A stretch of 64,000 nucleotides of DNA from Dehalococcoidia bacterium (lineage in GTDB: Bacteria > Chloroflexota > Dehalococcoidia > UBA6926). Position 1 is the stretch's first letter. Each line of letters starts with the position of its first letter. Position numbers and translations under genes: made by a program. This document shows, piece after piece, positions 1-64,000 of this stretch. Below the pieces are notes generated by a model. That model was not told where the DNA came from. It saw only the letters and a list, made by a program, of their open reading frames with translations, and searched no databases. The DNA is taken from positions 192,001 through 256,000 of the forward strand of contig CAXXET010000007.1 in the NCBI GenBank assembly GCA_963666115.2, read 5' to 3'.

Positions 1-1210
1 GCAGCGTCGCGTTCCAATCAGACGGCTGGGGTAAATCGGAGAGGTCGCGTTCGCGCAAGTCAGCCATTTCCGGGGCTTCCTTGCCGGACAACTCATAGGC
101 GGGCGGCTCGGTCAGGGCGGCGATGGGCATGTCTCCGACGATGACATCGTTATCGCGGATGATTGCGCGGCTGCCGTCTGTGACGACGCCGATCTCGTCG
201 CAGGCTAGCTCCCACTTGTCACAGACAGCACGGGCGGCTGCGACGTTTTCGGGGGGGACGACGAGCAACATCCGCTCCTGGGATTCGGAGAGCATAACTT
301 CATAAGCAGTCATGCCGTCCTCACGGCGCGGGACGCGGGCGACATCTATATCGACACCATTGTTGGCACGGGCGGCACATTCGATGACGGAACTCGTGAG
401 GCCTCCCGCGCCGAGATCCTGCATTCCTACGAGCAGTCCGGCCTGGGCAATCTCAAGGCATCCTTCAAGAACGAGCTTTTCAAGGAACGGATTGCCAACC
501 TGCACGGCGGGGCGTCGCTCGGCGGATTCTTCAGAGAGATCGACGGAGGCGAACGTCGCGCCGTGGATGCCATCGCGTCCCGTGTCCGCGCCGACAAGCA
601 GCAGCACGTTGCCCGCGCCACCCGTGCTTGCGCGGATGATCTCGTTCTCTTTGGCGATGCCAACGCACATTGCGTTGACGAGCGGGTTCCCTGAATAGGC
701 GGGCGCGAACGTCACCTGCCCGGCAACGTCCGGGATGCCGATGCAGTTGCCGTAGCCGCCGATGCCCGCCACGACACCCTCAAAGAGGTAGCGATTGCGG
801 GGCCTTTCGTCCAGCGGGCCGAAGAACAGGGCATTGAGGAGGGCGATTGGCCGCGCGCCCATGCTGAAGATGTCGCGGATGATTCCGCCGACGCCCGTCG
901 CCGCGCCCTGGTACGGCTCGATCGCAGAGGGGTGGTTGTGCGATTCCACCTTCATGATGACGGCGAGGCCGTCGCCGATTGAGACAGCTCCCGCGTTCTC
1001 TTCACCGGGGCCGATGAGAACCCAGGGAGCTTCGTTTGGGAAGAGCCGCAGGAGCAGGCGGGAGTGCTTGTAGCCGCAGTGCTCGCTCCAGAGGATGCCG
1101 AACATGCCGAGTTCGACGTCGTTTGGCTCCCGTCCCATGCGGGTGACAATCTCGTCGTACTCCTGGCGGGAGAGGGAGAGTTCAGCGAGAGTTTCAGGGG
1201 AGACGGTCAT
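1..1210 (-). CDS. purL: Phosphoribosylformylglycinamidine synthase subunit PurL (5' part; runs off left edge)
   Basis: Manual translation from ATG at 1210: MTVSPETLAELSLSRQEYDEIVTRMGREPNDVELGMFGILWSEHCGYKHSR, later ESHNHPSAIEPYQGAATGVGGIIRDI. Absent from the ORF track because no stop lies in the window. Confidence 0.95.
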   Translation of the reverse strand, partial: MTVSPETLAELSLSRQEYDEIVTRMGREPNDVELGMFGILWSEHCGYKHSRLLLRLFPNEAPWVLIGPGEENAGAVSIGDGLAVIMKVESHNHPSAIEPYQGAATGVGGIIRDIFSMGARPIALLNALFFGPLDERPRNRYLFEGVVAGIGGYGNCIGIPDVAGQVTFAPAYSGNPLVNAMCVGIAKENEIIRASTGGAGNVLLLVGADTGRDGIHGATFASVDLSEESAERRPAVQVGNPFLEKLVLEGCLEIAQAGLLVGMQDLGAGGLTSSVIECAARANNGVDIDVARVPRREDGMTAYEVMLSESQERMLLVVPPENVAAARAVCDKWELACDEIGVVTDGSRAIIRDNDVIVGDMPIAALTEPPAYELSGKEAPEMADLRERDLSDLPQPSDWNATL

Positions 1211-1250
1211 GCGGCGCTCCCGCGTTATGCTTGAAGGGCATCATGAATTG

Positions 1251-1259
1251 AGTCTAGCA
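1251..1259 (-). promoter_or_regulatory. Extended -10 promoter element (TGCTAGACT) upstream of purL
   Basis: TGn-TAGACT about 40 bp upstream of the purL start. An identical 9-mer lies upstream of gyrA (59445-59453). Confidence 0.45.
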
Positions 1260-1285
1260 GTGCGATGGCGCGGGAGGACAGCGGA

Positions 1286-2533
1286 GTGAAAAATCCAGCC
1301 ACCTGGACGGCCTTGATCGTCATCGCGCTGCTTGCTGCCATCGCCTTCGGCGTCGGCTGCAACGGGGCAACCTCTGAGGAGGAATCCGAGCAGACGCCGC
1401 TGAAACTCGGCCTAATCCTCAATTTCACCGGTTCGCCGGAAACATCGGAGAACAGGGAACGCGCATTCAAGCTGGCCATCCTCCACATCAACGAGGCCGG
1501 CGGCGTGTTTGGGATGCCGGTAACCGGCGTCTCGACGGACGCAACGGGCGACCCCGACACCGCCGCCCGTGAGGCGCAACGTCTGATCGACGAGGAGGGC
1601 GTCCACGCTATCGTTGGTCCGAACGCGAGCTCCGCCTCATTGCCAATCTCCCAGACCGTCTCCGCCACGCGCCGCATCCCGACCGTCAGCCCGTCCGCCA
1701 CCTCGCCGCAGTTGACGAATGCCGACGATGACGGCTACTTCTTCAGGACCGCGCTCTCCGACGTGGCGCAAGGCCCCGTCCTGGCCCGCATCACCCACCA
1801 GCAGGGCTTCGACAACGTCGGACTCATCTACCAGGATGATGCGTACGGCACCGGCCTTGCGCAGGCGTTCGCCGCGTCATGGAACGGCGCGCAGCGCGCC
1901 GTCGCCGTCGATCCGGAGCAACGGGAATTCGCCGCGGCGTTGAGCGACTCCGCAATAGAGAACCCGCAAGCCCTCATCGTCATCGCGTCTGAGCAACTCG
2001 CGCTGGCCCTCGTCAGGCAGGCCATCGACAGCGGAACGTACAACAACTTTGTCTTTGCGGATTCCGCCAAGCGGCTGAGTCTTCCGCAGGAGATCGGCGC
2101 GGACGCGATGGCGGGGATGTACGGCACCGGAAGCGCCCGCGCGCCCCACAGCACCGCGTCTGAGGCTTGGGACAATTCCTACATCGCCGAATACGGCGAA
2201 CTGCCCGTTCTGGCTTACGTGAAGGAAACGTACGACGCGACAATCGCGATTGCGCTTGCGGCGCAGGCGGCGGGAACCGTCGACGGCGAGGCGGTCCGCG
2301 ATCAACTACGCGCCATCGCCGGGCCGCCGGGGCAGAGCATCCCCGGCACTGCCGACGGCGTGGCCGACGCGCTGGCCATGCTGGCGGACGGGGAAGACGT
2401 CGATTACGACGGGACATCCGGCGTGATGGAGTGGGATGAGCACGGGGACCTGGCACGCGGCTACACCGGCGTGTGGCGCTTTACGTCGGACGGCGGAATC
2501 GAGGATCTGGAGAGCATTCCGTACGGGGGTTAG
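1286..2533 (+). CDS. Branched-chain amino acid-type ABC transporter substrate-binding lipoprotein
   Basis: Hydrophobic signal ending GVGC; LKLGLILNFTG, INEAGGVFG, SPSATSPQLT, FFRTALSD motifs. GTG at 1286 follows GGAGG (alternative ATG 1265). Confidence 0.85.
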   Translation: MKNPATWTALIVIALLAAIAFGVGCNGATSEEESEQTPLKLGLILNFTGSPETSENRERAFKLAILHINEAGGVFGMPVTGVSTDATGDPDTAAREAQRLIDEEGVHAIVGPNASSASLPISQTVSATRRIPTVSPSATSPQLTNADDDGYFFRTALSDVAQGPVLARITHQQGFDNVGLIYQDDAYGTGLAQAFAASWNGAQRAVAVDPEQREFAAALSDSAIENPQALIVIASEQLALALVRQAIDSGTYNNFVFADSAKRLSLPQEIGADAMAGMYGTGSARAPHSTASEAWDNSYIAEYGELPVLAYVKETYDATIAIALAAQAAGTVDGEAVRDQLRAIAGPPGQSIPGTADGVADALAMLADGEDVDYDGTSGVMEWDEHGDLARGYTGVWRFTSDGGIEDLESIPYGG

Positions 2534-3462
2534 GGGAGTTCGGCGTAGTCTTCTTCCCAGTCTTCCGCCAGGCGGATGAGGTCTTTCAGGGGAGCGCCGC
2601 CCTGTTCGCTGTCCAGGCTTGGGGGAGAGAGCCGCGTTGGCGGCTCCGCGTTTTCGCCTATGGCGAGCATGAGGAGTGAATCGACCAGGTTTTCGCGGGC
2701 GTCCCACCGTGCGCCGGGGCGTCGGATGACGACGTTTGGCTCGAGGGCAGCAATGACGGCGGCGCGCAGAACGTCTTCCTGCATCCACAAAGGCTGCTCG
2801 CGGATGTCCGCCTCCTGCGCGTGGTCGCAGTCCTGGCAGTTGAATTGGGCGCGGTCCCAATCGGGATCATAGTCGGTGGAGCCATCAGCCGAACCGCATT
2901 CGCGGCAGGTTGCGCCCGCAAAGGCGAGCGGCTCATCGTCGATCTCAGCCGCCGGGAGTGATTCGCGTACGGCGTCCGCGATCTGGGTTGGAGAGCGGAG
3001 GGCAAGACGGAGCACGGAGAGAAAGCCGGCGTCATTGACGAGTTCCGATGCCCGCACGATCTCCACCTGGGCGGCGCGGGCGGAGTCCTTGAGTTCCTGG
3101 GCATGGGCGTCAAAGAGGGCCTCCCAGTACTGGGCGCGGGACAGATCGGACGCCTCCGGATCCGGCTGGAGGCCGTAGGTCTTGCCGGACGGGGTCAGGT
3201 TGTACGGGCGGCCGGGTTCGAAGGAAGCCTCATCGGTGCCCACGTCCGGCACGACGTAGACGATGCGCAACCGAGCAGACGGATTGCCCCTGAGAACGCG
3301 GCGGGCGAGCGAGCCGGGATAGGCGAGCAGACGGAGACGGTCGGCCTCGGTCAGCGCGGCCATCGGGATTTCTCCGGCCAGCACCGTGTCACCGGGCTCC
3401 AGCCATTCACCGACCTCCGAGAGACCGGCGGCGTTGCGGTAGAGTCGTGCCGTTGTTACCAA
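2530..3462 (-). CDS. Degenerate class I lysyl-tRNA synthetase catalytic-domain paralog with Zn ribbon
   Basis: 310-aa ORF; GKTYGLQPDP, EIVRASEL, LALRSPTQI and CRECG...CQDCDH resemble LysRS-I. No HIGH/KMSKS motifs and no anticodon domain. Confidence 0.55.
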   Translation of the reverse strand: MVTTARLYRNAAGLSEVGEWLEPGDTVLAGEIPMAALTEADRLRLLAYPGSLARRVLRGNPSARLRIVYVVPDVGTDEASFEPGRPYNLTPSGKTYGLQPDPEASDLSRAQYWEALFDAHAQELKDSARAAQVEIVRASELVNDAGFLSVLRLALRSPTQIADAVRESLPAAEIDDEPLAFAGATCRECGSADGSTDYDPDWDRAQFNCQDCDHAQEADIREQPLWMQEDVLRAAVIAALEPNVVIRRPGARWDARENLVDSLLMLAIGENAEPPTRLSPPSLDSEQGGAPLKDLIRLAEDWEEDYAELP

Positions 3463-3465
3463 GGG

Positions 3466-4302
3466 TCAGCGTTCGATGGGAAGGCCGACGCCGCTGCCCC
3501 ACTCGGTCCAGGAGCCGTCGTAGTTGCGGATGTTCTCGTAACCGAGCAATTCCTTGAGGACGAACCACGTGTGAGAGGAACGCTCGCCGATGCGGCAGTA
3601 CGCGATGACATCCTTGTCCGCCGTGACGCCGCGCCCGCCATAGATCTCATTGAGTTCGTCGGCGGACTTGAACGTGGCGTCCTCGTTGACGGCCTGCGCC
3701 CAACCGATGTTGACGGCGCCGGGAATGTGGCCGCCGCGCTGGGAGCCCTCCTGCGGGAGATTCTCCGGCGCAAGGAGCTCGCCGCTGAACTCCGCCGGGG
3801 AGCGAACGTCCACCAGGACGGACGTGCCGAGGGCGGCGCGCACATCGTCACGGAGGGCGCGGATGGACGTATCCGGCTCTTGCGCTGTGTAGGACTGCGC
3901 GGCGTGTGAGGGAACGTCAGTCGTCGTTGGACGGCCTTCTGCCAGCCACTTGGCGCGCCCGCCGTTCATGATCTGGACGTTCTCATGCCCGTAGTACTTC
4001 AACTGCCAGTAGGCCCATGCGGCGAACCAGTTGTTGTTGTCGCCGTACAGGATGACGCGCGTGTCGTTGCCGATGCCGGACTGCCCGAGCAATTGCTCGA
4101 AATCGCCCTTTTCGACAACATCGCGCACAACATTCTGCTGGAGCTGGGACCGCCAGTTCCAGCCAACGGCGCCGGGCGCGTGTCCCTGGTCGTACGCTGC
4201 GGTATCGACGTCGACTTCCACAAGCCGGACGCCGGGCGCGTCAAGGTTCTGCGCGACCCATTCCGTGTCCACCAATGCGTTTGGATTTGCGTATTCAGCC
4301 AT
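3466..4302 (-). CDS. Thiosulfate/3-mercaptopyruvate sulfurtransferase (tandem rhodanese)
   Basis: GHAPGA and GHIPGA, active-site YCRIGERS, C-terminal NYDGSWTEW. Confidence 0.95.
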
Positions 4303-4460
4303 TGTGTGCCCCCACTCCTTCGCCTCTCACCGGAGAAGCTGTCCTGCGCTAGATTCGCAGTAACGCAATCCATCGTCAAGGGGTACACTCTGCCGCGACG
4401 CCGGCAGGAGGCATCGGTATGATGACAGTATTGGGGTACCAGACGGGAGTGAATGAGACG

Positions 4461-4832
4461 ATGCGGGTTATGGCGCTGATCAAGGCGACAGCCGAGAGCG
4501 AGGCGGGGATCATGCCCTCCGCTGAACTGCTGGAGGCGATGGGCAGGTACAACCAGGAGCTTGTCGAGGCGGGCGTGATGCTTGCCGGCGAGGGGCTGAG
4601 GCCGTCTGAGCACGGCAGGCGTGTTGTTCTTGACGGCGGCGGGAACGCGGTCACGGACGGGCCTTTCGCAGAGACGAATCAACTAATTGCCGGATTCTGG
4701 GTCTGGCAGGTCGCAGACATGGATGAGGCCGTGGCGTGGGTGAAGCGGTGTCCGCAGCCGATGCCCGGGATGGCAGAGATCGAGATTCGTCCTCTCTACG
4801 AAACCGAAGATTTTTCACAGGCTGAAGGCTGA
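4461..4832 (+). CDS. YciI/DGPF-domain protein
   Basis: MRVMALIKATAESEAG...AGEGLRPS...TDGPFAET; stop overlaps the gcvT start. Confidence 0.88.
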   Translation: MRVMALIKATAESEAGIMPSAELLEAMGRYNQELVEAGVMLAGEGLRPSEHGRRVVLDGGGNAVTDGPFAETNQLIAGFWVWQVADMDEAVAWVKRCPQPMPGMAEIEIRPLYETEDFSQAEG

Positions 4833-5905
4833 TGTCTCTGCTGCGCACACCCCTCTACGACTCTCACGTTGCGCTTGGCGCGCGGATGGTTGAGTTTGGC
4901 GGGTGGGAGATGCCCATTCAATACGCAAGCGGGGTGCTGGCGGAGCACGCGGCGGTTCGGCGACAGGCAGGTATATTTGACGTTTCGCACATGGGGCGCA
5001 TCGACGTGCAGGGGGACGGCGCGGGCGCGTTCCTGGATCGGCTCATCACGAGCAACGTGGGCAAGCTGCGCATCGGGCGCGGACGATACGGCCTGATCTG
5101 TGACGAATCCGGCGGCATCCTTGATGACGTGGTCGTGTTCCGCCGCGCGGAGTCCGTTTATCTCGTGGTATGCAATGCGTCGCGGTGGGATCGAGTGACG
5201 GCGTGGATAGGCGAGAACGCGGCGGACAGGGTGGAGATAACACACCGGCGCGACGATACGGCGATGCTGGCTGTCCAAGGACCGGAGGCGGTGGCGGCCG
5301 TGGCGCGCCGCTTTCATCCGTCCCCGCTCCAACTGGGGCGTTTCGCGGGCAATGGCGGGAGGATGGCGGGCGTGGGCGCGTTCATCTCACGCACGGGCTA
5401 TACGGGGGAGGACGGGTGCGAACTGATCGTCGCAGCTTCGGACGCCCAGCACGTATGGGACACGCTGGTGGACGAAAGCGGCGTGACCCCATGCGGTCTT
5501 GCGGCCCGCGACGTGCTGCGCCTGGAGGCCGGCCTAATGCTGTATGGGCAGGACATGGATGAGACCGTGACGCCGCCGGAGGCGGGGCTTGATCGATTCG
5601 TCGATCTCAGCAAGGATTTTATCGGCGTGGAGACACTGCGGAGGCAGGCTGAGAATGGGATCGAGAAGCGCATCACCGGCCTTACGGTGGAGGGTCGTTC
5701 CGCGCCGCGCCATGGATATACAGTACACACGGGGGACGGCAGGGAGTCCGTGATTACGAGCGGGGCATATTCACCTTCGCTCAGGCACAGCATCGGACTG
5801 GCGTACCTGCCGATTGACGTATCCGAACCCGGAAACGTCGTTGATGTCGATATCCGCGGCCGAACGGCGCGCGCGACGACGGTATCGCTGCCGTTCACCC
5901 GCTAG
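4832..5905 (+). CDS. gcvT: Glycine cleavage system aminomethyltransferase T
   Basis: LRTPLYD, FGGWEMP, FDVSHMG, RTGYTGEDG, RLEAGL; adjacent to gcvH and gcvP. Confidence 0.96.
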   Translation: MSLLRTPLYDSHVALGARMVEFGGWEMPIQYASGVLAEHAAVRRQAGIFDVSHMGRIDVQGDGAGAFLDRLITSNVGKLRIGRGRYGLICDESGGILDDVVVFRRAESVYLVVCNASRWDRVTAWIGENAADRVEITHRRDDTAMLAVQGPEAVAAVARRFHPSPLQLGRFAGNGGRMAGVGAFISRTGYTGEDGCELIVAASDAQHVWDTLVDESGVTPCGLAARDVLRLEAGLMLYGQDMDETVTPPEAGLDRFVDLSKDFIGVETLRRQAENGIEKRITGLTVEGRSAPRHGYTVHTGDGRESVITSGAYSPSLRHSIGLAYLPIDVSEPGNVVDVDIRGRTARATTVSLPFTR

Positions 5906-5937
5906 AATGAGTAGGCGCTTTGATTGGGGGACGTGAT

Positions 5938-6345
5938 ATGCCATTTGATCCGGCAGGGCTGCTCTTCAGCCGTGAGCATGAATGGGTGGCGCGCGACGAA
6001 TCCGATGCCAACGCGGCGACCGTTGGCATCACGGACTATGCGCAAGGGGAACTGGGGGACGTCGTCTACGTCGATCTGCCCGCTGCCGGCTCTGCGGTCA
6101 AACAGTTTGAGACATTTGGCGAGGTAGAGTCGGTGAAGTCCGTGTCCGATCTGTTCTCACCGGTGAGCGGGACGGTGGCCGAGGTCAATTCCACCCTCGA
6201 GGACAAGCCGGAGCTGGTGAACGAGGACCCGTACGGGGAGGGGTGGATGCTGCGGGTGACGATTGCGGATGAGCGGGAGCTGCAAAGCCTGCTTTCTCAC
6301 GATGAGTACCAGGAATTTCTGACGGAGTTGAGCGGCGGTGACTGA
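5938..6345 (+). CDS. gcvH: Glycine cleavage system H protein
   Basis: HEW, VGITDYAQGELGDVVYV, lipoyl-Lys motif VESVKSVSD, NEDPYGEGW. Confidence 0.96.
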   Translation: MPFDPAGLLFSREHEWVARDESDANAATVGITDYAQGELGDVVYVDLPAAGSAVKQFETFGEVESVKSVSDLFSPVSGTVAEVNSTLEDKPELVNEDPYGEGWMLRVTIADERELQSLLSHDEYQEFLTELSGGD

Positions 6346-9235
6346 ACAGCGCAACCCTGCCCCCTTTGTTCCCATGACGGCTACCGACAGGCAGCACATG
6401 CTCGATGCCATCGGCGTCGACGCAGTTGACGATCTATTCGCGGATATTCCCGTTGAGTTCAGGAACCCGCAGTTGGACTTGCCGCCGGCGTTGTCCGAGC
6501 ATGACGTCGTCACGCACATGGGCCATTTGTCGGCTATGAACGTGTCCGCAGACGCCGCGCCGTCCTTCCTGGGAGGCGGGTATGCGCGGCATTACGTGCC
6601 GAACGCGGTGGGGGCGATCATCTCCCGCGGCGAGTTCTTGACGCCGTACACGCCATACCAGCCGGAGGCCAGCCAGGGCATCCTGCAAGCGCTGTTCGAG
6701 TATCAGACCGTCGTGTGCGAACTGACAGGGATGGACGCCTCCAACACCGGAATGTACGACGGGGCAAGCGGATTGGCGGAGGCTGCTCTCATGGCGTGCC
6801 GCCTGACACGGCGGCGCACGGTCGCCGTCCACGAAAGCGTCTCACCCATCTATCGCGCCGCCCTGGAGACGTATGCGGGGGCGCAGGAAATCACGGTCGT
6901 CGACGGTCTCGACGCCGCGCCCGATGGCGAACCTGCCTGCCTGATCATCCAGCAGCCTTCATATGACGGCATCATAGATGACGACCCTGATAAGCTTGCC
7001 GACGCGATTCACGAACGGGGCGGGCTGCTGGTTGTGGCCGTGGAGCCGGTGTCGCTCGCGCTAATCAGGCCGCCTGGTGAGTACGGCGCGGACATCGTCG
7101 TGGCTGAGGGGCAGCCGCTGGGAATCGCCTTGGGATTCGGCGGGCCGGGCGTCGGTTTCTTCGCGTCCAGGAATGAGTACCTGCGGCAGATGCCGGGACG
7201 CATCGTGGGGCGGAGCGTGGACACGGACGGGCGCGATGCGTTTGTACTGACGCTCCAGACGCGTGAGCAGCACATTCGCCGCGAAAAGGCGACGTCCAAT
7301 ATCTGCACGGCGGAAACGCTCGCCGCCATCGCGGTGGCAGTCCATACGGCGGCTCTCGGCCCGCAGGGACTCCGGGAGGTGGCGTTCAGCTGCTACCAGG
7401 CCACGCATAACGCGGCGCGGCGCATTGGCAAGCTGCCCGGGTTTTCGATCTACGGCGGCGAGGACGCGCTGTTCATCAAGGAATTCGTGGTCGAGTGCCC
7501 GGCGCCGCCCGCCGAGGTCAACCGGCGGCTGTGGGAGAACCACGGCATCATCGGCGGCATCGACGTATCCGACCGCGTGCCGAACGGTCTCCTGCTCTGC
7601 ATCACGGAAACATCGACCACGTCCGACATCGATCGGCTCGTGGGCGCTCTTGCCCGTATCGCTGGCGTGGACTCACCGGAAAGTGGCGACGGTGACGCGA
7701 CAGCGACAAGCCTCTCGGACTGGCCGGCCATCGAGACACCGGCAGGCGGGGACGCGATCGTGCTGGCCACCGGCGACCCTGAGCAGATGCGCGTGCCGCT
7801 GTTGCTGGATATTTCACGACCGGCGCGGCGCGGCGTGACCACACCCGTTCCCGCGGTTCCGCCAACGGCGCCACCGCTTCCCGAGTCAACGCTACGCAGG
7901 GAACTGCTGTTGCCGGAGATCAGCGAGCTGGACGTGGTGCGGTATTTCACGCGCATCAGCCAGTCGAATTACGCCGTCGATACCACGTTCTACCCGCTCG
8001 GCTCCTGCACGATGAAGTACAACCCGCGGGTGAATGAGACGGTGGCGGGGATGCCGGGGTTCGCGAACGCGCATCCCTACCTGCCGCCGGAGGTCTGCGC
8101 TGGCACGCTGGGAGCGCTCTACAGCCTGCAGGAGATGCTGGCGAGCGTGGTGGGGATGGATGCGACGAGCCTCGCGCCGTCGGCAGGCGCGCACGGCGAG
8201 CTGACGGGGATGCTCCTGTTCCGCGCCTACCATCGGAGCCGGAACGACAGTAAGCGCACGGTCGTCCTCTCGCCGGACTCGTCGCACGGGACGAATCCTG
8301 CGTCGGCGGCGATGGCAGGATTCACGCTCGTGACCGTGCCGACCGATCCGGTCGGCAACGTGGACATGGACGCGCTTCGTCCGCTCCTGGGGCCGGAAGT
8401 GGCGGGCATCATGCTGACGATGCCGACGACGCTGGGGCTGTTCGATCCGAACACCGCCGAGATCTGCCGCCTCATCCATGAGGCCGGGGGGCTGGTGTAC
8501 GGGGACGGGGCGAATCTGAACGCGCTGCTGGGCCGGGCGAGGCTGGGCGACCTGGGCTTTGACATCGTGCATATCAATGTTCACAAGACGTTTTCGACGC
8601 CGCACGGCGGCGGCGGGCCGGGCGCGGGCCCCGTCTGCGTCACGGAGCGGCTGGCGGAGTTCCTGCCGACGCCGCACGTGGAGCGCCGCGATGACGGGAT
8701 GCTGCACCTGGCGGCGCCCGCGCAGTCCGTCGGCCGCATCGGCTCGGCGGCGGGGAACGTCGGGGTGCTGCTGCGCGCGTACACGTATTTCCGGATGCAC
8801 GGGGCGGACGGGCTGAAAGAGGTGAGCGGGGCGGCGGTGCTGAACGCGAACTACATCCGCGCCCGCCTGAAGGAACACTACCATCTGCAATACGACCGCA
8901 TCTGCATGCACGAGGCGGTCTTCTCGGCCACGCGGCAGCGGCGGCAGCACGACGTGCGGGCGGGAGACATCTGCAAGCGGCTGCTTGACCACGGCTTCTA
9001 CGCGCCGACGGTCTATTTCCCGCTGATCGTGGAAGAGGCGCTGATGATCGAGCCAACGGAGACGGAGAGCCGCGAGACGCTGGATGCATTCATCGACGCG
9101 ATGATCTCCATCTCGCAGGAGGCATCGGAGAACCCTGACCTGGTTCGGGGCGCGCCGCACAAAACACCGGTCCGCCGGATTGATGAGGCGCTGGCGGCGC
9201 GGCGGCCGGTGCTAAGGTGGATGGGGCGGGAGTGA
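6338..9235 (+). CDS. gcvP: Glycine dehydrogenase P protein, fused GcvPA-GcvPB type
   Basis: N-half YTPYQPEASQG and TREQHIRREKATSNICT (PA-like); C-half YPLGSCTMKYNP and HINVHKTFSTPHGGGGPG (PB-like, PLP lysine); low-complexity linker between. Confidence 0.93.
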   Translation: MTEQRNPAPFVPMTATDRQHMLDAIGVDAVDDLFADIPVEFRNPQLDLPPALSEHDVVTHMGHLSAMNVSADAAPSFLGGGYARHYVPNAVGAIISRGEFLTPYTPYQPEASQGILQALFEYQTVVCELTGMDASNTGMYDGASGLAEAALMACRLTRRRTVAVHESVSPIYRAALETYAGAQEITVVDGLDAAPDGEPACLIIQQPSYDGIIDDDPDKLADAIHERGGLLVVAVEPVSLALIRPPGEYGADIVVAEGQPLGIALGFGGPGVGFFASRNEYLRQMPGRIVGRSVDTDGRDAFVLTLQTREQHIRREKATSNICTAETLAAIAVAVHTAALGPQGLREVAFSCYQATHNAARRIGKLPGFSIYGGEDALFIKEFVVECPAPPAEVNRRLWENHGIIGGIDVSDRVPNGLLLCITETSTTSDIDRLVGALARIAGVDSPESGDGDATATSLSDWPAIETPAGGDAIVLATGDPEQMRVPLLLDISRPARRGVTTPVPAVPPTAPPLPESTLRRELLLPEISELDVVRYFTRISQSNYAVDTTFYPLGSCTMKYNPRVNETVAGMPGFANAHPYLPPEVCAGTLGALYSLQEMLASVVGMDATSLAPSAGAHGELTGMLLFRAYHRSRNDSKRTVVLSPDSSHGTNPASAAMAGFTLVTVPTDPVGNVDMDALRPLLGPEVAGIMLTMPTTLGLFDPNTAEICRLIHEAGGLVYGDGANLNALLGRARLGDLGFDIVHINVHKTFSTPHGGGGPGAGPVCVTERLAEFLPTPHVERRDDGMLHLAAPAQSVGRIGSAAGNVGVLLRAYTYFRMHGADGLKEVSGAAVLNANYIRARLKEHYHLQYDRICMHEAVFSATRQRRQHDVRAGDICKRLLDHGFYAPTVYFPLIVEEALMIEPTETESRETLDAFIDAMISISQEASENPDLVRGAPHKTPVRRIDEALAARRPVLRWMGRE

Positions 9236-9254
9236 GGTTGTCGGGGGGAAACGC

Positions 9255-11020
9255 ATGGCATCTAAAGCAAGGAATCCCGTCCGGGTGGGACCGACAACGC
9301 AGTCAAGAACTGCTACTGGGCGCCTCTCCGCGTTCCAAGTCGAGGTTTGGCACGATGGCCTGGGTGAACACCGCGTCCTGAAGGATCGTGACCCAGGTGT
9401 CTTGCAGAACAAGCTGGAAGCCCTCCAGCACCGTTGGTCAGAGAAATACGGCATACTTCTTGAGCGCAGAGATCGTGAGGCGCGTCGTCAAGGGGCAAAG
9501 ATACCGCCGAAGAGCTCACAAGGGAGGCTCAAGTAGCGTTACAAGAAAGCCGCGACATATTGCGGCACGCGCTACGAACAGATATTCGTTTTGATTGGGA
9601 ATCGCTCAAGAACCATTCCCCCATGATTCGCAAGTCAAAGGGAACTGCAGGTATAAAGTACGATCCCCAGACAGGCAGACCTGCGGCCTGTATTTCAGTT
9701 GAACCTCGACGAGAAAATCGTCCGACCTATAGGCAACCCAATTTGAGCTTCTGGGATCGCATTGCAGGGAAAAAAGAGGGCAAGGAAGAACTGGCCCGGC
9801 TTGAATTCGACCAGGCACTTCGTGGATGGCAAGAAAGGCAACAAGCTGAATCAGACAGAGTGGAGCGCCTGGATCTGGAACGTCAGCAGATTCTGGTCGC
9901 CGAGCAAGAGGAGTGGGATACTGAACTCGCGGAATACAAGGCGAATCAAGAGGCGACCAATGCCGAGGTTGATGCTCTGCGCCACAAGTACGAGGAGTGG
10001 GCGGGAGACAGTAGCCAGACCATTGAGGAGCACACCGAACTGGTACTGAACGCCTCCGACTATCCAGACTGGATTAAGGTCGACTTTGATCTCGGCTACA
10101 AAGTTGAGACCAGGACGATCATTATCAACTACACGCTGCCGCAGAGAGCATCGATGCCTACAGTCCAGAGTGTTACTTATGTTCAGACCCGTGACGAATT
10201 ACAGCAAAAGGTCATCTCAAAGCGCGAACAGGAGCAATTGTACGAAGGTGCGCTGCACCAGATTGCTCTTCGCACGATGTACGAGCTCTATAGCACAGAC
10301 GATGCCAAGGCCCTCGATGCCATTGTTTTCAACGGTTGGGTCGAGAGCACTAATCCGGCGACTGGGCAGTCCGGCAATAACTGCATCATGTCCATACAAG
10401 CACGTCGTGAAGAGTTTCTCAAGATAAACCTTGAATCAGTCGAACCTCAAGCCTGCTATCGCGCACTAAGGGGCGTGTCAGCGGCGAAATTGGCGACTCT
10501 TACACCTGTCCAGCCGATTTTGCAACTTGACACTGGCGACAGACGGTTTGTCGAGTCCAGGGACGTCACCAGTGATCTGTCAGACGAATCGAACCTAGCA
10601 ACCATGGATTGGGAGGACTTTGAACATTTGGTGCGGGAGATATTCGAAAGAGAGTTTGTGTCTCATGGGGGAGAGGTAAAGGTCACTCAGGCAAGCAGGG
10701 ATGGCGGTGTAGACGCGGTTGCCTACGACCCTGACCCGATTCGCGGTGGAAAATATGTTATACAGGCTAAGCGCTATACCCGGACGGTACCCGTAAGCGC
10801 GGTCAGGGAACTGCACGGCACAGTCACCAAAGAGGGTGCCAACCGTGGCATCTTGGTAACCACGTCAGATTATGGCGCCGATTCGGTCAGTTACGCCAAG
10901 GATCTGCCGATCACGCTGATCAACGGCTCCGAACTCCTGTCACTGCTGGAAAAGCATGGTCACAGCGCCCGGATTGATCTGAATGAGGCGCGGGAACTGA
11001 GGGGCAACGAGAGCGGTTAG
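9255..11020 (+). CDS. Mrr-family restriction endonuclease with long N-terminal region, split by a -1 frameshift between 9479 and 9536
   Basis: ORF 9255-9536 continues in the -1 frame as KDTAEELTREAQVALQESRDILRHAL into ORF 9560-11020. C-terminal FEHLVREIF...DGGVD...IQAKRY is the Mrr catalytic motif. Confidence 0.8.
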
Positions 11021-11098
11021 GCCCACTCGCTAGGCTTCTAGAGGGCAAGAGTAGAATCCTCTTGTCTACGACTGATCCGTTGGGTCGGCAGGGACAAC

Positions 11099-11133
11099 CC
11101 CGATGGATTTCGGCTTTCGCCGGAGTGAGGGGA
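11099..11133. repeat. REP/dRS3-like hairpin repeat, family A (GATTCCGGC-TTTC-GCCGGAATGA variant)
   Basis: Near-identical to 61958-61992; two substitutions both give G-T pairs on the + strand. Confidence 0.8.
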
Positions 11134-11239
11134 GCAGCATGGCGGACTAGCTATGTTGCCACTGTATGCCGGACGGTCAATACTGATTCCAGTGAGAGCA
11201 TCGCAATCATGCGAACTTTCCACACGATTGGAGGTGCCG

Positions 11240-11392
11240 ATGGCCAGCAATACGGAATGCACGAGTGACCATGGCGCGCCGGCCGAGAAACTCGGCACGA
11301 CGATACACGAAATCTTCAAGCCGTTCGGTGGCGTTGAACTGCCAATCCCTCCCCGTGAACCCATGCGTGAGCCGCCTCAGTTTGGCGACTGA
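11240..11392 (+). pseudogene. Truncated FitA/StbC-like antitoxin (C-terminal part only)
   Basis: GGAGGT RBS; 50 aa ending LGTTIHEIFKPFGGVELPIPPREPMREPPQF, typical of FitA-like antitoxin tails. RHH region absent and no PIN toxin downstream. Confidence 0.55.
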
Positions 11393-11443
11393 GCGCAATC
11401 AAATGTATATCGCCGAATTCAACCCCTGCACCTCAAAGCCAGT

Positions 11444-12424
11444 ATGAACAGCGATCAAGGACCGCGCGCCTCGGAAACCCGCCAATTTGGCCCGCCGGAG
11501 CTTGGTGTCTCGATTGCGCCTTTGGGGGTGGGGGCGTGGCCCTGGGGGTCTACGTGGTATTGGGGGTACGGGAAATCGTACGGCGAGGATGACGTGCGCG
11601 GAGCGTTCCGGGCATCGCTCGCGGCGGGCGTGACGCTGTTCGATACGGCGGAGGTGTATGGGCGGCGGGGCAGTTCGGAGAGGATTCTTGGGCGGTTGGC
11701 GGGAGAGTTGGATGAGGAGTCGGCGGGCGGAGAGCGTCCGTTTGTTGCGACGAAGTATATGCCGCTGCCGTGGCGGTGGCGGGCGGGTGACGTGACGCGC
11801 GCGCTACGGGCGAGCCTGCGGCGTCTTGGGCTGGAGCGCGTCGATCTGTACCAGATTCACTGGCCGGTTGTGCCAGCGCGTCCGCGGCTTGGGCAGTGGA
11901 TGGAGGGTTTGGTCCGGGCGCACGGCGAGGGTCTGGTGGCGTCGGTCGGGGTATCCAACTTTGATGCCGAGTTGACCAGGCGGGCGCATGAGCTTCTGTC
12001 TCGCGCGGGCATCCCGCTGGCGTCCAATCAACTGCCCTACAGCCTGCTCGATCGGCACATCGAGCACGAGGGTTTGCTTGACGCGTGCAGGGAACTGGAC
12101 ATGACGGTGATCGCCTACAGCCCGATTGCGGAGGGGCTGCTGACGGGGAAGTACACTCCGGATGATCGTCCTGCCGGCTATCGGGGGTGGCGGCTGCGGA
12201 AAAAGGTGGTGCAGGTTCAGCCGATAGTCGAGGCGCTGCGTGAGATCGGAGAGCGGCATGAGGGCAAGACACCATCGCAGGTGGCGCTACGCTGGCTGAT
12301 CCAGAAGGGAACTCTCCCAATCCCCGGCGCGAAGACAGCACAGCAAGCGACGGACAACGCGGGGGCGCTGGGGTGGGAACTCACGGAGGAGGAGATGGCG
12401 GCGCTGGATGACGTCTCAGCCTGA
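11444..12424 (+). CDS. Aldo/keto reductase
   Basis: FDTAEVYG, VATK, DLYQIHWP, GVSNF, AYSPI, PIPGAK motifs. Confidence 0.93.
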   Translation: MNSDQGPRASETRQFGPPELGVSIAPLGVGAWPWGSTWYWGYGKSYGEDDVRGAFRASLAAGVTLFDTAEVYGRRGSSERILGRLAGELDEESAGGERPFVATKYMPLPWRWRAGDVTRALRASLRRLGLERVDLYQIHWPVVPARPRLGQWMEGLVRAHGEGLVASVGVSNFDAELTRRAHELLSRAGIPLASNQLPYSLLDRHIEHEGLLDACRELDMTVIAYSPIAEGLLTGKYTPDDRPAGYRGWRLRKKVVQVQPIVEALREIGERHEGKTPSQVALRWLIQKGTLPIPGAKTAQQATDNAGALGWELTEEEMAALDDVSA

Positions 12425-12500
12425 TTAGTCCCCCGCTTTACGTGCGGCGCGCTGTCCGCCTACGATTTGCCCAGACCGTTCGGGGCTTGGGGGGTGATTC

Positions 12501-13277
12501 ATGACGATGCAGTTGGATGACGTCAAGCGAGAAGTGGCCATTGCCAATCGGGTGCTGCCGGATATCGGGCTGGCGTCAGGGGTTCTGGGATCGCTTGGAC
12601 ACGTGAGCATGCGCGTGCCGGACAATCCTGAGACGTTCGTGGTCAAGGGACGCGGCTACGCCATCGACGCGCTCGCCCGCGCGGAGCCGGAGGGGATGGT
12701 CGTGTGCGACCTCGACGGGTTCAAGGTCGGCGGGCCACCCGGCATCACGCAGTGCTTTGAGGTGAAGATTCACTCCGCCATCTTTCGCGCGCGGCCTGAC
12801 GTGCAGTCCATCGTCCACGTCCATCCGCGCTTCGCAATCGTCATGGGCATTCTCGGAGTCACCCTTGTGCCGATGTGCCGCGAGGGGTTGGAGCTTGTGG
12901 AAGAGCCGGTTCCTGTCTTTCCGCATAGCAGGCTGATCCTGACGGAGGAGGACGGCGTTGGCGTGGCTGAGGCGCTGGGCGACGCGACGGTGCTCATGCT
13001 GCAAGGGCATGGGGCGGTGAGCGTGGGCACGTCGACAGGGGACGCCGTGATGAACATGGCGCACCTGGAGGAGCAGGCGCGGATGAACTGGTACGCGTAC
13101 GCGGCGGCGGGGCCCGGCCATGCGCGGATTACGGAGGAGCAGATCGCGGAAAACAACGCTCAGCCGCCGACGGCTGAACTGCCGCACTTCCGGGAGCTGG
13201 TGAGTGGCACGCGGGCGCAGGCGGCGGTTGGCGGCGTGTGGCGGCATTTGGCGGCGAACGCGGCAGAGGGACTATAG
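12501..13277 (+). CDS. Class II aldolase/adducin family protein
   Basis: GHVSMR, EVKIHSAIFRARPDV, VHVH, LQGHG metal-binding motifs. Confidence 0.9.
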   Translation: MTMQLDDVKREVAIANRVLPDIGLASGVLGSLGHVSMRVPDNPETFVVKGRGYAIDALARAEPEGMVVCDLDGFKVGGPPGITQCFEVKIHSAIFRARPDVQSIVHVHPRFAIVMGILGVTLVPMCREGLELVEEPVPVFPHSRLILTEEDGVGVAEALGDATVLMLQGHGAVSVGTSTGDAVMNMAHLEEQARMNWYAYAAAGPGHARITEEQIAENNAQPPTAELPHFRELVSGTRAQAAVGGVWRHLAANAAEGL

Positions 13278-13301
13278 GAAACGGCGGGGAGGCTGTACGG
13301 C

Positions 13302-14078
13302 ATGGACCTGGGAATCGCGGGAAAGGTCGCGCTCGTTACGGGCGGGAGCAGGGGACTGGGACGGCAGGCGGCGTTGAGCCTTGCCGGCGAGGGCGCGAAA
13401 GTCGCTATCTGCGCTCGCACACAGGAGAATCTCGATGTCGTTCTGCCGGAGTTGACGGCGGCGGGCGCGCCCGCCGCCGCTGCGATAGCCGCGGACGTCA
13501 CCGACGCCGCCTCGCTGGAGCAGCTGCGCGAGGCAGTCGTCGAACAGCTTGGGCCGGTGGACATCCTCGTGAACAACGCGGGCGCGAGCCGGCGGGGCGA
13601 CGTGCTGGCGATCGGCGAGGAGGAGTGGTCGGACCTGTGGGCGCTGAACGTCTTGGGGCCGATACGGCTGAGCCGCCTTGTACTGCCGGGGATGCAGGAG
13701 CGGCAGTGGGGGCGCATCGTCAACGTATCGTCCATCTGGGGGCGCGAGCACGGCGGCGGCGTGGCGTATATGACCACCAAGGCGGCGCTCATCGCGTTTA
13801 CCAAGAGCACGGCGTTGAGTTATGCGAAGGACGGGATACTGATCAACTCCGTCGCGCCGGGGTCGGTGGTGTTTCCGACGGGGAGTTGGGATCGGTTCCA
13901 GACGCAGAACGAGCCGGACGTGGTGCGGGACTTCATCGCCAACAACCTGCCGATGGGGCGGTTCGGGTGGCCGGAGCCGGTGGGCGACCTGATTGCGTTT
14001 CTGTGCTCGGAGCGGGCAGGATTCCTGACGGGGACGACAATCAACATTGACGGGGGGCAGTCACGGAGTTTGATCTAG
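13302..14078 (+). CDS. Short-chain dehydrogenase/reductase
   Basis: TGGSRGLG, NNAG, YMTTK. Confidence 0.93.
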   Translation: MDLGIAGKVALVTGGSRGLGRQAALSLAGEGAKVAICARTQENLDVVLPELTAAGAPAAAAIAADVTDAASLEQLREAVVEQLGPVDILVNNAGASRRGDVLAIGEEEWSDLWALNVLGPIRLSRLVLPGMQERQWGRIVNVSSIWGREHGGGVAYMTTKAALIAFTKSTALSYAKDGILINSVAPGSVVFPTGSWDRFQTQNEPDVVRDFIANNLPMGRFGWPEPVGDLIAFLCSERAGFLTGTTINIDGGQSRSLI

Positions 14079-14104
14079 GTTCCCGCTTTCGCGGGAATGA
14101 CGGA
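14074..14104. repeat. REP/dRS3-like hairpin repeat, family A (TTCCCGC-TTTC-GCGGGAATGAC)
   Basis: 30/31 identical to 56506-56536; overlaps the SDR stop codon. Confidence 0.85.
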
Positions 14105-14213
14105 TGGGGGGTTGGGGTATACTTACGTCAAGAGAGTTTTTTGAAACGGTTCAAAATGGGCTGTTTCGCAGACGAGGAGGTGTCCTACGGCCCCTGACAA
14201 CGCAAGCTCGGCC

Positions 14214-14900
14214 TTGACTGATGAGCTCCGCCCGTGGCGCGAGGGCAACGAGCGCATCGCCATCTTTATCGACGGGAGCAACTTATATCACGCCCTGGAG
14301 GAATCCTGCTCACGGACTGATCTGGATTTCGCAGCGTTCATCCAGTGGATCGCGGGGGAGCGTCCTCTCTTCCGGACGTACTACTACAACATCATCCAGG
14401 ATGAGAAGCGCCGCCCCACGGAATACGCGCAGCAGCAGCGGTTCTTGCAGGCGCTGCACCTGATCCCCTACGTGGAGACGCGGTTCGGCACGACGCGCGT
14501 CCGCGGCGACCAGATCGTCGAGAAGGGCGTGGACATCATGCTCGCAACAGACCTGCTGTACTACGCGTGGCAGGACTATTACGACATGGCGGTGCTGGTG
14601 TCCGGCGACGGTGATTTCGCCTATGCCATCCAGACGCTCAAGAACCTCGGCAAGTACGTGCAGGTTGTGACGTTCGAATCGAACCAGTCGCCTGATCTGT
14701 GGGAGAAGGCCGACCTCCGCACGCTTCTCACGCCGGACCTGCTGACCCAGGAGAACCTGTGGGTGAACAAGGAGCCGGCGCGCAAGAGGCGGCGTCGAAC
14801 GACGAACGGGACGACGCGCCGCACGCCGCGTAAGTCTGCGGCCTCGTCAGCCCCTGCATCCTCAAACGGGCGGGCAGCGGAGCCTGTGGCGGCGCAATAG
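14214..14900 (+). CDS. NYN/LabA (DUF88) PIN-like domain protein
   Basis: IFIDGSNLY, EKGVDIMLATD, LVSGDGDF; basic low-complexity tail. Confidence 0.9.
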   Translation: MTDELRPWREGNERIAIFIDGSNLYHALEESCSRTDLDFAAFIQWIAGERPLFRTYYYNIIQDEKRRPTEYAQQQRFLQALHLIPYVETRFGTTRVRGDQIVEKGVDIMLATDLLYYAWQDYYDMAVLVSGDGDFAYAIQTLKNLGKYVQVVTFESNQSPDLWEKADLRTLLTPDLLTQENLWVNKEPARKRRRRTTNGTTRRTPRKSAASSAPASSNGRAAEPVAAQ

Positions 14901-14911
14901 GCGCGCCCCGG

Positions 14912-16942
14912 CTAACCCAGGTCGCCCTGATCCCGGCCGCTCGCGTCCTTCCAGGCGGATTCTCGCCATGGGAAGATGTTTGCGGAAGTATCCAGGAGGG
15001 GGAAGTCCTCCCCGGGGTGGAAGACGGCAACGCCGTTTGCCGTGCCAATCCACAGGTTGCCGTTTCGATCCAGCAGGAGTTCATTGACGCGGTTATGGGG
15101 CAGCGGCGTTGACTGTGCCGTGTAGACCATCCACAGTTCGTCGTTCACAAGCCCAATGACGCCGCCGTCCGTGCCCACCCAGTAGCGGCCCGTGGCCGTG
15201 TCTTCGGCGAAGGATCGAACATTGTCGTTGGGGAGGCCTCCATTGGCGCGATTCAGCTTGCTCCACTGCTGGCCGTCAAAGATGGCTGCACCATCGCCGA
15301 TTGTGCCGAACCACATACGGCCCCGGCTGTCCTCGCGGGAGGCGAGGACGAGGTCAGTGCGGATGTCGGCGTTCTCCGTGCGGAGGCTGTTCCAGACGCC
15401 GTTGTCGAGAATGTTGATGCCCTGCCAGTGCGTGAGCCAGACGCGGCCCGCGGAATCTTCCGTGACGACGCTGATGATGTTGGTGTTCAGGCCGTCGCCG
15501 CGGTTATGGAGAGTCCACTCGCCGTCTTCGAGGACGGCGGCACCAAGGCCGGTGGCAAACCACACCCGGTCATTGCTGTCGTAATAGACGTTGAAGAGGG
15601 AATTGCTGGGCAGGCGCTGCTCTCCGTCCGCGTCGCCGAACCTGTCGTATTCAATCCATTCGCCGTGGTTGTAGACGGAGCCGCCGCTCAGGGTGGAAAT
15701 CCATATCCGGCCATACTTGTCTTCCGCGAGGCCGGTCACATAGCGATAGGCGAGGCCGCTGTTTCCCTGCGTAAAGGTCTCCCAGGCGCGCCCGTCGAAC
15801 TTGGCGACCCCCTGGGACGTGCCCACCCAGATGTTGCCCTGGCTGTCTTCCAGGAGGCCGTAGACGTCATTGGCGGGGAGGCCGGTTTCCGTCGGGAAGA
15901 GCCATTCGTAGGTCTCTTCCGCAGGGTCATAAATGTTGACGCCGCCGCCAAAGGTCACGATCCACAACGTTCCGTCTTCGTCGAAGTGGAGGTCTTCAAT
16001 GAAGTGATGCGACAGTTCGCGATAGCGCGTGCTGAGGGGTTCGGAGAACGACCCGCCGTCAAAGCTCGCCAGGCCGACTTCCGTTCCGATCCACAAGAGC
16101 TCCTCATCGTTGACCGTGTCCTCGTCTGGGGGCTGGACGGCAAGGGCCGTCACGAAGTTGGAGGGCATGCCGTTTTGGATGGTATACGCGTCTTCCCGCC
16201 ATTCGCCGTCGGCGCGCAGCACATTCAGGCCGCCGCCGTACGCGCCGATGTACAGATCGCCCTTGGAGTCCTCTAGGAAGACACGGATTTCGTTCGAGGC
16301 AAGAGGGCTGTTGTCCTTTGTGTAAACGGTTCGGCTGCCGTCCACCTCAAACACCACGATGCCGTCCTTCGAACCGACCCAGATACTGCCCTCCGCGTCC
16401 TCGTAAAAAGTCCAGATGCGATCGTCTGGAAGACCGTCGTCTACGCCGAATGATCTCCACCGCCCATCTTCAAAGAGCCGGATGCCCTCGCCCCAGGTGC
16501 CGACCCATATTCGCTCCTGGCTGTCGAGCAGGAGAGCAGAGACAAACACTCCGTCCAGGCCAATACTGTCCGCGTCATCGAGGGGGGACCACTGGCCCTC
16601 GTCCAGCACCACGATGCCGTCCTCCGTGCCGACCCAAACGGAGCCGCCCGGATGGTGGATGAACGAGGTCACGCGCGCGGTGATGCCGCTGTTGTCCGCG
16701 TTATACGTGATGAGCGCCCCGTCGTCATAGAGAGACGCGCCATTGTCGAAGCCCGCGAACCACTTGCGCCCATGGGCGTCTTCGTAGATTTCCGTGAGAT
16801 ACCAGCTTGCGATGCTGGTGTTCTCGACGTTGTACACGGTCCACAGGCCGCGGCCTGAGTTGGTCTGCTCGCCGCCGCCTGCGGCGCCAACGAGGACAAG
16901 CATCACCAGGGATGCCAGCGAGATGCCGCGTACTGCCCTCAA
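14912..16942 (-). CDS. Secreted beta-propeller protein (two-component regulator propeller repeats), no kinase domain
   Basis: Many LPxNxV..L.EDS.G.IWVGT..G repeats. TTG at 16942 after AAGGGGGA gives a signal-peptide-like N-terminus. Confidence 0.8.
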   Translation of the reverse strand: MRAVRGISLASLVMLVLVGAAGGGEQTNSGRGLWTVYNVENTSIASWYLTEIYEDAHGRKWFAGFDNGASLYDDGALITYNADNSGITARVTSFIHHPGGSVWVGTEDGIVVLDEGQWSPLDDADSIGLDGVFVSALLLDSQERIWVGTWGEGIRLFEDGRWRSFGVDDGLPDDRIWTFYEDAEGSIWVGSKDGIVVFEVDGSRTVYTKDNSPLASNEIRVFLEDSKGDLYIGAYGGGLNVLRADGEWREDAYTIQNGMPSNFVTALAVQPPDEDTVNDEELLWIGTEVGLASFDGGSFSEPLSTRYRELSHHFIEDLHFDEDGTLWIVTFGGGVNIYDPAEETYEWLFPTETGLPANDVYGLLEDSQGNIWVGTSQGVAKFDGRAWETFTQGNSGLAYRYVTGLAEDKYGRIWISTLSGGSVYNHGEWIEYDRFGDADGEQRLPSNSLFNVYYDSNDRVWFATGLGAAVLEDGEWTLHNRGDGLNTNIISVVTEDSAGRVWLTHWQGINILDNGVWNSLRTENADIRTDLVLASREDSRGRMWFGTIGDGAAIFDGQQWSKLNRANGGLPNDNVRSFAEDTATGRYWVGTDGGVIGLVNDELWMVYTAQSTPLPHNRVNELLLDRNGNLWIGTANGVAVFHPGEDFPLLDTSANIFPWRESAWKDASGRDQGDLG

Positions 16943-17078
16943 AGTCTCTTCCCCCTTTGACCACACAGTGTAGCGCGGAATGAGGGGTGTGGTACGATAC
17001 CCGTGTCCGAAAATGCCAGGAGCAGCGCGAATCAGTGGTGGGGCCACCTGAGCTGCCTTGCGCAAAAGGGGGTACCAA

Positions 17079-17507
17079 TTGGCGGATGAGGTTCTGGGCG
17101 TGTCCGTGGGGCGCGTCGTGACGTTCACCAAGCAGATTACGGCGCGCGACGTGGAACTCTTTGCCGAGGCGTCCGGAGACGATCAGCCGCTCCATCTCGA
17201 TGACGCAACGGCGGCGCGATCCCGCTTTGGGCAGCGCATCGCGCACGGCATCCTCACTGCGGGCGTCATCTCAGCCGCCATCGGAACGAAGCTCGTGCCC
17301 GACGGCGTCGCCATCTACCTCGGCCAGACGCTCCAGTTCCAGCGGCCCGTGGCGCTCGGCGATACAATCACTGCCACACTTGAGGTGACTGCGCTGGACG
17401 CGGAACGGCGCCGGGCAACCCTCTCCACGACGTGCGCGAACCAGAATGAGGAGACAGTCCTCACCGGCGAGGCGCAGGTGCTGCTCGACACGCTGCGGGA
17501 GGAATGA
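17079..17507 (+). CDS. MaoC-family (R)-specific enoyl-CoA hydratase (CroR/PhaJ-like)
   Basis: SGDDQPLHLD...FGQRIAHG hydratase motif; TTG start after AAGGGGG. Confidence 0.88.
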   Translation: MADEVLGVSVGRVVTFTKQITARDVELFAEASGDDQPLHLDDATAARSRFGQRIAHGILTAGVISAAIGTKLVPDGVAIYLGQTLQFQRPVALGDTITATLEVTALDAERRRATLSTTCANQNEETVLTGEAQVLLDTLREE

Positions 17508-17520
17508 CGCAGGAGGCCAG

Positions 17521-18552
17521 ATGTTTGTTCTTGACCAAGGCAGCCGGATCGTCGTTCCGCGAACAGAGATGACGTATCCGGGCCACAACATGCGGATGCA
17601 TGAGAATGCGGCCAACGCGCCCGTCGACCACGTGATGGCGGATCTCGAGGACGCCTGCCCCTACGAGTTCAAGGGCGAGGCGTCCCGGAGCGCCATCATG
17701 GAGGCGTTCAATACGCTCGACTACGGAACCAAGGTCGTTACGTTCCGCCCCAACAACATCCACTCGCGGTTCTTCCTGGGCGACGTTGAGACGATCATGC
17801 GGGGGGCAGTGGACAAGTTCCACGGCATCATCCTGCCCAAAGTCACCGGGCCGGAGGACGTCATCTACGTTTCCCGCCTGCTCGATGCCCTTGAGCTTGA
17901 GGCGGGATGGACGACGAAAGTGGCCATTGAGACCCTGATCGAGACGCCGGAGGCGATGGTCAACGTCAGCAAAATCGCAACGGCGTCGCCGCGGATGGCG
18001 GGGCTGATTTTTGGCATCGCGGACTTTGCGGCGGTGATGGGCGTCGTGGACGTCGTTGAGGATCAGAACAAGAACTTCCACTACGCCAAGCAGCACATGG
18101 CAGTCGCGGCAAAGGCAGCCGAGCTGCACGCCATCGACAATGTGTTTTTCACCCTCGTGAGGCGCGACACGTCAGAGGAGGACGGTGCGAAGATCAACGA
18201 GGCGCTGCTCCAGAAGAACGTCGAAGCCGCGAACCTGGGCATGGACGGCACGTGGATCATCCATCCCCAGCAGGCTCCCATGGCCAACATGGCCTATACG
18301 CCTAGTGATTCTCTCACCGAGTACGCCTCCCGCCTGATTGACAACTACCATGAGCGCGGCGGCGGCGCGTTCGTCTTCGAGGAGACGGGCGAATTCGTGG
18401 ATGAGGCGACGGCCAAGGGCTACCTTGTGCTGCTGGCCAAGGCGGCGCAGGCGGGCAAGGTGGAGGCCGGCTGGCTGTCCGAGCACGCCGCGCGACATGC
18501 GGAAATCACGGGCTATGACGTGCTGCGGCAAGCGGGCCGACACGTCGCCTAG
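17521..18552 (+). CDS. CitE/malyl-CoA lyase family CoA-ester lyase
   Basis: DLEDA, ILPKV, LIET, FGIADF, IHPQQ motifs; AGGAGG RBS. Confidence 0.88.
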   Translation: MFVLDQGSRIVVPRTEMTYPGHNMRMHENAANAPVDHVMADLEDACPYEFKGEASRSAIMEAFNTLDYGTKVVTFRPNNIHSRFFLGDVETIMRGAVDKFHGIILPKVTGPEDVIYVSRLLDALELEAGWTTKVAIETLIETPEAMVNVSKIATASPRMAGLIFGIADFAAVMGVVDVVEDQNKNFHYAKQHMAVAAKAAELHAIDNVFFTLVRRDTSEEDGAKINEALLQKNVEAANLGMDGTWIIHPQQAPMANMAYTPSDSLTEYASRLIDNYHERGGGAFVFEETGEFVDEATAKGYLVLLAKAAQAGKVEAGWLSEHAARHAEITGYDVLRQAGRHVA

Positions 18553-18575
18553 AGAAGTCGCCGTCCGAGAGCGTC

Positions 18576-19736
18576 ATGCCTGATCCCGTCATCGAACCGC
18601 AGGACGCCATCGCGGCTGAGGTGCGCCGATGGGTTGACCGGGAGGTTGTCCCGGTCGTTGATGAGCTTGAGCACAACAACACCTTCCCGGATCAACTCGT
18701 GCAGGGGATGCGGGAACTCGGCCTCTTCGAGCTGATGATTCCCCAGGAGTACGGCGGCATCGGCGCGACGTACGTCAGCTACTCCGGCGTGGTGGAGGAA
18801 TTGGCGCGGGGGTGGATGAGCCTCGGCGGAATCCTGAACACCCACGTCATCATCACGCATCTCGTTTCGACATACGGCACTGACGACCAGAAGAAGCGCT
18901 ACCTGCCGCAGTTGGCGACGGCGGAACGGCGCGGGGCGCTCACCATCACGGAGCCCAACGCGGGGTCCGACGTACAGGCCATTCAAACGGTTGCAGTAAA
19001 GGACGGCGACGATTACGTGGTGAACGGTTCCAAGCTGTTCGTGAGCAACGGGCGGCGCGGCGGGCTTTTTGCCATGGCCGTCAAGACCGACCCGACCACC
19101 GATCCGCGCTACCGCGGCATCTCCTGCCTGCTCGTTCAGCCCGATTACCCCGGTTTCGTCGTCACACGAGACATCGAGAAGCTCGGCTACAAGGGCATCG
19201 AGGCATCCGAGCTATCGATGGACGATCTCCGTGTGCCGGCAGGCAACCTGCTCGGCGGCGAGGAGGGCCAGGGATTCTTCCAAATACTGAGCGGCGTTGA
19301 GGTGGGGCGCGTGAACACGGCGGCGCGAGCCGTCGGCGTGGCGCGGGCGGCATTCGAGGCCGCGGCGACGTATGCGCAGCAGCGGCAGGCATTCGGCAAG
19401 GCAATCGGCGAGCACCAGGCCATTCAACTCAAGCTCGCTGACATGTACACGAACATCACCGCAGCGCGGCTGTTGGCTCGGTGGGCCGCAGGCGTCAAGG
19501 ACCAGGGGGGGCGCGCCGACACGGAAGTCGGCATGGCCAAGCTGTTTGCGACGGAGGTCGCGACAGAGGCGACGCTGGAATCCATGCGCATCCACGGCGG
19601 GATAGGCTATACGAAGGAGATGCCGGTGGAGCGGTTCTTCCGGGACGCGCCCGGCATGATGATCTATGAAGGGACGAACGAAATCCAGCGGACGATCATC
19701 GCGCGAAGCGTGCTGCAACGGTACGCTGTGAGCTAG
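18576..19736 (+). CDS. Acyl-CoA dehydrogenase (methylsuccinyl-CoA dehydrogenase candidate)
   Basis: TEPNAGSD, NGSK, QRQAFGK, HGGIGY, IYEGTNEIQR; EELARGWMSLGGILNTH recalls the Streptomyces EMC-cluster ACAD. Confidence 0.92.
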   Translation: MPDPVIEPQDAIAAEVRRWVDREVVPVVDELEHNNTFPDQLVQGMRELGLFELMIPQEYGGIGATYVSYSGVVEELARGWMSLGGILNTHVIITHLVSTYGTDDQKKRYLPQLATAERRGALTITEPNAGSDVQAIQTVAVKDGDDYVVNGSKLFVSNGRRGGLFAMAVKTDPTTDPRYRGISCLLVQPDYPGFVVTRDIEKLGYKGIEASELSMDDLRVPAGNLLGGEEGQGFFQILSGVEVGRVNTAARAVGVARAAFEAAATYAQQRQAFGKAIGEHQAIQLKLADMYTNITAARLLARWAAGVKDQGGRADTEVGMAKLFATEVATEATLESMRIHGGIGYTKEMPVERFFRDAPGMMIYEGTNEIQRTIIARSVLQRYAVS

Positions 19737-19751
19737 GTGGGAGAGGGTCTT

Positions 19752-20216
19752 ATGCAATTCGGACGGTATCTTGAGGAGTTTGAAGAGGGGGCGGTGTACA
19801 AGCACTGGCCCGGCAGGACGATTACGCAGGCGGACGATATCCAGTTCTGCATGTTGACGATGAACCACCACCCGCTGCATATCGATGAGGAGTTCGGCAG
19901 GAACAGCCAGTTTGGTCAGAACGTGGTCGTCGGCAACCTCGTCGTGGACATCGCCTTTGGCCTCAGCGTGCCGGACGTGTCCGGGCGCGCAATCGCCAAC
20001 CTGGGGCTGGACGAGATTCGATTCCACAAGCCGACGTTCCACGGGGATACTATCTATGCGGAGACCGAGGTGCTGTCCGTCAGGGCCAGTGAGAACCGTC
20101 CTGACCGGGGCGTCGTGACGGTTGAGACGCGGGCGACGAATCAACGCGAAGAGACGGTGATGACGTTCAAGCGGAGCGTGCTGATTCCGCGAAAGCCGGA
20201 TGACAGCGAGGGTTAG
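19752..20216 (+). CDS. MaoC-family dehydratase (mesaconyl-CoA hydratase candidate)
   Basis: MQFGRYLEEFEEGAVYKHWPGRT...LTMNHHPLH, as in the Streptomyces EMC-cluster MaoC protein. Confidence 0.88.
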   Translation: MQFGRYLEEFEEGAVYKHWPGRTITQADDIQFCMLTMNHHPLHIDEEFGRNSQFGQNVVVGNLVVDIAFGLSVPDVSGRAIANLGLDEIRFHKPTFHGDTIYAETEVLSVRASENRPDRGVVTVETRATNQREETVMTFKRSVLIPRKPDDSEG

Positions 20217-20227
20217 GGGGAGCAGGG

Positions 20228-21895
20228 ATGGCAACACCCACCTCTGAGGCGGATATCCGCGCGGCGCAGGCGGCGTGGGAGGAGAAGACGGCAGGCGCGC
20301 GCGAGCGCAAGGAGTCGTTCGGCACCGATTCCGTCGAGGACATCAGCCGAGCCTACTCGCCCCAGAGCGTCCCTGACCTGGACTTCCTGAATGACGTCGG
20401 TTTCCCGGGCGAGTACCCGTTCACACGCGGCGTCCAGCCCACGATGTACCGTGGGCGGCTGTGGTCCATGCGGCAGTACGCTGGGTTCGGCACGCCGACG
20501 GAGTCCAATGAGCGGTTCCGCTACCTGCTGGAGCAGGGGCAGACAGGCTTGTCCGTGGCATTCGACCTGCCAACGCAGCTTGGCTATGACTCCGACGATT
20601 CGCACTCGCTCGGGGAGGTCGGCAAGGTCGGTGTGGCGATTGATTCGCTGCGCGACATGGAGTTGATGTTCCAGGACATCCCGCTGGACAAGGTCAGCAC
20701 GTCGATGACGATCAACGCGCCCGCTGCCCTGCTGGTCGCCATGTACGTGGCGGTTGGCGAGAAGCAGGGTCATGAACCCGCTGCACTCACCGGCACGGCG
20801 CAGAACGACGTGCTCAAGGAATACATTGCGCGCGGGACGTATATCTATCCACCGGGGCCGTCTCTGCGACTGGCGGCGGATTTGGTGGGCTACTGCGCGC
20901 GGGAGATGCCACGATTCAACAGCATCTCGATTAGCGGCTACCACATGCGTGACGCGGGCAGCACTGCGGCGCAGGAGATTGCGTTCACGTTCGCCAACGC
21001 CATTGCGTACGGCGAGGCATTCGTTGAACGCGGTGTCGACGCTGATTCATGGGGCCCGCGCGTTTCATGGATTTTCAATACGCACAACAACTTCCTAGAG
21101 GAGGTCGCCAAGTACCGAGCGCTACGCCGCATGTGGGCGAAGATCATGAAGGAGCGGTTCGGGGCAGAGGATCCGCGTTCATGGATGCTCCGCACGCACA
21201 CGCAGACCGGCGGCTCGACGCTGACGGCGCAGCAGCCGCAGAACAACATCGTCCGCGCGGCCTACCAGGCCATGGCGGCGGTGCTGGGCGGGGTGCAGAG
21301 CCTCGCGCTGTCCTGTTACGACGAGGCGCTGGGAATTCCAACCGATGAGGCGCAGCGCGTCGCGCTGCGCACCCAGCAGATTTTGGCGCACGAAACGGGC
21401 GTGGCGGACACGGTCGATCCCTTGGCGGGTTCCTACTTCGTCGAGTGGATGACCAACAACCTGGAAGAAAAGGCGTGGCAGTACCTGCGGCAAATCGAGG
21501 ACCTGGGCGGCGCGGTGACGGCAATCGAGAATGGCGTCATCCAGAAGGAGATCGCGCAGGCATCGTATGACATGGCCCAGTCCATTGAGAACGGCGATCA
21601 GCTTGTGGTCGGCGTCAACTCGTTCACGGACGGCAACGAAGACCAATCGCTGCAAGTGTTCCGCGTGGACAACCGCGTCGTCGCTGAGCAGCATCAGTCG
21701 TTGGAGCGCGTGCGCGGCGAGCGCAGCGCGGAGGACGTGAACAACGCGCTGGAGGCTCTTCGGGCGGCTGCGCGAGGCAACGATGACCTGATGGCGCCCA
21801 TTTTGGGGGCGGTGCGTGCGTATGCGACGACGGGCGAGATCTGCAGTGCGCTGCGCGACGTGTTTGGGGAATACACGCCGCCGGTGGAGGTGTAG
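20228..21895 (+). CDS. B12-dependent acyl-CoA mutase large (substrate-binding) subunit, methylmalonyl-CoA mutase family
   Basis: [38 protein letters not shown]; no C-terminal DxHxxG B12 domain. Confidence 0.93.
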
Positions 21896-21961
21896 ACGGC
21901 GGGGTAGGATTACAGGGTTAGTAGGGAAGCTAGGAAGGTTACAGAAGAGGGGGTAAGGACG

Positions 21962-22711
21962 ATGGCAGGACTGTTGGACGGCAAGGTGGCGCTCGTGACG
22001 GGCGGCTCTCGCGGCATTGGCCGCGCAACGGCAATCGAACTGGCAGCGAGCGGCGCGGCAGTTGCCGTGAATTACAACGCGAACGCGGACGCGGCCAATG
22101 AGGTCGTGAGCGAGATTACAGGCGCGGGCGGCAAGGCCGGCGCGTACCAGTTCAATATCGCGGACCGCGCGGCGGTTGATTCGCAGATCGATCAGATTGT
22201 GTCCGATCTCGGACCGGTCACCATCCTGGTGAACAACGCGGGCGCGACGGCGGACAGGACGCTCAGGAACATGTCCGACGAGCAGTGGGACAGCGTCATC
22301 GAGGTCAACCTGACCGGAACGTTCAACGTGACGAAGAAGGTCTGGAACATCATGGGCGAGGCCGGCGGCGGCCATATCGTCAACATCAGTTCCCTCGTTG
22401 GCGAGGCAGGACGGCTTGGCCTGATCAACTACTCGACCGCCAAGGCGGGGCTCCTGGGCTTCACCAAGACAGCGGCGCGGGAGGGCGCGCGGACGAACAT
22501 CCAGGTGAACGCGATCGCGCCCGGGTTCATTGACACGGATATGATTTCCGGCCTGACGCCGGAGATGAAGGAGAACCTCAAGAAGGAGGCCGTTCTTGGC
22601 CGCCTCGGCGAGGTTGAGGAGATCGCGAAGGTCGTGCGTTTCATCGTGAGCGAGGCGAGCTACATGACGGGCGCGACGATCGACGTGAACGGCGGGATGT
22701 ACTACCGCTAG
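21962..22711 (+). CDS. Acetoacetyl-CoA / 3-oxoacyl reductase (PhaB/FabG-like SDR)
   Basis: TGGSRGIG, NNAG, NYSTAK, APGFIDTDM; adjacent to a thiolase. Confidence 0.88.
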   Translation: MAGLLDGKVALVTGGSRGIGRATAIELAASGAAVAVNYNANADAANEVVSEITGAGGKAGAYQFNIADRAAVDSQIDQIVSDLGPVTILVNNAGATADRTLRNMSDEQWDSVIEVNLTGTFNVTKKVWNIMGEAGGGHIVNISSLVGEAGRLGLINYSTAKAGLLGFTKTAAREGARTNIQVNAIAPGFIDTDMISGLTPEMKENLKKEAVLGRLGEVEEIAKVVRFIVSEASYMTGATIDVNGGMYYR

Positions 22712-22754
22712 GACTCCGGCGGCAAACGGGATAAACCCAGGGGGGATTGGGACC

Positions 22755-23939
22755 ATGAGCGATGCAGTGATCGTGAGCGCGGTGCGAACCGCGGTGGGGA
22801 CGATGGGCGGCGGCCTTTCCAACGTGGCGGCGCCAAAGCTGGGCGCAGTCACCATCCAGGCGGCCATTGGGCGCGCCGGCATTCCGGACGAGATTCTGCC
22901 GGATGAGGTGCTGATGGGGAATGTCATCCAGGCCGGACTCGGACAGAACCCGGCCCGCCAGTCCGCCATCCAGGGCGGCCTGCCCGTCAGCGTGCCCGCC
23001 ACCACCATCAACAAGGTGTGCGGCTCCGGCCTCAAGACCGTCATCCTGGCCTCGCAGGCCATCCGCGCGGGCGATGCCAGCTACATCGTCGCGGGCGGCA
23101 TGGAGAACATGAGCGCAGGGCCGTACCTGGTGCAGAACGGCCGCTACGGCTATCGTCTCGGCAACGCCGAGCTGGTCGACGCCACGGTGAACGACGGGCT
23201 GTGGTGCGCGATGGAAGACTGCCACATGGGCATCACGGCGGAGAACGTCGCCGCAGAGTACGGCGTCACCCGCGATGACCAGGACGCCTTCTCGGCGGAG
23301 TCGCAGCGGCGCGCCGGCGCGGCGATGAGCAGCGGCCGGTTTGCGGATGAGATCGTCAACGTGGAAATCCCGCAGCGGCGCGGCGACCCGGTCGTGGTGG
23401 ATACCGACGAGTACCCGCGCCCGGACTCCACGTCGGAGACCCTGGGGCGCCTCCGTCCCGCCTTCACGGGCGAGGGCACGGTGACGGCGGGCAACGCCTC
23501 CGGCATCAACGACGGCGCGGCGACGACCATCGTCGTTTCGGAGGAGTTCGCGAATGAGCACGGCTTGAAGCCGTTGGCGAAAGTGCGCGGGTATGCGTCC
23601 GCGGGCGTGGAGCCGCGCATCATGGGCATCGGCCCAATCGGCGCAATGCAGAAGGCCGTCCGCCACGCCGGGCTGTCCATCAGCGACATCGACCTCTTCG
23701 AGTTGAACGAGGCGTTCGCGGCGCAGTCCGTGGCCGTCACGCGCGAGCTTGAGCTTGACTCCGACAGGGTGAACGTGAACGGCGGCGCGATCGCCATCGG
23801 GCACCCCATCGGCGCGTCCGGCACGCGCATCCTCGTGACCCTGCTACACGAGATGCAGAAGCGGGAGGCGCAGTTCGGGATGGCCTCGCTGTGCATCGGC
23901 GGCGGCCAGGGCATCGCGCTGGTGGTTGAGGCCGCGTAG
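22755..23939 (+). CDS. Acetyl-CoA C-acetyltransferase (biosynthetic thiolase)
   Basis: NKVCGSG, NEAFA, GHPIGASG, LCIGGGQG. Confidence 0.95.
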   Translation: MSDAVIVSAVRTAVGTMGGGLSNVAAPKLGAVTIQAAIGRAGIPDEILPDEVLMGNVIQAGLGQNPARQSAIQGGLPVSVPATTINKVCGSGLKTVILASQAIRAGDASYIVAGGMENMSAGPYLVQNGRYGYRLGNAELVDATVNDGLWCAMEDCHMGITAENVAAEYGVTRDDQDAFSAESQRRAGAAMSSGRFADEIVNVEIPQRRGDPVVVDTDEYPRPDSTSETLGRLRPAFTGEGTVTAGNASGINDGAATTIVVSEEFANEHGLKPLAKVRGYASAGVEPRIMGIGPIGAMQKAVRHAGLSISDIDLFELNEAFAAQSVAVTRELELDSDRVNVNGGAIAIGHPIGASGTRILVTLLHEMQKREAQFGMASLCIGGGQGIALVVEAA

Positions 23940-23953
23940 GAGAGACGCCGCTG

Positions 23954-23983
23954 TTGCGCGGGGCGCGAGGATTTGGCTATACT
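23954..23983 (+). promoter_or_regulatory. Sigma70-type promoter of groESL
   Basis: TTGCGC-N18-TATACT immediately upstream of CIRCE. Confidence 0.6.
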
Positions 23984-23990
23984 GCGAGTG

Positions 23991-24017
23991 TTAGCACTCT
24001 CACGCCGAGAGTGCTAA
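23991..24017. promoter_or_regulatory. CIRCE operator (HrcA binding site)
   Basis: Perfect TTAGCACTC-N9-GAGTGCTAA upstream of groES. Confidence 0.97.
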
Positions 24018-24057
24018 TTGTGCGAAAACAACGGTTACAGGAGGGATAGAGAGAGGT

Positions 24058-24351
24058 ATGGCGCGCACATTTCAGCCGCTGGGGGATCGGATTGTGATCA
24101 AGCCGATTGAGCAGGAGGAGGTCTCCAAGGGGGGCCTGGTTCTGCCGGATACGGCGCGGGAACGCCCGCAGGAGGGCGAGGTCATCGCCGCAGGCCCGGG
24201 ACGGCTCACGGAAGAGGGCAACCGCATTCCGATGGAACTCGTCGTCGGCGACAAGGTCCTGTACGCCAAGTACGCGGGAACCGAACTCAAGGAGGACGAC
24301 GAGGACTACCTGGTGCTCCGGGAGTCCGACATCCTGGCGAAAATCAGCTAG
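24058..24351 (+). CDS. groES: Co-chaperonin GroES
   Basis: [32 protein letters not shown]. Confidence 0.97.
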
Positions 24352-25995
<1,644 letters not shown>

Positions 25996-26022
25996 GCGAA
26001 CGCGGCTCAATTCAGACGAGAG

Positions 26023-26063
26023 ACGTCCCCGCTCACCGGCCGGTGAGCGGGGACGTTCTTTTT
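26023..26063 (+). terminator. Intrinsic terminator of groESL
   Basis: 34-bp perfect palindrome ACGTCCCCGCTCACCGG/CCGGTGAGCGGGGACGT followed by TCTTTTT. Confidence 0.85.
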
Positions 26064-26120
26064 GGCCGTGATTGGTTGTTTGGCTGAAGCGCCTGTACCA
26101 TCAGTCAGGGGGGTGAACTC

Positions 26121-26840
26121 ATGGGACAACTCGACGGCAAGGTCTGCATCATTACGGGTGGCGGCAGGGGCATCGGGAAGGGGATCGCGCGCGCGTTCGC
26201 CAAGGAGGGCGCGACCCTTGTCCTGGCGTCGCGGCAGCTTGAGCATCTCAACACGACCGCCGAGGAGATGCGCGAGTACGGATCGCCTACCCTCGTGGTC
26301 CAGACGGACGTGACCAGCGAGGAGCAGATCAAGAGCCTCTTTGCGACGACGATGGCGGAATATGGGCGAGTGGACATCCTGGTGAATAACTCCGGGGTGT
26401 TCGACGGCGGGCCGGTGGACGAGCTTTCGCTGGAGACGTGGAACAAGGTCATCAGCATCAACCTCACCGCGGTTTTCATCTGCACACGGGAGGCCATGAA
26501 GATCATGAAGCCGCAGGCAGGCGGGCGGATCATCAACATCGGCAGCATCTCGTCGAGCATCCCCAGGATGAACTCGGCCGCCTACGCATCCACCAAGCAC
26601 GCAATCATCGGGCTCACCAAGTCGACCGCGCTCGAGGGCAGGCCGTTCGGCATCTCGGCGGGCGCGCTTCATCCCGGGAGCGTCACGCTGGAGTGGCGCG
26701 GCCCCGAAGACCCGGACGCGACCATGTCCGTGGACGACGTCGCCATCGCCGCGCTGGCAATGGCCGTCATGCCACCCTACGCCAATATGCTTGACGCGAC
26801 AGTCCTGCCCATCAAACAGCCGTTTTTGGGGCGGGGGTAG
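26121..26840 (+). CDS. Short-chain dehydrogenase/reductase
   Basis: TGGGRGIG, NNSG, YASTK. Confidence 0.92.
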   Translation: MGQLDGKVCIITGGGRGIGKGIARAFAKEGATLVLASRQLEHLNTTAEEMREYGSPTLVVQTDVTSEEQIKSLFATTMAEYGRVDILVNNSGVFDGGPVDELSLETWNKVISINLTAVFICTREAMKIMKPQAGGRIINIGSISSSIPRMNSAAYASTKHAIIGLTKSTALEGRPFGISAGALHPGSVTLEWRGPEDPDATMSVDDVAIAALAMAVMPPYANMLDATVLPIKQPFLGRG

Positions 26841-26862
26841 GCCGCTGATCTCCCCTCATTCC

Positions 26863-27380
26863 AGGGAGTCATTGGGGTTCTTCTTTCGTGGTGTCCCTTG
26901 TGCTCTCCTTTCGGTTCGTTCCGGTTTGGCGGGTCTTGGGGGGTGCATCGGCGCTGCGGGCCTCCAGCCTTTTGGTTGAGCCGTCATCGGTTCGGCGCAG
27001 TGGGAGCTTTGTTCCATCGCGTCGGCCACCGTTTTAGGCCGCGCTCCGGTCTCCAGATATTCGCGCCAGAAGCTACCCTGGCGCCGGACGACTCTCGCTG
27101 CGCCGCGATTGCCGCCCCCCTATACGCCCCGTCAGCCCACCGTCACTGGCCGCCCGTGGCCACGAGCAAACCCGTCGTGGTTTCCTGGCCGGGAAACCGG
27201 AGGGCCTTGTCGCCGATGCACCCCTCGCAGGGAGCGCCCTCCATTGCGCGCCCCCGGGGATTGTTGTGACGGCCCGGGTGTTAACTTGCCCTCGCCGCCG
27301 TCGAAAAGGCTTGTTTCGATGTGGGGAGGTTAGTACAGGGGTTTTGTTTGGTGCAAGGGGTGGTGGCACATGGGGGGGGC
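26863..27380 (+). ncRNA. Candidate large structured non-coding element (RNA or ssDNA), family unrecognised
   Basis: No credible ORF. Nested helices 26940-26953/27211-27224 (14 bp perfect), 26993-27006/27092-27105 (14 bp, 2 G-U), 26890-26898/27229-27238, plus several local hairpins. Confidence 0.55.
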
Positions 27381-27442
27381 TGTCATTCCCGTGCACGGAG
27401 GAATCTAGCACTCCCTCCGAATCCCCCGCGTAGGCGGGGGCA
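27379..27442. repeat. Composite hairpin repeat, left boundary of accessory cassette
   Basis: GTCATTCC...GGAATC hairpin plus 27-mer 27416-27442, the exact reverse complement of 32562-32588. Confidence 0.85.
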
Positions 27443-27500
27443 CCGTATACTGAGTATGGACGGCAAATCGAAGGGATCTGGGGCAGCATTTGGAGGGTAC

Positions 27501-28808
27501 ATGACAGTGACCCAGCGGCCGAGGGTGGGTGCCATAGGTCTGGATGCCTCGCATCTGGATTCTATCAGGCCGCTTTGCGGAGAGCTTAGGCCAGCCGACT
27601 CCTTGGGTGAATATTGCCAGCTCTACAGTTGGACGGAAACGGATATTTTGGTAGCGCGTGACTTCGATTCTTGGGAGAATGATCCTTCTCCTGTCAAAAT
27701 CAATCCTGATGTCAATCTACTCGCTTTTGGTGACTTGTATGTTATGTGGCCGGATACGTATTTTGTAAGGCACGATCACGCTACCGAACACTTCGCATCG
27801 ACTAGCGAGAACACGGAACGTGAACTTACGGTCACGGGCTCTTGTCCTGATTCATACAGAGACCTCGCCAATGAGTTGGTCAGGGAGTTGCCGACAAGGC
27901 AGAGCCCCCCTACAGTGATCGAGACTTCCAGAGGATCGCGTAAGGCCTTGGTTTCAACTACCTCAAAACGTCCCGTCGCCTTGCACATCGATTTGCCATC
28001 CCAGAAAGAAGGGCCGGACAGGAAGTCAGTACAGGCGGTCGCACTCCTCCTCCCTAACGTCTCTAACCTCGCGGCTTGGTTCAGAGCCTTCCTCTCGGGG
28101 GTACATGAAAGGAATCCCCACCAGGTTCCGCATGCCCCGCCTCGTCTGAGCGATCCATCAGATTGGTACACGCCTGATGAGAGGGAGTTGGCTGCTCAAA
28201 TCTCGGAAACCAACGCGGAAATCACCGCTTTAAGGGACAAGCATGACCGTCTGGAAGAACTACTGGCCGCAAAGACGACAGAGGCCGATGCAGGGATTCG
28301 GCGCGCTCTCTGGGCAGACGGAGACGACTTGACTGCTGCGACCATGAAGATTCTTTCCGGCCTAGGCTTTAGAGTCCGGGATATGGATGCCGAATTGGAG
28401 AAGGGGGAGCCCAAGCGCGAAGACCTGCGACTGACACTCCCTGAACGCCCTAAGTGGAATGCCATTGTGGAAGTCAAAGGCTATTCGGGCGGCACAAGGA
28501 CGAACGATGCCCGTCAAATTAGGGAGCATCGCGATCGCTACATGCAGGAGGAAGGTCGGCAGCCTGACTTGACCCTCTGGCTAGCCAACACTCATCGCAA
28601 CTCCGACCCTTCCGGTAGGCCCCTGCCGGACGGAAACGTAAAGGACACCGCTGAGGCGGTCGGCATCGTTCACGCGCAAGTGCATGATCTCCTTCGACAA
28701 TGGCTGTTTGTCCAGGCAGGCATTCATGATGTAGCAATTGTTGTGCAAAGTTTGGTCGATGCCGAACCCGGGCTCTGGACTCCGCCAACCCCTCCTGGCC
28801 ACGCATAG
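27501..28808 (+). CDS. Hypothetical protein with coiled coil and C-terminal PD-(D/E)XK nuclease-like domain
   Basis: ATG after GGAGGG; ILSGLGF...REDLRL...IVEVKG...DARQI pattern. Confidence 0.65.
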   Translation: MTVTQRPRVGAIGLDASHLDSIRPLCGELRPADSLGEYCQLYSWTETDILVARDFDSWENDPSPVKINPDVNLLAFGDLYVMWPDTYFVRHDHATEHFASTSENTERELTVTGSCPDSYRDLANELVRELPTRQSPPTVIETSRGSRKALVSTTSKRPVALHIDLPSQKEGPDRKSVQAVALLLPNVSNLAAWFRAFLSGVHERNPHQVPHAPPRLSDPSDWYTPDERELAAQISETNAEITALRDKHDRLEELLAAKTTEADAGIRRALWADGDDLTAATMKILSGLGFRVRDMDAELEKGEPKREDLRLTLPERPKWNAIVEVKGYSGGTRTNDARQIREHRDRYMQEEGRQPDLTLWLANTHRNSDPSGRPLPDGNVKDTAEAVGIVHAQVHDLLRQWLFVQAGIHDVAIVVQSLVDAEPGLWTPPTPPGHA

Positions 28809-28962
28809 CGAACTGCCCTTCTTCCGCAGAGCGCACCGTGTTGTGGTTTCCTGTACGCCCAAGTTAAGTACAGAGACCGATTCCAGTGCGGCCACGGCTT
28901 TAGGGCGACAACTACTTCCGCCTAGGCGGCGAGATTTTGACGAGGCATCCGGTCAGTTTCCC

Positions 28963-29865
28963 TCACTCGCTTTGTTCCAGCACGTCCACCCTAAAGTCCT
29001 CCAGATTTGGCGTGTCGGCCCCCTCGTAGAGAATCTCAAACGGCTTGACATCGCCCTTGAGCGGAGCCCTCGGCATGTAACGCACGACATAGCAATAGGG
29101 TAGGCTATCGCTGGAGTACAGTTGAACAGAAAAGATTAGTTCAGTGGGCGGCAACTGAAATCTTCCACGCTGTGCCCTAGAACCGAAAGCAATTCTCAAC
29201 CCCCTGTTGGACCAGAAACTTAAGACATCCACTTGCGCCTGAGATTGCGGAGCGATAGACCTACTGGTTGGGTACTGCTGCGAGGCGTGGTCGGCCCATG
29301 TCAATTCAACTGGGTAAGGCACGAACTCATATCCGCGGTAGTTGTATGCTGCCCAGTACGCTTGACTAGTTCCAGCAGATGGTGCAGTGCGTTGTCGCGG
29401 CCGCATACCTGTTAGAAGTACTCGGCAGTCTAATGCCCGCGAATTCGACTGATTCGCAACAGTTATGTGCAGGTATTCCGTATCTATCAATGCATCCGCA
29501 AGCTTTTCGTTCAAATCGTCCGATTTGCGGATGTCCACGACACGTAATTTCGGCTTAAGCGCCTCACGCATGGTGGCCAATTCTCGCCGCGCTTCATTGC
29601 GCTGAGCAAAGGGCGCCTTTGCGGACGCAAACAAGAACGGCAACAGAAGGAAAGACAGTAATCCCAGCGTCGCTATCAGCGGTAGTGGCCAACTGACATT
29701 CGATAGAGTTGCTAAAGCAATCAGGAGGGCCAACAACGCGTCGAGAATCAGGAACACAGCGGATCGAAGTAGATTCGTTCCATCCTTCCATGTCCGAACC
29801 AGAATGCCTTGTGAAAGGTCGGTCGTTTGTGTCGACCGACCTTTCGGGCTGTTTGCCAACATCAT
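28963..29865 (-). CDS. Hypothetical membrane protein (two N-terminal TM helices, beta-rich C-terminal domain)
   Basis: 300-aa ORF with AAGGAGA RBS, two hydrophobic segments, lower GC. Confidence 0.65.
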   Translation of the reverse strand: MMLANSPKGRSTQTTDLSQGILVRTWKDGTNLLRSAVFLILDALLALLIALATLSNVSWPLPLIATLGLLSFLLLPFLFASAKAPFAQRNEARRELATMREALKPKLRVVDIRKSDDLNEKLADALIDTEYLHITVANQSNSRALDCRVLLTGMRPRQRTAPSAGTSQAYWAAYNYRGYEFVPYPVELTWADHASQQYPTSRSIAPQSQAQVDVLSFWSNRGLRIAFGSRAQRGRFQLPPTELIFSVQLYSSDSLPYCYVVRYMPRAPLKGDVKPFEILYEGADTPNLEDFRVDVLEQSE

Positions 29866-29957
29866 TGGTCATCTCCTTGTCGTGCGTCCAATGTAGCGTC
29901 TTTGGTTGGGTGGCGCGAGTGAGGATGGATTCCAGGCGGCGACGGAAGAACGGAAAG

Positions 29958-30080
29958 GTCATCCTTCGACGGGCTCAGGGGGAACGGCGGGCGGCGGGAG
30001 ATTCTTCGCTGCGCTCAGAATGACGCCCGATGGATTCCGGCCTCGTATCGAAGCACGGGGCATGCTTTCGCCGGTATGAG
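29958..30080. repeat. Cluster of three hairpin repeats (families C, B, A)
   Basis: CCTTCGACGGGCTCAGGG (cf. 61927-61954); GATTCTTCGCTGCGCTCAGAATGAC at 30000-30024 (identical to 32594-32618); CCCGATGGATTCCGGC...GCTTTCGCCGG (cf. 61958). Confidence 0.85.
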
Positions 30081-30120
30081 TGGCAGGCAAGGCCGTAGCG
30101 ATCGCGCGGGTCGCCCCTCA

Positions 30121-31629
30121 CTATTCGCAAAGGGACATGCTGCCATAGTAGTCGAACCTCAGAAGCGGAATGTACGGGAAGCACCCAGTCAGGTTGTTGC
30201 GCGCGAGTAGAAACTCCTCCAGGTTGACCAGGTTACCCAGTTGCGGCGGTATCTCACCGCTCAGGTTATTGTCCCGGATGTTCACCCATATCAGATTGGT
30301 CAGATTGCCCAGTTCCGGGGGTATCTCGCCGCTGAGTTCATTACGGTGAATGTACAACCTACGCAGATTGGCCAGGCTGCCGAGTTCCGGGGGTATCGCG
30401 CCACTCAACTGGTTATCCTCAAGACTCAGTTCCTGCAGGCTGGTGAGGTTGCCAAGTTCGGGCGGTATCTCGCCGCTCAGTTGGTTGTCTGCAAGATCCA
30501 GGGATGTGAGGCTGGCAAGGTTGCCGAATTCGAGTGGTATCTCACCGCTCAACTGGTTCTCCTCAAGATTCAAGATGCTGAGGTTGCCGAGGTTGCCAAG
30601 TTCGGGCGGTATCTCGCCCCTCAACTGATTCTCTCCAAGATACAGCTGCCACAGGCTGGTAAGGCTGCCGAGTTCGGGCGGTATCTCTCCGCTCAACTGG
30701 TTACCCAAAAGACTCAAAGACTTCAAGTTAGCTAGCTTTCCAAGTTCCGGTGGTATCTCTCCGCCCAACTGGGTCCACGTAAGGTTCAGGTGTTCCAGGT
30801 TGGCCAGATCGCCGAGTTCAGACGGTATCTCACCACTTAACTGATTCCGCGCGAGACCCAGGTATTCCAAGTTGGCCAGATCGCCGAGTTCAGACGGTAT
30901 CTCACCACTTAACTGATTCCCATGGAGATTCAGGTATTCCAGGTTGGTGAGACCGCCGAGTTCAGGCGGTATCTCACCGCTCAACTGATTCCACTCGAGA
31001 TTCAGGTACTCCAGGCTGGCCAGAGCGCCGAGTTCAGACGGCATCTCGCCGCTCAACTGATTCTGCTGGAGATTCAGATACTCCAGGTTGGCGAGATTGC
31101 CCAGTTCAGGCGGTATCTCGCCAGTCAACCCCTTCCGCGCGAGGTCCAGGAATTTCAGGTTGGCAAGTTTGCCGAGTTCAGGCGGGAACTCGCCAACCAA
31201 TGGGAATTTGGTGAAATCCAGTTTAGTCACACGGCCACCAGCATCGACGGTAACACCGAACCACTCCTCGATAGGATGATCGCTTAGCCACTTGTGATCG
31301 CTCGGCCAAGCGTTGTGGTGGGCGTACACCGACCATTTTGGGCCGCTCGTGGCGTTGTAAAGCGCCACGAGAACATCCCTGTCTGCGGCGGCGAGTTCCT
31401 CGGGGGTGGGTGTTGGCGTGGGAGTGGGGCGCGGCGTTGGCGTGGGAGTGGCCGTCGGCACGCGCGTCGGCGACGCGGTGGGCGTGTGGGTGGGCAGCGC
31501 GGTGGGGGTGGGCGCGGGTGTCGGAGGCGTCGGTTCAGGCGTGTGGGGATTCTCGCTGCACGCAGCGAGGGCGAGCACGAGAACTGCAATGAGGAGCAGG
31601 GGCGCAAAGGCGCGATGGAGGGCAATCAT
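30121..31629 (-). CDS. Leucine-rich-repeat lipoprotein with plant-type 24-aa LRRs and Pro/Thr linker
   Basis: Lipobox LAAC, (PT)n linker, DRDVLVALYNAT..W cap, about 14 repeats of LxxNQLSGEIPPELGxLxxLxxL. Confidence 0.92.
   Translation of the reverse strand: MIALHRAFAPLLLIAVLVLALAACSENPHTPEPTPPTPAPTPTALPTHTPTASPTRVPTATPTPTPRPTPTPTPTPEELAAADRDVLVALYNATSGPKWSVYAHHNAWPSDHKWLSDHPIEEWFGVTVDAGGRVTKLDFTKFPLVGEFPPELGKLANLKFLDLARKGLTGEIPPELGNLANLEYLNLQQNQLSGEMPSELGALASLEYLNLEWNQLSGEIPPELGGLTNLEYLNLHGNQLSGEIPSELGDLANLEYLGLARNQLSGEIPSELGDLANLEHLNLTWTQLGGEIPPELGKLANLKSLSLLGNQLSGEIPPELGSLTSLWQLYLGENQLRGEIPPELGNLGNLSILNLEENQLSGEIPLEFGNLASLTSLDLADNQLSGEIPPELGNLTSLQELSLEDNQLSGAIPPELGSLANLRRLYIHRNELSGEIPPELGNLTNLIWVNIRDNNLSGEIPPQLGNLVNLEEFLLARNNLTGCFPYIPLLRFDYYGSMSLCE
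30180..31200. repeat. 72-bp coding tandem repeat (LRR units)
   Basis: Periodic AGTTC.GG.GGTATCTC.CC.CTCAACTG; 30799-30848 is identical to 30871-30920. Confidence 0.9.
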
Positions 31630-31881
31630 GCTTCAAGGATAGCCTACTACTCCCCACCCCATCCGGGCCGCGCTGGAGTCGCGCATGGGTGGGAGTGACG
31701 AAGCTCCGCAACATGCGTATGATGGATAAGTGACACGGGAGTTTCGATCCCTGTTGCAGACAGGTGGGGCTGTACGTCGAAGATGGCATCGTGCTGGATG
31801 GGACGCGGCCGGTTTCGCCCAACGGCGATACTGGTCTACAATGACGTGCAGCAAGGAAGAGTATTCGTGGCGAGGTGATCT

Positions 31882-32250
31882 ATGGATCGCGTGATTGTCC
31901 TGCTTGAGCCGTCGTTCTTTGAGCATCAGGAGAACGACCGTTTCGCTGCGCGCTTTCCTCAACTGGGGCTGACTTCCTTTGGCACGACGCGAGACGAAGC
32001 CCTGGAGTCGCTGAAGCGTCTGTTCGTCACGTTCGTGCGTGTGCGGCGAGAGAACGGCACGCTTGAAGAGTTCCTAAACGCGGCGGGCGTTGAATGGTAC
32101 CCGGAATCCGAGTATCCCTCCAACAAGGGCGACGTGGAGTACCTTGCTGGGCCGCCTGCGCCCAGCATGGACGCACGGGGCCTTTATGCCACCCTGATGA
32201 AGGGGAACTGGAAGGCCACCGATAAGCACGCCCTACCCTTGGCAGCATAG
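31882..32250 (+). CDS. HicB-like antitoxin fold protein
   Basis: FAARFPQLGLTSFGTTRDEALESLK matches the HicB N-terminal pattern; GAGGTG RBS. Confidence 0.7.
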   Translation: MDRVIVLLEPSFFEHQENDRFAARFPQLGLTSFGTTRDEALESLKRLFVTFVRVRRENGTLEEFLNAAGVEWYPESEYPSNKGDVEYLAGPPAPSMDARGLYATLMKGNWKATDKHALPLAA

Positions 32251-32550
32251 ATGGAAATCCCCAAGGACTACGTCATTGAGGCGTACCGTCGCCTTGGGTA
32301 TTCTTTGCGCCCCGACTCTGACGACCGCACTCAGCTGATCTTTGACGATGGTCAGGGGATGATGTTCTTCCACCCGCTGCTTGAGGGCGGCTTGGTGGAA
32401 CTACAATTCGCTCTCATGGACATTCAAACCACTGAGGGCATCATGGGCATGGAAGCTGGTTGGGCGCACGATACGTGGTTGCCAAGCTTAGCTGAGGTCT
32501 TGAAAGGGACCGAATTCGAGTTGGACGAGGGCGGCTCCCCCGAAGACTAA
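32251..32550 (+). CDS. Small hypothetical protein coupled to the HicB-like gene (possible divergent HicA-like partner)
   Basis: ATG directly follows the upstream TAG; VIEAYRRLGY...FFHP. Confidence 0.55.
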   Translation: MEIPKDYVIEAYRRLGYSLRPDSDDRTQLIFDDGQGMMFFHPLLEGGLVELQFALMDIQTTEGIMGMEAGWAHDTWLPSLAEVLKGTEFELDEGGSPED

Positions 32551-32561
32551 GCCGCCGGGTT

Positions 32562-32621
32562 TGCCCCCGCCTACGCGGGGGATTCGGAAGGCGGATTCTT
32601 CGCTGCGCTCAGAATGACAGC
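32562..32621. repeat. Composite hairpin repeat, right boundary of accessory cassette
   Basis: 27-mer TGCCCCCGCCTACGCGGGGGATTCGGA (inverted copy of 27416-27442) plus the family B hairpin, which supplies the tsaD stop codon. Confidence 0.85.
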
Positions 32622-33655
32622 GCGGTGTCCCTCGCCATTGTCATGCGGAGGTTGGGGGTGGCGTCCAGCGTGCCGTCGTCGGGTTGGGCGTTGTTTTCTA
32701 TCACGAAGGCGGCGCGGGCGGCGATCATTACCCCATTGTCCGTGCAGAGGCCGGGGCGCGGACGCCATACGGGCATATCGGCTTTGCGGAGGACCTCTTC
32801 GCCCAGCGCGCTGTTTGCCGCCACACCGCCGGACAGCATGACGGACTTCGCTTTCGCGGCTCGCGCCACCTCCAGCAGGCGGTCAGCCAGGCCGGTGACT
32901 GCGATCTGCTGAAAGCCTGCGGCGATGTTGGCGACGTCCCCCTGGCTCAGCGCGTCCGTCCCGCCCCGTTCGTTCACCACGCGGAGCACCGCCGTCTTGA
33001 GGCCGCTGAAACTGAAATCCCATGAGTCCCTGATCAGCGGGCTGGGGAACCGGACGGGATCGGTCGCCTCTTTCGCGACGCGCTCGATGATCGGGCCGCC
33101 GGGATAGCCGAGGCCAAGCAGGCGCGCCACCTTGTCGAACGCCTCGCCCGCGGCATCGTCCCGCGTCTCGCTCAACAGCCGGTAGTTCCCGTGCTCCTCG
33201 ACCAGCACGATGTCCGTATGGCCGCCGGAGACGATGAGCGCGACGGACGGCAGCAGCGGATCGCCGCGCGCCTCACTGTCCCACTGCCCGTCCGCGATCC
33301 AGTTTGCGTAGACGTGGCCCTCCAAGTGGTGGATGCCGTAGAGCGGCAGATTCCACGCCATCGCCAGCGCCTTGGCGAAGTTGACGCCGACCAGCAGGGA
33401 GCCCGCGAGTCCGGGGCCGTACGTGACGGCAATGGCATCGAGGTTCAGGTCGCCGTCATGCCGCTGCATGACGTCACGCAAGAGCGTGGGGAATGTCAGC
33501 AGGTGCTGTCGTGACGCGATTTCCGGAACCACGCCGCCGAACCGCGCGTGGATGTCCGCCTGCGACGACAGGCCATGGACGATGACGCGCCGGCCATCGT
33601 CAACGATGGCGATGCCGGTCTCATCGCAGGACGATTCGATGCCAAGAACTCTCAT
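32609..33655 (-). CDS. tsaD: tRNA N6-adenosine threonylcarbamoyltransferase
   Basis: LGIESSCDET, GGVVPEIASRQH, HHLEGH, VSGGHT, GEAFDK, CTDNG. Confidence 0.97.
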   Translation of the reverse strand: MRVLGIESSCDETGIAIVDDGRRVIVHGLSSQADIHARFGGVVPEIASRQHLLTFPTLLRDVMQRHDGDLNLDAIAVTYGPGLAGSLLVGVNFAKALAMAWNLPLYGIHHLEGHVYANWIADGQWDSEARGDPLLPSVALIVSGGHTDIVLVEEHGNYRLLSETRDDAAGEAFDKVARLLGLGYPGGPIIERVAKEATDPVRFPSPLIRDSWDFSFSGLKTAVLRVVNERGGTDALSQGDVANIAAGFQQIAVTGLADRLLEVARAAKAKSVMLSGGVAANSALGEEVLRKADMPVWRPRPGLCTDNGVMIAARAAFVIENNAQPDDGTLDATPNLRMTMARDTALSF

Positions 33656-34287
33656 GCGAACTGGAGCATCAACATGGCGAATTCATTTTCCTCCGCCGCC
33701 ATGCGGTAGAGGGAGCGCATTGCGGGATCGATGCCGGACTTGATGATCGTCGAGATGTGATCCTCTTCGACGATTTCCGGCATGTGAGACCAGCCGATCA
33801 CGATGGTATCGCCTGCCTCAACCTGCTCGTTGGCGACGTAGATGGGCACCTCGCCCTCGTCTCCGAGCGCGCCGCTCACATTGTCCGGCGTCACGTATCC
33901 CGGATAGTAGAGCTGCTCGCTCGTCACGACCCAGGAGACGGCCGGCCCGGCCCACGCAAAGTAGACCTCATTCCCGGTGATGGCGGCCAGCGCTGCGCCG
34001 GCGCGCCACCCGCGCACCGAGTAGCCGCTGAGGGTCAACTGCGCGGCCTCGATGGCGTTCTGCAGATAGCGTGTCGTCGAGAGCCGCCGCTGCGCGCTCA
34101 GCGCGTCTTCAATCGCCTCCCAGACGATGTCAGAGACCGTCGTTACGGGGCCTGAGACGACCTCAACCAGGCCGTAGACGGCATCGAGCCCGTCTCGCCG
34201 GCCCTCATTCCAGACGCGGATATAGGGGGCAAGCGGCTGGGCCTCGCCGCCCGTGATGCTGAAACTGGCCGTCGTGTGTGCTGCCAT
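33652..34287 (-). CDS. Hypothetical protein, degenerate PP2C-like fold
   Basis: LQNAIEAA...VYFAWAGP...ALG...GDTIVI pattern without the catalytic DG motifs; stop overlaps the tsaD start. Confidence 0.55.
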   Translation of the reverse strand: MAAHTTASFSITGGEAQPLAPYIRVWNEGRRDGLDAVYGLVEVVSGPVTTVSDIVWEAIEDALSAQRRLSTTRYLQNAIEAAQLTLSGYSVRGWRAGAALAAITGNEVYFAWAGPAVSWVVTSEQLYYPGYVTPDNVSGALGDEGEVPIYVANEQVEAGDTIVIGWSHMPEIVEEDHISTIIKSGIDPAMRSLYRMAAEENEFAMLMLQFA

Positions 34288-34438
34288 CCAAAAAGTCTCC
34301 GCGCTCGTGTGCCGGATTCCCCTTAATCATACCAGTGGGGTCTATTGGCGCAGACACAGGCAATCACCCGCCGCATGGGATGTAGAATAGTCACCTAGAG
34401 GGGCACACGGCTCCTATCGAGAGGAGAATCACGCGGAC

Positions 34439-35701
34439 ATGCAGGAAGTCGAAACCATTAGCCTTGTGCTATTGGGGCTTTCCTTTCTCTTTTCGGCAAT
34501 CTTCTCAGGCACGGAGGCGGCTTTCCTGGCGTCTCAACCACATCGCCTGAGGCACCGCGCCGAGAATGGTTCGCGGGGGGCGCGCATCGCGGCGCGGATG
34601 AAGGAGAGGCCGGAGCGGTTCCTCTCCACGCTGCTGGTCGGCAACAACCTCACCAACACGGCTGCAGCGGCCATCGCAACCAGCATCGCCCTGACGCTGC
34701 TCGATAATTCGGAGCAGGGTCTTGTCGCCGCCACGGTCATCACCACAATCGCCCTGCTTGTCTTCGCGGAAATCACGCCGAAGACAGTCGGCGCGCGCCA
34801 CGCGGAGCGCGTGATGGTGGTCGCCGCGCCGCCGTTCCGCGTGTTCTCGTTCGTTTTCGCGCCCGTGACGATCGTGTTCACGATGTTCGCGGGGTTCGTG
34901 GCGTGGGTGACGGGCGGGACGCGCCGCGCCGTGGTGGACACGCAGGAGTTCCGCGCAATGATCAGGGCCGGCGTGGAACAGGGCACCGTGGAGGAGCGGG
35001 AGGCGGAACTGGTTCAAAAGGTGTTCCAGTTCGGCGACCGCATGGTGCGGGAGATCATGACGCCGCGGACGGAGATCATCTGGGTGAGGAACGGAACGAC
35101 GCTTGCGGAGTTTCTTGAAATCTACGCCCGGCATTCTCATTCCCACTTCCCGGTCCAGGGCGATGAGCCGGACGGCGTCGCGGGAATCCTCTCCATCAAG
35201 AGCGTCCTCCACAAGCACGCCCAGGGTGAACTCACCATGAACAGCTCCGTCACAACAGACCTGCGCGAGACGCACTTCGTGCCGGAGACCAAGATGATCG
35301 ACGACCTCATGGACGAGATGCGCACGCAGCGGTCGCGGATGGTGATGGTCGTCGACGAGTTCGGCGACATCTCCGGCCTAGTGACGCTCAGCCGCGCCAT
35401 CGAGCTCATCGTCGGACGCGTCGATGACCCCGGCGATCCGCAGGCGTTCCAGGCGGTGGATGAGCGCACGGTGCGCGTGGACGGCATCATGCACATCGAC
35501 GAGCTGGCGGAGCAGCTTAACATCCACCTGCCGGACGGGGACGGCGAGTATGAGACCATCGCGGGCTTCGTGCTCAAGCAGCTTGGGCGGATTCCCGAAG
35601 AGGGAGAGGCCATCGTCCACGGCCCCTACGAAATCACAGTGGCGCAGATCCACGGCGCGCGCATCGACGAGGTCACCGTACGCACGGAGGACGCAGGGTG
35701 A
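34439..35701 (+). CDS. Hemolysin/CNNM family protein (DUF21-CBS-CBS-CorC)
   Basis: SAIFSGTEAA, LLVGNN, FAEITPK, REIMTPR, VDEFG, ETIAG. Confidence 0.93.
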   Translation: MQEVETISLVLLGLSFLFSAIFSGTEAAFLASQPHRLRHRAENGSRGARIAARMKERPERFLSTLLVGNNLTNTAAAAIATSIALTLLDNSEQGLVAATVITTIALLVFAEITPKTVGARHAERVMVVAAPPFRVFSFVFAPVTIVFTMFAGFVAWVTGGTRRAVVDTQEFRAMIRAGVEQGTVEEREAELVQKVFQFGDRMVREIMTPRTEIIWVRNGTTLAEFLEIYARHSHSHFPVQGDEPDGVAGILSIKSVLHKHAQGELTMNSSVTTDLRETHFVPETKMIDDLMDEMRTQRSRMVMVVDEFGDISGLVTLSRAIELIVGRVDDPGDPQAFQAVDERTVRVDGIMHIDELAEQLNIHLPDGDGEYETIAGFVLKQLGRIPEEGEAIVHGPYEITVAQIHGARIDEVTVRTEDAG

Positions 35702-35732
35702 GGGGAATAGTGAACATTCTTGGAGGGGTTGG

Positions 35733-36809
35733 GTGGAAAACATCAAACTATGGGAACTAGCCGGAACTCAGGCCAAGCCGTTGGGTTCGAATGAGAAGTT
35801 GAAGTCCGAGAAGTCATTTGAAGATACCCTCGTCGAGAACCCGGAACTGCTGCTCGACGGCCTGACACTGGTGGGACGGCAGACTCCCACCGAAGGTGGA
35901 CGAGCGCTTGATCTGCTGGGTGTAGATTCGGACGGCAAGCTGGTCGTGTTCGAGTTGAAGCGCGACATGCTGTCGCGTGACGCCGTCGCGCAAATCATTG
36001 ATTACGCATCCTTTCTCGACAATCTGGATCTCGATGCCCTCGCCGAGCACATCTCGGAAAAGTCAGGCGCTCACGGCATTGCTAACATCGATAACTTTCA
36101 AGAGTGGTACAGCAGCGAGGGTTTCGAGGAGTTGGAGTCGCTGAAACCGCTGCGCTTGTTCCTGGTCGGGCTGGGGGCGGACGAGCGAACGGAGCGCATG
36201 GTGAGGTTCCTCGCCCAGAACAGCGGCATGGACATCTCGATGCTCACCTTTCACGCGTTCGACTACGACGGCAAGACCATCCTTGCCAAGCAAGTGGAGG
36301 TGGAAGCAGCCGCCGAACCCGATCGCCGCCCCAGAAAACGGCGGCGGACCCAAGAAGAGCTAAACCGGGACTTCGACGAGAAGATGGAAAAGTATGGGAC
36401 GCGTGATCTCGTCGATGCAGCTCACCGAATGTTCAACGAACATTGGCCGGGAGTGACAGGACGCCCAGACCGCTTTGGACTCCACATTAGATTTCCCCAT
36501 ACAGATCGCCGTAAAGGATATACGCCACATGCACGCATTGACGCCTGGAGAGACGAAACAATAAGCGTAGTCTTCTTCCGCCGTACCAAGGCACTGTGCC
36601 TGGATGAGTTCAGAGAACCCGTACAAGAGATTCCATATGCAACCTGGCCGAAAAATCGAGACCCTTTGGACGACCCCAGGGCAGAGATTCAGTTCCACCT
36701 GACCCTGCAAAGCTGGGACACTCACAAGGAACGCCTGACCGCTTTGCTGCAAGCCATCTACGCGGCATGGCAAAACGACAATCAGAATAATGGGGCGGAA
36801 TCGGACTAA
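35733..36809 (+). CDS. NucS/PD-(D/E)XK-like endonuclease domain protein
   Basis: GTG after GGAGG; EKSFED...VGRQ...LDLLGVD..G.LVVFELKR...AVAQIIDYA. Confidence 0.78.
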   Translation: MENIKLWELAGTQAKPLGSNEKLKSEKSFEDTLVENPELLLDGLTLVGRQTPTEGGRALDLLGVDSDGKLVVFELKRDMLSRDAVAQIIDYASFLDNLDLDALAEHISEKSGAHGIANIDNFQEWYSSEGFEELESLKPLRLFLVGLGADERTERMVRFLAQNSGMDISMLTFHAFDYDGKTILAKQVEVEAAAEPDRRPRKRRRTQEELNRDFDEKMEKYGTRDLVDAAHRMFNEHWPGVTGRPDRFGLHIRFPHTDRRKGYTPHARIDAWRDETISVVFFRRTKALCLDEFREPVQEIPYATWPKNRDPLDDPRAEIQFHLTLQSWDTHKERLTALLQAIYAAWQNDNQNNGAESD

Positions 36810-37454
36810 ATGAACCTGTACCTGGTGCGGCATGGGGAGACGGAGTGGAACCGCGAGGGGCGCGCGCAGGGACGCGCCGACGTTCCGCTCAACGAGGCCG
36901 GTATCGCGCAGTCGCTGGCGCTGGCGGCCAACTTTGCCTCTCTGAACGTATCAGCAGTTATGTCGAGTTCTTCGCGGCGGGCAGTCCGTACCGCAGAGGC
37001 TATCGCTGCGCCGCACGATCTCGTCGTGACACCAAATGATGACCTTTTAGAGCTCAATTTCGGCGGGCTGGACGGCGCGCCCTTGCGGGATATGCGCGAG
37101 ATGTTCCCGGATTTCTTCGAGCATTGGACCCGTGATCCCGCCACGGCGCAGTTCCCGGACGGCGGCGAGACGCTCCAACAGCTCCAGGACAGGACCTGGG
37201 CCGTCGTAGAGGCGGTCGCGCGGTCGCGCGAGGCGCAGGACAACGTGATCATCGTGTCCCACGCCTTTGCCCTGTATTCAATCATGTGCCGCGCGCTGGG
37301 GATGCCGCTGTCCAACTACGGGCGGCTGCGAATCACGCCGGGTTCGTACAGCCTCCTCGTGTCGCGCGCGCTGAATGTCATTGGGCCTGCGGATGAGTTG
37401 CAGTGGGCGCTGACAAGCCTCAACGTCACGCCTGCCCCAACCGCGGCCAACTAG
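36810..37454 (+). CDS. Histidine phosphatase family protein
   Basis: LVRHGET, RAVRTA, GGE, VSH motifs. Confidence 0.92.
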   Translation: MNLYLVRHGETEWNREGRAQGRADVPLNEAGIAQSLALAANFASLNVSAVMSSSSRRAVRTAEAIAAPHDLVVTPNDDLLELNFGGLDGAPLRDMREMFPDFFEHWTRDPATAQFPDGGETLQQLQDRTWAVVEAVARSREAQDNVIIVSHAFALYSIMCRALGMPLSNYGRLRITPGSYSLLVSRALNVIGPADELQWALTSLNVTPAPTAAN

Positions 37455-37461
37455 CTTCGCC

Positions 37462-38574
37462 ATGACGCCAATCAACGTGTCGGCAGAGTCGCACCTCGTT
37501 CGCAGCGTCCGCGACACGCTGGCGTCCGGCGGCTACGTTGCCCGTGGGGCACGGTTGCTGGTGGGGGTGTCCGGCGGGCCGGATTCAACCGCGCTGCTTT
37601 CGAGCCTCGTCGAGCTGCGCGAGGAGTGCCGGCTTGAACTTCACGTCGTCCACGTCGATCACGGGCTGCGCCCGGAGGCGCGCGGCGACGCGGCGTATGT
37701 GAGGCGTCTATGTGGGAAGTGGGAGGTGACGGCGGCCCTTAGGCAGGTGGATGTTCCCGCGCTGCGGAGGGCGGAGAGGCTGTCCGTGGAGGCGGCGGCG
37801 CGGCGGGCGCGACACCTTGCGCTGCTGGAGGAGGCGGCCGCATTCCAGGCGGACGGCATCGTTCTCGGACACACGGCGGACGACCAGATCGAGACCGTGC
37901 TGTTGAGCCTGCTGCGCGGGGCGGGGCTGCGCGGCCTGGCGGGTATGGCGGATGAGTCGGACTCGCCGTTCACGCTGCCCGCCGGAGAGCGCGTGCCAAT
38001 TCTCCGTCCCCTGCTTGGCGTGACACGGGCGGACGTCATTGACTATTTGAAAGAGCGCTGGCTGCGGCCCCGTCAGGACGCCTCCAACGCGGACCCGGCG
38101 CATCTCCGCAACCGCGTGCGGCATGAGTTGATTCCGCTGATGGAGCGCATCCGCGAGGGGGTGCAGGACGCCATCGGGCGGGCATCCGAGGATGCTCGCG
38201 CGGCACTGGAGTATATCGAGGGGCAGGCGGACGGGCTGTGGCGGGAGGCGTGTGAGGTTGCGGCAAATCGCGGGTCGGTTCGCATCGAACGCGACGTGAT
38301 GCGTCGGTCACACACCGCGCTGAGGCACGTAATCTACGAGCGGGCGGTGATTGCGCTGCTTAGGTCGACTGCGGGGTTTAACCGGCGAAACTACCGGGAT
38401 ATTGACGCGATGATCACCACGGGCCGTACTCGCTCGGAGATCGATCTGCCGAAAGGGCTGCGCCTTGCCTGTGTGGACAAGCACACGGCGATCCTGTCCA
38501 TGGACGGGCGGGGCAGGCGGCATCCGGGCGCGATTGGAGAGGACTCGACGGCAAAGGGTACTATTGAAGTATGA
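37462..38574 (+). CDS. tilS: tRNA(Ile)-lysidine synthetase
   Basis: PP-loop VSGGPDS, HVDHGLR, GHTADDQIET, RPLL, DASN, RNRVRH. Confidence 0.93.
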   Translation: MTPINVSAESHLVRSVRDTLASGGYVARGARLLVGVSGGPDSTALLSSLVELREECRLELHVVHVDHGLRPEARGDAAYVRRLCGKWEVTAALRQVDVPALRRAERLSVEAAARRARHLALLEEAAAFQADGIVLGHTADDQIETVLLSLLRGAGLRGLAGMADESDSPFTLPAGERVPILRPLLGVTRADVIDYLKERWLRPRQDASNADPAHLRNRVRHELIPLMERIREGVQDAIGRASEDARAALEYIEGQADGLWREACEVAANRGSVRIERDVMRRSHTALRHVIYERAVIALLRSTAGFNRRNYRDIDAMITTGRTRSEIDLPKGLRLACVDKHTAILSMDGRGRRHPGAIGEDSTAKGTIEV

Positions 38575-38900
38575 GCAGGAGACGAAACCAGACACCAAGG
38601 CCGGGGCGCGGCGGCGGGCGCGATGGGCGTGGCGGTCGAGGCGGCCAGCCAAACGCGGGCGGCAACCGGGCGGAACGGCGGTCGTTCCTGGAGCGGATTC
38701 GCGTGCGTGAAGACGTTGCGCCGGACGCGCCGGCGGGAATGCGGCGTGGACAACAGCGCCGAAACCGGTCACGCGGAGGAAACCGGCAGGGCTGGACATT
38801 CGGCCGCATCGCCGTGCTGTCTGTGATGGCATTCCTGGCGCTGGCGCTCGCGCTGAGCGGCCTAATCGCATTCCTCCCGCCGCCAGGGACGGCTGGGTAG
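38571..38900 (+). CDS. Small Arg/Gly-rich protein with C-terminal TM helix
   Basis: ATGA overlap with the tilS stop; single hydrophobic segment. Confidence 0.55.
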   Translation: MSRRRNQTPRPGRGGGRDGRGGRGGQPNAGGNRAERRSFLERIRVREDVAPDAPAGMRRGQQRRNRSRGGNRQGWTFGRIAVLSVMAFLALALALSGLIAFLPPPGTAG

Positions 38901-38932
38901 ACTGGCGGGCGCCACCTAACGCAGGCCTCTCC

Positions 38933-39661
38933 TCACCCCACCTTTGGCCTGCCCTTGAACCTCAGCCGGGCCAGGCCCTTGATGTCTTCCCAGGCGGTGG
39001 AGACTATCTTGACGCGGGTGTCCGGGTCTTCTTCCCAGGCGACGGGAAAATCGGCGATGGGGTAGCTGTTCTTTTCGGCGATGAGCAGCAGTTCCGTATC
39101 GAAGAACCACGCGTTGTCCTTGATGAGGGGCAGGAGGTTGTCCGCTGCGCGGCGGCTGATGGCCTTGAAGCCGCACTGCGCGTCCGAGAACCCGCTCCAG
39201 AACACGGACTTGATCATCAGGTTGTAGGAGCGCGAGACGAACTCCCGCTTGAATGAGCGTGTGGTCTCTGCGCCGCGCTTGAGGCGGGAGCCGGTCGCGA
39301 CGTCATGGCCGTCCCTGACCGCGTCGAGCAAGTCCGGAATGCGGTTGATGTCAGTCGAGAGATCGACATCCATGTAGGCGCGGATATCGGCGTCGCTTTC
39401 GCCCCACGCCCGCTTGAGCGCCCTGCCGCGTCCCTTCTGCTCCAGGTGAACGACGCCCACTTCGCCCTCATACTGCGCTGACAAATCGTTCGCCACCTCA
39501 AGCGTGCCGTCGATGGAGCCGTTGTCCGCGATGACGACGCGCCAGTGATAGCCGGCCAGGTTCTCGCGGCAAAAGGGTAGCAGGCGCTCAAGGCAGACCG
39601 GCAGTGAGCGCTCCTCGTTGTAAACGGGGATAACAATGTCGGCGGAGAGGGTGTCCGTCAT
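38933..39661 (-). CDS. GT2 glycosyltransferase (polyprenyl-phosphate glycosyltransferase-like)
   Basis: IVIPVYNE, ADNGS, YMDVD, DAQCGFKA, WFFDTE. Confidence 0.92.
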   Translation of the reverse strand: MTDTLSADIVIPVYNEERSLPVCLERLLPFCRENLAGYHWRVVIADNGSIDGTLEVANDLSAQYEGEVGVVHLEQKGRGRALKRAWGESDADIRAYMDVDLSTDINRIPDLLDAVRDGHDVATGSRLKRGAETTRSFKREFVSRSYNLMIKSVFWSGFSDAQCGFKAISRRAADNLLPLIKDNAWFFDTELLLIAEKNSYPIADFPVAWEEDPDTRVKIVSTAWEDIKGLARLRFKGRPKVG

Positions 39662-39670
39662 GGCAGTATT

Positions 39671-41230
39671 CTAGTGGCGGAAGTGACGGACGCCGGTGAA
39701 CACCATGGCCGCGCCGGCGCTGTTGGCGGCGGCGATGACCTCATCGTCACGGACGGAGCCGCCGGGCTGCACCGCCGCCGTGACACCGCCCGCCAGCGCC
39801 ATCTCCAACCCGTCCGCGAACGGGAAGAAGGCATCCGACGCCACGACTCCGCCCTGCGCCTCGTCTCCGGCCAGTTTCAGGGCGAGTTCCACGCTGATGA
39901 GGCGATTCGGCTGCCCCGCGCCCATCCCACGCAGCGCGCCGTCCTTGACGATCACGATGGCGTTGGATTTGACGTGCCGCGCGGCTTTCCATGCGAAGCG
40001 TAAATCGGCAAGCTCCGCGTCCGTCGGCTCGCGCTCCGTGACCGTCCGCCACTCGCCCATTTCGCCCATGTCTGCGGCCTGCACGAGGAATCCGCCGCGC
40101 ACCGTGCGGATGTCCAAGGACGGCGTCGCGGCGGACGCGTCGTTCATCTCCAACAACCGCAGGTTGCGTTTCTGCGTGAGGACGGAAAGCGCGTCATCGT
40201 CGTAGGACGGGGCGATAACGATCTCATAGAATGCCTCGTTGATGGCCTCCGCAGTCGCCCTGTCCATCGGGCGGTTGGCGGCGATGATGCCGCCGAACGC
40301 GGAGACGGGGTCGCCCGCGAGGGCCCGCGTGAACGCGGTGACGAGCTCCGGCGCGGTGGCGAGGCCGCACGGGTTGCCGTGCTTGATGACGGCGACCGTT
40401 GGCGCGTCCGGAAAATCGCTCACGACGTTCCACGCGGCATCGGCGTCCAGGATGTTGTTGAAGGACATCTCACGGCCATGCACCTGGCGGGCGGAGGGGA
40501 TGCCCTGCGCGGGGCGGCCCGGATCGTTGATCGTATAGAGCGCGCCCGCCTGGTGGGGATTCTCACCATACCGCAGCGACTGAATGGATTGGAGGGGGAG
40601 GACGCGCTCAGCGGGGAGCGCGGCGGCCTCATCGTCCATGCCCGCTGCGCCCATGTCACGCCCAAGATAGCCGGCGATCACAGTGTCATAGGCGGAGACG
40701 TGCTCAAACGCCTTTCGGGCGAGGCGCCGGCGCTCGGCAACGGGCACGACGCCTGCGCGGAGCATCTCCAGAACGGGCGCATAGTCCGCAGGATCGATCA
40801 TCACGATCACAGCCGGAAAATTCTTGGCGGCGGCGCGGACCATCGTGGGGCCGCCGATGTCAATCTGCTCCAGCGCGTCCATGAGAGTCACGTCCGGCCT
40901 GGAAACGGTCTCCGCGAATGGGTAGAGGTTCACGGCAATGAGGTCGATTGTGCCGATGCCGTGCTTTTCCATCTGCGCCACGTGGTCCGGCTCCTCGCGC
41001 TTGGCGAGGATGCCGCCGTGGACGCGGGGATGGAGGGTCTTGACGCGGCCATCGAGTATCTCGGGGAAGCCGGTTAGGTCCTCGATGTGCTTGGCTTCGA
41101 CGCCCGCGCCGGTCAGGAAGCGGTGCGTGCCACCTGTCGCATAGACCTCCCAGCCGAGGCCGGTCAGCCCGTGCGCGAGTGTGTCCGCGCCGTCCTTGTT
41201 GGACGGGGCGATGATTGCCCGAAAAGTCAT
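39671..41230 (-). CDS. purH: Bifunctional AICAR transformylase / IMP cyclohydrolase
   Basis: GRVKTLHP, IDIGGP, LRYGENPHQ, KHGNPCG, SDAFFPF, RHFRH. Confidence 0.97.
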   Translation of the reverse strand: MTFRAIIAPSNKDGADTLAHGLTGLGWEVYATGGTHRFLTGAGVEAKHIEDLTGFPEILDGRVKTLHPRVHGGILAKREEPDHVAQMEKHGIGTIDLIAVNLYPFAETVSRPDVTLMDALEQIDIGGPTMVRAAAKNFPAVIVMIDPADYAPVLEMLRAGVVPVAERRRLARKAFEHVSAYDTVIAGYLGRDMGAAGMDDEAAALPAERVLPLQSIQSLRYGENPHQAGALYTINDPGRPAQGIPSARQVHGREMSFNNILDADAAWNVVSDFPDAPTVAVIKHGNPCGLATAPELVTAFTRALAGDPVSAFGGIIAANRPMDRATAEAINEAFYEIVIAPSYDDDALSVLTQKRNLRLLEMNDASAATPSLDIRTVRGGFLVQAADMGEMGEWRTVTEREPTDAELADLRFAWKAARHVKSNAIVIVKDGALRGMGAGQPNRLISVELALKLAGDEAQGGVVASDAFFPFADGLEMALAGGVTAAVQPGGSVRDDEVIAAANSAGAAMVFTGVRHFRH

Positions 41231-42267
41231 TCGCGCTCCATTCTCAGGATGATGCGCTCGCCGTCCGGCGGGCGTTCTTCAATTGTGCCGATCCGCGCGC
41301 TGCCCTGCATGGCGGACATGACCATTGGCGCGTCCTGCGGGCGCACGACGGCGATCATTCCCATGCCCATGTTGAACACGCCATACATCTCCGTCAGTGG
41401 GATTTCCCCGCGGCTGCCGATCAGCCGAAAGATGGGCGGCACATCCCACGCGCCGCAGTCGATGACGGCGCGCAGGCCGTCCGGCAGGACGCGCGGCACG
41501 TTCTCCGCATAGCCGCCGCCCGTGACATGCGCGAGGCCGCGGATACGCCGCCGCATCGGCTTCAGTTCTCGATAATAGGGCCGGTGGACGGCCAACAAGG
41601 CCTCCGCCAGCGTCTCGCCGCCGAGTTCAGACGGCCTTTCGTCAAGATTCTCCGGGTGTTCGTCCAGGTCAAAGACGCGGCGGGCCAGCGAGTAGCCGTT
41701 CGTGTGGAGGCCAGTTGACGGCAGGCCGACGAGGACATCGCCCGCGCGAATTCCCGTTCCGTCAATGAGGTCCCACCGCTCGACTGCGCCAACGATGAAT
41801 CCGGCAACGTCGTAATGGCCCTCCCGGTATGTGCCGGGCATCTCCGCAGTTTCGCCGCCGATGAGGGCAATGCCTGCCGCGCTGCACGCCTCCGCCATGC
41901 CGCGCACAATGTCGGCGGCGTCCTGCGGATTGAGGCTGTCGGCGGCGATATAGTCCAGAAAGAAGAGCGGATCGGCGCCCTGCACCCAGATATCGTTGAT
42001 GCAGTGGTTCACGAGGTCCGCGCCGATGCTTGCGAACGACCCAGCCTGCCTGGCGACGTTGATCTTCGTGCCGACACCGTCGGCGCTGGCAACGAGTATC
42101 GGCTCACGGTAGGAATCGAGTTTGAACAGGCCGCCAAAGCCGCCGATGTCACCCAGAACGCGGCTGTTGTACGTGGACTGCGCGAACGGGCGCATCAAGC
42201 GCACGGCCTCCTGCCCCGCGCCGATGTTCACACCGGCTGCCGCGTAGCTCGACTCCGACTCAGACAC
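41227..42267 (-). CDS. purM: Phosphoribosylformylglycinamidine cyclo-ligase
   Basis: YAAAGVNI, DGVGTK, GGETAEMPG, GLHTNGYSL, FNMGMG; GTG at 42267 overlaps the purF end. Confidence 0.96.
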   Translation of the reverse strand: MSESESSYAAAGVNIGAGQEAVRLMRPFAQSTYNSRVLGDIGGFGGLFKLDSYREPILVASADGVGTKINVARQAGSFASIGADLVNHCINDIWVQGADPLFFLDYIAADSLNPQDAADIVRGMAEACSAAGIALIGGETAEMPGTYREGHYDVAGFIVGAVERWDLIDGTGIRAGDVLVGLPSTGLHTNGYSLARRVFDLDEHPENLDERPSELGGETLAEALLAVHRPYYRELKPMRRRIRGLAHVTGGGYAENVPRVLPDGLRAVIDCGAWDVPPIFRLIGSRGEIPLTEMYGVFNMGMGMIAVVRPQDAPMVMSAMQGSARIGTIEERPPDGERIILRMERE

Positions 42268-43681
42268 GCAGGGGGAGCCGCTCCAGCGCAAATTTATCAA
42301 GCTCAACCTGGACGGGAACAGAGTATTCGCCCGTGAAACAGGCCGTGCAGAATCCCGGGCCCTCCTGGGCGACTGACTGGTACAGGCTCGGGACATCGAG
42401 GAATCCGAGGCTTTCAACACCGAGTTCGTCACGCACCTCTTCAACGCTGCGATCCGACGCGAGCAGCTCCGCCCGATTCGGCATGTCGATTCCGTAGTGG
42501 CAGGGATAGCGGATGGGAGGAGCGCAGACGCGGAGGTGTATCTCTTTCGCGCCCGCGCTGCGGAGAAGTTCGATCAGGTGGCGCGTGGTCGTGCCGCGCA
42601 CGATGCTGTCGTCCACGATCACAAGGCGCTTGCCCTCGATCACTTCGCGGAGCGGCGTCAGCTTCAGGCGCACGCCCTCGTCGCGCAACCGCTGATCCGG
42701 CTGGATGAACGTGCGGCCAACATAGCGGTTCTTGACCAGCGTCTCGTAGAAGGGGATGCCGGAGCCGTGCGCGTAGCCGATGCCGGCGGCGGTGGCGGAG
42801 TCCGGTACGGCGCTCACAATATCCGCTTCGACGGGGTGCATCCGGGCCAGTTCCTTGCCCATTGCCTCCCGGCTCAGGTAGACGCGCCGGCCTTCAAGGA
42901 CGGAGTCCGGGCGGGAGAAATAGATGTGCTCGAAGATGCAGAGTGATCGCGCCTCGCGGCGTCCGAACGTGGAATGGATGCCGGTTGAATCAATGCGGAC
43001 AATCTCGCCGGGCTCCACCTCGCGAACGAACTCCGCGCCGACGTTTTCCAGCGCGCACGTCTCGGACGCGGCCATCCAGCCGGACTCAGCGACGCGCCCG
43101 AGGCTCAGTGGGCGGAATCCGTGCGGGTCCCTGACGGCATAGACGGCGTCCTTTGTAAGAATGGTGAGGCTGTACGCGCCCTCCAGTCGGAGCATCGCCG
43201 CCATGATCTTCTCTTCCCACGTTGTGCCGGGGAGGACGGCAATGAGCTGGGCGACGACTTCCGAATCCGTCGTTGTCACGAATTGCGCGCCAAGTTCCAG
43301 CGCCTCCTCCCGCAGGAGTTCAGCGTTGACGACGTTGCCGTTGTGCGCGATGAGAACTTCGCCGAGAGGGCCGTTTGCCGGAATCGGCTGCGCATTGGCG
43401 AGGGTGGAACTGCCGGTGGTGGAGTACCGTGTGTGGCCGATGGCGAGGCTGCCTGGGATGACGTTCAGGGTGTGCTCATCAAAGACGCGGTTCACCAGTC
43501 CGAGGCCGCGATACAGGTGGAGCTCCTGGTTGTCGTCGGAGGCGGCGATACCGGCGCTTTCCTGGCCGCGGTGCTGGAGGGAGAAGATGCCGAAAAAGGC
43601 AGCCCGCGCGGCATCGCCGCCCGGTAGGTAGATGCCAACGACGCCGCAAGCGTCGTGCAACTTGTCGTCGTCCACTCTCAC
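42260..43681 (-). CDS. purF: Amidophosphoribosyltransferase
   Basis: Propeptide then CGVVG, LQHRGQE, GHTRYST, VDDSIVRGTT, Fe-S cysteines (CTAC). Confidence 0.97.
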   Translation of the reverse strand: MRVDDDKLHDACGVVGIYLPGGDAARAAFFGIFSLQHRGQESAGIAASDDNQELHLYRGLGLVNRVFDEHTLNVIPGSLAIGHTRYSTTGSSTLANAQPIPANGPLGEVLIAHNGNVVNAELLREEALELGAQFVTTTDSEVVAQLIAVLPGTTWEEKIMAAMLRLEGAYSLTILTKDAVYAVRDPHGFRPLSLGRVAESGWMAASETCALENVGAEFVREVEPGEIVRIDSTGIHSTFGRREARSLCIFEHIYFSRPDSVLEGRRVYLSREAMGKELARMHPVEADIVSAVPDSATAAGIGYAHGSGIPFYETLVKNRYVGRTFIQPDQRLRDEGVRLKLTPLREVIEGKRLVIVDDSIVRGTTTRHLIELLRSAGAKEIHLRVCAPPIRYPCHYGIDMPNRAELLASDRSVEEVRDELGVESLGFLDVPSLYQSVAQEGPGFCTACFTGEYSVPVQVELDKFALERLPLRV

Positions 43682-43789
43682 CTACCGGTGACCATCAGGC
43701 TAGACTCCCCGGTCATTGCCTCAGCGAAACAAAGGCTAGGATACCAAATCTCAGGCGGGAGCGCACGCCGAGAGGCAGGGGAACATCCG

Positions 43790-44986
43790 CTAGCCCGTCA
43801 CGGCGGCGATGGCGTCCTCCAGGATTGCGACGCCCTTGTCCATGTCCTCGTCTGAGAGCGTGAGGGGGGGCATGAGGCGGAGCGCGTTTGGGCGCACACG
43901 GTTGACCAACATGCCGCGCTCCAGGCAGGCCGCGAGCAAATCGCCCGCGATTTCCTCAGTGAATTGCACGGCCACGAGCAGGCCCATGCCGCGCACCTCA
44001 GCGATAGAAGATTGCCGGTCGGCCACCCCTTTGAGAGCGCCAAGCAGCCGCTCCCCGGACGCCTGGACACGCCCCGGTATGTCTTCCGCAAGAACGGTGC
44101 GGAGCACGGCGAGCGCGGCGGCAGTCGTCAGCACGTTTCCGCCGTACGTGGAACCGTGGTCGCCGTAGGTGAGCGCGTCCGCGTGGTCCTTGGTGAGAAA
44201 CGCCCCGATGGGCACGCCGCCGCCGAGTCCCTTCGCCAATGACATGACGTCCGGCTCTACTCCAAACGCCTCGTACCCGAAGAGATGGCCGAGTCTGCCG
44301 ACCCCTGTCTGCACTTCATCCAGGATTAGCAGCAGGTTGTTCTCATCGCACCATGCGCGAACACCGGGCAGGTAATCGGGATCGGGAACATTGACGCCGC
44401 CCTCGCCCTGCACCGGCTCCAGCATCACGGCCACGGTGCGCTCCGATGTCGCCTCGCGGATGGCGGCCATGTCATTGAACGGGACGTGGACGAATCCGGG
44501 GGTGAGCGGCTTGAAACCGTCCTGGTAGTGCGGCTGGCCTGTGGCCGCGACGGTCGTCATCGTCCGGCCATGAAACGATTCCAGGGCGGTGATGATCTCA
44601 TAGGCGCCGTCCTTGTGGAGCACGCCGTAGCGGCGGGCAACCTTGATCGCGCCCTCCACGGCCTCAGCGCCGCTGTTGCAGAAGAAGACGCGGTCCATGC
44701 AGGAATTGTCGATGAGAAGTTGCGCGAGCTCGATCTGCGGAACGGTGTAGAAGGCGTTGGACGTCTGAATCAGTGTCTCGGCCTGCTCGGCGATCGCTTT
44801 TGTCATGGCCGGGTGGGAGTGTCCCAGTGTGGCCGTTGCCCATCCGCCCACGAAGTCCAGGTACTCCTTCCCCTTGTCATCCCACACCGTGCTGTCCTTG
44901 CCCCGCACGAGGGTGACCGGAACGCGGCGCACCGTCTGCATGTAATAGTCGGACTCTACCTGCTGCCAGTCTTTCGACGTTGTCAT
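43790..44986 (-). CDS. argD: Acetylornithine aminotransferase
   Basis: NSGAEAVE, FHGRT, DEVQTG, LAKGLGGG, HGSTYGG; arg cluster context. Confidence 0.92.
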   Translation of the reverse strand: MTTSKDWQQVESDYYMQTVRRVPVTLVRGKDSTVWDDKGKEYLDFVGGWATATLGHSHPAMTKAIAEQAETLIQTSNAFYTVPQIELAQLLIDNSCMDRVFFCNSGAEAVEGAIKVARRYGVLHKDGAYEIITALESFHGRTMTTVAATGQPHYQDGFKPLTPGFVHVPFNDMAAIREATSERTVAVMLEPVQGEGGVNVPDPDYLPGVRAWCDENNLLLILDEVQTGVGRLGHLFGYEAFGVEPDVMSLAKGLGGGVPIGAFLTKDHADALTYGDHGSTYGGNVLTTAAALAVLRTVLAEDIPGRVQASGERLLGALKGVADRQSSIAEVRGMGLLVAVQFTEEIAGDLLAACLERGMLVNRVRPNALRLMPPLTLSDEDMDKGVAILEDAIAAVTG

Positions 44987-45049
44987 GTGATTCTCTCCAT
45001 TGCCGCCGGTGGATACAACGGAGGTTGAGAGTCGGCCAGCCGGTTAGCC

Positions 45050-47800
45050 TTACGCCGCTCTTTCCTCCTCTTCTTCCAGCGCTTCGTCTATCGTTCGGGC
45101 GATGTCCTCGATTTGTTGGGTGAGCTCCTCCGCAGAATCGCGCAGGCCGTCAAGCTCGGAGCGCAGCCGCTCGATGACAGTCAGCGGCGTTGTGCCGTCT
45201 TCGCCGGTTGGCTGAGGCCGCGTCTCGCGGATGGCGGTCGTGCCACCCTGCCTGGCGAGAAGGTTATTGAGCGACTGGCTCAACGACGGAAGCATCACGG
45301 GCTCCTCGCCCTGCTGGACGAGCACGACACGCGTCAACTGCGGATACTCAATGTCCTCGGCCTTGAGGTAGATTGGCTCCGCATAGATGATGTTGTCGCC
45401 GACCGGGATGACGAGCAGATTCCCGCGCAGGACGTTTGATCCGGCCTGGTCCCACAACGTGAATTGCTGGGAGATCTCGGGGTTGGTGGTGATGCGCGCC
45501 TCAACCTGTTGCGGGCCGTCTATCTGCCGCTCCTTCGGGAACGTGTAGGCGATGAGCGAGCCGTAGTTTTCGCCGTCGTTCCGGGCCGCCAGCCAGCCGA
45601 CAAGATTCGGCTTGCCGTCCGGCGTGAACGGCATGATCAGCACGAACTCCTCCTGCTCTTCACCCGGCAGGCCCATGATGAGGTAGTAGGGCTCCATGAC
45701 CTGCGCCTGGTCGCTGAAGAAGAGCTCCAGCGGGAAGTTCCACAGATCCTCCTGGTTGTAGAAAACCTGCGGGTCCGTCATGTGGAACTTGAGATATTTG
45801 TCCGCCTGGATGGTGAAGAAGTCCTCCGGGTAGCGCAGGTGGGAGCGCAGGGACTCCGGCATCTCGCTCATCGGCTTGAACAGGTCCGGGAACACGCTCC
45901 GGTACGTCCTGATGATTCCGTCCGATTCGTCCGCGATGTAGAGATCGACAGAGCCGTCATAGGCGTCGATCACCGCCTTGACGCTGTTGCGGATGTAGTT
46001 GAATCCCCTGGGCGCGGGCTCCGAATACGGGAAACGGTCACTGATCGTGTAAGCGTCCTGAACCCAGTAGAGCTTGCCGTCCGCAACGACGATGTATGGG
46101 TCGGAATCGAGTGCAAGGAACGGGGCAAGATGGCCGACGCGCTCCTGGATGTCCCGGAAGTACAGTATCTGGCTCTCGTCAGTGATTGCGCCTGTGATCA
46201 GGATGTTGAGATCAGTGAATCGCCACGCGAAGAGGATGCGGGACAGCAACCCGCTGATGGAGACACCGTCCCCCTCAAACGACTGGTAGACCGGCCCGGC
46301 GTCTGTTGGATGGTCAAATTCGGGCGTCGTACTTCGCACAATAACCCAATCGTCCGTCGCTTCCCCGAAATAGACCTGCGGGATGTCGACGCCCGGCGCG
46401 CCGGTGACGGGCTCCGGTGGAATGTCCTGCAAAAAGAACTCCGGCAGGCCGTCCTGTGTGAATTCCGTCACAGGGCTCATTGCCGCGCCGTACCCGTGCG
46501 TGTATTGAAGCCGCTGGTTGACCCACGTTTGGGCCTGCGGGTCCAACTGTGACTGCACCAGTTCCCGCGTGCCGACCATCACCTGGCGATAGTCGCCGTC
46601 AATGGTGTAGCGGTCGATATCGATGTCGAGGAACGAGTATTGCAGCCGGAAGAACTGGATCTGGTTATAGACATCACGGAGAGGCCGGTGATCCCAGAGG
46701 CGGATGTTCTCGAACGTGCCCGGGTTATCGTCCACGATCTCATGGGTGATGCTCTCCGGGCTTGAATCGTATGGCTGCTCTTCAATGCGATTGAGCGCAA
46801 ATCCTTCCCGTGTCATCTCGATGCTGCGCTCGATATAGGTTTGCTCGCGCTCAAACTCGTTCGGCTGAACCTGGAAACGCTGAACGGCGGCGGGCAGGAG
46901 TCCGGTGCCGACGGTCAGCGCCAGGAACCAGATGCCGATCGCCGCAAACGGCAGGCCCTGCCAGCGCAGGAACGAGTTGGCCGCAAGCAGGATGGCGACC
47001 AGGATGCTGATGACAATGAGAACGCGCAGCGCGGGCTGTCTGATGACGACATCCGTGTACGCCGCGCCGTATGCCGCGCCTCGCGCCGAGTACAGGAGCT
47101 CCTGCAGGCTGAGCCAGTAACCGATGGCAAGCAGCAGGAAGAATATGACACCCAGGGCGGAGAGATGGGCGCGGAGCGTCGGCGTCAGCTGGAACTGGAA
47201 GCCGCCAAGCGCGAAGTTGATGGCGTAAATGCCCACGGCAAAGAGAGCGTTGACGATGACCACACCCAGCGCCCACCCCTGCAGGAATCGATAGAAGGGG
47301 AGATCAAACAGGTATGCCGCGACATCGCGGTTGTAGAGCGGGTCGGTCAGGTTGAACATCTCCGCGTTTGTGAACCGCAGCGCCGTTTCCCAGTACCCGG
47401 ACGCCGCGGCGCCAAAGACGATCGACAGCAGGACGCCGGCGACGATGAGACCGATGACGACCAGCCGCCGCGCCCACGTGAGCGCCTCGAGCGGGATGTT
47501 GAGCGCCGCCTCTGGCGAGATCCCCTTCGGCGAATACCGCTGTGCCAGGTAAACGTTCGCCCCAAAGACGGCGGCGAAGACCAACGCGCCGACCACGAAC
47601 AGGGTGACGCGGGTCGTGAGGATTGTCGTGAAGACGGACAGATAGCCCAGATTGTCGAACCAGAGCCAATCGACGTAGATGTTGGCAGCTATCGAGCCGC
47701 CAATCCAGAGGAGAAGCAGCGCGCCGAGCGGAATCGCCCAGTTGAGAATCGATGAAAGGCGGGGCGGCTCTCGCCGCTCGAATTCGTCCAGAAAGCTCAC
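45050..47800 (-). CDS. UPF0182 family membrane protein
   Basis: YVDWLWF, NIRLWD, YTHGYG, NYIRNSVK, LRYPEDFF motifs; multi-TM N-terminus. Confidence 0.93.
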   Translation of the reverse strand: MSFLDEFERREPPRLSSILNWAIPLGALLLLWIGGSIAANIYVDWLWFDNLGYLSVFTTILTTRVTLFVVGALVFAAVFGANVYLAQRYSPKGISPEAALNIPLEALTWARRLVVIGLIVAGVLLSIVFGAAASGYWETALRFTNAEMFNLTDPLYNRDVAAYLFDLPFYRFLQGWALGVVIVNALFAVGIYAINFALGGFQFQLTPTLRAHLSALGVIFFLLLAIGYWLSLQELLYSARGAAYGAAYTDVVIRQPALRVLIVISILVAILLAANSFLRWQGLPFAAIGIWFLALTVGTGLLPAAVQRFQVQPNEFEREQTYIERSIEMTREGFALNRIEEQPYDSSPESITHEIVDDNPGTFENIRLWDHRPLRDVYNQIQFFRLQYSFLDIDIDRYTIDGDYRQVMVGTRELVQSQLDPQAQTWVNQRLQYTHGYGAAMSPVTEFTQDGLPEFFLQDIPPEPVTGAPGVDIPQVYFGEATDDWVIVRSTTPEFDHPTDAGPVYQSFEGDGVSISGLLSRILFAWRFTDLNILITGAITDESQILYFRDIQERVGHLAPFLALDSDPYIVVADGKLYWVQDAYTISDRFPYSEPAPRGFNYIRNSVKAVIDAYDGSVDLYIADESDGIIRTYRSVFPDLFKPMSEMPESLRSHLRYPEDFFTIQADKYLKFHMTDPQVFYNQEDLWNFPLELFFSDQAQVMEPYYLIMGLPGEEQEEFVLIMPFTPDGKPNLVGWLAARNDGENYGSLIAYTFPKERQIDGPQQVEARITTNPEISQQFTLWDQAGSNVLRGNLLVIPVGDNIIYAEPIYLKAEDIEYPQLTRVVLVQQGEEPVMLPSLSQSLNNLLARQGGTTAIRETRPQPTGEDGTTPLTVIERLRSELDGLRDSAEELTQQIEDIARTIDEALEEEEERAA

Positions 47801-48606
47801 GCCATTGCTCCTGCCGTTGCGGCCGGTTCAGTTTCCTTCACAATACTCGTGCCGGCGCCGTGCTCGAGCGCGTCACGCAGGGCATTCGGCACGCGGCCAT
47901 CGATAATCTGCGCAGTCCGGGCATGGGCAAGCGCATTCAGGCAGGCCGTCACCTTGGGAATCATGCCGCCGGTGATGACATTATCCCTGATCAGTTCCTG
48001 CACGCGCTCCTCCGTCAGGGTGGCCAACAGTTCCCCGTCCAAACCCAACACACCCGGAACGTCTGTCATGAAGATGACGCGGTCCGCCTCCAACGCGCCG
48101 GCGAGCGCGCCGGCCACGGAGTCCGCATTGACGTTCAGCAGCCTGCCCTTGTCATTCACGTCGACGGAGACGGGGGAAAAGACGGGGATGAAATCGTGAT
48201 GGAGGAGGCCGGTGATGAGGTCGGTTTGGATGGAGGCAACCTCGCCGACGCGGCCAAGCTCAGGGTCTCTCACTTCGGCGGCGATAACCGCGCCGTCCGC
48301 GCCCGTCAGGCCAACGCCTCGGCCGCCCGCCTCTCCAATAGCCGCCACGATGCGGGTGTTGACCAAGCCGCAGAGGACAGCGGTGACGACATCCAGGGCC
48401 TCATCACTCGTGACACGCAGTCCGCGCACGAAGGTCGATTCGACGCCCGCCTGGTCGAGCCACTTCGAGATTAGGGGGCCGCCGCCGTGGACGACGACAG
48501 GCGAGACGCCCTGACGTTGCACGGCGACCAGGTCCTGGAACGTGGTGTCCTCAGGGCCGAGGGCGTTTCCGCCGATCTTGACCACGATTCGCGCGTTTTC
48601 TGCCAT
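47797..48606 (-). CDS. argB: Acetylglutamate kinase
   Basis: VVKIGG, VHGGGP, GLRVT, NVNAD, GGMIPK. Confidence 0.96.
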   Translation of the reverse strand: MAENARIVVKIGGNALGPEDTTFQDLVAVQRQGVSPVVVHGGGPLISKWLDQAGVESTFVRGLRVTSDEALDVVTAVLCGLVNTRIVAAIGEAGGRGVGLTGADGAVIAAEVRDPELGRVGEVASIQTDLITGLLHHDFIPVFSPVSVDVNDKGRLLNVNADSVAGALAGALEADRVIFMTDVPGVLGLDGELLATLTEERVQELIRDNVITGGMIPKVTACLNALAHARTAQIIDGRVPNALRDALEHGAGTSIVKETEPAATAGAMA

Positions 48607-48693
48607 TATCCTTCCACGCCAGCCGCATCACGCGGCACCATTCAGACTACCAGAGTAGCGAATGCGGGGAACGCGCGCAGTACCGGCGCGCTC

Positions 48694-49905
48694 TCAGGTG
48701 GTGTATTCGCCGTTGATGCGGACGTATTCATAGGAGAAATCGCACGTCCACGCCGTGGCCGCGCCGCCGCCGAGGCCAAGTGCCACGTCAAATCGCACCT
48801 CTGGCTGCTTCATGCGCTCAACGGCGTCGTCCCTGTCAAAGGGCACAGCCTGCCCGTTCTCCAGCACACAGATGTCGTTGAAATGCAGCGTCACGCGGGA
48901 TTCCTGCATTTCGATGCCGCTGCGACCCAGCGCCATCATGACACGGCCCCAATTGGGATCATTGCCGAAGACGGCGGTCTTGACGAGCGGGGACGTGGAG
49001 ATGACGCGGGCGGCCTGCCTCGCGTCGTTGTCAGTGAGCGCGCCGGACACGGTGATTTCAATAAGCTTGGTTGCGCCTTCGCCGTCACGCACGATGGCCT
49101 TGGCCAACTCCATCGAAACGTAGGTGACGGCGTCCTCTATGAGCTTCTCATTTTCTCCGCCGTTAATCGCCTCGTTGCCCGCCGCGCCGTTGGCAATCAC
49201 GATCAGGGTGTCGTTCGTGGACGTGTCGCCATCCACGCTGATCATGTTGAAGGAGCGGTCGGTGGCGCGCGTGACGATCCTCTGCAGGCAACCCTGCTCC
49301 ACGGCAGCATCCGTCGTGATGAACGCGAGCATCGTCGCCATGTCCGGGTGGATCATGCCTGAGCCCTTTGTCGCGCCCGCAACAGTGATTGTTTGCCCGC
49401 CGATCTCCACCGTGACGGCGCTCTCCTTGGACGCAAGGTCCGTCGTCATGATTGCAAGCGCAAAGTTGTGGCCGGCATCATCCGCGAGTTCAACGGCATC
49501 TATGCCGCGGCGCATGACGTCCATGGGCATGGGCACGCCGATGACGCCGGTGCTGCAAACGAGGACCTCTTCCAGGCGCAGGCCCAGCTTGTCCGCCACC
49601 ATCTGCGCGGAGGCGCGGGCGTCCGTCATGCCCTGCTCTCCGACGGCAGCATTGGCGTTGCCGCTGTTGACGACGACGGCGCGGGGGGCGGCGCGTCCGA
49701 TATGCTCACGGCTGACAATGACGGGCGCGGCCGTGACCTTGTTCTTCGTAAAGACAGCCGCGCCGGTCGTCTCGCCATCCGCGGCGAGGATGGTGACGTC
49801 CATGACGTCCTCCGGCGTATCCGAGCGGATGCCGGCGTGAACCGCCCCTGCGCGGAAGCCGCGCGGCGAGGTGACGGAGCCGTTTTCAATGGGAGTAAGA
49901 GCCAT
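48694..49905 (-). CDS. argJ: Ornithine acetyltransferase / N-acetylglutamate synthase
   Basis: NSGNANA, STGVIG, KGSGMIHPDMATML, DGDTSTND, DGEGATK, DPNWGR. Confidence 0.97.
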   Translation of the reverse strand: MALTPIENGSVTSPRGFRAGAVHAGIRSDTPEDVMDVTILAADGETTGAAVFTKNKVTAAPVIVSREHIGRAAPRAVVVNSGNANAAVGEQGMTDARASAQMVADKLGLRLEEVLVCSTGVIGVPMPMDVMRRGIDAVELADDAGHNFALAIMTTDLASKESAVTVEIGGQTITVAGATKGSGMIHPDMATMLAFITTDAAVEQGCLQRIVTRATDRSFNMISVDGDTSTNDTLIVIANGAAGNEAINGGENEKLIEDAVTYVSMELAKAIVRDGEGATKLIEITVSGALTDNDARQAARVISTSPLVKTAVFGNDPNWGRVMMALGRSGIEMQESRVTLHFNDICVLENGQAVPFDRDDAVERMKQPEVRFDVALGLGGGAATAWTCDFSYEYVRINGEYTT

Positions 49906-49999
49906 GGTCGTGACCTACAGAACCTTGTCCAGTCATGCTAGTGAAAGACTAATCCTATAGCATTGAAGGGGATTCGGGATAGCGGTCACCGGAGAGCAG

Positions 50000-51070
50000 T
50001 TGATGACAACTGGCAGCGGTTGGAGGGAAGTCGTGGGGCGGCGCGTTTTGCGGCGCGCCGGAGTCCTGCTGGCGTTTGGCGCGTTGATGTTGGCGATGGC
50101 GTGCGACGCGAGCGAGACGGAGAGCACGGCGTCATGCACCGGCGGGACGCCCCTGGGCTTCAGCTTCTACGCGCTGTACGAGCCCGTCAGTTACTCGGAA
50201 GACCCCGACCCGGATTCAGCGGGCTTCCTGACGCACAGGGGCTACGAGGCCGACTTGCTGACGGCCCTCGAGGCGATGGAAGGAGCGGAACTCCGGTTCG
50301 AGCGCTCCCCTGTCACGGAATGGGCTGACAACTGGCTTCTTTCAGGAGGGCCGGATTTCGACGTGTCCGGCGGCGGCATCACAATTCGGGAATCACGCGA
50401 ACAGGACGCGGACGGCAATGATCGCGTCCGATTCACTGACGGACACATCGCCTTCCGGCAGTCACTGCTGGTTCGAGAGGCTGACGCGAATCGGATTAAC
50501 TCGTTCGACGCGCTGACGGGCGACGTTCGGGTTGGGGTTTTCGTCGCCACCACCGGCGAGGCGCGCCTCTTGCAGCTAACGGGCCTGGCGGATGACGACG
50601 GTACGTTGGCAGCCGGGACGATGGTGACGACGCCTGCGGGAGTCGTTACGGCGGACGGGACGCCCGCGTACGCGATTACGGCAGCGGGCGCAACGCCCAA
50701 TCTCGATGGACGCAGCAGAATCGCCCCGCCGTCCGCGGACATCCCTGAGCTGGTTTACCTGGACGACGCACAGGGCGGAGAGGCGGAGCTCATAGCGGCG
50801 CTCTATAACAAGGAGGTTGACGCCGTGGCAGGAGACGGCCTGGGCAACATCGACGCGGCGGCGAACGCGCCGGAGGGCGGGCTTGTCGTCTCGGCTTACG
50901 ATCCCGAGGTGGAGTACGGCGGCTTTACCGTGTCCGCCGCAGAGCCGGAACTGCTGTCGTGCCTGAACGACACGATCAACTATCTGACGGACAATCGCGC
51001 GATTGGCTACAAGGACTGGCAGGCGGACCCGGACGTTTTTCTGGACAGGGCGCGGCGCTGGGAGCCGTAG
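50000..51070 (+). CDS. Family 3 extracellular solute-binding lipoprotein
   Basis: Signal ending LAMAC; GYEADLL, FDVSGGGITI..R; start uncertain. Confidence 0.78.
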   Translation: MMTTGSGWREVVGRRVLRRAGVLLAFGALMLAMACDASETESTASCTGGTPLGFSFYALYEPVSYSEDPDPDSAGFLTHRGYEADLLTALEAMEGAELRFERSPVTEWADNWLLSGGPDFDVSGGGITIRESREQDADGNDRVRFTDGHIAFRQSLLVREADANRINSFDALTGDVRVGVFVATTGEARLLQLTGLADDDGTLAAGTMVTTPAGVVTADGTPAYAITAAGATPNLDGRSRIAPPSADIPELVYLDDAQGGEAELIAALYNKEVDAVAGDGLGNIDAAANAPEGGLVVSAYDPEVEYGGFTVSAAEPELLSCLNDTINYLTDNRAIGYKDWQADPDVFLDRARRWEP

Positions 51071-51089
51071 ACGGTAAAGGACAACCTAG

Positions 51090-53387
51090 ATGACCCAGAC
51101 TCAGCAGGAACCCACACGCATCGTCGGGCGCGGCGTTCAGCGGGTTGACAGCCCGGAACGGCTGACCGGCGAGGCCGTTTTCGGCGCGGACCACACCACC
51201 GACGGCACACTGTACGCCAAGCTCGTCCGCAGCCCGCACGCCAACGCGCGCGTCCTGAGCATCGACGTATCGAAGGCGGTTGCCCTGCCCGGCGTCCGCG
51301 CAGTCGTCACCTCGGCGGATTTCCCCTACATCGCCATGAGCAACCAGGCAGTCGGCGGCGAGATCACCATGACGCCGCGCGACCAGCGCCGGATGCAGAT
51401 GGCGGAGGATCGCATCTTCTACCACTGGCAGGCGGTGGCGGCCATTGCCGCGGACGACGCGACGATTGCCGAGGAGGCCGCCGCGCTCGTCGAGGTGGAA
51501 TACCAGCCGATTGAGCCTGTCGTCGACGTGGAGCGCGCCGTTCGGCCCGATTCGTCGCTCGTGCATGACGATCTCTATACGTGGGAGTTCGCCGGCGGGC
51601 CGTCGGACAAGCCGAGCAACATTGCCCGCCGCGTGGAGTTGAGCCGGGGCGACATCCAAAAGGGCTTCGCGGAATCGGACATCGTCATCGAGCGGTCGTT
51701 CCGCGGCGGCACGGTTCACCAGGGCTACCTGGAGCCGCAGGCGTGCACGGTGGACGTGGGTGATGACGGCCATCTGACCGTCTATTCCTCAAGCCAGATC
51801 AGCTTCAACCTGCGTGACACCCTCTCCATCATCCTCGGCCTGCCGCAGGACAAGATTACCGTCGTGCCGCTGGAGATCGGCGGCGGGTTCGGCGGCAAGG
51901 CGGGGCTGGGCATCGAGTTCGTGACGGCGCTGCTGGCCATGAAGGCGCGGCAGCCGGTCAAGCTGGTGCTTGCGCGGGAGGAGGTCTTCCGCGCCTCCGG
52001 CCCCACGTGCGCCCACGTCATTAATCTCCGCATCGGCGCGATGCGCGACGGCACAGTGACGGCATTCGAGGGACGCTATCTGCTGGACACGGGCGCGATG
52101 ACGGGATTCACCCACTCCGCCACCGCCGCCCTGACCGGAGCGTCGCATTACCGATTCCCGCACCTCTACGTGGACGCCTATGACGTGGTGACCAACAAGC
52201 CCGTCGCGATGGCGTACCGCGCGCCAAGCGGCCCCATCGGCAACTATCCCACGGAGGTCGTGATGGATGAGCTTGCCGAGGAATTGGACATGGACCCCAT
52301 CGACCTGCGGCTCATGAACGTAACGGAAGAGGGCGATCCGCTCCCGAACGGCCTCAACATGCCCGTGTGGGGACTCAAGAAAATCCTGCTCGCCGCCAAG
52401 GAGCATCCGGCATGGACTGATCCTGTGCCGGAGGGGCATGGTCGCGGCTTTGCGGCGGCGTATTGGGGAGGTGCGACGCTCACCTCCAGCGCGGAAATCC
52501 TGATCAATCCTGATGCCACGTTTGAGGTGACGACGGGCTCCGTGGACTTGACCGGCACGCGCACCACGATGGCGCAGTTTGCCGCAGAGGAACTCGGCGT
52601 GGAGATGGAACAGGTCAGCGTCCGCAGCGGCGATACTGATTCCGTCGGCCACACGGACGGCTCATTCGGCAGCCGTACGACGTTGACGACGGGCACGGCC
52701 GTCCTGCTTGCAGGCCGCGATGCGTTGGAAAAGCTGCGCGCCACAGCGGCGGAGATGCTGCGCGTCGAGCCTCAGTTCGTAGACTATGAGAATCAGACTT
52801 TCATCGCTCGTGACTCGGATCGCTCTGTGAGCCTGGCCGACGCCTGCAAGGCCGCTGTCGACGCAAACGAGGACGATGAGTTGAAGGGCATCGGCATGGC
52901 GACGGGGCTCCCCGCCGCGCCAACGTCCGCCGCATCCATTGCTGAGGTTGCCGTCGATAAGGATACGGGGCGCACGGCGATCACGCGGTTCACGATCTTC
53001 CAGGACCCCGGCAACGCGATCAACCCGCTCGCCGTGGAGGGGCAGATGCAAGGGGGCGCGGCGCAGGGCATCGGCTGGGCGCTGTGGGAGGTGTACGACG
53101 TCGACGTGGCGACGGGTATGATTCGCAATCCCAATTTCCTGGACTACCGGATGCCGACGACCGTTGACGTGCCGATGATCGAGCCGGTCATCGTATCCAC
53201 CCCGAACCCAAGCGGCCCGCACGGCGCGCGCGGCGTCGGCGAAATCCCGCTCGTGACGCCGGTAGGCGCAATCGGCAACGCCATCTACCACGCAACAGGC
53301 GTCCGCCTGCACCAGACCCCATTCACGCCGGAGCGGGTGCTATGGGGGCTAAAGGGGCTGGCGGGGGTGGAGGGGGATGCGGAGTAA
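51090..53387 (+). CDS. Xanthine dehydrogenase/CoxL family molybdopterin-binding subunit
   Basis: RSPHANAR, GGGFGGK, AYRAP, EGQMQGG, GVGE. Confidence 0.92.
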   Translation: MTQTQQEPTRIVGRGVQRVDSPERLTGEAVFGADHTTDGTLYAKLVRSPHANARVLSIDVSKAVALPGVRAVVTSADFPYIAMSNQAVGGEITMTPRDQRRMQMAEDRIFYHWQAVAAIAADDATIAEEAAALVEVEYQPIEPVVDVERAVRPDSSLVHDDLYTWEFAGGPSDKPSNIARRVELSRGDIQKGFAESDIVIERSFRGGTVHQGYLEPQACTVDVGDDGHLTVYSSSQISFNLRDTLSIILGLPQDKITVVPLEIGGGFGGKAGLGIEFVTALLAMKARQPVKLVLAREEVFRASGPTCAHVINLRIGAMRDGTVTAFEGRYLLDTGAMTGFTHSATAALTGASHYRFPHLYVDAYDVVTNKPVAMAYRAPSGPIGNYPTEVVMDELAEELDMDPIDLRLMNVTEEGDPLPNGLNMPVWGLKKILLAAKEHPAWTDPVPEGHGRGFAAAYWGGATLTSSAEILINPDATFEVTTGSVDLTGTRTTMAQFAAEELGVEMEQVSVRSGDTDSVGHTDGSFGSRTTLTTGTAVLLAGRDALEKLRATAAEMLRVEPQFVDYENQTFIARDSDRSVSLADACKAAVDANEDDELKGIGMATGLPAAPTSAASIAEVAVDKDTGRTAITRFTIFQDPGNAINPLAVEGQMQGGAAQGIGWALWEVYDVDVATGMIRNPNFLDYRMPTTVDVPMIEPVIVSTPNPSGPHGARGVGEIPLVTPVGAIGNAIYHATGVRLHQTPFTPERVLWGLKGLAGVEGDAE

Positions 53388-53435
53388 GGGCGTGTATGCT
53401 GGATACGTTGGGGTGGGAAACAAGGCAAGCCGGCG

Positions 53436-54776
53436 ATGAATGAAATCACACTCAAGAACTTCCGCTGTTTCCGTGAGGAGCAGACGGCACGTTTGGCGCC
53501 GTTGACGCTGCTCGTCGGCGAGAACAGCACCGGCAAAACCTCCTTCCTGGCGCTGATACGCGCGTTGTGGGACATCGCGAAAGACAACCGGATTCCCGAT
53601 TTCAAGGAGGCTCCGTACGACCTTGGCAGCTTCGATGAGATCGTTCACCACCGTGGAGTGCGCAACGGGCGGTCGGATTCATTCGAGGCCGGGTTTAGCG
53701 AGTCTGGACGTCGAACCAGAAGCAGCGTCGAATTGCGCGCTACCTTCGGACGCTCCCGAACAATCCCAGTGCCAGTCAGGAGGCGTGTTTCTTCGGCGCA
53801 TGCGTGGCTGGAAGAATCGTCAGCGCTTAGCGAATCAAACGTCGTGCGAGTTGGAACGTCGAGGGGGACGTGGGAAATCATCGATAGGGATGGGGAGCGA
53901 GCCCGGGTATCTGCCGATGACGAACGAATCGCGTCCATTCTGAGTTTGTTGCGGCAGTCCCTCTTCATCGCGAAGAACGAACCGTCGCGCTTTAAGCCGA
54001 TAGACGGCAGTCCCCCCATCGACCCTGGCGATTTGGGTTCGCTCGACGACGTGGCGCGATCGTTCGTCGGGATACGCTCCGCTGACCGGAGACCGTTTGC
54101 GAGCGCCCCAGTTCGCTCCAGCCCCCGGCGGACCTATGACCCGGCCCGGCCCATACCGGAATCCGAAGGGCAGTACATACCGATGCTCCTTGCGGATATG
54201 TACGATCGCGACAAAAAGGCATGGAACCGGTTACAACAGGGGTTGATTCAATTCGGCAAGCAGGCCGGCCTCTTCGACGAAATATCCATCAAGCAGTTGG
54301 GCAGGTCCGGGAGCGACCCGTTCCAGGTTCAAGTGCGCAAATTTGACGGCGCGCGCAAGGGCCCGTGGCGCAACCTCATCGACGTTGGTTACGGCGTAAG
54401 CCAGGCGCTGCCGGTGATAACGGAACTCTTGCACCACACGCAGAGGTCACTGTTCTTGCTCCAGCAGCCGGAGGTTCACCTGCATCCGATGGCCCAGGCT
54501 GCGCTCGGCAGCCTGTTTTGCCAGGTCGCCACGGCTCGCCGGCAACTGATCGTTGAGACCCACAGCGATCACCTGATTGACCGCATCCGCATGGACGTTC
54601 GTGACGGCGTATCGAGCCTGAAACCGGAGGATGTTTCAATCCTCTACTTTGAGCGGCGCGACATGGACGTCACCATCCACTCGATTCAGATCGACAAACT
54701 TGGCAATGTCGTAGGCGCGCCGCCCAGCTACGGGCGTTTCTTCATGGATGAAACGGCGCGATCTCTCCGGTTGTAA
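53436..54776 (+). CDS. ABC-type (AAA_15/AAA_21-like) ATPase
   Basis: LKNFRCF, Walker A GENSTGKT, signature VGYGVSQ, LLQQPEVHLHP, H-loop ETHS. Confidence 0.88.
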   Translation: MNEITLKNFRCFREEQTARLAPLTLLVGENSTGKTSFLALIRALWDIAKDNRIPDFKEAPYDLGSFDEIVHHRGVRNGRSDSFEAGFSESGRRTRSSVELRATFGRSRTIPVPVRRRVSSAHAWLEESSALSESNVVRVGTSRGTWEIIDRDGERARVSADDERIASILSLLRQSLFIAKNEPSRFKPIDGSPPIDPGDLGSLDDVARSFVGIRSADRRPFASAPVRSSPRRTYDPARPIPESEGQYIPMLLADMYDRDKKAWNRLQQGLIQFGKQAGLFDEISIKQLGRSGSDPFQVQVRKFDGARKGPWRNLIDVGYGVSQALPVITELLHHTQRSLFLLQQPEVHLHPMAQAALGSLFCQVATARRQLIVETHSDHLIDRIRMDVRDGVSSLKPEDVSILYFERRDMDVTIHSIQIDKLGNVVGAPPSYGRFFMDETARSLRL

Positions 54777-54779
54777 GGC

Positions 54780-55256
54780 ATGTGCGCGATTCTGGATGCG
54801 AACGCAGTGTCGGAAGTGTTCGGAGAGAACCGTCCAAGCGCCGGGACCAGGTTCCGTGAATGGATAGACAGCGGACGGGGGCGTCTCGTGACGGGCGGCA
54901 AGGCCCGCGAGGAATTGTACAGGGCATCGGAGCAGTTCAGGTTCTGGGCCAGAGCCGCTATCCGATATGGCCGACTGAAAGAGGAAAGTGACGACCGTGT
55001 CAACGCTCGGACTGCGGTGGTTGTTGAGGCGGGATTACACGAGTCGAACGACCCTCACATCCTTGCCCTCGCGATTGTCAGCGGAGTCCGATTGTTGTAC
55101 TCGAACGACAGGATGCTCCAGCGCGATTTCAGAAACAAGAGCTTGATTGACAGGCCGCGCGGCCATGTCTATACGACGCTTGTGAACAGGGATTTCACTC
55201 GTACACATGAACAGCTTCTCCGCCGGAAGGACTTGTGCGGCGAGCCGCAGGGTTGA
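54780..55256 (+). CDS. PIN-domain protein
   Basis: ILDAN...E...NDPHILALA...LYSND..L acidic pattern; 3 bp after the ATPase stop. Confidence 0.78.
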   Translation: MCAILDANAVSEVFGENRPSAGTRFREWIDSGRGRLVTGGKAREELYRASEQFRFWARAAIRYGRLKEESDDRVNARTAVVVEAGLHESNDPHILALAIVSGVRLLYSNDRMLQRDFRNKSLIDRPRGHVYTTLVNRDFTRTHEQLLRRKDLCGEPQG

Positions 55257-55298
55257 GGGGCAACCCCTCCCGTTCATACTGGAGACTCAACTCAAGAA

Positions 55299-56435
55299 AT
55301 GGGACGCATACCTGATCCGTCACTGCCCGACCCCGGGCAATTCGAACCAACACCGTCTACAACATCTTGGGAGGGGGTTCCGATCAATCCAGCGGACGCG
55401 CCGCCCGGATACCGTCGACCAACGCTACAACCACCGGAGCCGCCAAGTGACGATCCACCCTCCGACGATGAGCCAGAGGGCGGCGGTCATCGCCCTGAAA
55501 AGGGGGGCAAGGGAGGCTGCATTGGGTCCATCGCAAAGTTCCTGCTCTACGTCTTGGCCATAGTGTTCATACTTGAGTTGATTGACAGTGCATTCAGCGA
55601 CGACCTCTGGGAAACAACTCTAGCTAGGCAACTACCTCCTCTACAGGCAATCGTTGAAGGTGAATTGCTCTTTTATATTGATCCCGTCCCCCAATATGCC
55701 GCTGAAGGTGTCAAAGAAGCTGTCGACGACATCGTCACTGATCTCGAATCGCAAAAGCCTTACGGCGCTGAAGTTCGCCGAACTGTCCAGCCGAGCCAAG
55801 CCGACATCCACATTAGTTGGATTCGCGATTTTGGTGGCGACCACTTGGGTACAGAAATAAGTACTCATATCCATGTCGGACTGGGGACCACGAATTGCCA
55901 AGATGATTGGCAAGCCTTCGATGCCGACACGGTAGCGCATACTTTATGGCATGAAATTGGTCACGCATTTGGGTACGGACACAGCCCAGATCCCAAGAAC
56001 GTCATGTACAGGAGTCTGAACTCGAGATTCGAGGTTGATCACGACATTAGACAAGTGTTGCCACAGGATTGGTATATGGGTACACCGATATGCGAGTCTG
56101 GTAAATACACAATAGAATTGGTTTCCCTCGACAATGGCGGTTCATTCGATCTCTCTATATTGCCCGCTGGAACCGAACCAGAGGACGTATTGGAAGGAAT
56201 CGTAACGCCGTCCACGGTTTGCTCTTCCGGCTCCTTTCAGACAATTGAAGAGGAATGCCAATTGAGAATTGGGGACAACATCTTGATTTACAACGGGAGC
56301 GACGATACTATAGAAATCGAAGGCAGCATAGTCTCCACTACTCCGCAGGAGCCCACTGACATGCAATGGGATCAGGCCGCGTTTCAAATCGACCAGGATC
56401 TGATTGACTATTTCCTAGACAAGTACGGCGACTAA
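55299..56435 (+). CDS. Membrane-anchored matrixin-like (metzincin) metalloprotease
   Basis: HEIGHAFGYGH plus Met-turn NVMY; Pro-rich N-terminus and one TM helix. Confidence 0.85.
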   Translation: MGRIPDPSLPDPGQFEPTPSTTSWEGVPINPADAPPGYRRPTLQPPEPPSDDPPSDDEPEGGGHRPEKGGKGGCIGSIAKFLLYVLAIVFILELIDSAFSDDLWETTLARQLPPLQAIVEGELLFYIDPVPQYAAEGVKEAVDDIVTDLESQKPYGAEVRRTVQPSQADIHISWIRDFGGDHLGTEISTHIHVGLGTTNCQDDWQAFDADTVAHTLWHEIGHAFGYGHSPDPKNVMYRSLNSRFEVDHDIRQVLPQDWYMGTPICESGKYTIELVSLDNGGSFDLSILPAGTEPEDVLEGIVTPSTVCSSGSFQTIEEECQLRIGDNILIYNGSDDTIEIEGSIVSTTPQEPTDMQWDQAAFQIDQDLIDYFLDKYGD

Positions 56436-56505
56436 ACACTGGATTATTACCGCGAGTTTTTCGCGGAGGAGTAGGCACAAAGCCTGTCATGGACAGCTAA
56501 GGGCT

Positions 56506-56536
56506 TCTAGATTCCCGCTTTCGCGGGAATGACGGA
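56506..56536. repeat. REP/dRS3-like hairpin repeat, family A
   Basis: ATTCCCGC-TTTC-GCGGGAAT; near-identical to 14074-14104; between convergent genes. Confidence 0.85.
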
Positions 56537-56564
56537 CTGGGTGGAAAATAACGGAGCGGGGAGC

Positions 56565-59366
56565 CTAGTCGTCTTCCTCCACGTCATCACCGTCTTCGAG
56601 GATTTCTGCGTCTGTGTCCTCACCCTCAAGCGGGGCGTCATCGTCCGGCACGATTTCGACGATGTCCTCAGAAGACTCGACGATTTCGGCGGTTGATTCT
56701 TCGGTGGCCTCTGCCTCTGCAGCCTTTGCCCTGCCGTTCCTGCGGCTCCTGGCGGTTGCTTTCGTCTTTGCGCCGGCTTTGGCCTTTGCCTTTGCGCCGT
56801 TCTTCTTGCCTGAGCCGTTCTTTGCCTCCGGCTTGGGGAGTTCCTCTTCCGGCTCCGGGAATTGGGCTATCGCGACGACTACATCATCCTGCTCAAGACG
56901 CATGACCTGGACACCGCTGGTGTCTCGGCCCTTTGGGCGCACGTTGTCGAGAGTAGTGCGTATCACGATGCCCTTTCGTGAAATGAGCATGATTTCTTCG
57001 TCACGCGTAGCGGCAGCGACTCCCACAATCAGACCAGTTCTCTTATGCCGGTCATCCCGCACTTTGAAGGTCGCCACGCCTTTACCTTTTCGATTCCGTG
57101 TTGGATAGCCGTCAGTCTTGGGCCCTTGTGGTGTCTCGACGGTTTCTCCTGTACCCATACGAGTGCTCTTGCCGTAGCCGTGCGCAGAGATGACGAAAAG
57201 GTATTTCTCCGGGTCCGCGATGACGGCACTGACGACATTGTCTTCCGTTCCCCGCTTGCCGAATGTGATGCCGCGCACGCCGCCAGACGTTGCTGACGCT
57301 GCCCTAAGTGGGCTTATGAGAAAACGAATAGCAAGACCTTGCTCGGTGACGAGGATCACCTGGTCCTCTTCCTTCGCGAGAATCACGCTGACCAGATCAT
57401 CGCCGTCCTCAAGGTTCATCGCCTTCTTGCCCGTGCTTCGCACCCTCACGAACCGCTCCAATGGAGTTCGCTTTACGATGCCCTTTTGCGTGGCAAATAC
57501 GAGGTAATCGTGTTCAGAGAGATCAGACGCAGCCATCACCGTCGTCACGCGCTCATTTGGCGCGAGCGCGCTACCCTGGAACAGGTTGGCGACGGGGATG
57601 CCGCGCGCCGTCCTGGATGCCTCCGCCGGCAGGTCGAAGCACCTGAGCGTGGTCACGCGGCCCCGGTTGGTGAAGAACAGCAGCGTGTCATGCGTGTCAC
57701 ACACGAGGAGATGCTGGACGATATCCTCTTCGCGCGTCGTCACACCGGTCACGCCCCGCCCTCCGCGGTGCTGCCGCCGGTACGCGGACGCCAGCACGCG
57801 CTTGATGTAGCCGCGCTGGCTGATGGTGACTACGACTTCGTTATGCGGGATCAGGTCTTCGCGGCGCACCGCGCCGAGCTCGTTCTCGTCGATCTCGGTG
57901 CGCCGTTCGTCGCCATGCTTCTCCTTGAGTTCCTCGATCTCCTCACGGACGACAGACGTGATGCGCGTGGGGTCGCCGAGGATGGATTCGAGTTCAGCGA
58001 TGCGGGAGCGGAGCTCTTCGAGTTCGTCCACGATGGCCTGGCTCTCCAGCGCGGCCAGGCGGCGAAGCTGCATATCGAGGATCGCCTGCGCCTGCCGCTG
58101 CGACAGGGTGTAGCGCTCGATTAGGGTGATGCGGGCGGCGTCTGCGGACTCAGCCCCGCGAATGACCTCGATGACCGCATCGAGGTTGTCCAGCGCGACG
58201 CGCAGCCCCTCCAACACGTGGGCGCGATCCTGCGCGCGCCGCAGTTCATAGCGCGTGCGGTTGATGACGACATCACGCCGGAAGCGGATGAAGTGGTGGA
58301 TGATCTGGCGCAGCGGGAGAACCTGCGGCTCCCCGTCCACCAGCGCAAGCGCGTTGATGGAGAAGGACGAGCGCATGGCCGTGTGCTCAAAGAGGTTGTT
58401 GAGCACGATGTGGGCTGCGGCGTCACGCCGCAGCTCGATGACGACGCGCAGGCCGTCGCGGTCCGACTCGTCTCGAATCTCGCTGATGCCGTCCAGCCGC
58501 TTGCTGCGAACCAGGTCGGCCATCTTTTCGACGAGCGCCGCCTTGTTCACCTGGTACGGCAGTTCCGTGACGACGATCTGCGGACGCTGCCCACGCGTCT
58601 CGCTGTCCTGGATCTCCGCGCGGGCCTCGACGATCACCCGGCCGCGCCCTGTGGCGTATGCGCTGCGGATGCCCTCTGTGCCGCGGATGATGCCCTCAGT
58701 GGGGAAGTCCGGCCCCTTGATGAACCGGTGCAGATCATCGAGTGTCGCGTCGGACTCGCCGCCGTCCGGCGTCTCCTGCCAGCGGCTGATGGCGAACAGG
58801 ATGGCATCGCACACCTCGGTCAGGTTGTGCGGCAGCATGCTGGTGGCCATGCCCACGGCGATGCCGTCCGTGCCGTTGACCAGCAGGTTGGGGAGGCGCG
58901 AGGGGAGGACGACCGGCTCACGCTCTGAGCCGTCAAAGTTCTCCGCGAACGCGACGGTCTGCCTGTCGATATCGGTGAGCATCTCCTCCGCGATGGCGGC
59001 CAGCCGCGCCTCCGTATAGCGCATGGCGGCGGGCGGGTCCTTATCGACGGAGCCGAAGTTTCCCTGGCCGTCGACGAGCGGATAGCGCAGAGAGAACGGC
59101 TGCGCCAGGCGGACAAGGGCGTCATAGACGGGGGAGTCGCCGTGCGGGTGGTACTTGGCGATCACGTCACCCACCACTCGGGCGCTCTTGCGGTAGGCGG
59201 TGTTGCTGCGCATCCCCTGCTCATACATGGCGTAGAGGACGCGCCGCTGGACGGGCTTGAGACCGTCGCGCACGTCCGGCAGGGCGCGCGAGACGATGAC
59301 GCTCATCGCGTAGTCCAGGTACGCCTCGCGCATCTGGCGCTCAAGAGCAACGGAACGTTCAACCAT
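56565..59366 (-). CDS. gyrA: DNA gyrase subunit A
   Basis: [28 protein letters not shown], GyrA-box QHRGGRG, acidic tail. Confidence 0.97.
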
Positions 59367-59444
59367 GAAGCATCGCCTCCATCCCGGGCCGACGGGCAGT
59401 CAGGCGCTAAGAACCATCGGGAAACCTCTGTGATTCGTACGCCC

Positions 59445-59453
59445 AGTCTAGCA
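59445..59453 (-). promoter_or_regulatory. Extended -10 promoter element (TGCTAGACT) upstream of gyrA
   Basis: Same 9-mer as upstream of purL. Confidence 0.45.
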
Positions 59454-59556
59454 TTTTAGGCGGGGGAATGCACGGCATGTATGGGTTGGGGGGAGCCCAC
59501 CACTCGCCTTGCGCGGGGGCGGCGCAACAGAGGACAATGCGGCGCAGGGTGACGGC

Positions 59557-61344
59557 ATGAGAGACCACAGTGTGGGTGTCGACGATGCGCGGCCCGTGCC
59601 GAACGCAGGCGCGGAGGATTTCCGACGCCGTGCCGCGTCCGCCCTCACGCATCCGGTCACGATTGCCGCGCTTGGCCTGCTCCTCGTCAACGATCTGCTC
59701 CTGAAGTCGCTGTGGCCCGGCTCGTGGGTGACCGGCAAGCTGAGCGATTTTGCCTGGCTGGTATTCGCTATGCCGCTGTTGGCGTGGCTGCTGTCATTGG
59801 CGTCCACACGGGCGCGCTACCGGCGCTGGGCATTCGCGGTCTCCTACGCGGGACTGCCGCTACTCTACTTCCTCTACAACACGTTCACGCCCGTCTACCG
59901 GTTGCTCATCGACGGTGCCAGCCTGGTCTTCCGCTACACGCCGAGCTCTCCCCAGGACGCGACCGATTCGCTTGTCATTCCGTTCGCGGTGATGCTGGCC
60001 CTTTGGGTCTGGAGACGCGCGAGCGTTGAGCGCAACGTCCTGCGCCGCCGGTGGACGCTGCTCATTGCAAGCCTCGCAGTACTCGCCAGCATTGCGACAT
60101 CGCCGGCGGAACCTGAGCAGGGCGTAAGAGAGGTTGGCGTTGACCAGGAAGGAGGCATCTATGCCGCAACCGGCGGACTGATATACAGAGTGTCTGATGC
60201 GTACGCGAGCGCCGACGGGGGCTTCACCTGGAGCGAAACGTCCCGTGTGGACTCAGGGATCGTATCGGGCGACGCTGAGACATCAACGCCCCGAGGTCTG
60301 TATTCGCTTGACGGAGCAGACGTGATGCTGACGACTCCGGATGGTCAGACTCGCCAAGTCTATTCGACCGCGTTCTTGGAACATGCGGGAAATAGTTGGC
60401 TTCAAGGGCGGGAGACCGCCGATCTTGGCTACCGGATTCTCGCGACCAAGCCAAAATCGATTGTGCACGACGAGGCGAGCGGCAACGTCATCTTGGCGCT
60501 GGGGCTGGAGGGGGTAGTCATCGGAACGCCAGACGACCAATGGCACAGGGTTGGCGTGGGGCCGTACACACCAACCGATTTCTCGTTTGAGTCGAAGCTG
60601 AGAGAACTCCTGAGTCTGCCTTCTTTTTGGTTCGCATCACTCACACTATCGTTTACAGTAGCGCTGAGCGCACTCATCATTGCCGGAATTCCCAAGCGTG
60701 AAGGGAACTCCGCTACGGAAATCATCCTCAGCATCTTTATCCAAGCCACCACCGGAGTGGGCTGCCTAGCCATATACGGCTTCCTGTACGCGGCTTTCAT
60801 ATTACTCAGCGCAGGAATCGCATCGGCAGTCAATTGGAGTTCGGACGCGCTTGTCGTTCCCACCATTGTATGCGTTTCGCTCTTCATTTCGATTGGGTTG
60901 CCGCTCACATTGAGACTGCGCTGGCCAGCGTCACTGTTTCGTCGAATAGTCGCATACGCTCAGAGTGGAGCGATACTCGTCGCGGCTTTCTGGGCACTAT
61001 TGGTTTTCGATGATACCGGTGTTAATCCCCTCACTCTAACGTGGTTGCTCAACAGTGACGAAATCAGCATCTTGGCAATGCCATTCCTGGCCGCCATTGC
61101 CCCTGGTGCTTTCATCCTGACGTGGCGGCGATGGCGGCACGCGCCGGTTGTCGTGGGTTTCCTCCTAGCAACGAACGTAATGTTCCTGCTGGCGCACATA
61201 ATCTGGCTGCAGGCGGGTATCCCGCGAGTGATTATGACGCTCTGCGCCGTCGGCATTGCCGCCGGCCTCGGCTTTGCGCTCGCCCAATACCTGCGGGATA
61301 GGCCTGGTGAAGAGGGCACTGAAATGGACTTGCCATTTAGGTGA
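59557..61344 (+). CDS. Hypothetical multi-pass membrane protein with extracytoplasmic beta-rich domain
   Basis: LLLVNDLLLK...WVTGKLSDFA N-terminal motif, BNR-like SADGGFTWS, many TM segments; start uncertain. Confidence 0.75.
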   Translation: MRDHSVGVDDARPVPNAGAEDFRRRAASALTHPVTIAALGLLLVNDLLLKSLWPGSWVTGKLSDFAWLVFAMPLLAWLLSLASTRARYRRWAFAVSYAGLPLLYFLYNTFTPVYRLLIDGASLVFRYTPSSPQDATDSLVIPFAVMLALWVWRRASVERNVLRRRWTLLIASLAVLASIATSPAEPEQGVREVGVDQEGGIYAATGGLIYRVSDAYASADGGFTWSETSRVDSGIVSGDAETSTPRGLYSLDGADVMLTTPDGQTRQVYSTAFLEHAGNSWLQGRETADLGYRILATKPKSIVHDEASGNVILALGLEGVVIGTPDDQWHRVGVGPYTPTDFSFESKLRELLSLPSFWFASLTLSFTVALSALIIAGIPKREGNSATEIILSIFIQATTGVGCLAIYGFLYAAFILLSAGIASAVNWSSDALVVPTIVCVSLFISIGLPLTLRLRWPASLFRRIVAYAQSGAILVAAFWALLVFDDTGVNPLTLTWLLNSDEISILAMPFLAAIAPGAFILTWRRWRHAPVVVGFLLATNVMFLLAHIIWLQAGIPRVIMTLCAVGIAAGLGFALAQYLRDRPGEEGTEMDLPFR

Positions 61345-61373
61345 CGGTGATTGGCGTGCCGCTGTCCCGGAGA

Positions 61374-61438
61374 TTTGACACGGCACAATGCCCTCCGTAG
61401 GCTGTATGTACTTCCTCCCCGTCCGCTGGATGCGGCCT
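61374..61438 (+). promoter_or_regulatory. Copy 1 of a duplicated 65-bp promoter-like unit
   Basis: TTGACA-N17-TAGGCT with GGCA-N3-TGCC in the spacer; ungapped homolog at 62015-62079. Confidence 0.65.
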
Positions 61439-61497
61439 ATGCCAAATCCCCGGGCGGGTGTTTTTTGCGCGAATTGGTGAACGGCAGGGAAGAAGAT

Positions 61498-61598
61498 TCA
61501 GGGGGTTCTTAGGAGGGCGACGAAGCCCGCCTGCTCGAAATCCCGGTCATATGCCAGCGCCTGGGTCAATCCCTGCTGCTCCATGACAGCGTCGGCAT
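61498..61598 (-). pseudogene. Internally deleted VapC/PIN toxin remnant
   Basis: ATG overlaps the antitoxin stop (TGATG); MPTL is joined out of frame to VMEQQGLTQALAYDRDFEQAGF, a VapC C-terminus. Confidence 0.7.
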
Positions 61599-61870
61599 CA
61601 GGTCCCTTCTTTGGGATGGCCATTGAGATAGTGCTTCTTGTTCCTGGCGCCGTCAGTGGGCAGGTTTCCCCATATCTCCGGCGGCATGGAATTCTGAGCA
61701 TCTCTCACTCTCTCCGCGATGCCGAGAAGCCCTTTCGGGCGGGTATCGTCAGGACGCGCGGATTTTGGCGCGTTCTCAACCGACACCATGACCTCAGCGC
61801 CGTCCCTGATTTCCAGAGGCTCCAGCGGCGTCAGGACGCCCTTTTCGTATCGTGCTCGCACGGTTGCCAC
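61598..61870 (-). CDS. Antitoxin, AF2212/DUF104-like
   Basis: TVRARYEKGVLTPLEPLEI..GAEV N-terminus; LPTDGARNKKHYLNGHPK C-terminus. Confidence 0.75.
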   Translation of the reverse strand: MATVRARYEKGVLTPLEPLEIRDGAEVMVSVENAPKSARPDDTRPKGLLGIAERVRDAQNSMPPEIWGNLPTDGARNKKHYLNGHPKEGT

Positions 61871-61926
61871 GATGATGACTCCCATGGGGTTTGGCCCTGC
61901 CTTTGGGCATTATAGCGCGGGAGGGG

Positions 61927-61993
61927 TTCACCCTTCGACAGGCTCAGGGTGAACTGTCCCGATGGATTCCGGCTTTCGCCGGAATGAGGGGAG
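61927..61993. repeat. Tandem hairpin repeats (families C and A)
   Basis: GTTCACCCT-TCGACAGGCTC-AGGGTGAAC then ATTCCGGC-TTTC-GCCGGAAT. Confidence 0.85.
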
Positions 61994-62014
61994 GATACGC
62001 GCCTGCCCCAGAAG

Positions 62015-62079
62015 TTTGACACGGCATAATGCCCTGCCTACACTGCACATGCTTCCACCCCGCCCGCTGAACACGTCCT
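62015..62079 (+). promoter_or_regulatory. Copy 2 of a duplicated 65-bp promoter-like unit
   Basis: TTGACA-N17-TACACT, near-consensus sigma70. Confidence 0.7.
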
Positions 62080-62280
62080 GACATTTCGTAGAGCTAGCGA
62101 TGGGACGTTGAGCATGCTGATCGCGCCGTTCACGAGCAGAGCGATTGACGAGGCTGTGGAAGACGTAGCAGCTTGGTTGGGATTCGGCGTGAACATGAGT
62201 TCCTATTTCCGCGTGTTGGGGTGGGAAGACGCACAGGTCATTGAGCAGGTGCAATACATAGGAGGGCCGGGGAGAGGATC

Positions 62281-62772
62281 ATGCCTCTGGAAAACAGGGA
62301 TTACTATCGTGATCTATCGGGTCAAAGGACGCGGCGCGCTTATTCGGAAGAAGAGGATGTACCCCTCGCCGCCGCAGAGGCATTGAATGAGCAGGAGCAA
62401 CTAGACGCGGAGACGCGTCGCTGGGCGAAGGTTTGCCCGAATTGTAAAGGCGCGGGCAAGATGATGGGCGGGCAAGCTCATTATCTGGGTGGTCGGGTTA
62501 TGCCATGCAACGTCTGTGATGGCGCTGGCATTGTGCGGAAGACAGAGGGCGAGCGATCAATGGATGTTGATCCCGTCGCAGTTGCCGAAAAGGAAGAACT
62601 CCGCGAAACCGTCCATGTCTCCCGCAATGCCCCGCCCGTATCCGATCAGCCGAAGGCGCAGGCTGGCAGCGGCAAGCGCGTGATGGTGGCATTCGCGCAA
62701 ATCCTCATGTCCGCTCTCGCGCTCGGGGTACTCTTCTTCGTCGCCATGTATATGGCTTCACAAAGTAGCTAA
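62281..62772 (+). CDS. Hypothetical protein with DnaJ-type zinc finger and C-terminal TM helix
   Basis: CPNCKGAG and CNVCDGAG; GAGAGGA RBS. Confidence 0.7.
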   Translation: MPLENRDYYRDLSGQRTRRAYSEEEDVPLAAAEALNEQEQLDAETRRWAKVCPNCKGAGKMMGGQAHYLGGRVMPCNVCDGAGIVRKTEGERSMDVDPVAVAEKEELRETVHVSRNAPPVSDQPKAQAGSGKRVMVAFAQILMSALALGVLFFVAMYMASQSS

Positions 62773-62808
62773 GGATGCAGATTCTTGAACGACCCTACCC
62801 CGCCTCAA

Positions 62809-64000
62809 TCACTCCCCCGCGTAAATCTCCGTCTCCGGCTTGAAGGCGGCCCAGAGGAACCAGAGGGCGTTGTGGGCGTTGACGGGGGTTAGCTGCTCGC
62901 CGTTTAGTTCACCCTGGTCGGCGGCGCCCAGGAGGGTCCATTGAGTGCCGGTTTCTGTGTCTCGGAAGAATTGCCCCGACGGTTCAAATTCGAGGACGCG
63001 GTCGCCGAGCCGCCTGCTGAACGCGGCGGCGGAGCCGGTGTCATGCGCTTCCGCGATGCTCTCTTCATCCAGCGCGGAACGAGTGCCGGACTTCCAGAAA
63101 ACGACCACCGGCTCGCCGCCAATCTCCGTATTGACGACCTGCGCCTGCCTGAGCCGGGCGAACGGATACGCGATGACGTCACCGCCGATCTCCAGGCCAA
63201 GCACGCGCTCCGTGGGGCTGAGCCGCCCGTCCGGCTGGCCGATGAAAAACTCAGGCGGATTGTTGGGCGAATCATAGCCGAAGTACTGCGAGCCTCCGTA
63301 AACGGACCAGAACTCCGGGCTGCCGCTCGCCGCCGACAAGACCCTGCCATCAGGATACGTGCGGACAAACTCCGCGAAAGACGTGATGTAGGCGGGGATG
63401 TTTTCGAGCCGCCGGCCCGCCGCCTCCCCGACGATGCCTCGCCCCTCCGCCTGCTGCCACCACGATTCTGTGTCATCGTCCCACATCACCGTGTTTGAGA
63501 GCCGCACGTTGCCCGTCGTGCCGAAGTTCAGTTCGACGTCGTCCACCACGCGGCTATAGGCCATTGCCGTGTAGCCCAGCGGAGAATACGCGACCACCAC
63601 CGGCCTGCCGTCGATGACGTCATTCACAATCTCATGGAAGGTCAGGATGCCGAGCGGGTAGGCGCGCGCGTCGCCATTGACCTCCACGACAACGACGGGG
63701 TGATCGGCCGCGAGCCAGTTCAGCATAGCGATGTCGCGGAACGTGTCCTCGAGCGAGCGCATCTGGGGCTGGTAGATGGGTGTGATCCCGTTTCGGCCCG
63801 CGCCTACGGAGATGATCTCGTCCGGGTCTACAGTCCAGCGGCGGAAATCCGTCTCCCGCCACTGGCTAATGTTCACGCTGAGCGGCGGAATCTCCGCATA
63901 GACGTTGACGCCGTCGATGACCTCAAACGAGCCGGCCCCCGGCGTGTTGGTCGTCACGGCGGGCGGCAGCGTGGAACGCGGCGTCGGACTCGCGCCGGGA
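62809..64000 (-). CDS. DUF3179 family protein (5' end outside window)
   Basis: ARAYPL.IL..HEIVND, FGTTG, MWDDDTESWWQQ, WFLWAAFKPET; frame is open to the right edge. Confidence 0.88.
   Translation of the reverse strand, partial: PGASPTPRSTLPPAVTTNTPGAGSFEVIDGVNVYAEIPPLSVNISQWRETDFRRWTVDPDEIISVGAGRNGITPIYQPQMRSLEDTFRDIAMLNWLAADHPVVVVEVNGDARAYPLGILTFHEIVNDVIDGRPVVVAYSPLGYTAMAYSRVVDDVELNFGTTGNVRLSNTVMWDDDTESWWQQAEGRGIVGEAAGRRLENIPAYITSFAEFVRTYPDGRVLSAASGSPEFWSVYGGSQYFGYDSPNNPPEFFIGQPDGRLSPTERVLGLEIGGDVIAYPFARLRQAQVVNTEIGGEPVVVFWKSGTRSALDEESIAEAHDTGSAAAFSRRLGDRVLEFEPSGQFFRDTETGTQWTLLGAADQGELNGEQLTPVNAHNALWFLWAAFKPETEIYAGE

Follow-up and report, generated by a model that had tools for sequence, protein, structure and literature searches.

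Organization of the locus

The window analyzed here is a stretch of 64,000 nucleotides from a Dehalococcoidia bacterium (GTDB lineage UBA6926; assembly GCA_963666115.2, contig CAXXET010000007.1, positions 192,001 to 256,000), whose genome we denote G000. A preliminary description made from the letters alone had singled out an intergenic block of about 500 nt as an unrecognized, multihelix noncoding element. Alignment of this block (copy A) with a second full copy in the same genome (copy B, G000:C6:562706-563215; 91% similar) establishes it as a real unit with sharp edges, in that similarity begins at 26869 and stops at 27380-27381. It is bordered, as had been described, by hairpin repeats, of which the left one is cut and the right one is whole. 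The features of the locus are as follows.

26121 to 26840, plus strand: short-chain dehydrogenase (SDR) gene (context), convergent with the predicted element RNA
26850 to 26862, no strand assigned: truncated REP-A repeat, CTCCCCTCATTCC, on the left side of the element (assessed against repeat families D7/D16)
26869 to 27381, minus strand: element copy A, short form of ~513 nt, with edges from the copy B alignment
26870 to 26890, minus strand: 3' tail, with a purine run that resembles a Shine-Dalgarno sequence (26877-26890) and a residual ATG (26872-26870)
26940 to 26953, minus strand: closing helix H2, 3' arm of the predicted RNA, partner of 27211-27224
26961 to 26969, minus strand: partner arm of H2b, pairing with 27195-27203
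27063 to 27084, minus strand: interior hairpin GCGCCAG/CTGGCGC, with both-side changes
27160 to 27198, minus strand: two adjacent interior hairpins (27160-27180 and 27179-27198), near-invariant across the short form
27195 to 27203, minus strand: H2b, which continues H2 within an extended inverted repeat and pairs with 26961-26969
27211 to 27224, minus strand: closing helix H2, 5' arm of the predicted RNA, forming a perfect 14-bp helix with 26940-26953 in the window
27230 to 27255, minus strand: hairpin P2, with stem 27230-27237 paired to 27248-27255
27268 to 27302, minus strand: hairpin P1 of the 5' domain (47 copies compared)
27327 to 27356, minus strand: predicted sigma-70-type promoter, with -35 TTGCAC (27356-27351), an 18-nt spacer, and -10 TAACCT (27332-27327)
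27382 to 27408, no strand assigned: whole REP-A hairpin at the right junction

We find no Pfam family at E ≤ 0.01 in the five stop-to-stop frames that span the block, in keeping with the earlier judgment that it holds no credible ORF; since 1 to 2 nt indels are also scattered through the conserved interior in an alignment of 16 copies, we regard the unit as noncoding. Nor does it correspond to a known RNA. Compared with Rfam 15 (4227 models), the whole window gives no match at the gathering score, and at E ≤ 10 the region 26700-27600 returns only a junk match to CRISPR-DR28 outside the block (27422-27444; 16.1 bits versus a gathering score of 35). No riboswitch or T-box matches even at E ≤ 1 to 10, and no intron or retron model matches in the window. 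The same holds for relatives of the element, for which Rfam gives nothing in 20 loci at the gathering score and nothing in five loci at E ≤ 1. Ideas of a T-box and of a tetraloop receptor were weighed by eye and set aside, as was that of a CsrA sponge, the number of GGA motifs being close to the expectation from composition by a hand estimate. Among the titles and abstracts listed in literature searches on Dehalococcoidia noncoding RNAs and on large multicopy mobile bacterial noncoding RNAs, nothing was relevant.

A repeated family confined to one genus

G000 contains five copies of the element, and related genomes of the same genus hold more, as the BLASTn check proposed in the preliminary description was meant to reveal. 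By BLAST, the element matches 14 of the 21 further congeneric genomes and none of 19 outside the genus; the covariance model finds the element in six of seven genomes sampled from the genus and gives a single weak match (E = 8.8e-4) among 143 other genomes of the class. A pattern scan of metagenomes returned just three loci, all of them family members and one a duplicate. The range of the family is thus one genus of uncultured Dehalococcoidia, with no convincing match elsewhere. Within that genus the distribution is patchy, from 0 to ~11 copies per genome, and the element is dispensable, since at least seven genomes lack it. Units are 0.5 to 0.75 kb long, in a short and a long form, and the size of the interior differs between subfamilies. 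All copies share one sharply defined right end; the left ends are variable.

A promoter motif fixed in position on the minus strand

The position of the promoter-like motif noted earlier on the minus strand is borne out by reading, and TTGNNN-N18-TANNNT occurs at the same place in 50 of 50 copies, with a spacer of 18 nt in every one. The -10 hexamer exists in nine variants among these copies, in which only the T, the A, and the final T are fixed. A strong variant of the motif is TTGACC-N18-TAAAGT. The motif is the best conserved feature of the family, although the preliminary description, which favored the plus strand, had taken it as a contradiction. Its conservation suggests that it acts as a promoter, with a predicted transcription start near 27320, ~7 nt past TAACCT. 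The window copy matches consensus at six of 12 promoter positions and fails a simple consensus scan, and may thus be silent; its purine run reads AAGAAGAA in place of AAGGAGAA. Copy A keeps the fold, but both its promoter and its tail are weakened. A promoter scan of this copy detected none in the antisense direction.

Helices supported across copies

Folded as a single sequence, the block is unexceptional on either strand: the minimum free energy is -240.8 kcal/mol on the plus strand (z = -0.33, with 36 of 100 shuffles at least as good) and -214.6 on the minus strand (z = -1.07, with 15 of 100 shuffles at least as good). All eight helices claimed by eye do have complementary arms in the window, but three of them are not conserved among 17 short-form copies. 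The pairing 26890-26898/27229-27238 is mismatched in 33 of 153 cells, and the hairpins at 26978-26993 and 27300-27320 are broken by indels and gaps. By the same comparison, 26940-26953/27211-27224 (H2) is strongly supported, with two covarying positions, and the hairpin at 27063-27084 is supported by double changes (CG>AT on both sides in three of the 17 copies and GC>AT in one). The hairpins at 27160-27180 and 27179-27198, together with the outer 8 bp of 26993-27006/27092-27105, are near-invariant and are thus uninformative on pairing.

H2 is a long-range helix of 14 to 16 bp whose partner is present in 45 of 50 copies and which spans 258 to 532 nt. Watson-Crick pairs are exchanged for other Watson-Crick pairs at eight or more of its positions (e.g., AU in 28 copies and GC in 17; GC in 24 and CG in 21; GC in 21 and UA in 21), and in the short-form structure it comprises 15 pairs (helix 4), 99.6% paired, two of which changed on both sides. 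Its continuation H2b (helix 5) contributes nine pairs, three with both-side changes; three of the nine are G-U on the minus strand (A-C on the plus strand) in the window copy. In the 5' domain, four of the ten pairs of P1 show both-side changes among 47 copies and one pair alternates between GC and GU (25/21). The P2 stem is 98% paired, and its loop displays GGAGG on the minus strand (CCTCC on the plus strand, 27238-27242), invariant in 47 of 47 aligned copies.

Compensatory change, for which a covariation check had been proposed, is thus present in H2, in the core, and in pairs of the short form. In the core, 92.6% of cells are paired as compared with 44 to 55% when the partners are slid, and the covariation score is reached by none of 500 shuffles. 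The short form comprises 96 pairs that are 99.0% paired, versus 36 to 47% when slid, with nine pairs showing both-side changes (matched by two of 500 shuffles) and a covariation score that is again reached by none of 500. These shuffle counts overstate significance, since the structures were derived from the same sequences and the copies are related and partly homogenized. The covarying inverted repeats could also be maintained for a role at the DNA level.

The folding strand

The statement that every wobble is G-U on the plus strand does not hold across copies, where six of six departures in the main helix are C-A on that strand and G-U on the minus strand. Consensus energies are lower on the minus strand for both the short form (-157.6 versus -127.2) and the core (-15.9 versus -6.8). 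The two strands have 47 RNAalifold-predicted pairs in common, among which wobbles number 18 on the minus strand versus four on the plus strand; the corresponding counts on shared pairs of the long form are 17 versus 18, and within H2 the two kinds nearly balance, at 10 G-U (minus strand) and 13 A-C. Some T-G pairs are conserved on the plus strand only (27001/27097, 27003/27095, and 27186/27191). Wobbles and consensus energy mildly favor the minus strand over the plus strand; these two leanings and the promoter, on the minus strand in all 50 copies, speak against the earlier assignment of the plus strand as the folding one. The strand evidence as a whole is moderate.

Flanking repeats, shared positions, and neighboring genes

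The REP repeats against which the element lies are abundant in G000, with ~111 copies of REP-A, though only ~45 of REP-B. The 7-nt sequence TCATTCC is common to both flanks of copy A and is part of the REP itself. By a count made by eye, 13 of 39 listed right ends abut REP-B in one orientation, and at the gatC locus of another genome (G012) the element is flanked on either side by REP-B copies in direct orientation. Most copies of the element point toward a convergent gene, such as PALP, SDR, nadE, thiolase, Pyr_redox, or HhH-GPD. Orthologues of the SDR gene at L013 and L029 match adh_short at ~1e-54 (orthology by 86-87% DNA identity). The site that follows this gene is empty in G005; in G003 and G002 the element occupies it, in opposite orientations. 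At least five positions common to several species carry copies.

gatC/MgsA: L005, L015, L019, L066, L067, and L069
thiolase/tRNA-Phe-Gly: L021, L071, L097, and L112
nadE/Aminotran_5: L020, L068, L121, L166, and L167
Pyr_redox: L060, L070, and L072
gyrB/L25: L016 and L140

Copies found at positions shared by species that differ by 15 to 25% in the neighboring gene fit stable loci.

Discussion

The characterization of the block as an unrecognized large noncoding element with many helices stands: it is repeated, it adjoins REP hairpins, and it has no Rfam match. We favor the view, with a probability of roughly 60%, that it belongs to a family of large structured RNA genes, independently transcribed from the minus strand, that spreads as DNA through REP repeats. 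Transcription would proceed leftward from ~27320 as a stand-alone structured RNA of perhaps 450 nt in the window copy and 650 nt in the long form, and the unit would not encode a protein, nor would it be the native leader of an adjacent gene. Read on the minus strand, the order of parts shown by comparing copies is the promoter motif, two hairpins, the closing helix with its extension of ~9 bp, a variable multihairpin interior, and the purine tail. Each genome would hold several paralogous loci at positions common to species, partly homogenized within the genome, and the unit would multiply at the DNA level, together with its promoter, when the abundant flanking REP hairpins recombine. More speculatively, the RNA might act in trans, with the exposed GGAGG loop and the purine tail as its points of contact; both might pair with CCUCC-type sequences, for instance the anti-Shine-Dalgarno end of 16S rRNA, or might engage a protein or a pyrimidine-rich RNA.

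The alternative that survives best, which we nonetheless consider unlikely, is a nonautonomous mobile DNA element that targets REP hairpins and is either MITE-like or descended from IS200/IS605 or IS110. Its helices would act in DNA or single-stranded DNA, or would specify a guide RNA used by a transposase provided in trans. This alternative is consistent with the patchy copy number, with a sharp common right end that abuts REP hairpins, with variable left ends and captured flanking gatC DNA (see below), and with the post-SDR site that is empty in one genome and occupied in opposite orientations in two others. However, the machinery expected of such an element is missing from G000, a genome that is 100% complete: we find no IS110 DEDD transposase (PF01548; positive controls in six of 14 genomes), no Y1 (HUH) TnpA (PF01797), and no reverse transcriptase (PF00078), which speaks against the single-stranded DNA or cDNA form proposed earlier. 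The single TnpB locus (C4:202220) has a 3' region unrelated in sequence to the element and is absent from the element's BLAST matches in that genome. Terminal inverted repeats are lacking (none of seven inverted repeats found involves both ends), and no duplication of flanking target DNA is common to copies A and B. When ~48 loci were scanned on both sides, a recombinase, of the large serine type, adjoined one of them (L147) and no transposase family adjoined any, so the linkage to a reverse transcriptase, HUH transposase, or TnpB gene that had been suggested as a check is not consistently present. Set against the hallmarks of IS200/IS605 elements with omega RNA, IS110/IS1111 elements with bridge RNA, retrons or group II introns, and MITEs, the element falls outside each class. 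The positions shared across species fit stable loci, and a purely DNA-level role leaves the conservation of the promoter unexplained.

A selfish RNA gene, whose structured transcript is needed for its own spread, seems improbable to us. Here the RNA would serve as a guide or scaffold that leads an unlinked host recombinase, or a REP-associated one, to REP hairpins, much like a bridge RNA that lacks its own recombinase. Such an arrangement would explain the conserved promoter and fold, the uniform orientation in which copies abut REPs, and the lack of an accompanying transposase.

We hold a similarly low expectation that the family is neutral repeated DNA, i.e., segmental duplicates spread by REPs whose apparent structure reflects common ancestry and a G+C-rich composition. 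In its favor, the block taken singly does not fold better than shuffles, the copies are related, and at least seven genomes of the genus do without the element. Against neutrality stand the Watson-Crick exchanges along one helix across subfamilies, a promoter in which only the functional -10 positions are fixed over nine variants and the 18-nt spacer is constant, the invariant GGAGG, and the retention of the unit at shared positions in genomes of ~2 Mb.

Quite improbable is a cis-regulatory 5' leader, riboswitch- or T-box-like, that first belonged to gatC and was later copied before other genes. In its favor, one copy per genome precedes gatC and points the same way in six genomes, copy D is found 722 nt before a RelA/SpoT gene, another copy precedes pgk, and the unit ends in a Shine-Dalgarno-like tail. 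However, with most copies facing a convergent gene there is nothing to regulate in cis, and the Rfam comparison gave no riboswitch or T-box. A TACAAT -10 can be read between the element and gatC, which accordingly has its own, and none of the five genomes examined (G003, G010, G014, G016, and G018) has the element in front of gatC. In the last four of these the preceding gene reaches to within ~50 to 100 nt of gatC, in G003 other genes intervene, and in five of five BLAST similarity to the E locus begins at or just before the gatC match. We therefore dropped the idea that the unit is the native gatC leader. One subfamily appears instead to have captured the gatC promoter and 5' coding end. In five of 16 aligned short copies the tail ATG opens an ORF of 91 to 123 residues (MSRG...), missing in the window copy, which has no Pfam match above cut-off, no NCBIfam match at E ≤ 1, and only six unnamed relatives in a set of 5.8 billion proteins. 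It was considered as a protein encoded by the element and rejected, its similarity by reading being to the gatC upstream region and the GatC N terminus. Under our preferred reading of a REP-spread RNA gene, a single recombination event at a REP would have taken in this gatC DNA and given rise to the small ORF of some short copies.

Finally, a type I toxin-antitoxin-like repeat (hok/LDR-like), in which a long folded mRNA with 5'-3' fold-back encodes a tiny toxic peptide, is very improbable. The multicopy ~500-nt unit does carry a promoter motif and Shine-Dalgarno-like motifs, and its covarying long-range closing helix may resemble the fold-back of hok mRNA. However, alignments read by eye show no small ORF kept between short and long forms and, past the GGAGG loop, 1-nt indels that put copies into different frames; the scan of the window copy gave no antisense promoter, and the sole conserved ORF is the gatC-derived one.

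Relation to known systems

OLE, GOLLD, ROOL, HEARO, and raiA, large structured bacterial RNAs whose function is either unknown or newly discovered, resemble the element in being multihelix, noncoding, and several hundred nucleotides long, with covariation support and a narrow range; the element differs from them in being multicopy, in being copied together with its promoter, in being bounded by REPs, in the variation of its interior size by subfamily, and in matching none of the Rfam models in sequence or structure. The hok/sok mRNAs and the LDR and Sib (QUAD) repeats are type I toxin-antitoxin loci of E. coli. They are also units of ~400 to 530 nt with their own promoters and a long-range 5'-3' closing helix with coupled covariation, whereas in the element we found neither a small hydrophobic ORF that is conserved nor a gene for an antisense RNA, and, unlike in hok/sok, its closing helix encloses only part of the RNA. 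REP/BIME, ERIC, and Correia repeats and MITEs share its intergenic, dispersed, palindrome-associated character and a copy number that varies between relatives; the element is much longer, lacks terminal inverted repeats, and has a conserved inward promoter, a complex fold, and positions kept across species. Like the bridge RNA of IS110 and the omega RNA of IS200/IS605 TnpB/IscB, it is a structured noncoding RNA candidate at the end of a repeated element, but no recombinase or nuclease gene is linked to it and the predicted RNA is two to four times longer. IS110-family elements target REP sequences.

To our knowledge, bacterial noncoding RNAs that exceed ~400 nt and whose fold is backed by comparison are rare, and unexpected biology has so far followed from every one of them. 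In this family, a long perfect helix in a single-sequence fold was statistically indistinguishable from shuffles, and comparison across copies alone revealed the supported helices and the strand. The combination of properties is unusual, that of a candidate RNA gene copied with its promoter, bounded by REPs, and stable in position across species, yet dispensable in some, with a hairpin loop that displays an invariant Shine-Dalgarno mimic. If expressed, it would represent a testable ribosome- or RNA-binding decoy, or an RNA that aids its own spread, in uncultured Dehalococcoidia with genomes of ~2 Mb.

A repeated element confined to one genus

The intergenic block at 26863-27380 of the window lies between two genes of G000, the source Dehalococcoidia genome (2.07 Mb, nine contigs, completeness rated 100%), in which the window spans C7:192001-256000:

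26121-26840, plus strand: short-chain dehydrogenase (SDR) gene, left neighbour
27501-28805, plus strand: 435-aa ORF without Pfam family, right neighbour

The preliminary description had seen neither a known-RNA signature nor a credible ORF here, and database searches agree. Rfam gave zero matches anywhere in the window at gathering score and, at E ≤ 10 over 26700-27600, only CRISPR-DR28 (16 bits, 27422-27444), beyond the block edge; five stop-to-stop frames spanning the block matched no Pfam family. The BLAST search for further copies, suggested at that stage, revealed that the block is repeated in G000, with a second full copy (B, contig C6:562706-563215) matching the window copy (A) at 91% and three partial matches (C, D and E) to the right-hand 250 nt of A at 73-79%. 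The alignment of A with B places the edges at 26869 and 27380-27381, nearly identical to those first drawn. Since C, D and E are mutually 94-98% alike across 639-673 nt, they represent a longer version (long form) that has only the right part in common with the short form typified by A and B.

BLAST matches are found in 14 of 21 other same-genus genomes (at most 11 per genome) and in 0 of 19 genomes outside the genus. R1, a covariance model built from the conserved core, detects the family in six of seven sampled same-genus genomes, with 10 copies in G002, 10 in G009 and none in G014; elsewhere in the class, 143 genomes yielded one weak match only (E 8.8e-4). We also scanned the genomes of 185,579 species and a metagenome collection for a sequence pattern and followed this with nhmmer; all copies gained in this way came from Dehalococcoidia/Chloroflexota records. 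Removal of duplicates left a working set of 50 loci. Among the titles and abstract openings listed by literature searches, we found no description of this element family.

A conserved putative promoter and a fold that is probably on the minus strand

Features of copy A and its short-form fold are as follows:

27356-27327, minus strand: predicted promoter, TTGCAC-N18-TAACCT
27268-27302, minus strand: hairpin P1, downstream of the promoter, in the 5' domain
27230-27255, minus strand: hairpin P2, downstream of the promoter, in the 5' domain
27211-27224, minus strand: 5' arm of the long closing helix H2 (partner 26940-26953)
27195-27203 with 26961-26969, minus strand: 9-bp continuation of H2 in the short form, three pairs changed on both sides

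Every copy ends on the right in ...GGTGGTG(G/T)CACATGGGGGG; in copy C (L003), the terminal motif GTCACATGGGGG is present twice in tandem. Just inside this end, all 50 copies carry TTGNNN-N18-TANNNT on the minus strand, with a spacer of exactly 18 nt. The TTG of the −35 is constant throughout, and nine variants of the −10 exist (TAAAGT in 32, TATAGT in 6, TATCGT in 3, TAACCT in 2, and others) that always keep the T, the A and the last T, a pattern of variation expected of a selected sigma-70 promoter. The copy A motif, already noticed in the preliminary description, is a weak version that fails a simple consensus scan.

The P2 loop contains GGAGG in 47 of 47 aligned copies. H2, whose arms lie 258-532 nt apart, is found in 45 of the 50 loci; contig ends truncate four of the remaining five, and only a short stretch of L147 is available. 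Watson-Crick switches occur at eight or more H2 positions (e.g. AU 28/GC 17, GC 24/CG 21, GC 21/UA 21 and CG 18/UA 19). The interior varies between lineages, measuring ≈270 nt in short-form and ≈480 nt in long-form copies, and the unit closes with a purine-rich 3' motif that reads AAAGGAGAA in most short copies and AAGAAGAA in copy A.

In the core, represented by 47 copies and 20 pairs, pairing holds in 92.6% of cells versus 44-55% with partners slid, and 23 cells are changed on both sides versus 9.7 in shuffles, with a covariation score reached by 0 of 500 shuffles; in the short form (17 copies, 96 RNAalifold pairs), 99.0% pair versus 36-47%, nine pairs are changed on both sides (matched by 2 of 500 shuffles) and the covariation score is again reached by 0 of 500, these structures being derived from the same sequences and the shuffle figures not being probabilities, because the copies are related to one another and have been partly homogenised. 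Among the eight helices initially proposed, 26940-26953/27211-27224 and 27063-27084 gained compensatory support; 27160-27180, 27179-27198 and the outer 8 bp of 26993-27006/27092-27105 are almost invariant; and 26890-26898/27229-27238, 26978-26993 and 27300-27320 are unconserved across copies. Folded alone, the block is ordinary, since 36 of 100 shuffles are at least as stable on the plus strand (−240.8 kcal/mol; shuffle mean −238.2; z −0.33) and 15 of 100 on the minus strand (−214.6 kcal/mol; z −1.07); the comparison with shuffled controls that the preliminary description itself proposed thus speaks against a special fold of the single sequence.

That description also placed the fold on the plus strand, which the opposing promoter and the better consensus fold on the minus strand speak against (consensus energy −157.6 minus versus −127.2 plus in the short form; −15.9 versus −6.8 in the core). 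Within the 47 short-form pairs common to the predictions for both strands, wobbles number 18 on the minus versus 4 on the plus strand, and one P1 pair alternates between GC (25) and GU (21), the latter an A-C mismatch on the plus strand. Not everything favors the minus strand: wobble counts, minus to plus, are 17 to 18 in the long form and 10 to 13 within H2, and three conserved T-G pairs are found on the plus strand only. From these comparisons, the minus strand is likely the folding strand.

Genomic positions and neighbours

Five positions recur across species:

MgsA-(doc)-element-gatC
tRNA-Phe, tRNA-Gly-element-thiolase
nadE-element-Aminotran_5
beside a Pyr_redox gene
gyrB/L25

Within G005, all four copies have in common a stretch missing from the copies at the corresponding positions of other genomes, suggesting gene conversion. 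The window copy's own site is secondary. The sequence directly after the SDR gene is the same convergent one in 13 of 21 genomes; at this site G003 has the element oriented as in the window, G002 has it inverted, and G005 has no element, the next ORF directly adjoining the SDR gene. That ORF is the counterpart of the 435-aa ORF. To the right of the element, G+C drops from ≈0.65 to 0.48-0.58 (27450-30000), and this stretch is probably an acquired island. Further on, 12 tandem 72-nt (24-codon) repeats of 61-75% identity (30220-31266) lie within a 502-aa ORF (30121-31629, minus strand).

Copies at L004, L013, L054, L055, L097 and L158 adjoin HNH endonuclease, DNA methylase or EcoRII-like genes and thus belong to variable regions of the defence type. 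In G004, a gene for bacterial large SRP RNA (L018:2547-2812, 175 bits) lies ≈0.9 kb from one copy, probably by coincidence.

The element at gatC

In six genomes, G000 (copy E) among them, gatC (PF02686, E 1.8e-22) is preceded by a long copy in the same direction; L015, L019 and L067 have an MgsA/RarA gene on the far side of this copy. We rejected the element as a gatC leader, since none of the five genomes read for this has it in front of gatC (the preceding gene ends ≈50-100 nt from gatC in G010, G014, G016 and G018, and other genes intervene in G003), and by reading, gatC has its own TACAAT −10 immediately before it, in element-bearing genomes included. The element here is therefore an insertion. 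In some genomes but not in others, the space from the rarA/mgsA-like gene to gatC contains a Doc-type toxin gene preceded by a small partner (by reading of translations, at L180, G003:C1:569406-572750, and at L019 in G012).

Five of 16 aligned short copies (B, L012, L014, L029 and L056) carry a conserved ORF of 91-123 aa, opened by an ATG right after the tail, with in-frame indels, no Pfam or NCBIfam family and only six unnamed relatives; copy A retains only the ATG. By reading, the ORF looks like gatC upstream sequence joined to the GatC N-terminus, and the ORF-bearing short form appears to be a later copy that carried off the gatC promoter and 5' end.

REP repeats and a proposed route of spread

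G000 harbors at least two abundant REP-like hairpin families, REP-A (ATTCCsG...CsGGAAT, ≈111 copies) and REP-B (CCCTTCGACAGGCTCAGGG, ≈45 copies), with REP-like examples at 14074-14109, 56506-56541 and 61958-61996, and no Y1/RAYT transposase gene. Right ends abut REP-B in one orientation at 13 of 39 ends examined by eye; direct REP-B copies bound the element on both sides at the G012 gatC locus, and the ORF-bearing copies L014 and L029 have REP-B at the left boundary too. Copy A is flanked by a cut and a whole REP-A with TCATTCC common to both.

Because the untranscribed promoter is always copied, spread would proceed through DNA. Recombination between REP copies may excise a REP-bounded segment that then re-enters elsewhere, a route in keeping with the sharpness of the right end, the variability of the left ends and the captured gatC DNA.

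Nature of the family

We favor, with a probability of roughly 0.6, a family of independently transcribed, structured RNA genes read from the minus strand and multiplying through REP-mediated DNA recombination. The initial observation and its interpretation hold in part: the block is a real, unclassified, large, structured, non-coding and REP-associated element, but its strand is most likely the opposite one, and the idea of a mobile ssDNA or cDNA finds no support in a genome with no IS110, Y1 or RT genes and a single TnpB locus unrelated to the element. That locus (L031, G000:C4:200720-203917) holds the sole TnpB-like ORF of G000 (400 aa, PF07282, 86 bits), followed at about L031:1820-1990 by three direct copies of a ≈36-nt motif (CCTGTACAAGGCAGGCAAATGCCCAGGCAGTACACC-like, ≈30 nt spacing) resembling either a mini CRISPR-like array or an omega-RNA end that is repeated.

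A non-autonomous transposable element is the strongest rival, albeit an unlikely one: the flanks of ≈48 loci, scanned on both sides, contain no transposase-family neighbour and a recombinase at L147 only, and no terminal inverted repeats were found. Neutral repeats are less probable still. A cis leader is improbable to a further degree, given that neighbours are mostly housekeeping genes, many of them convergent, so that most copies have no gene to lead, and that gatC does without the element in five genomes; a type I toxin-antitoxin-like mRNA is the most doubtful of all. For the favored RNA gene family, a role in trans through the GGAGG loop may be envisaged, speculatively.
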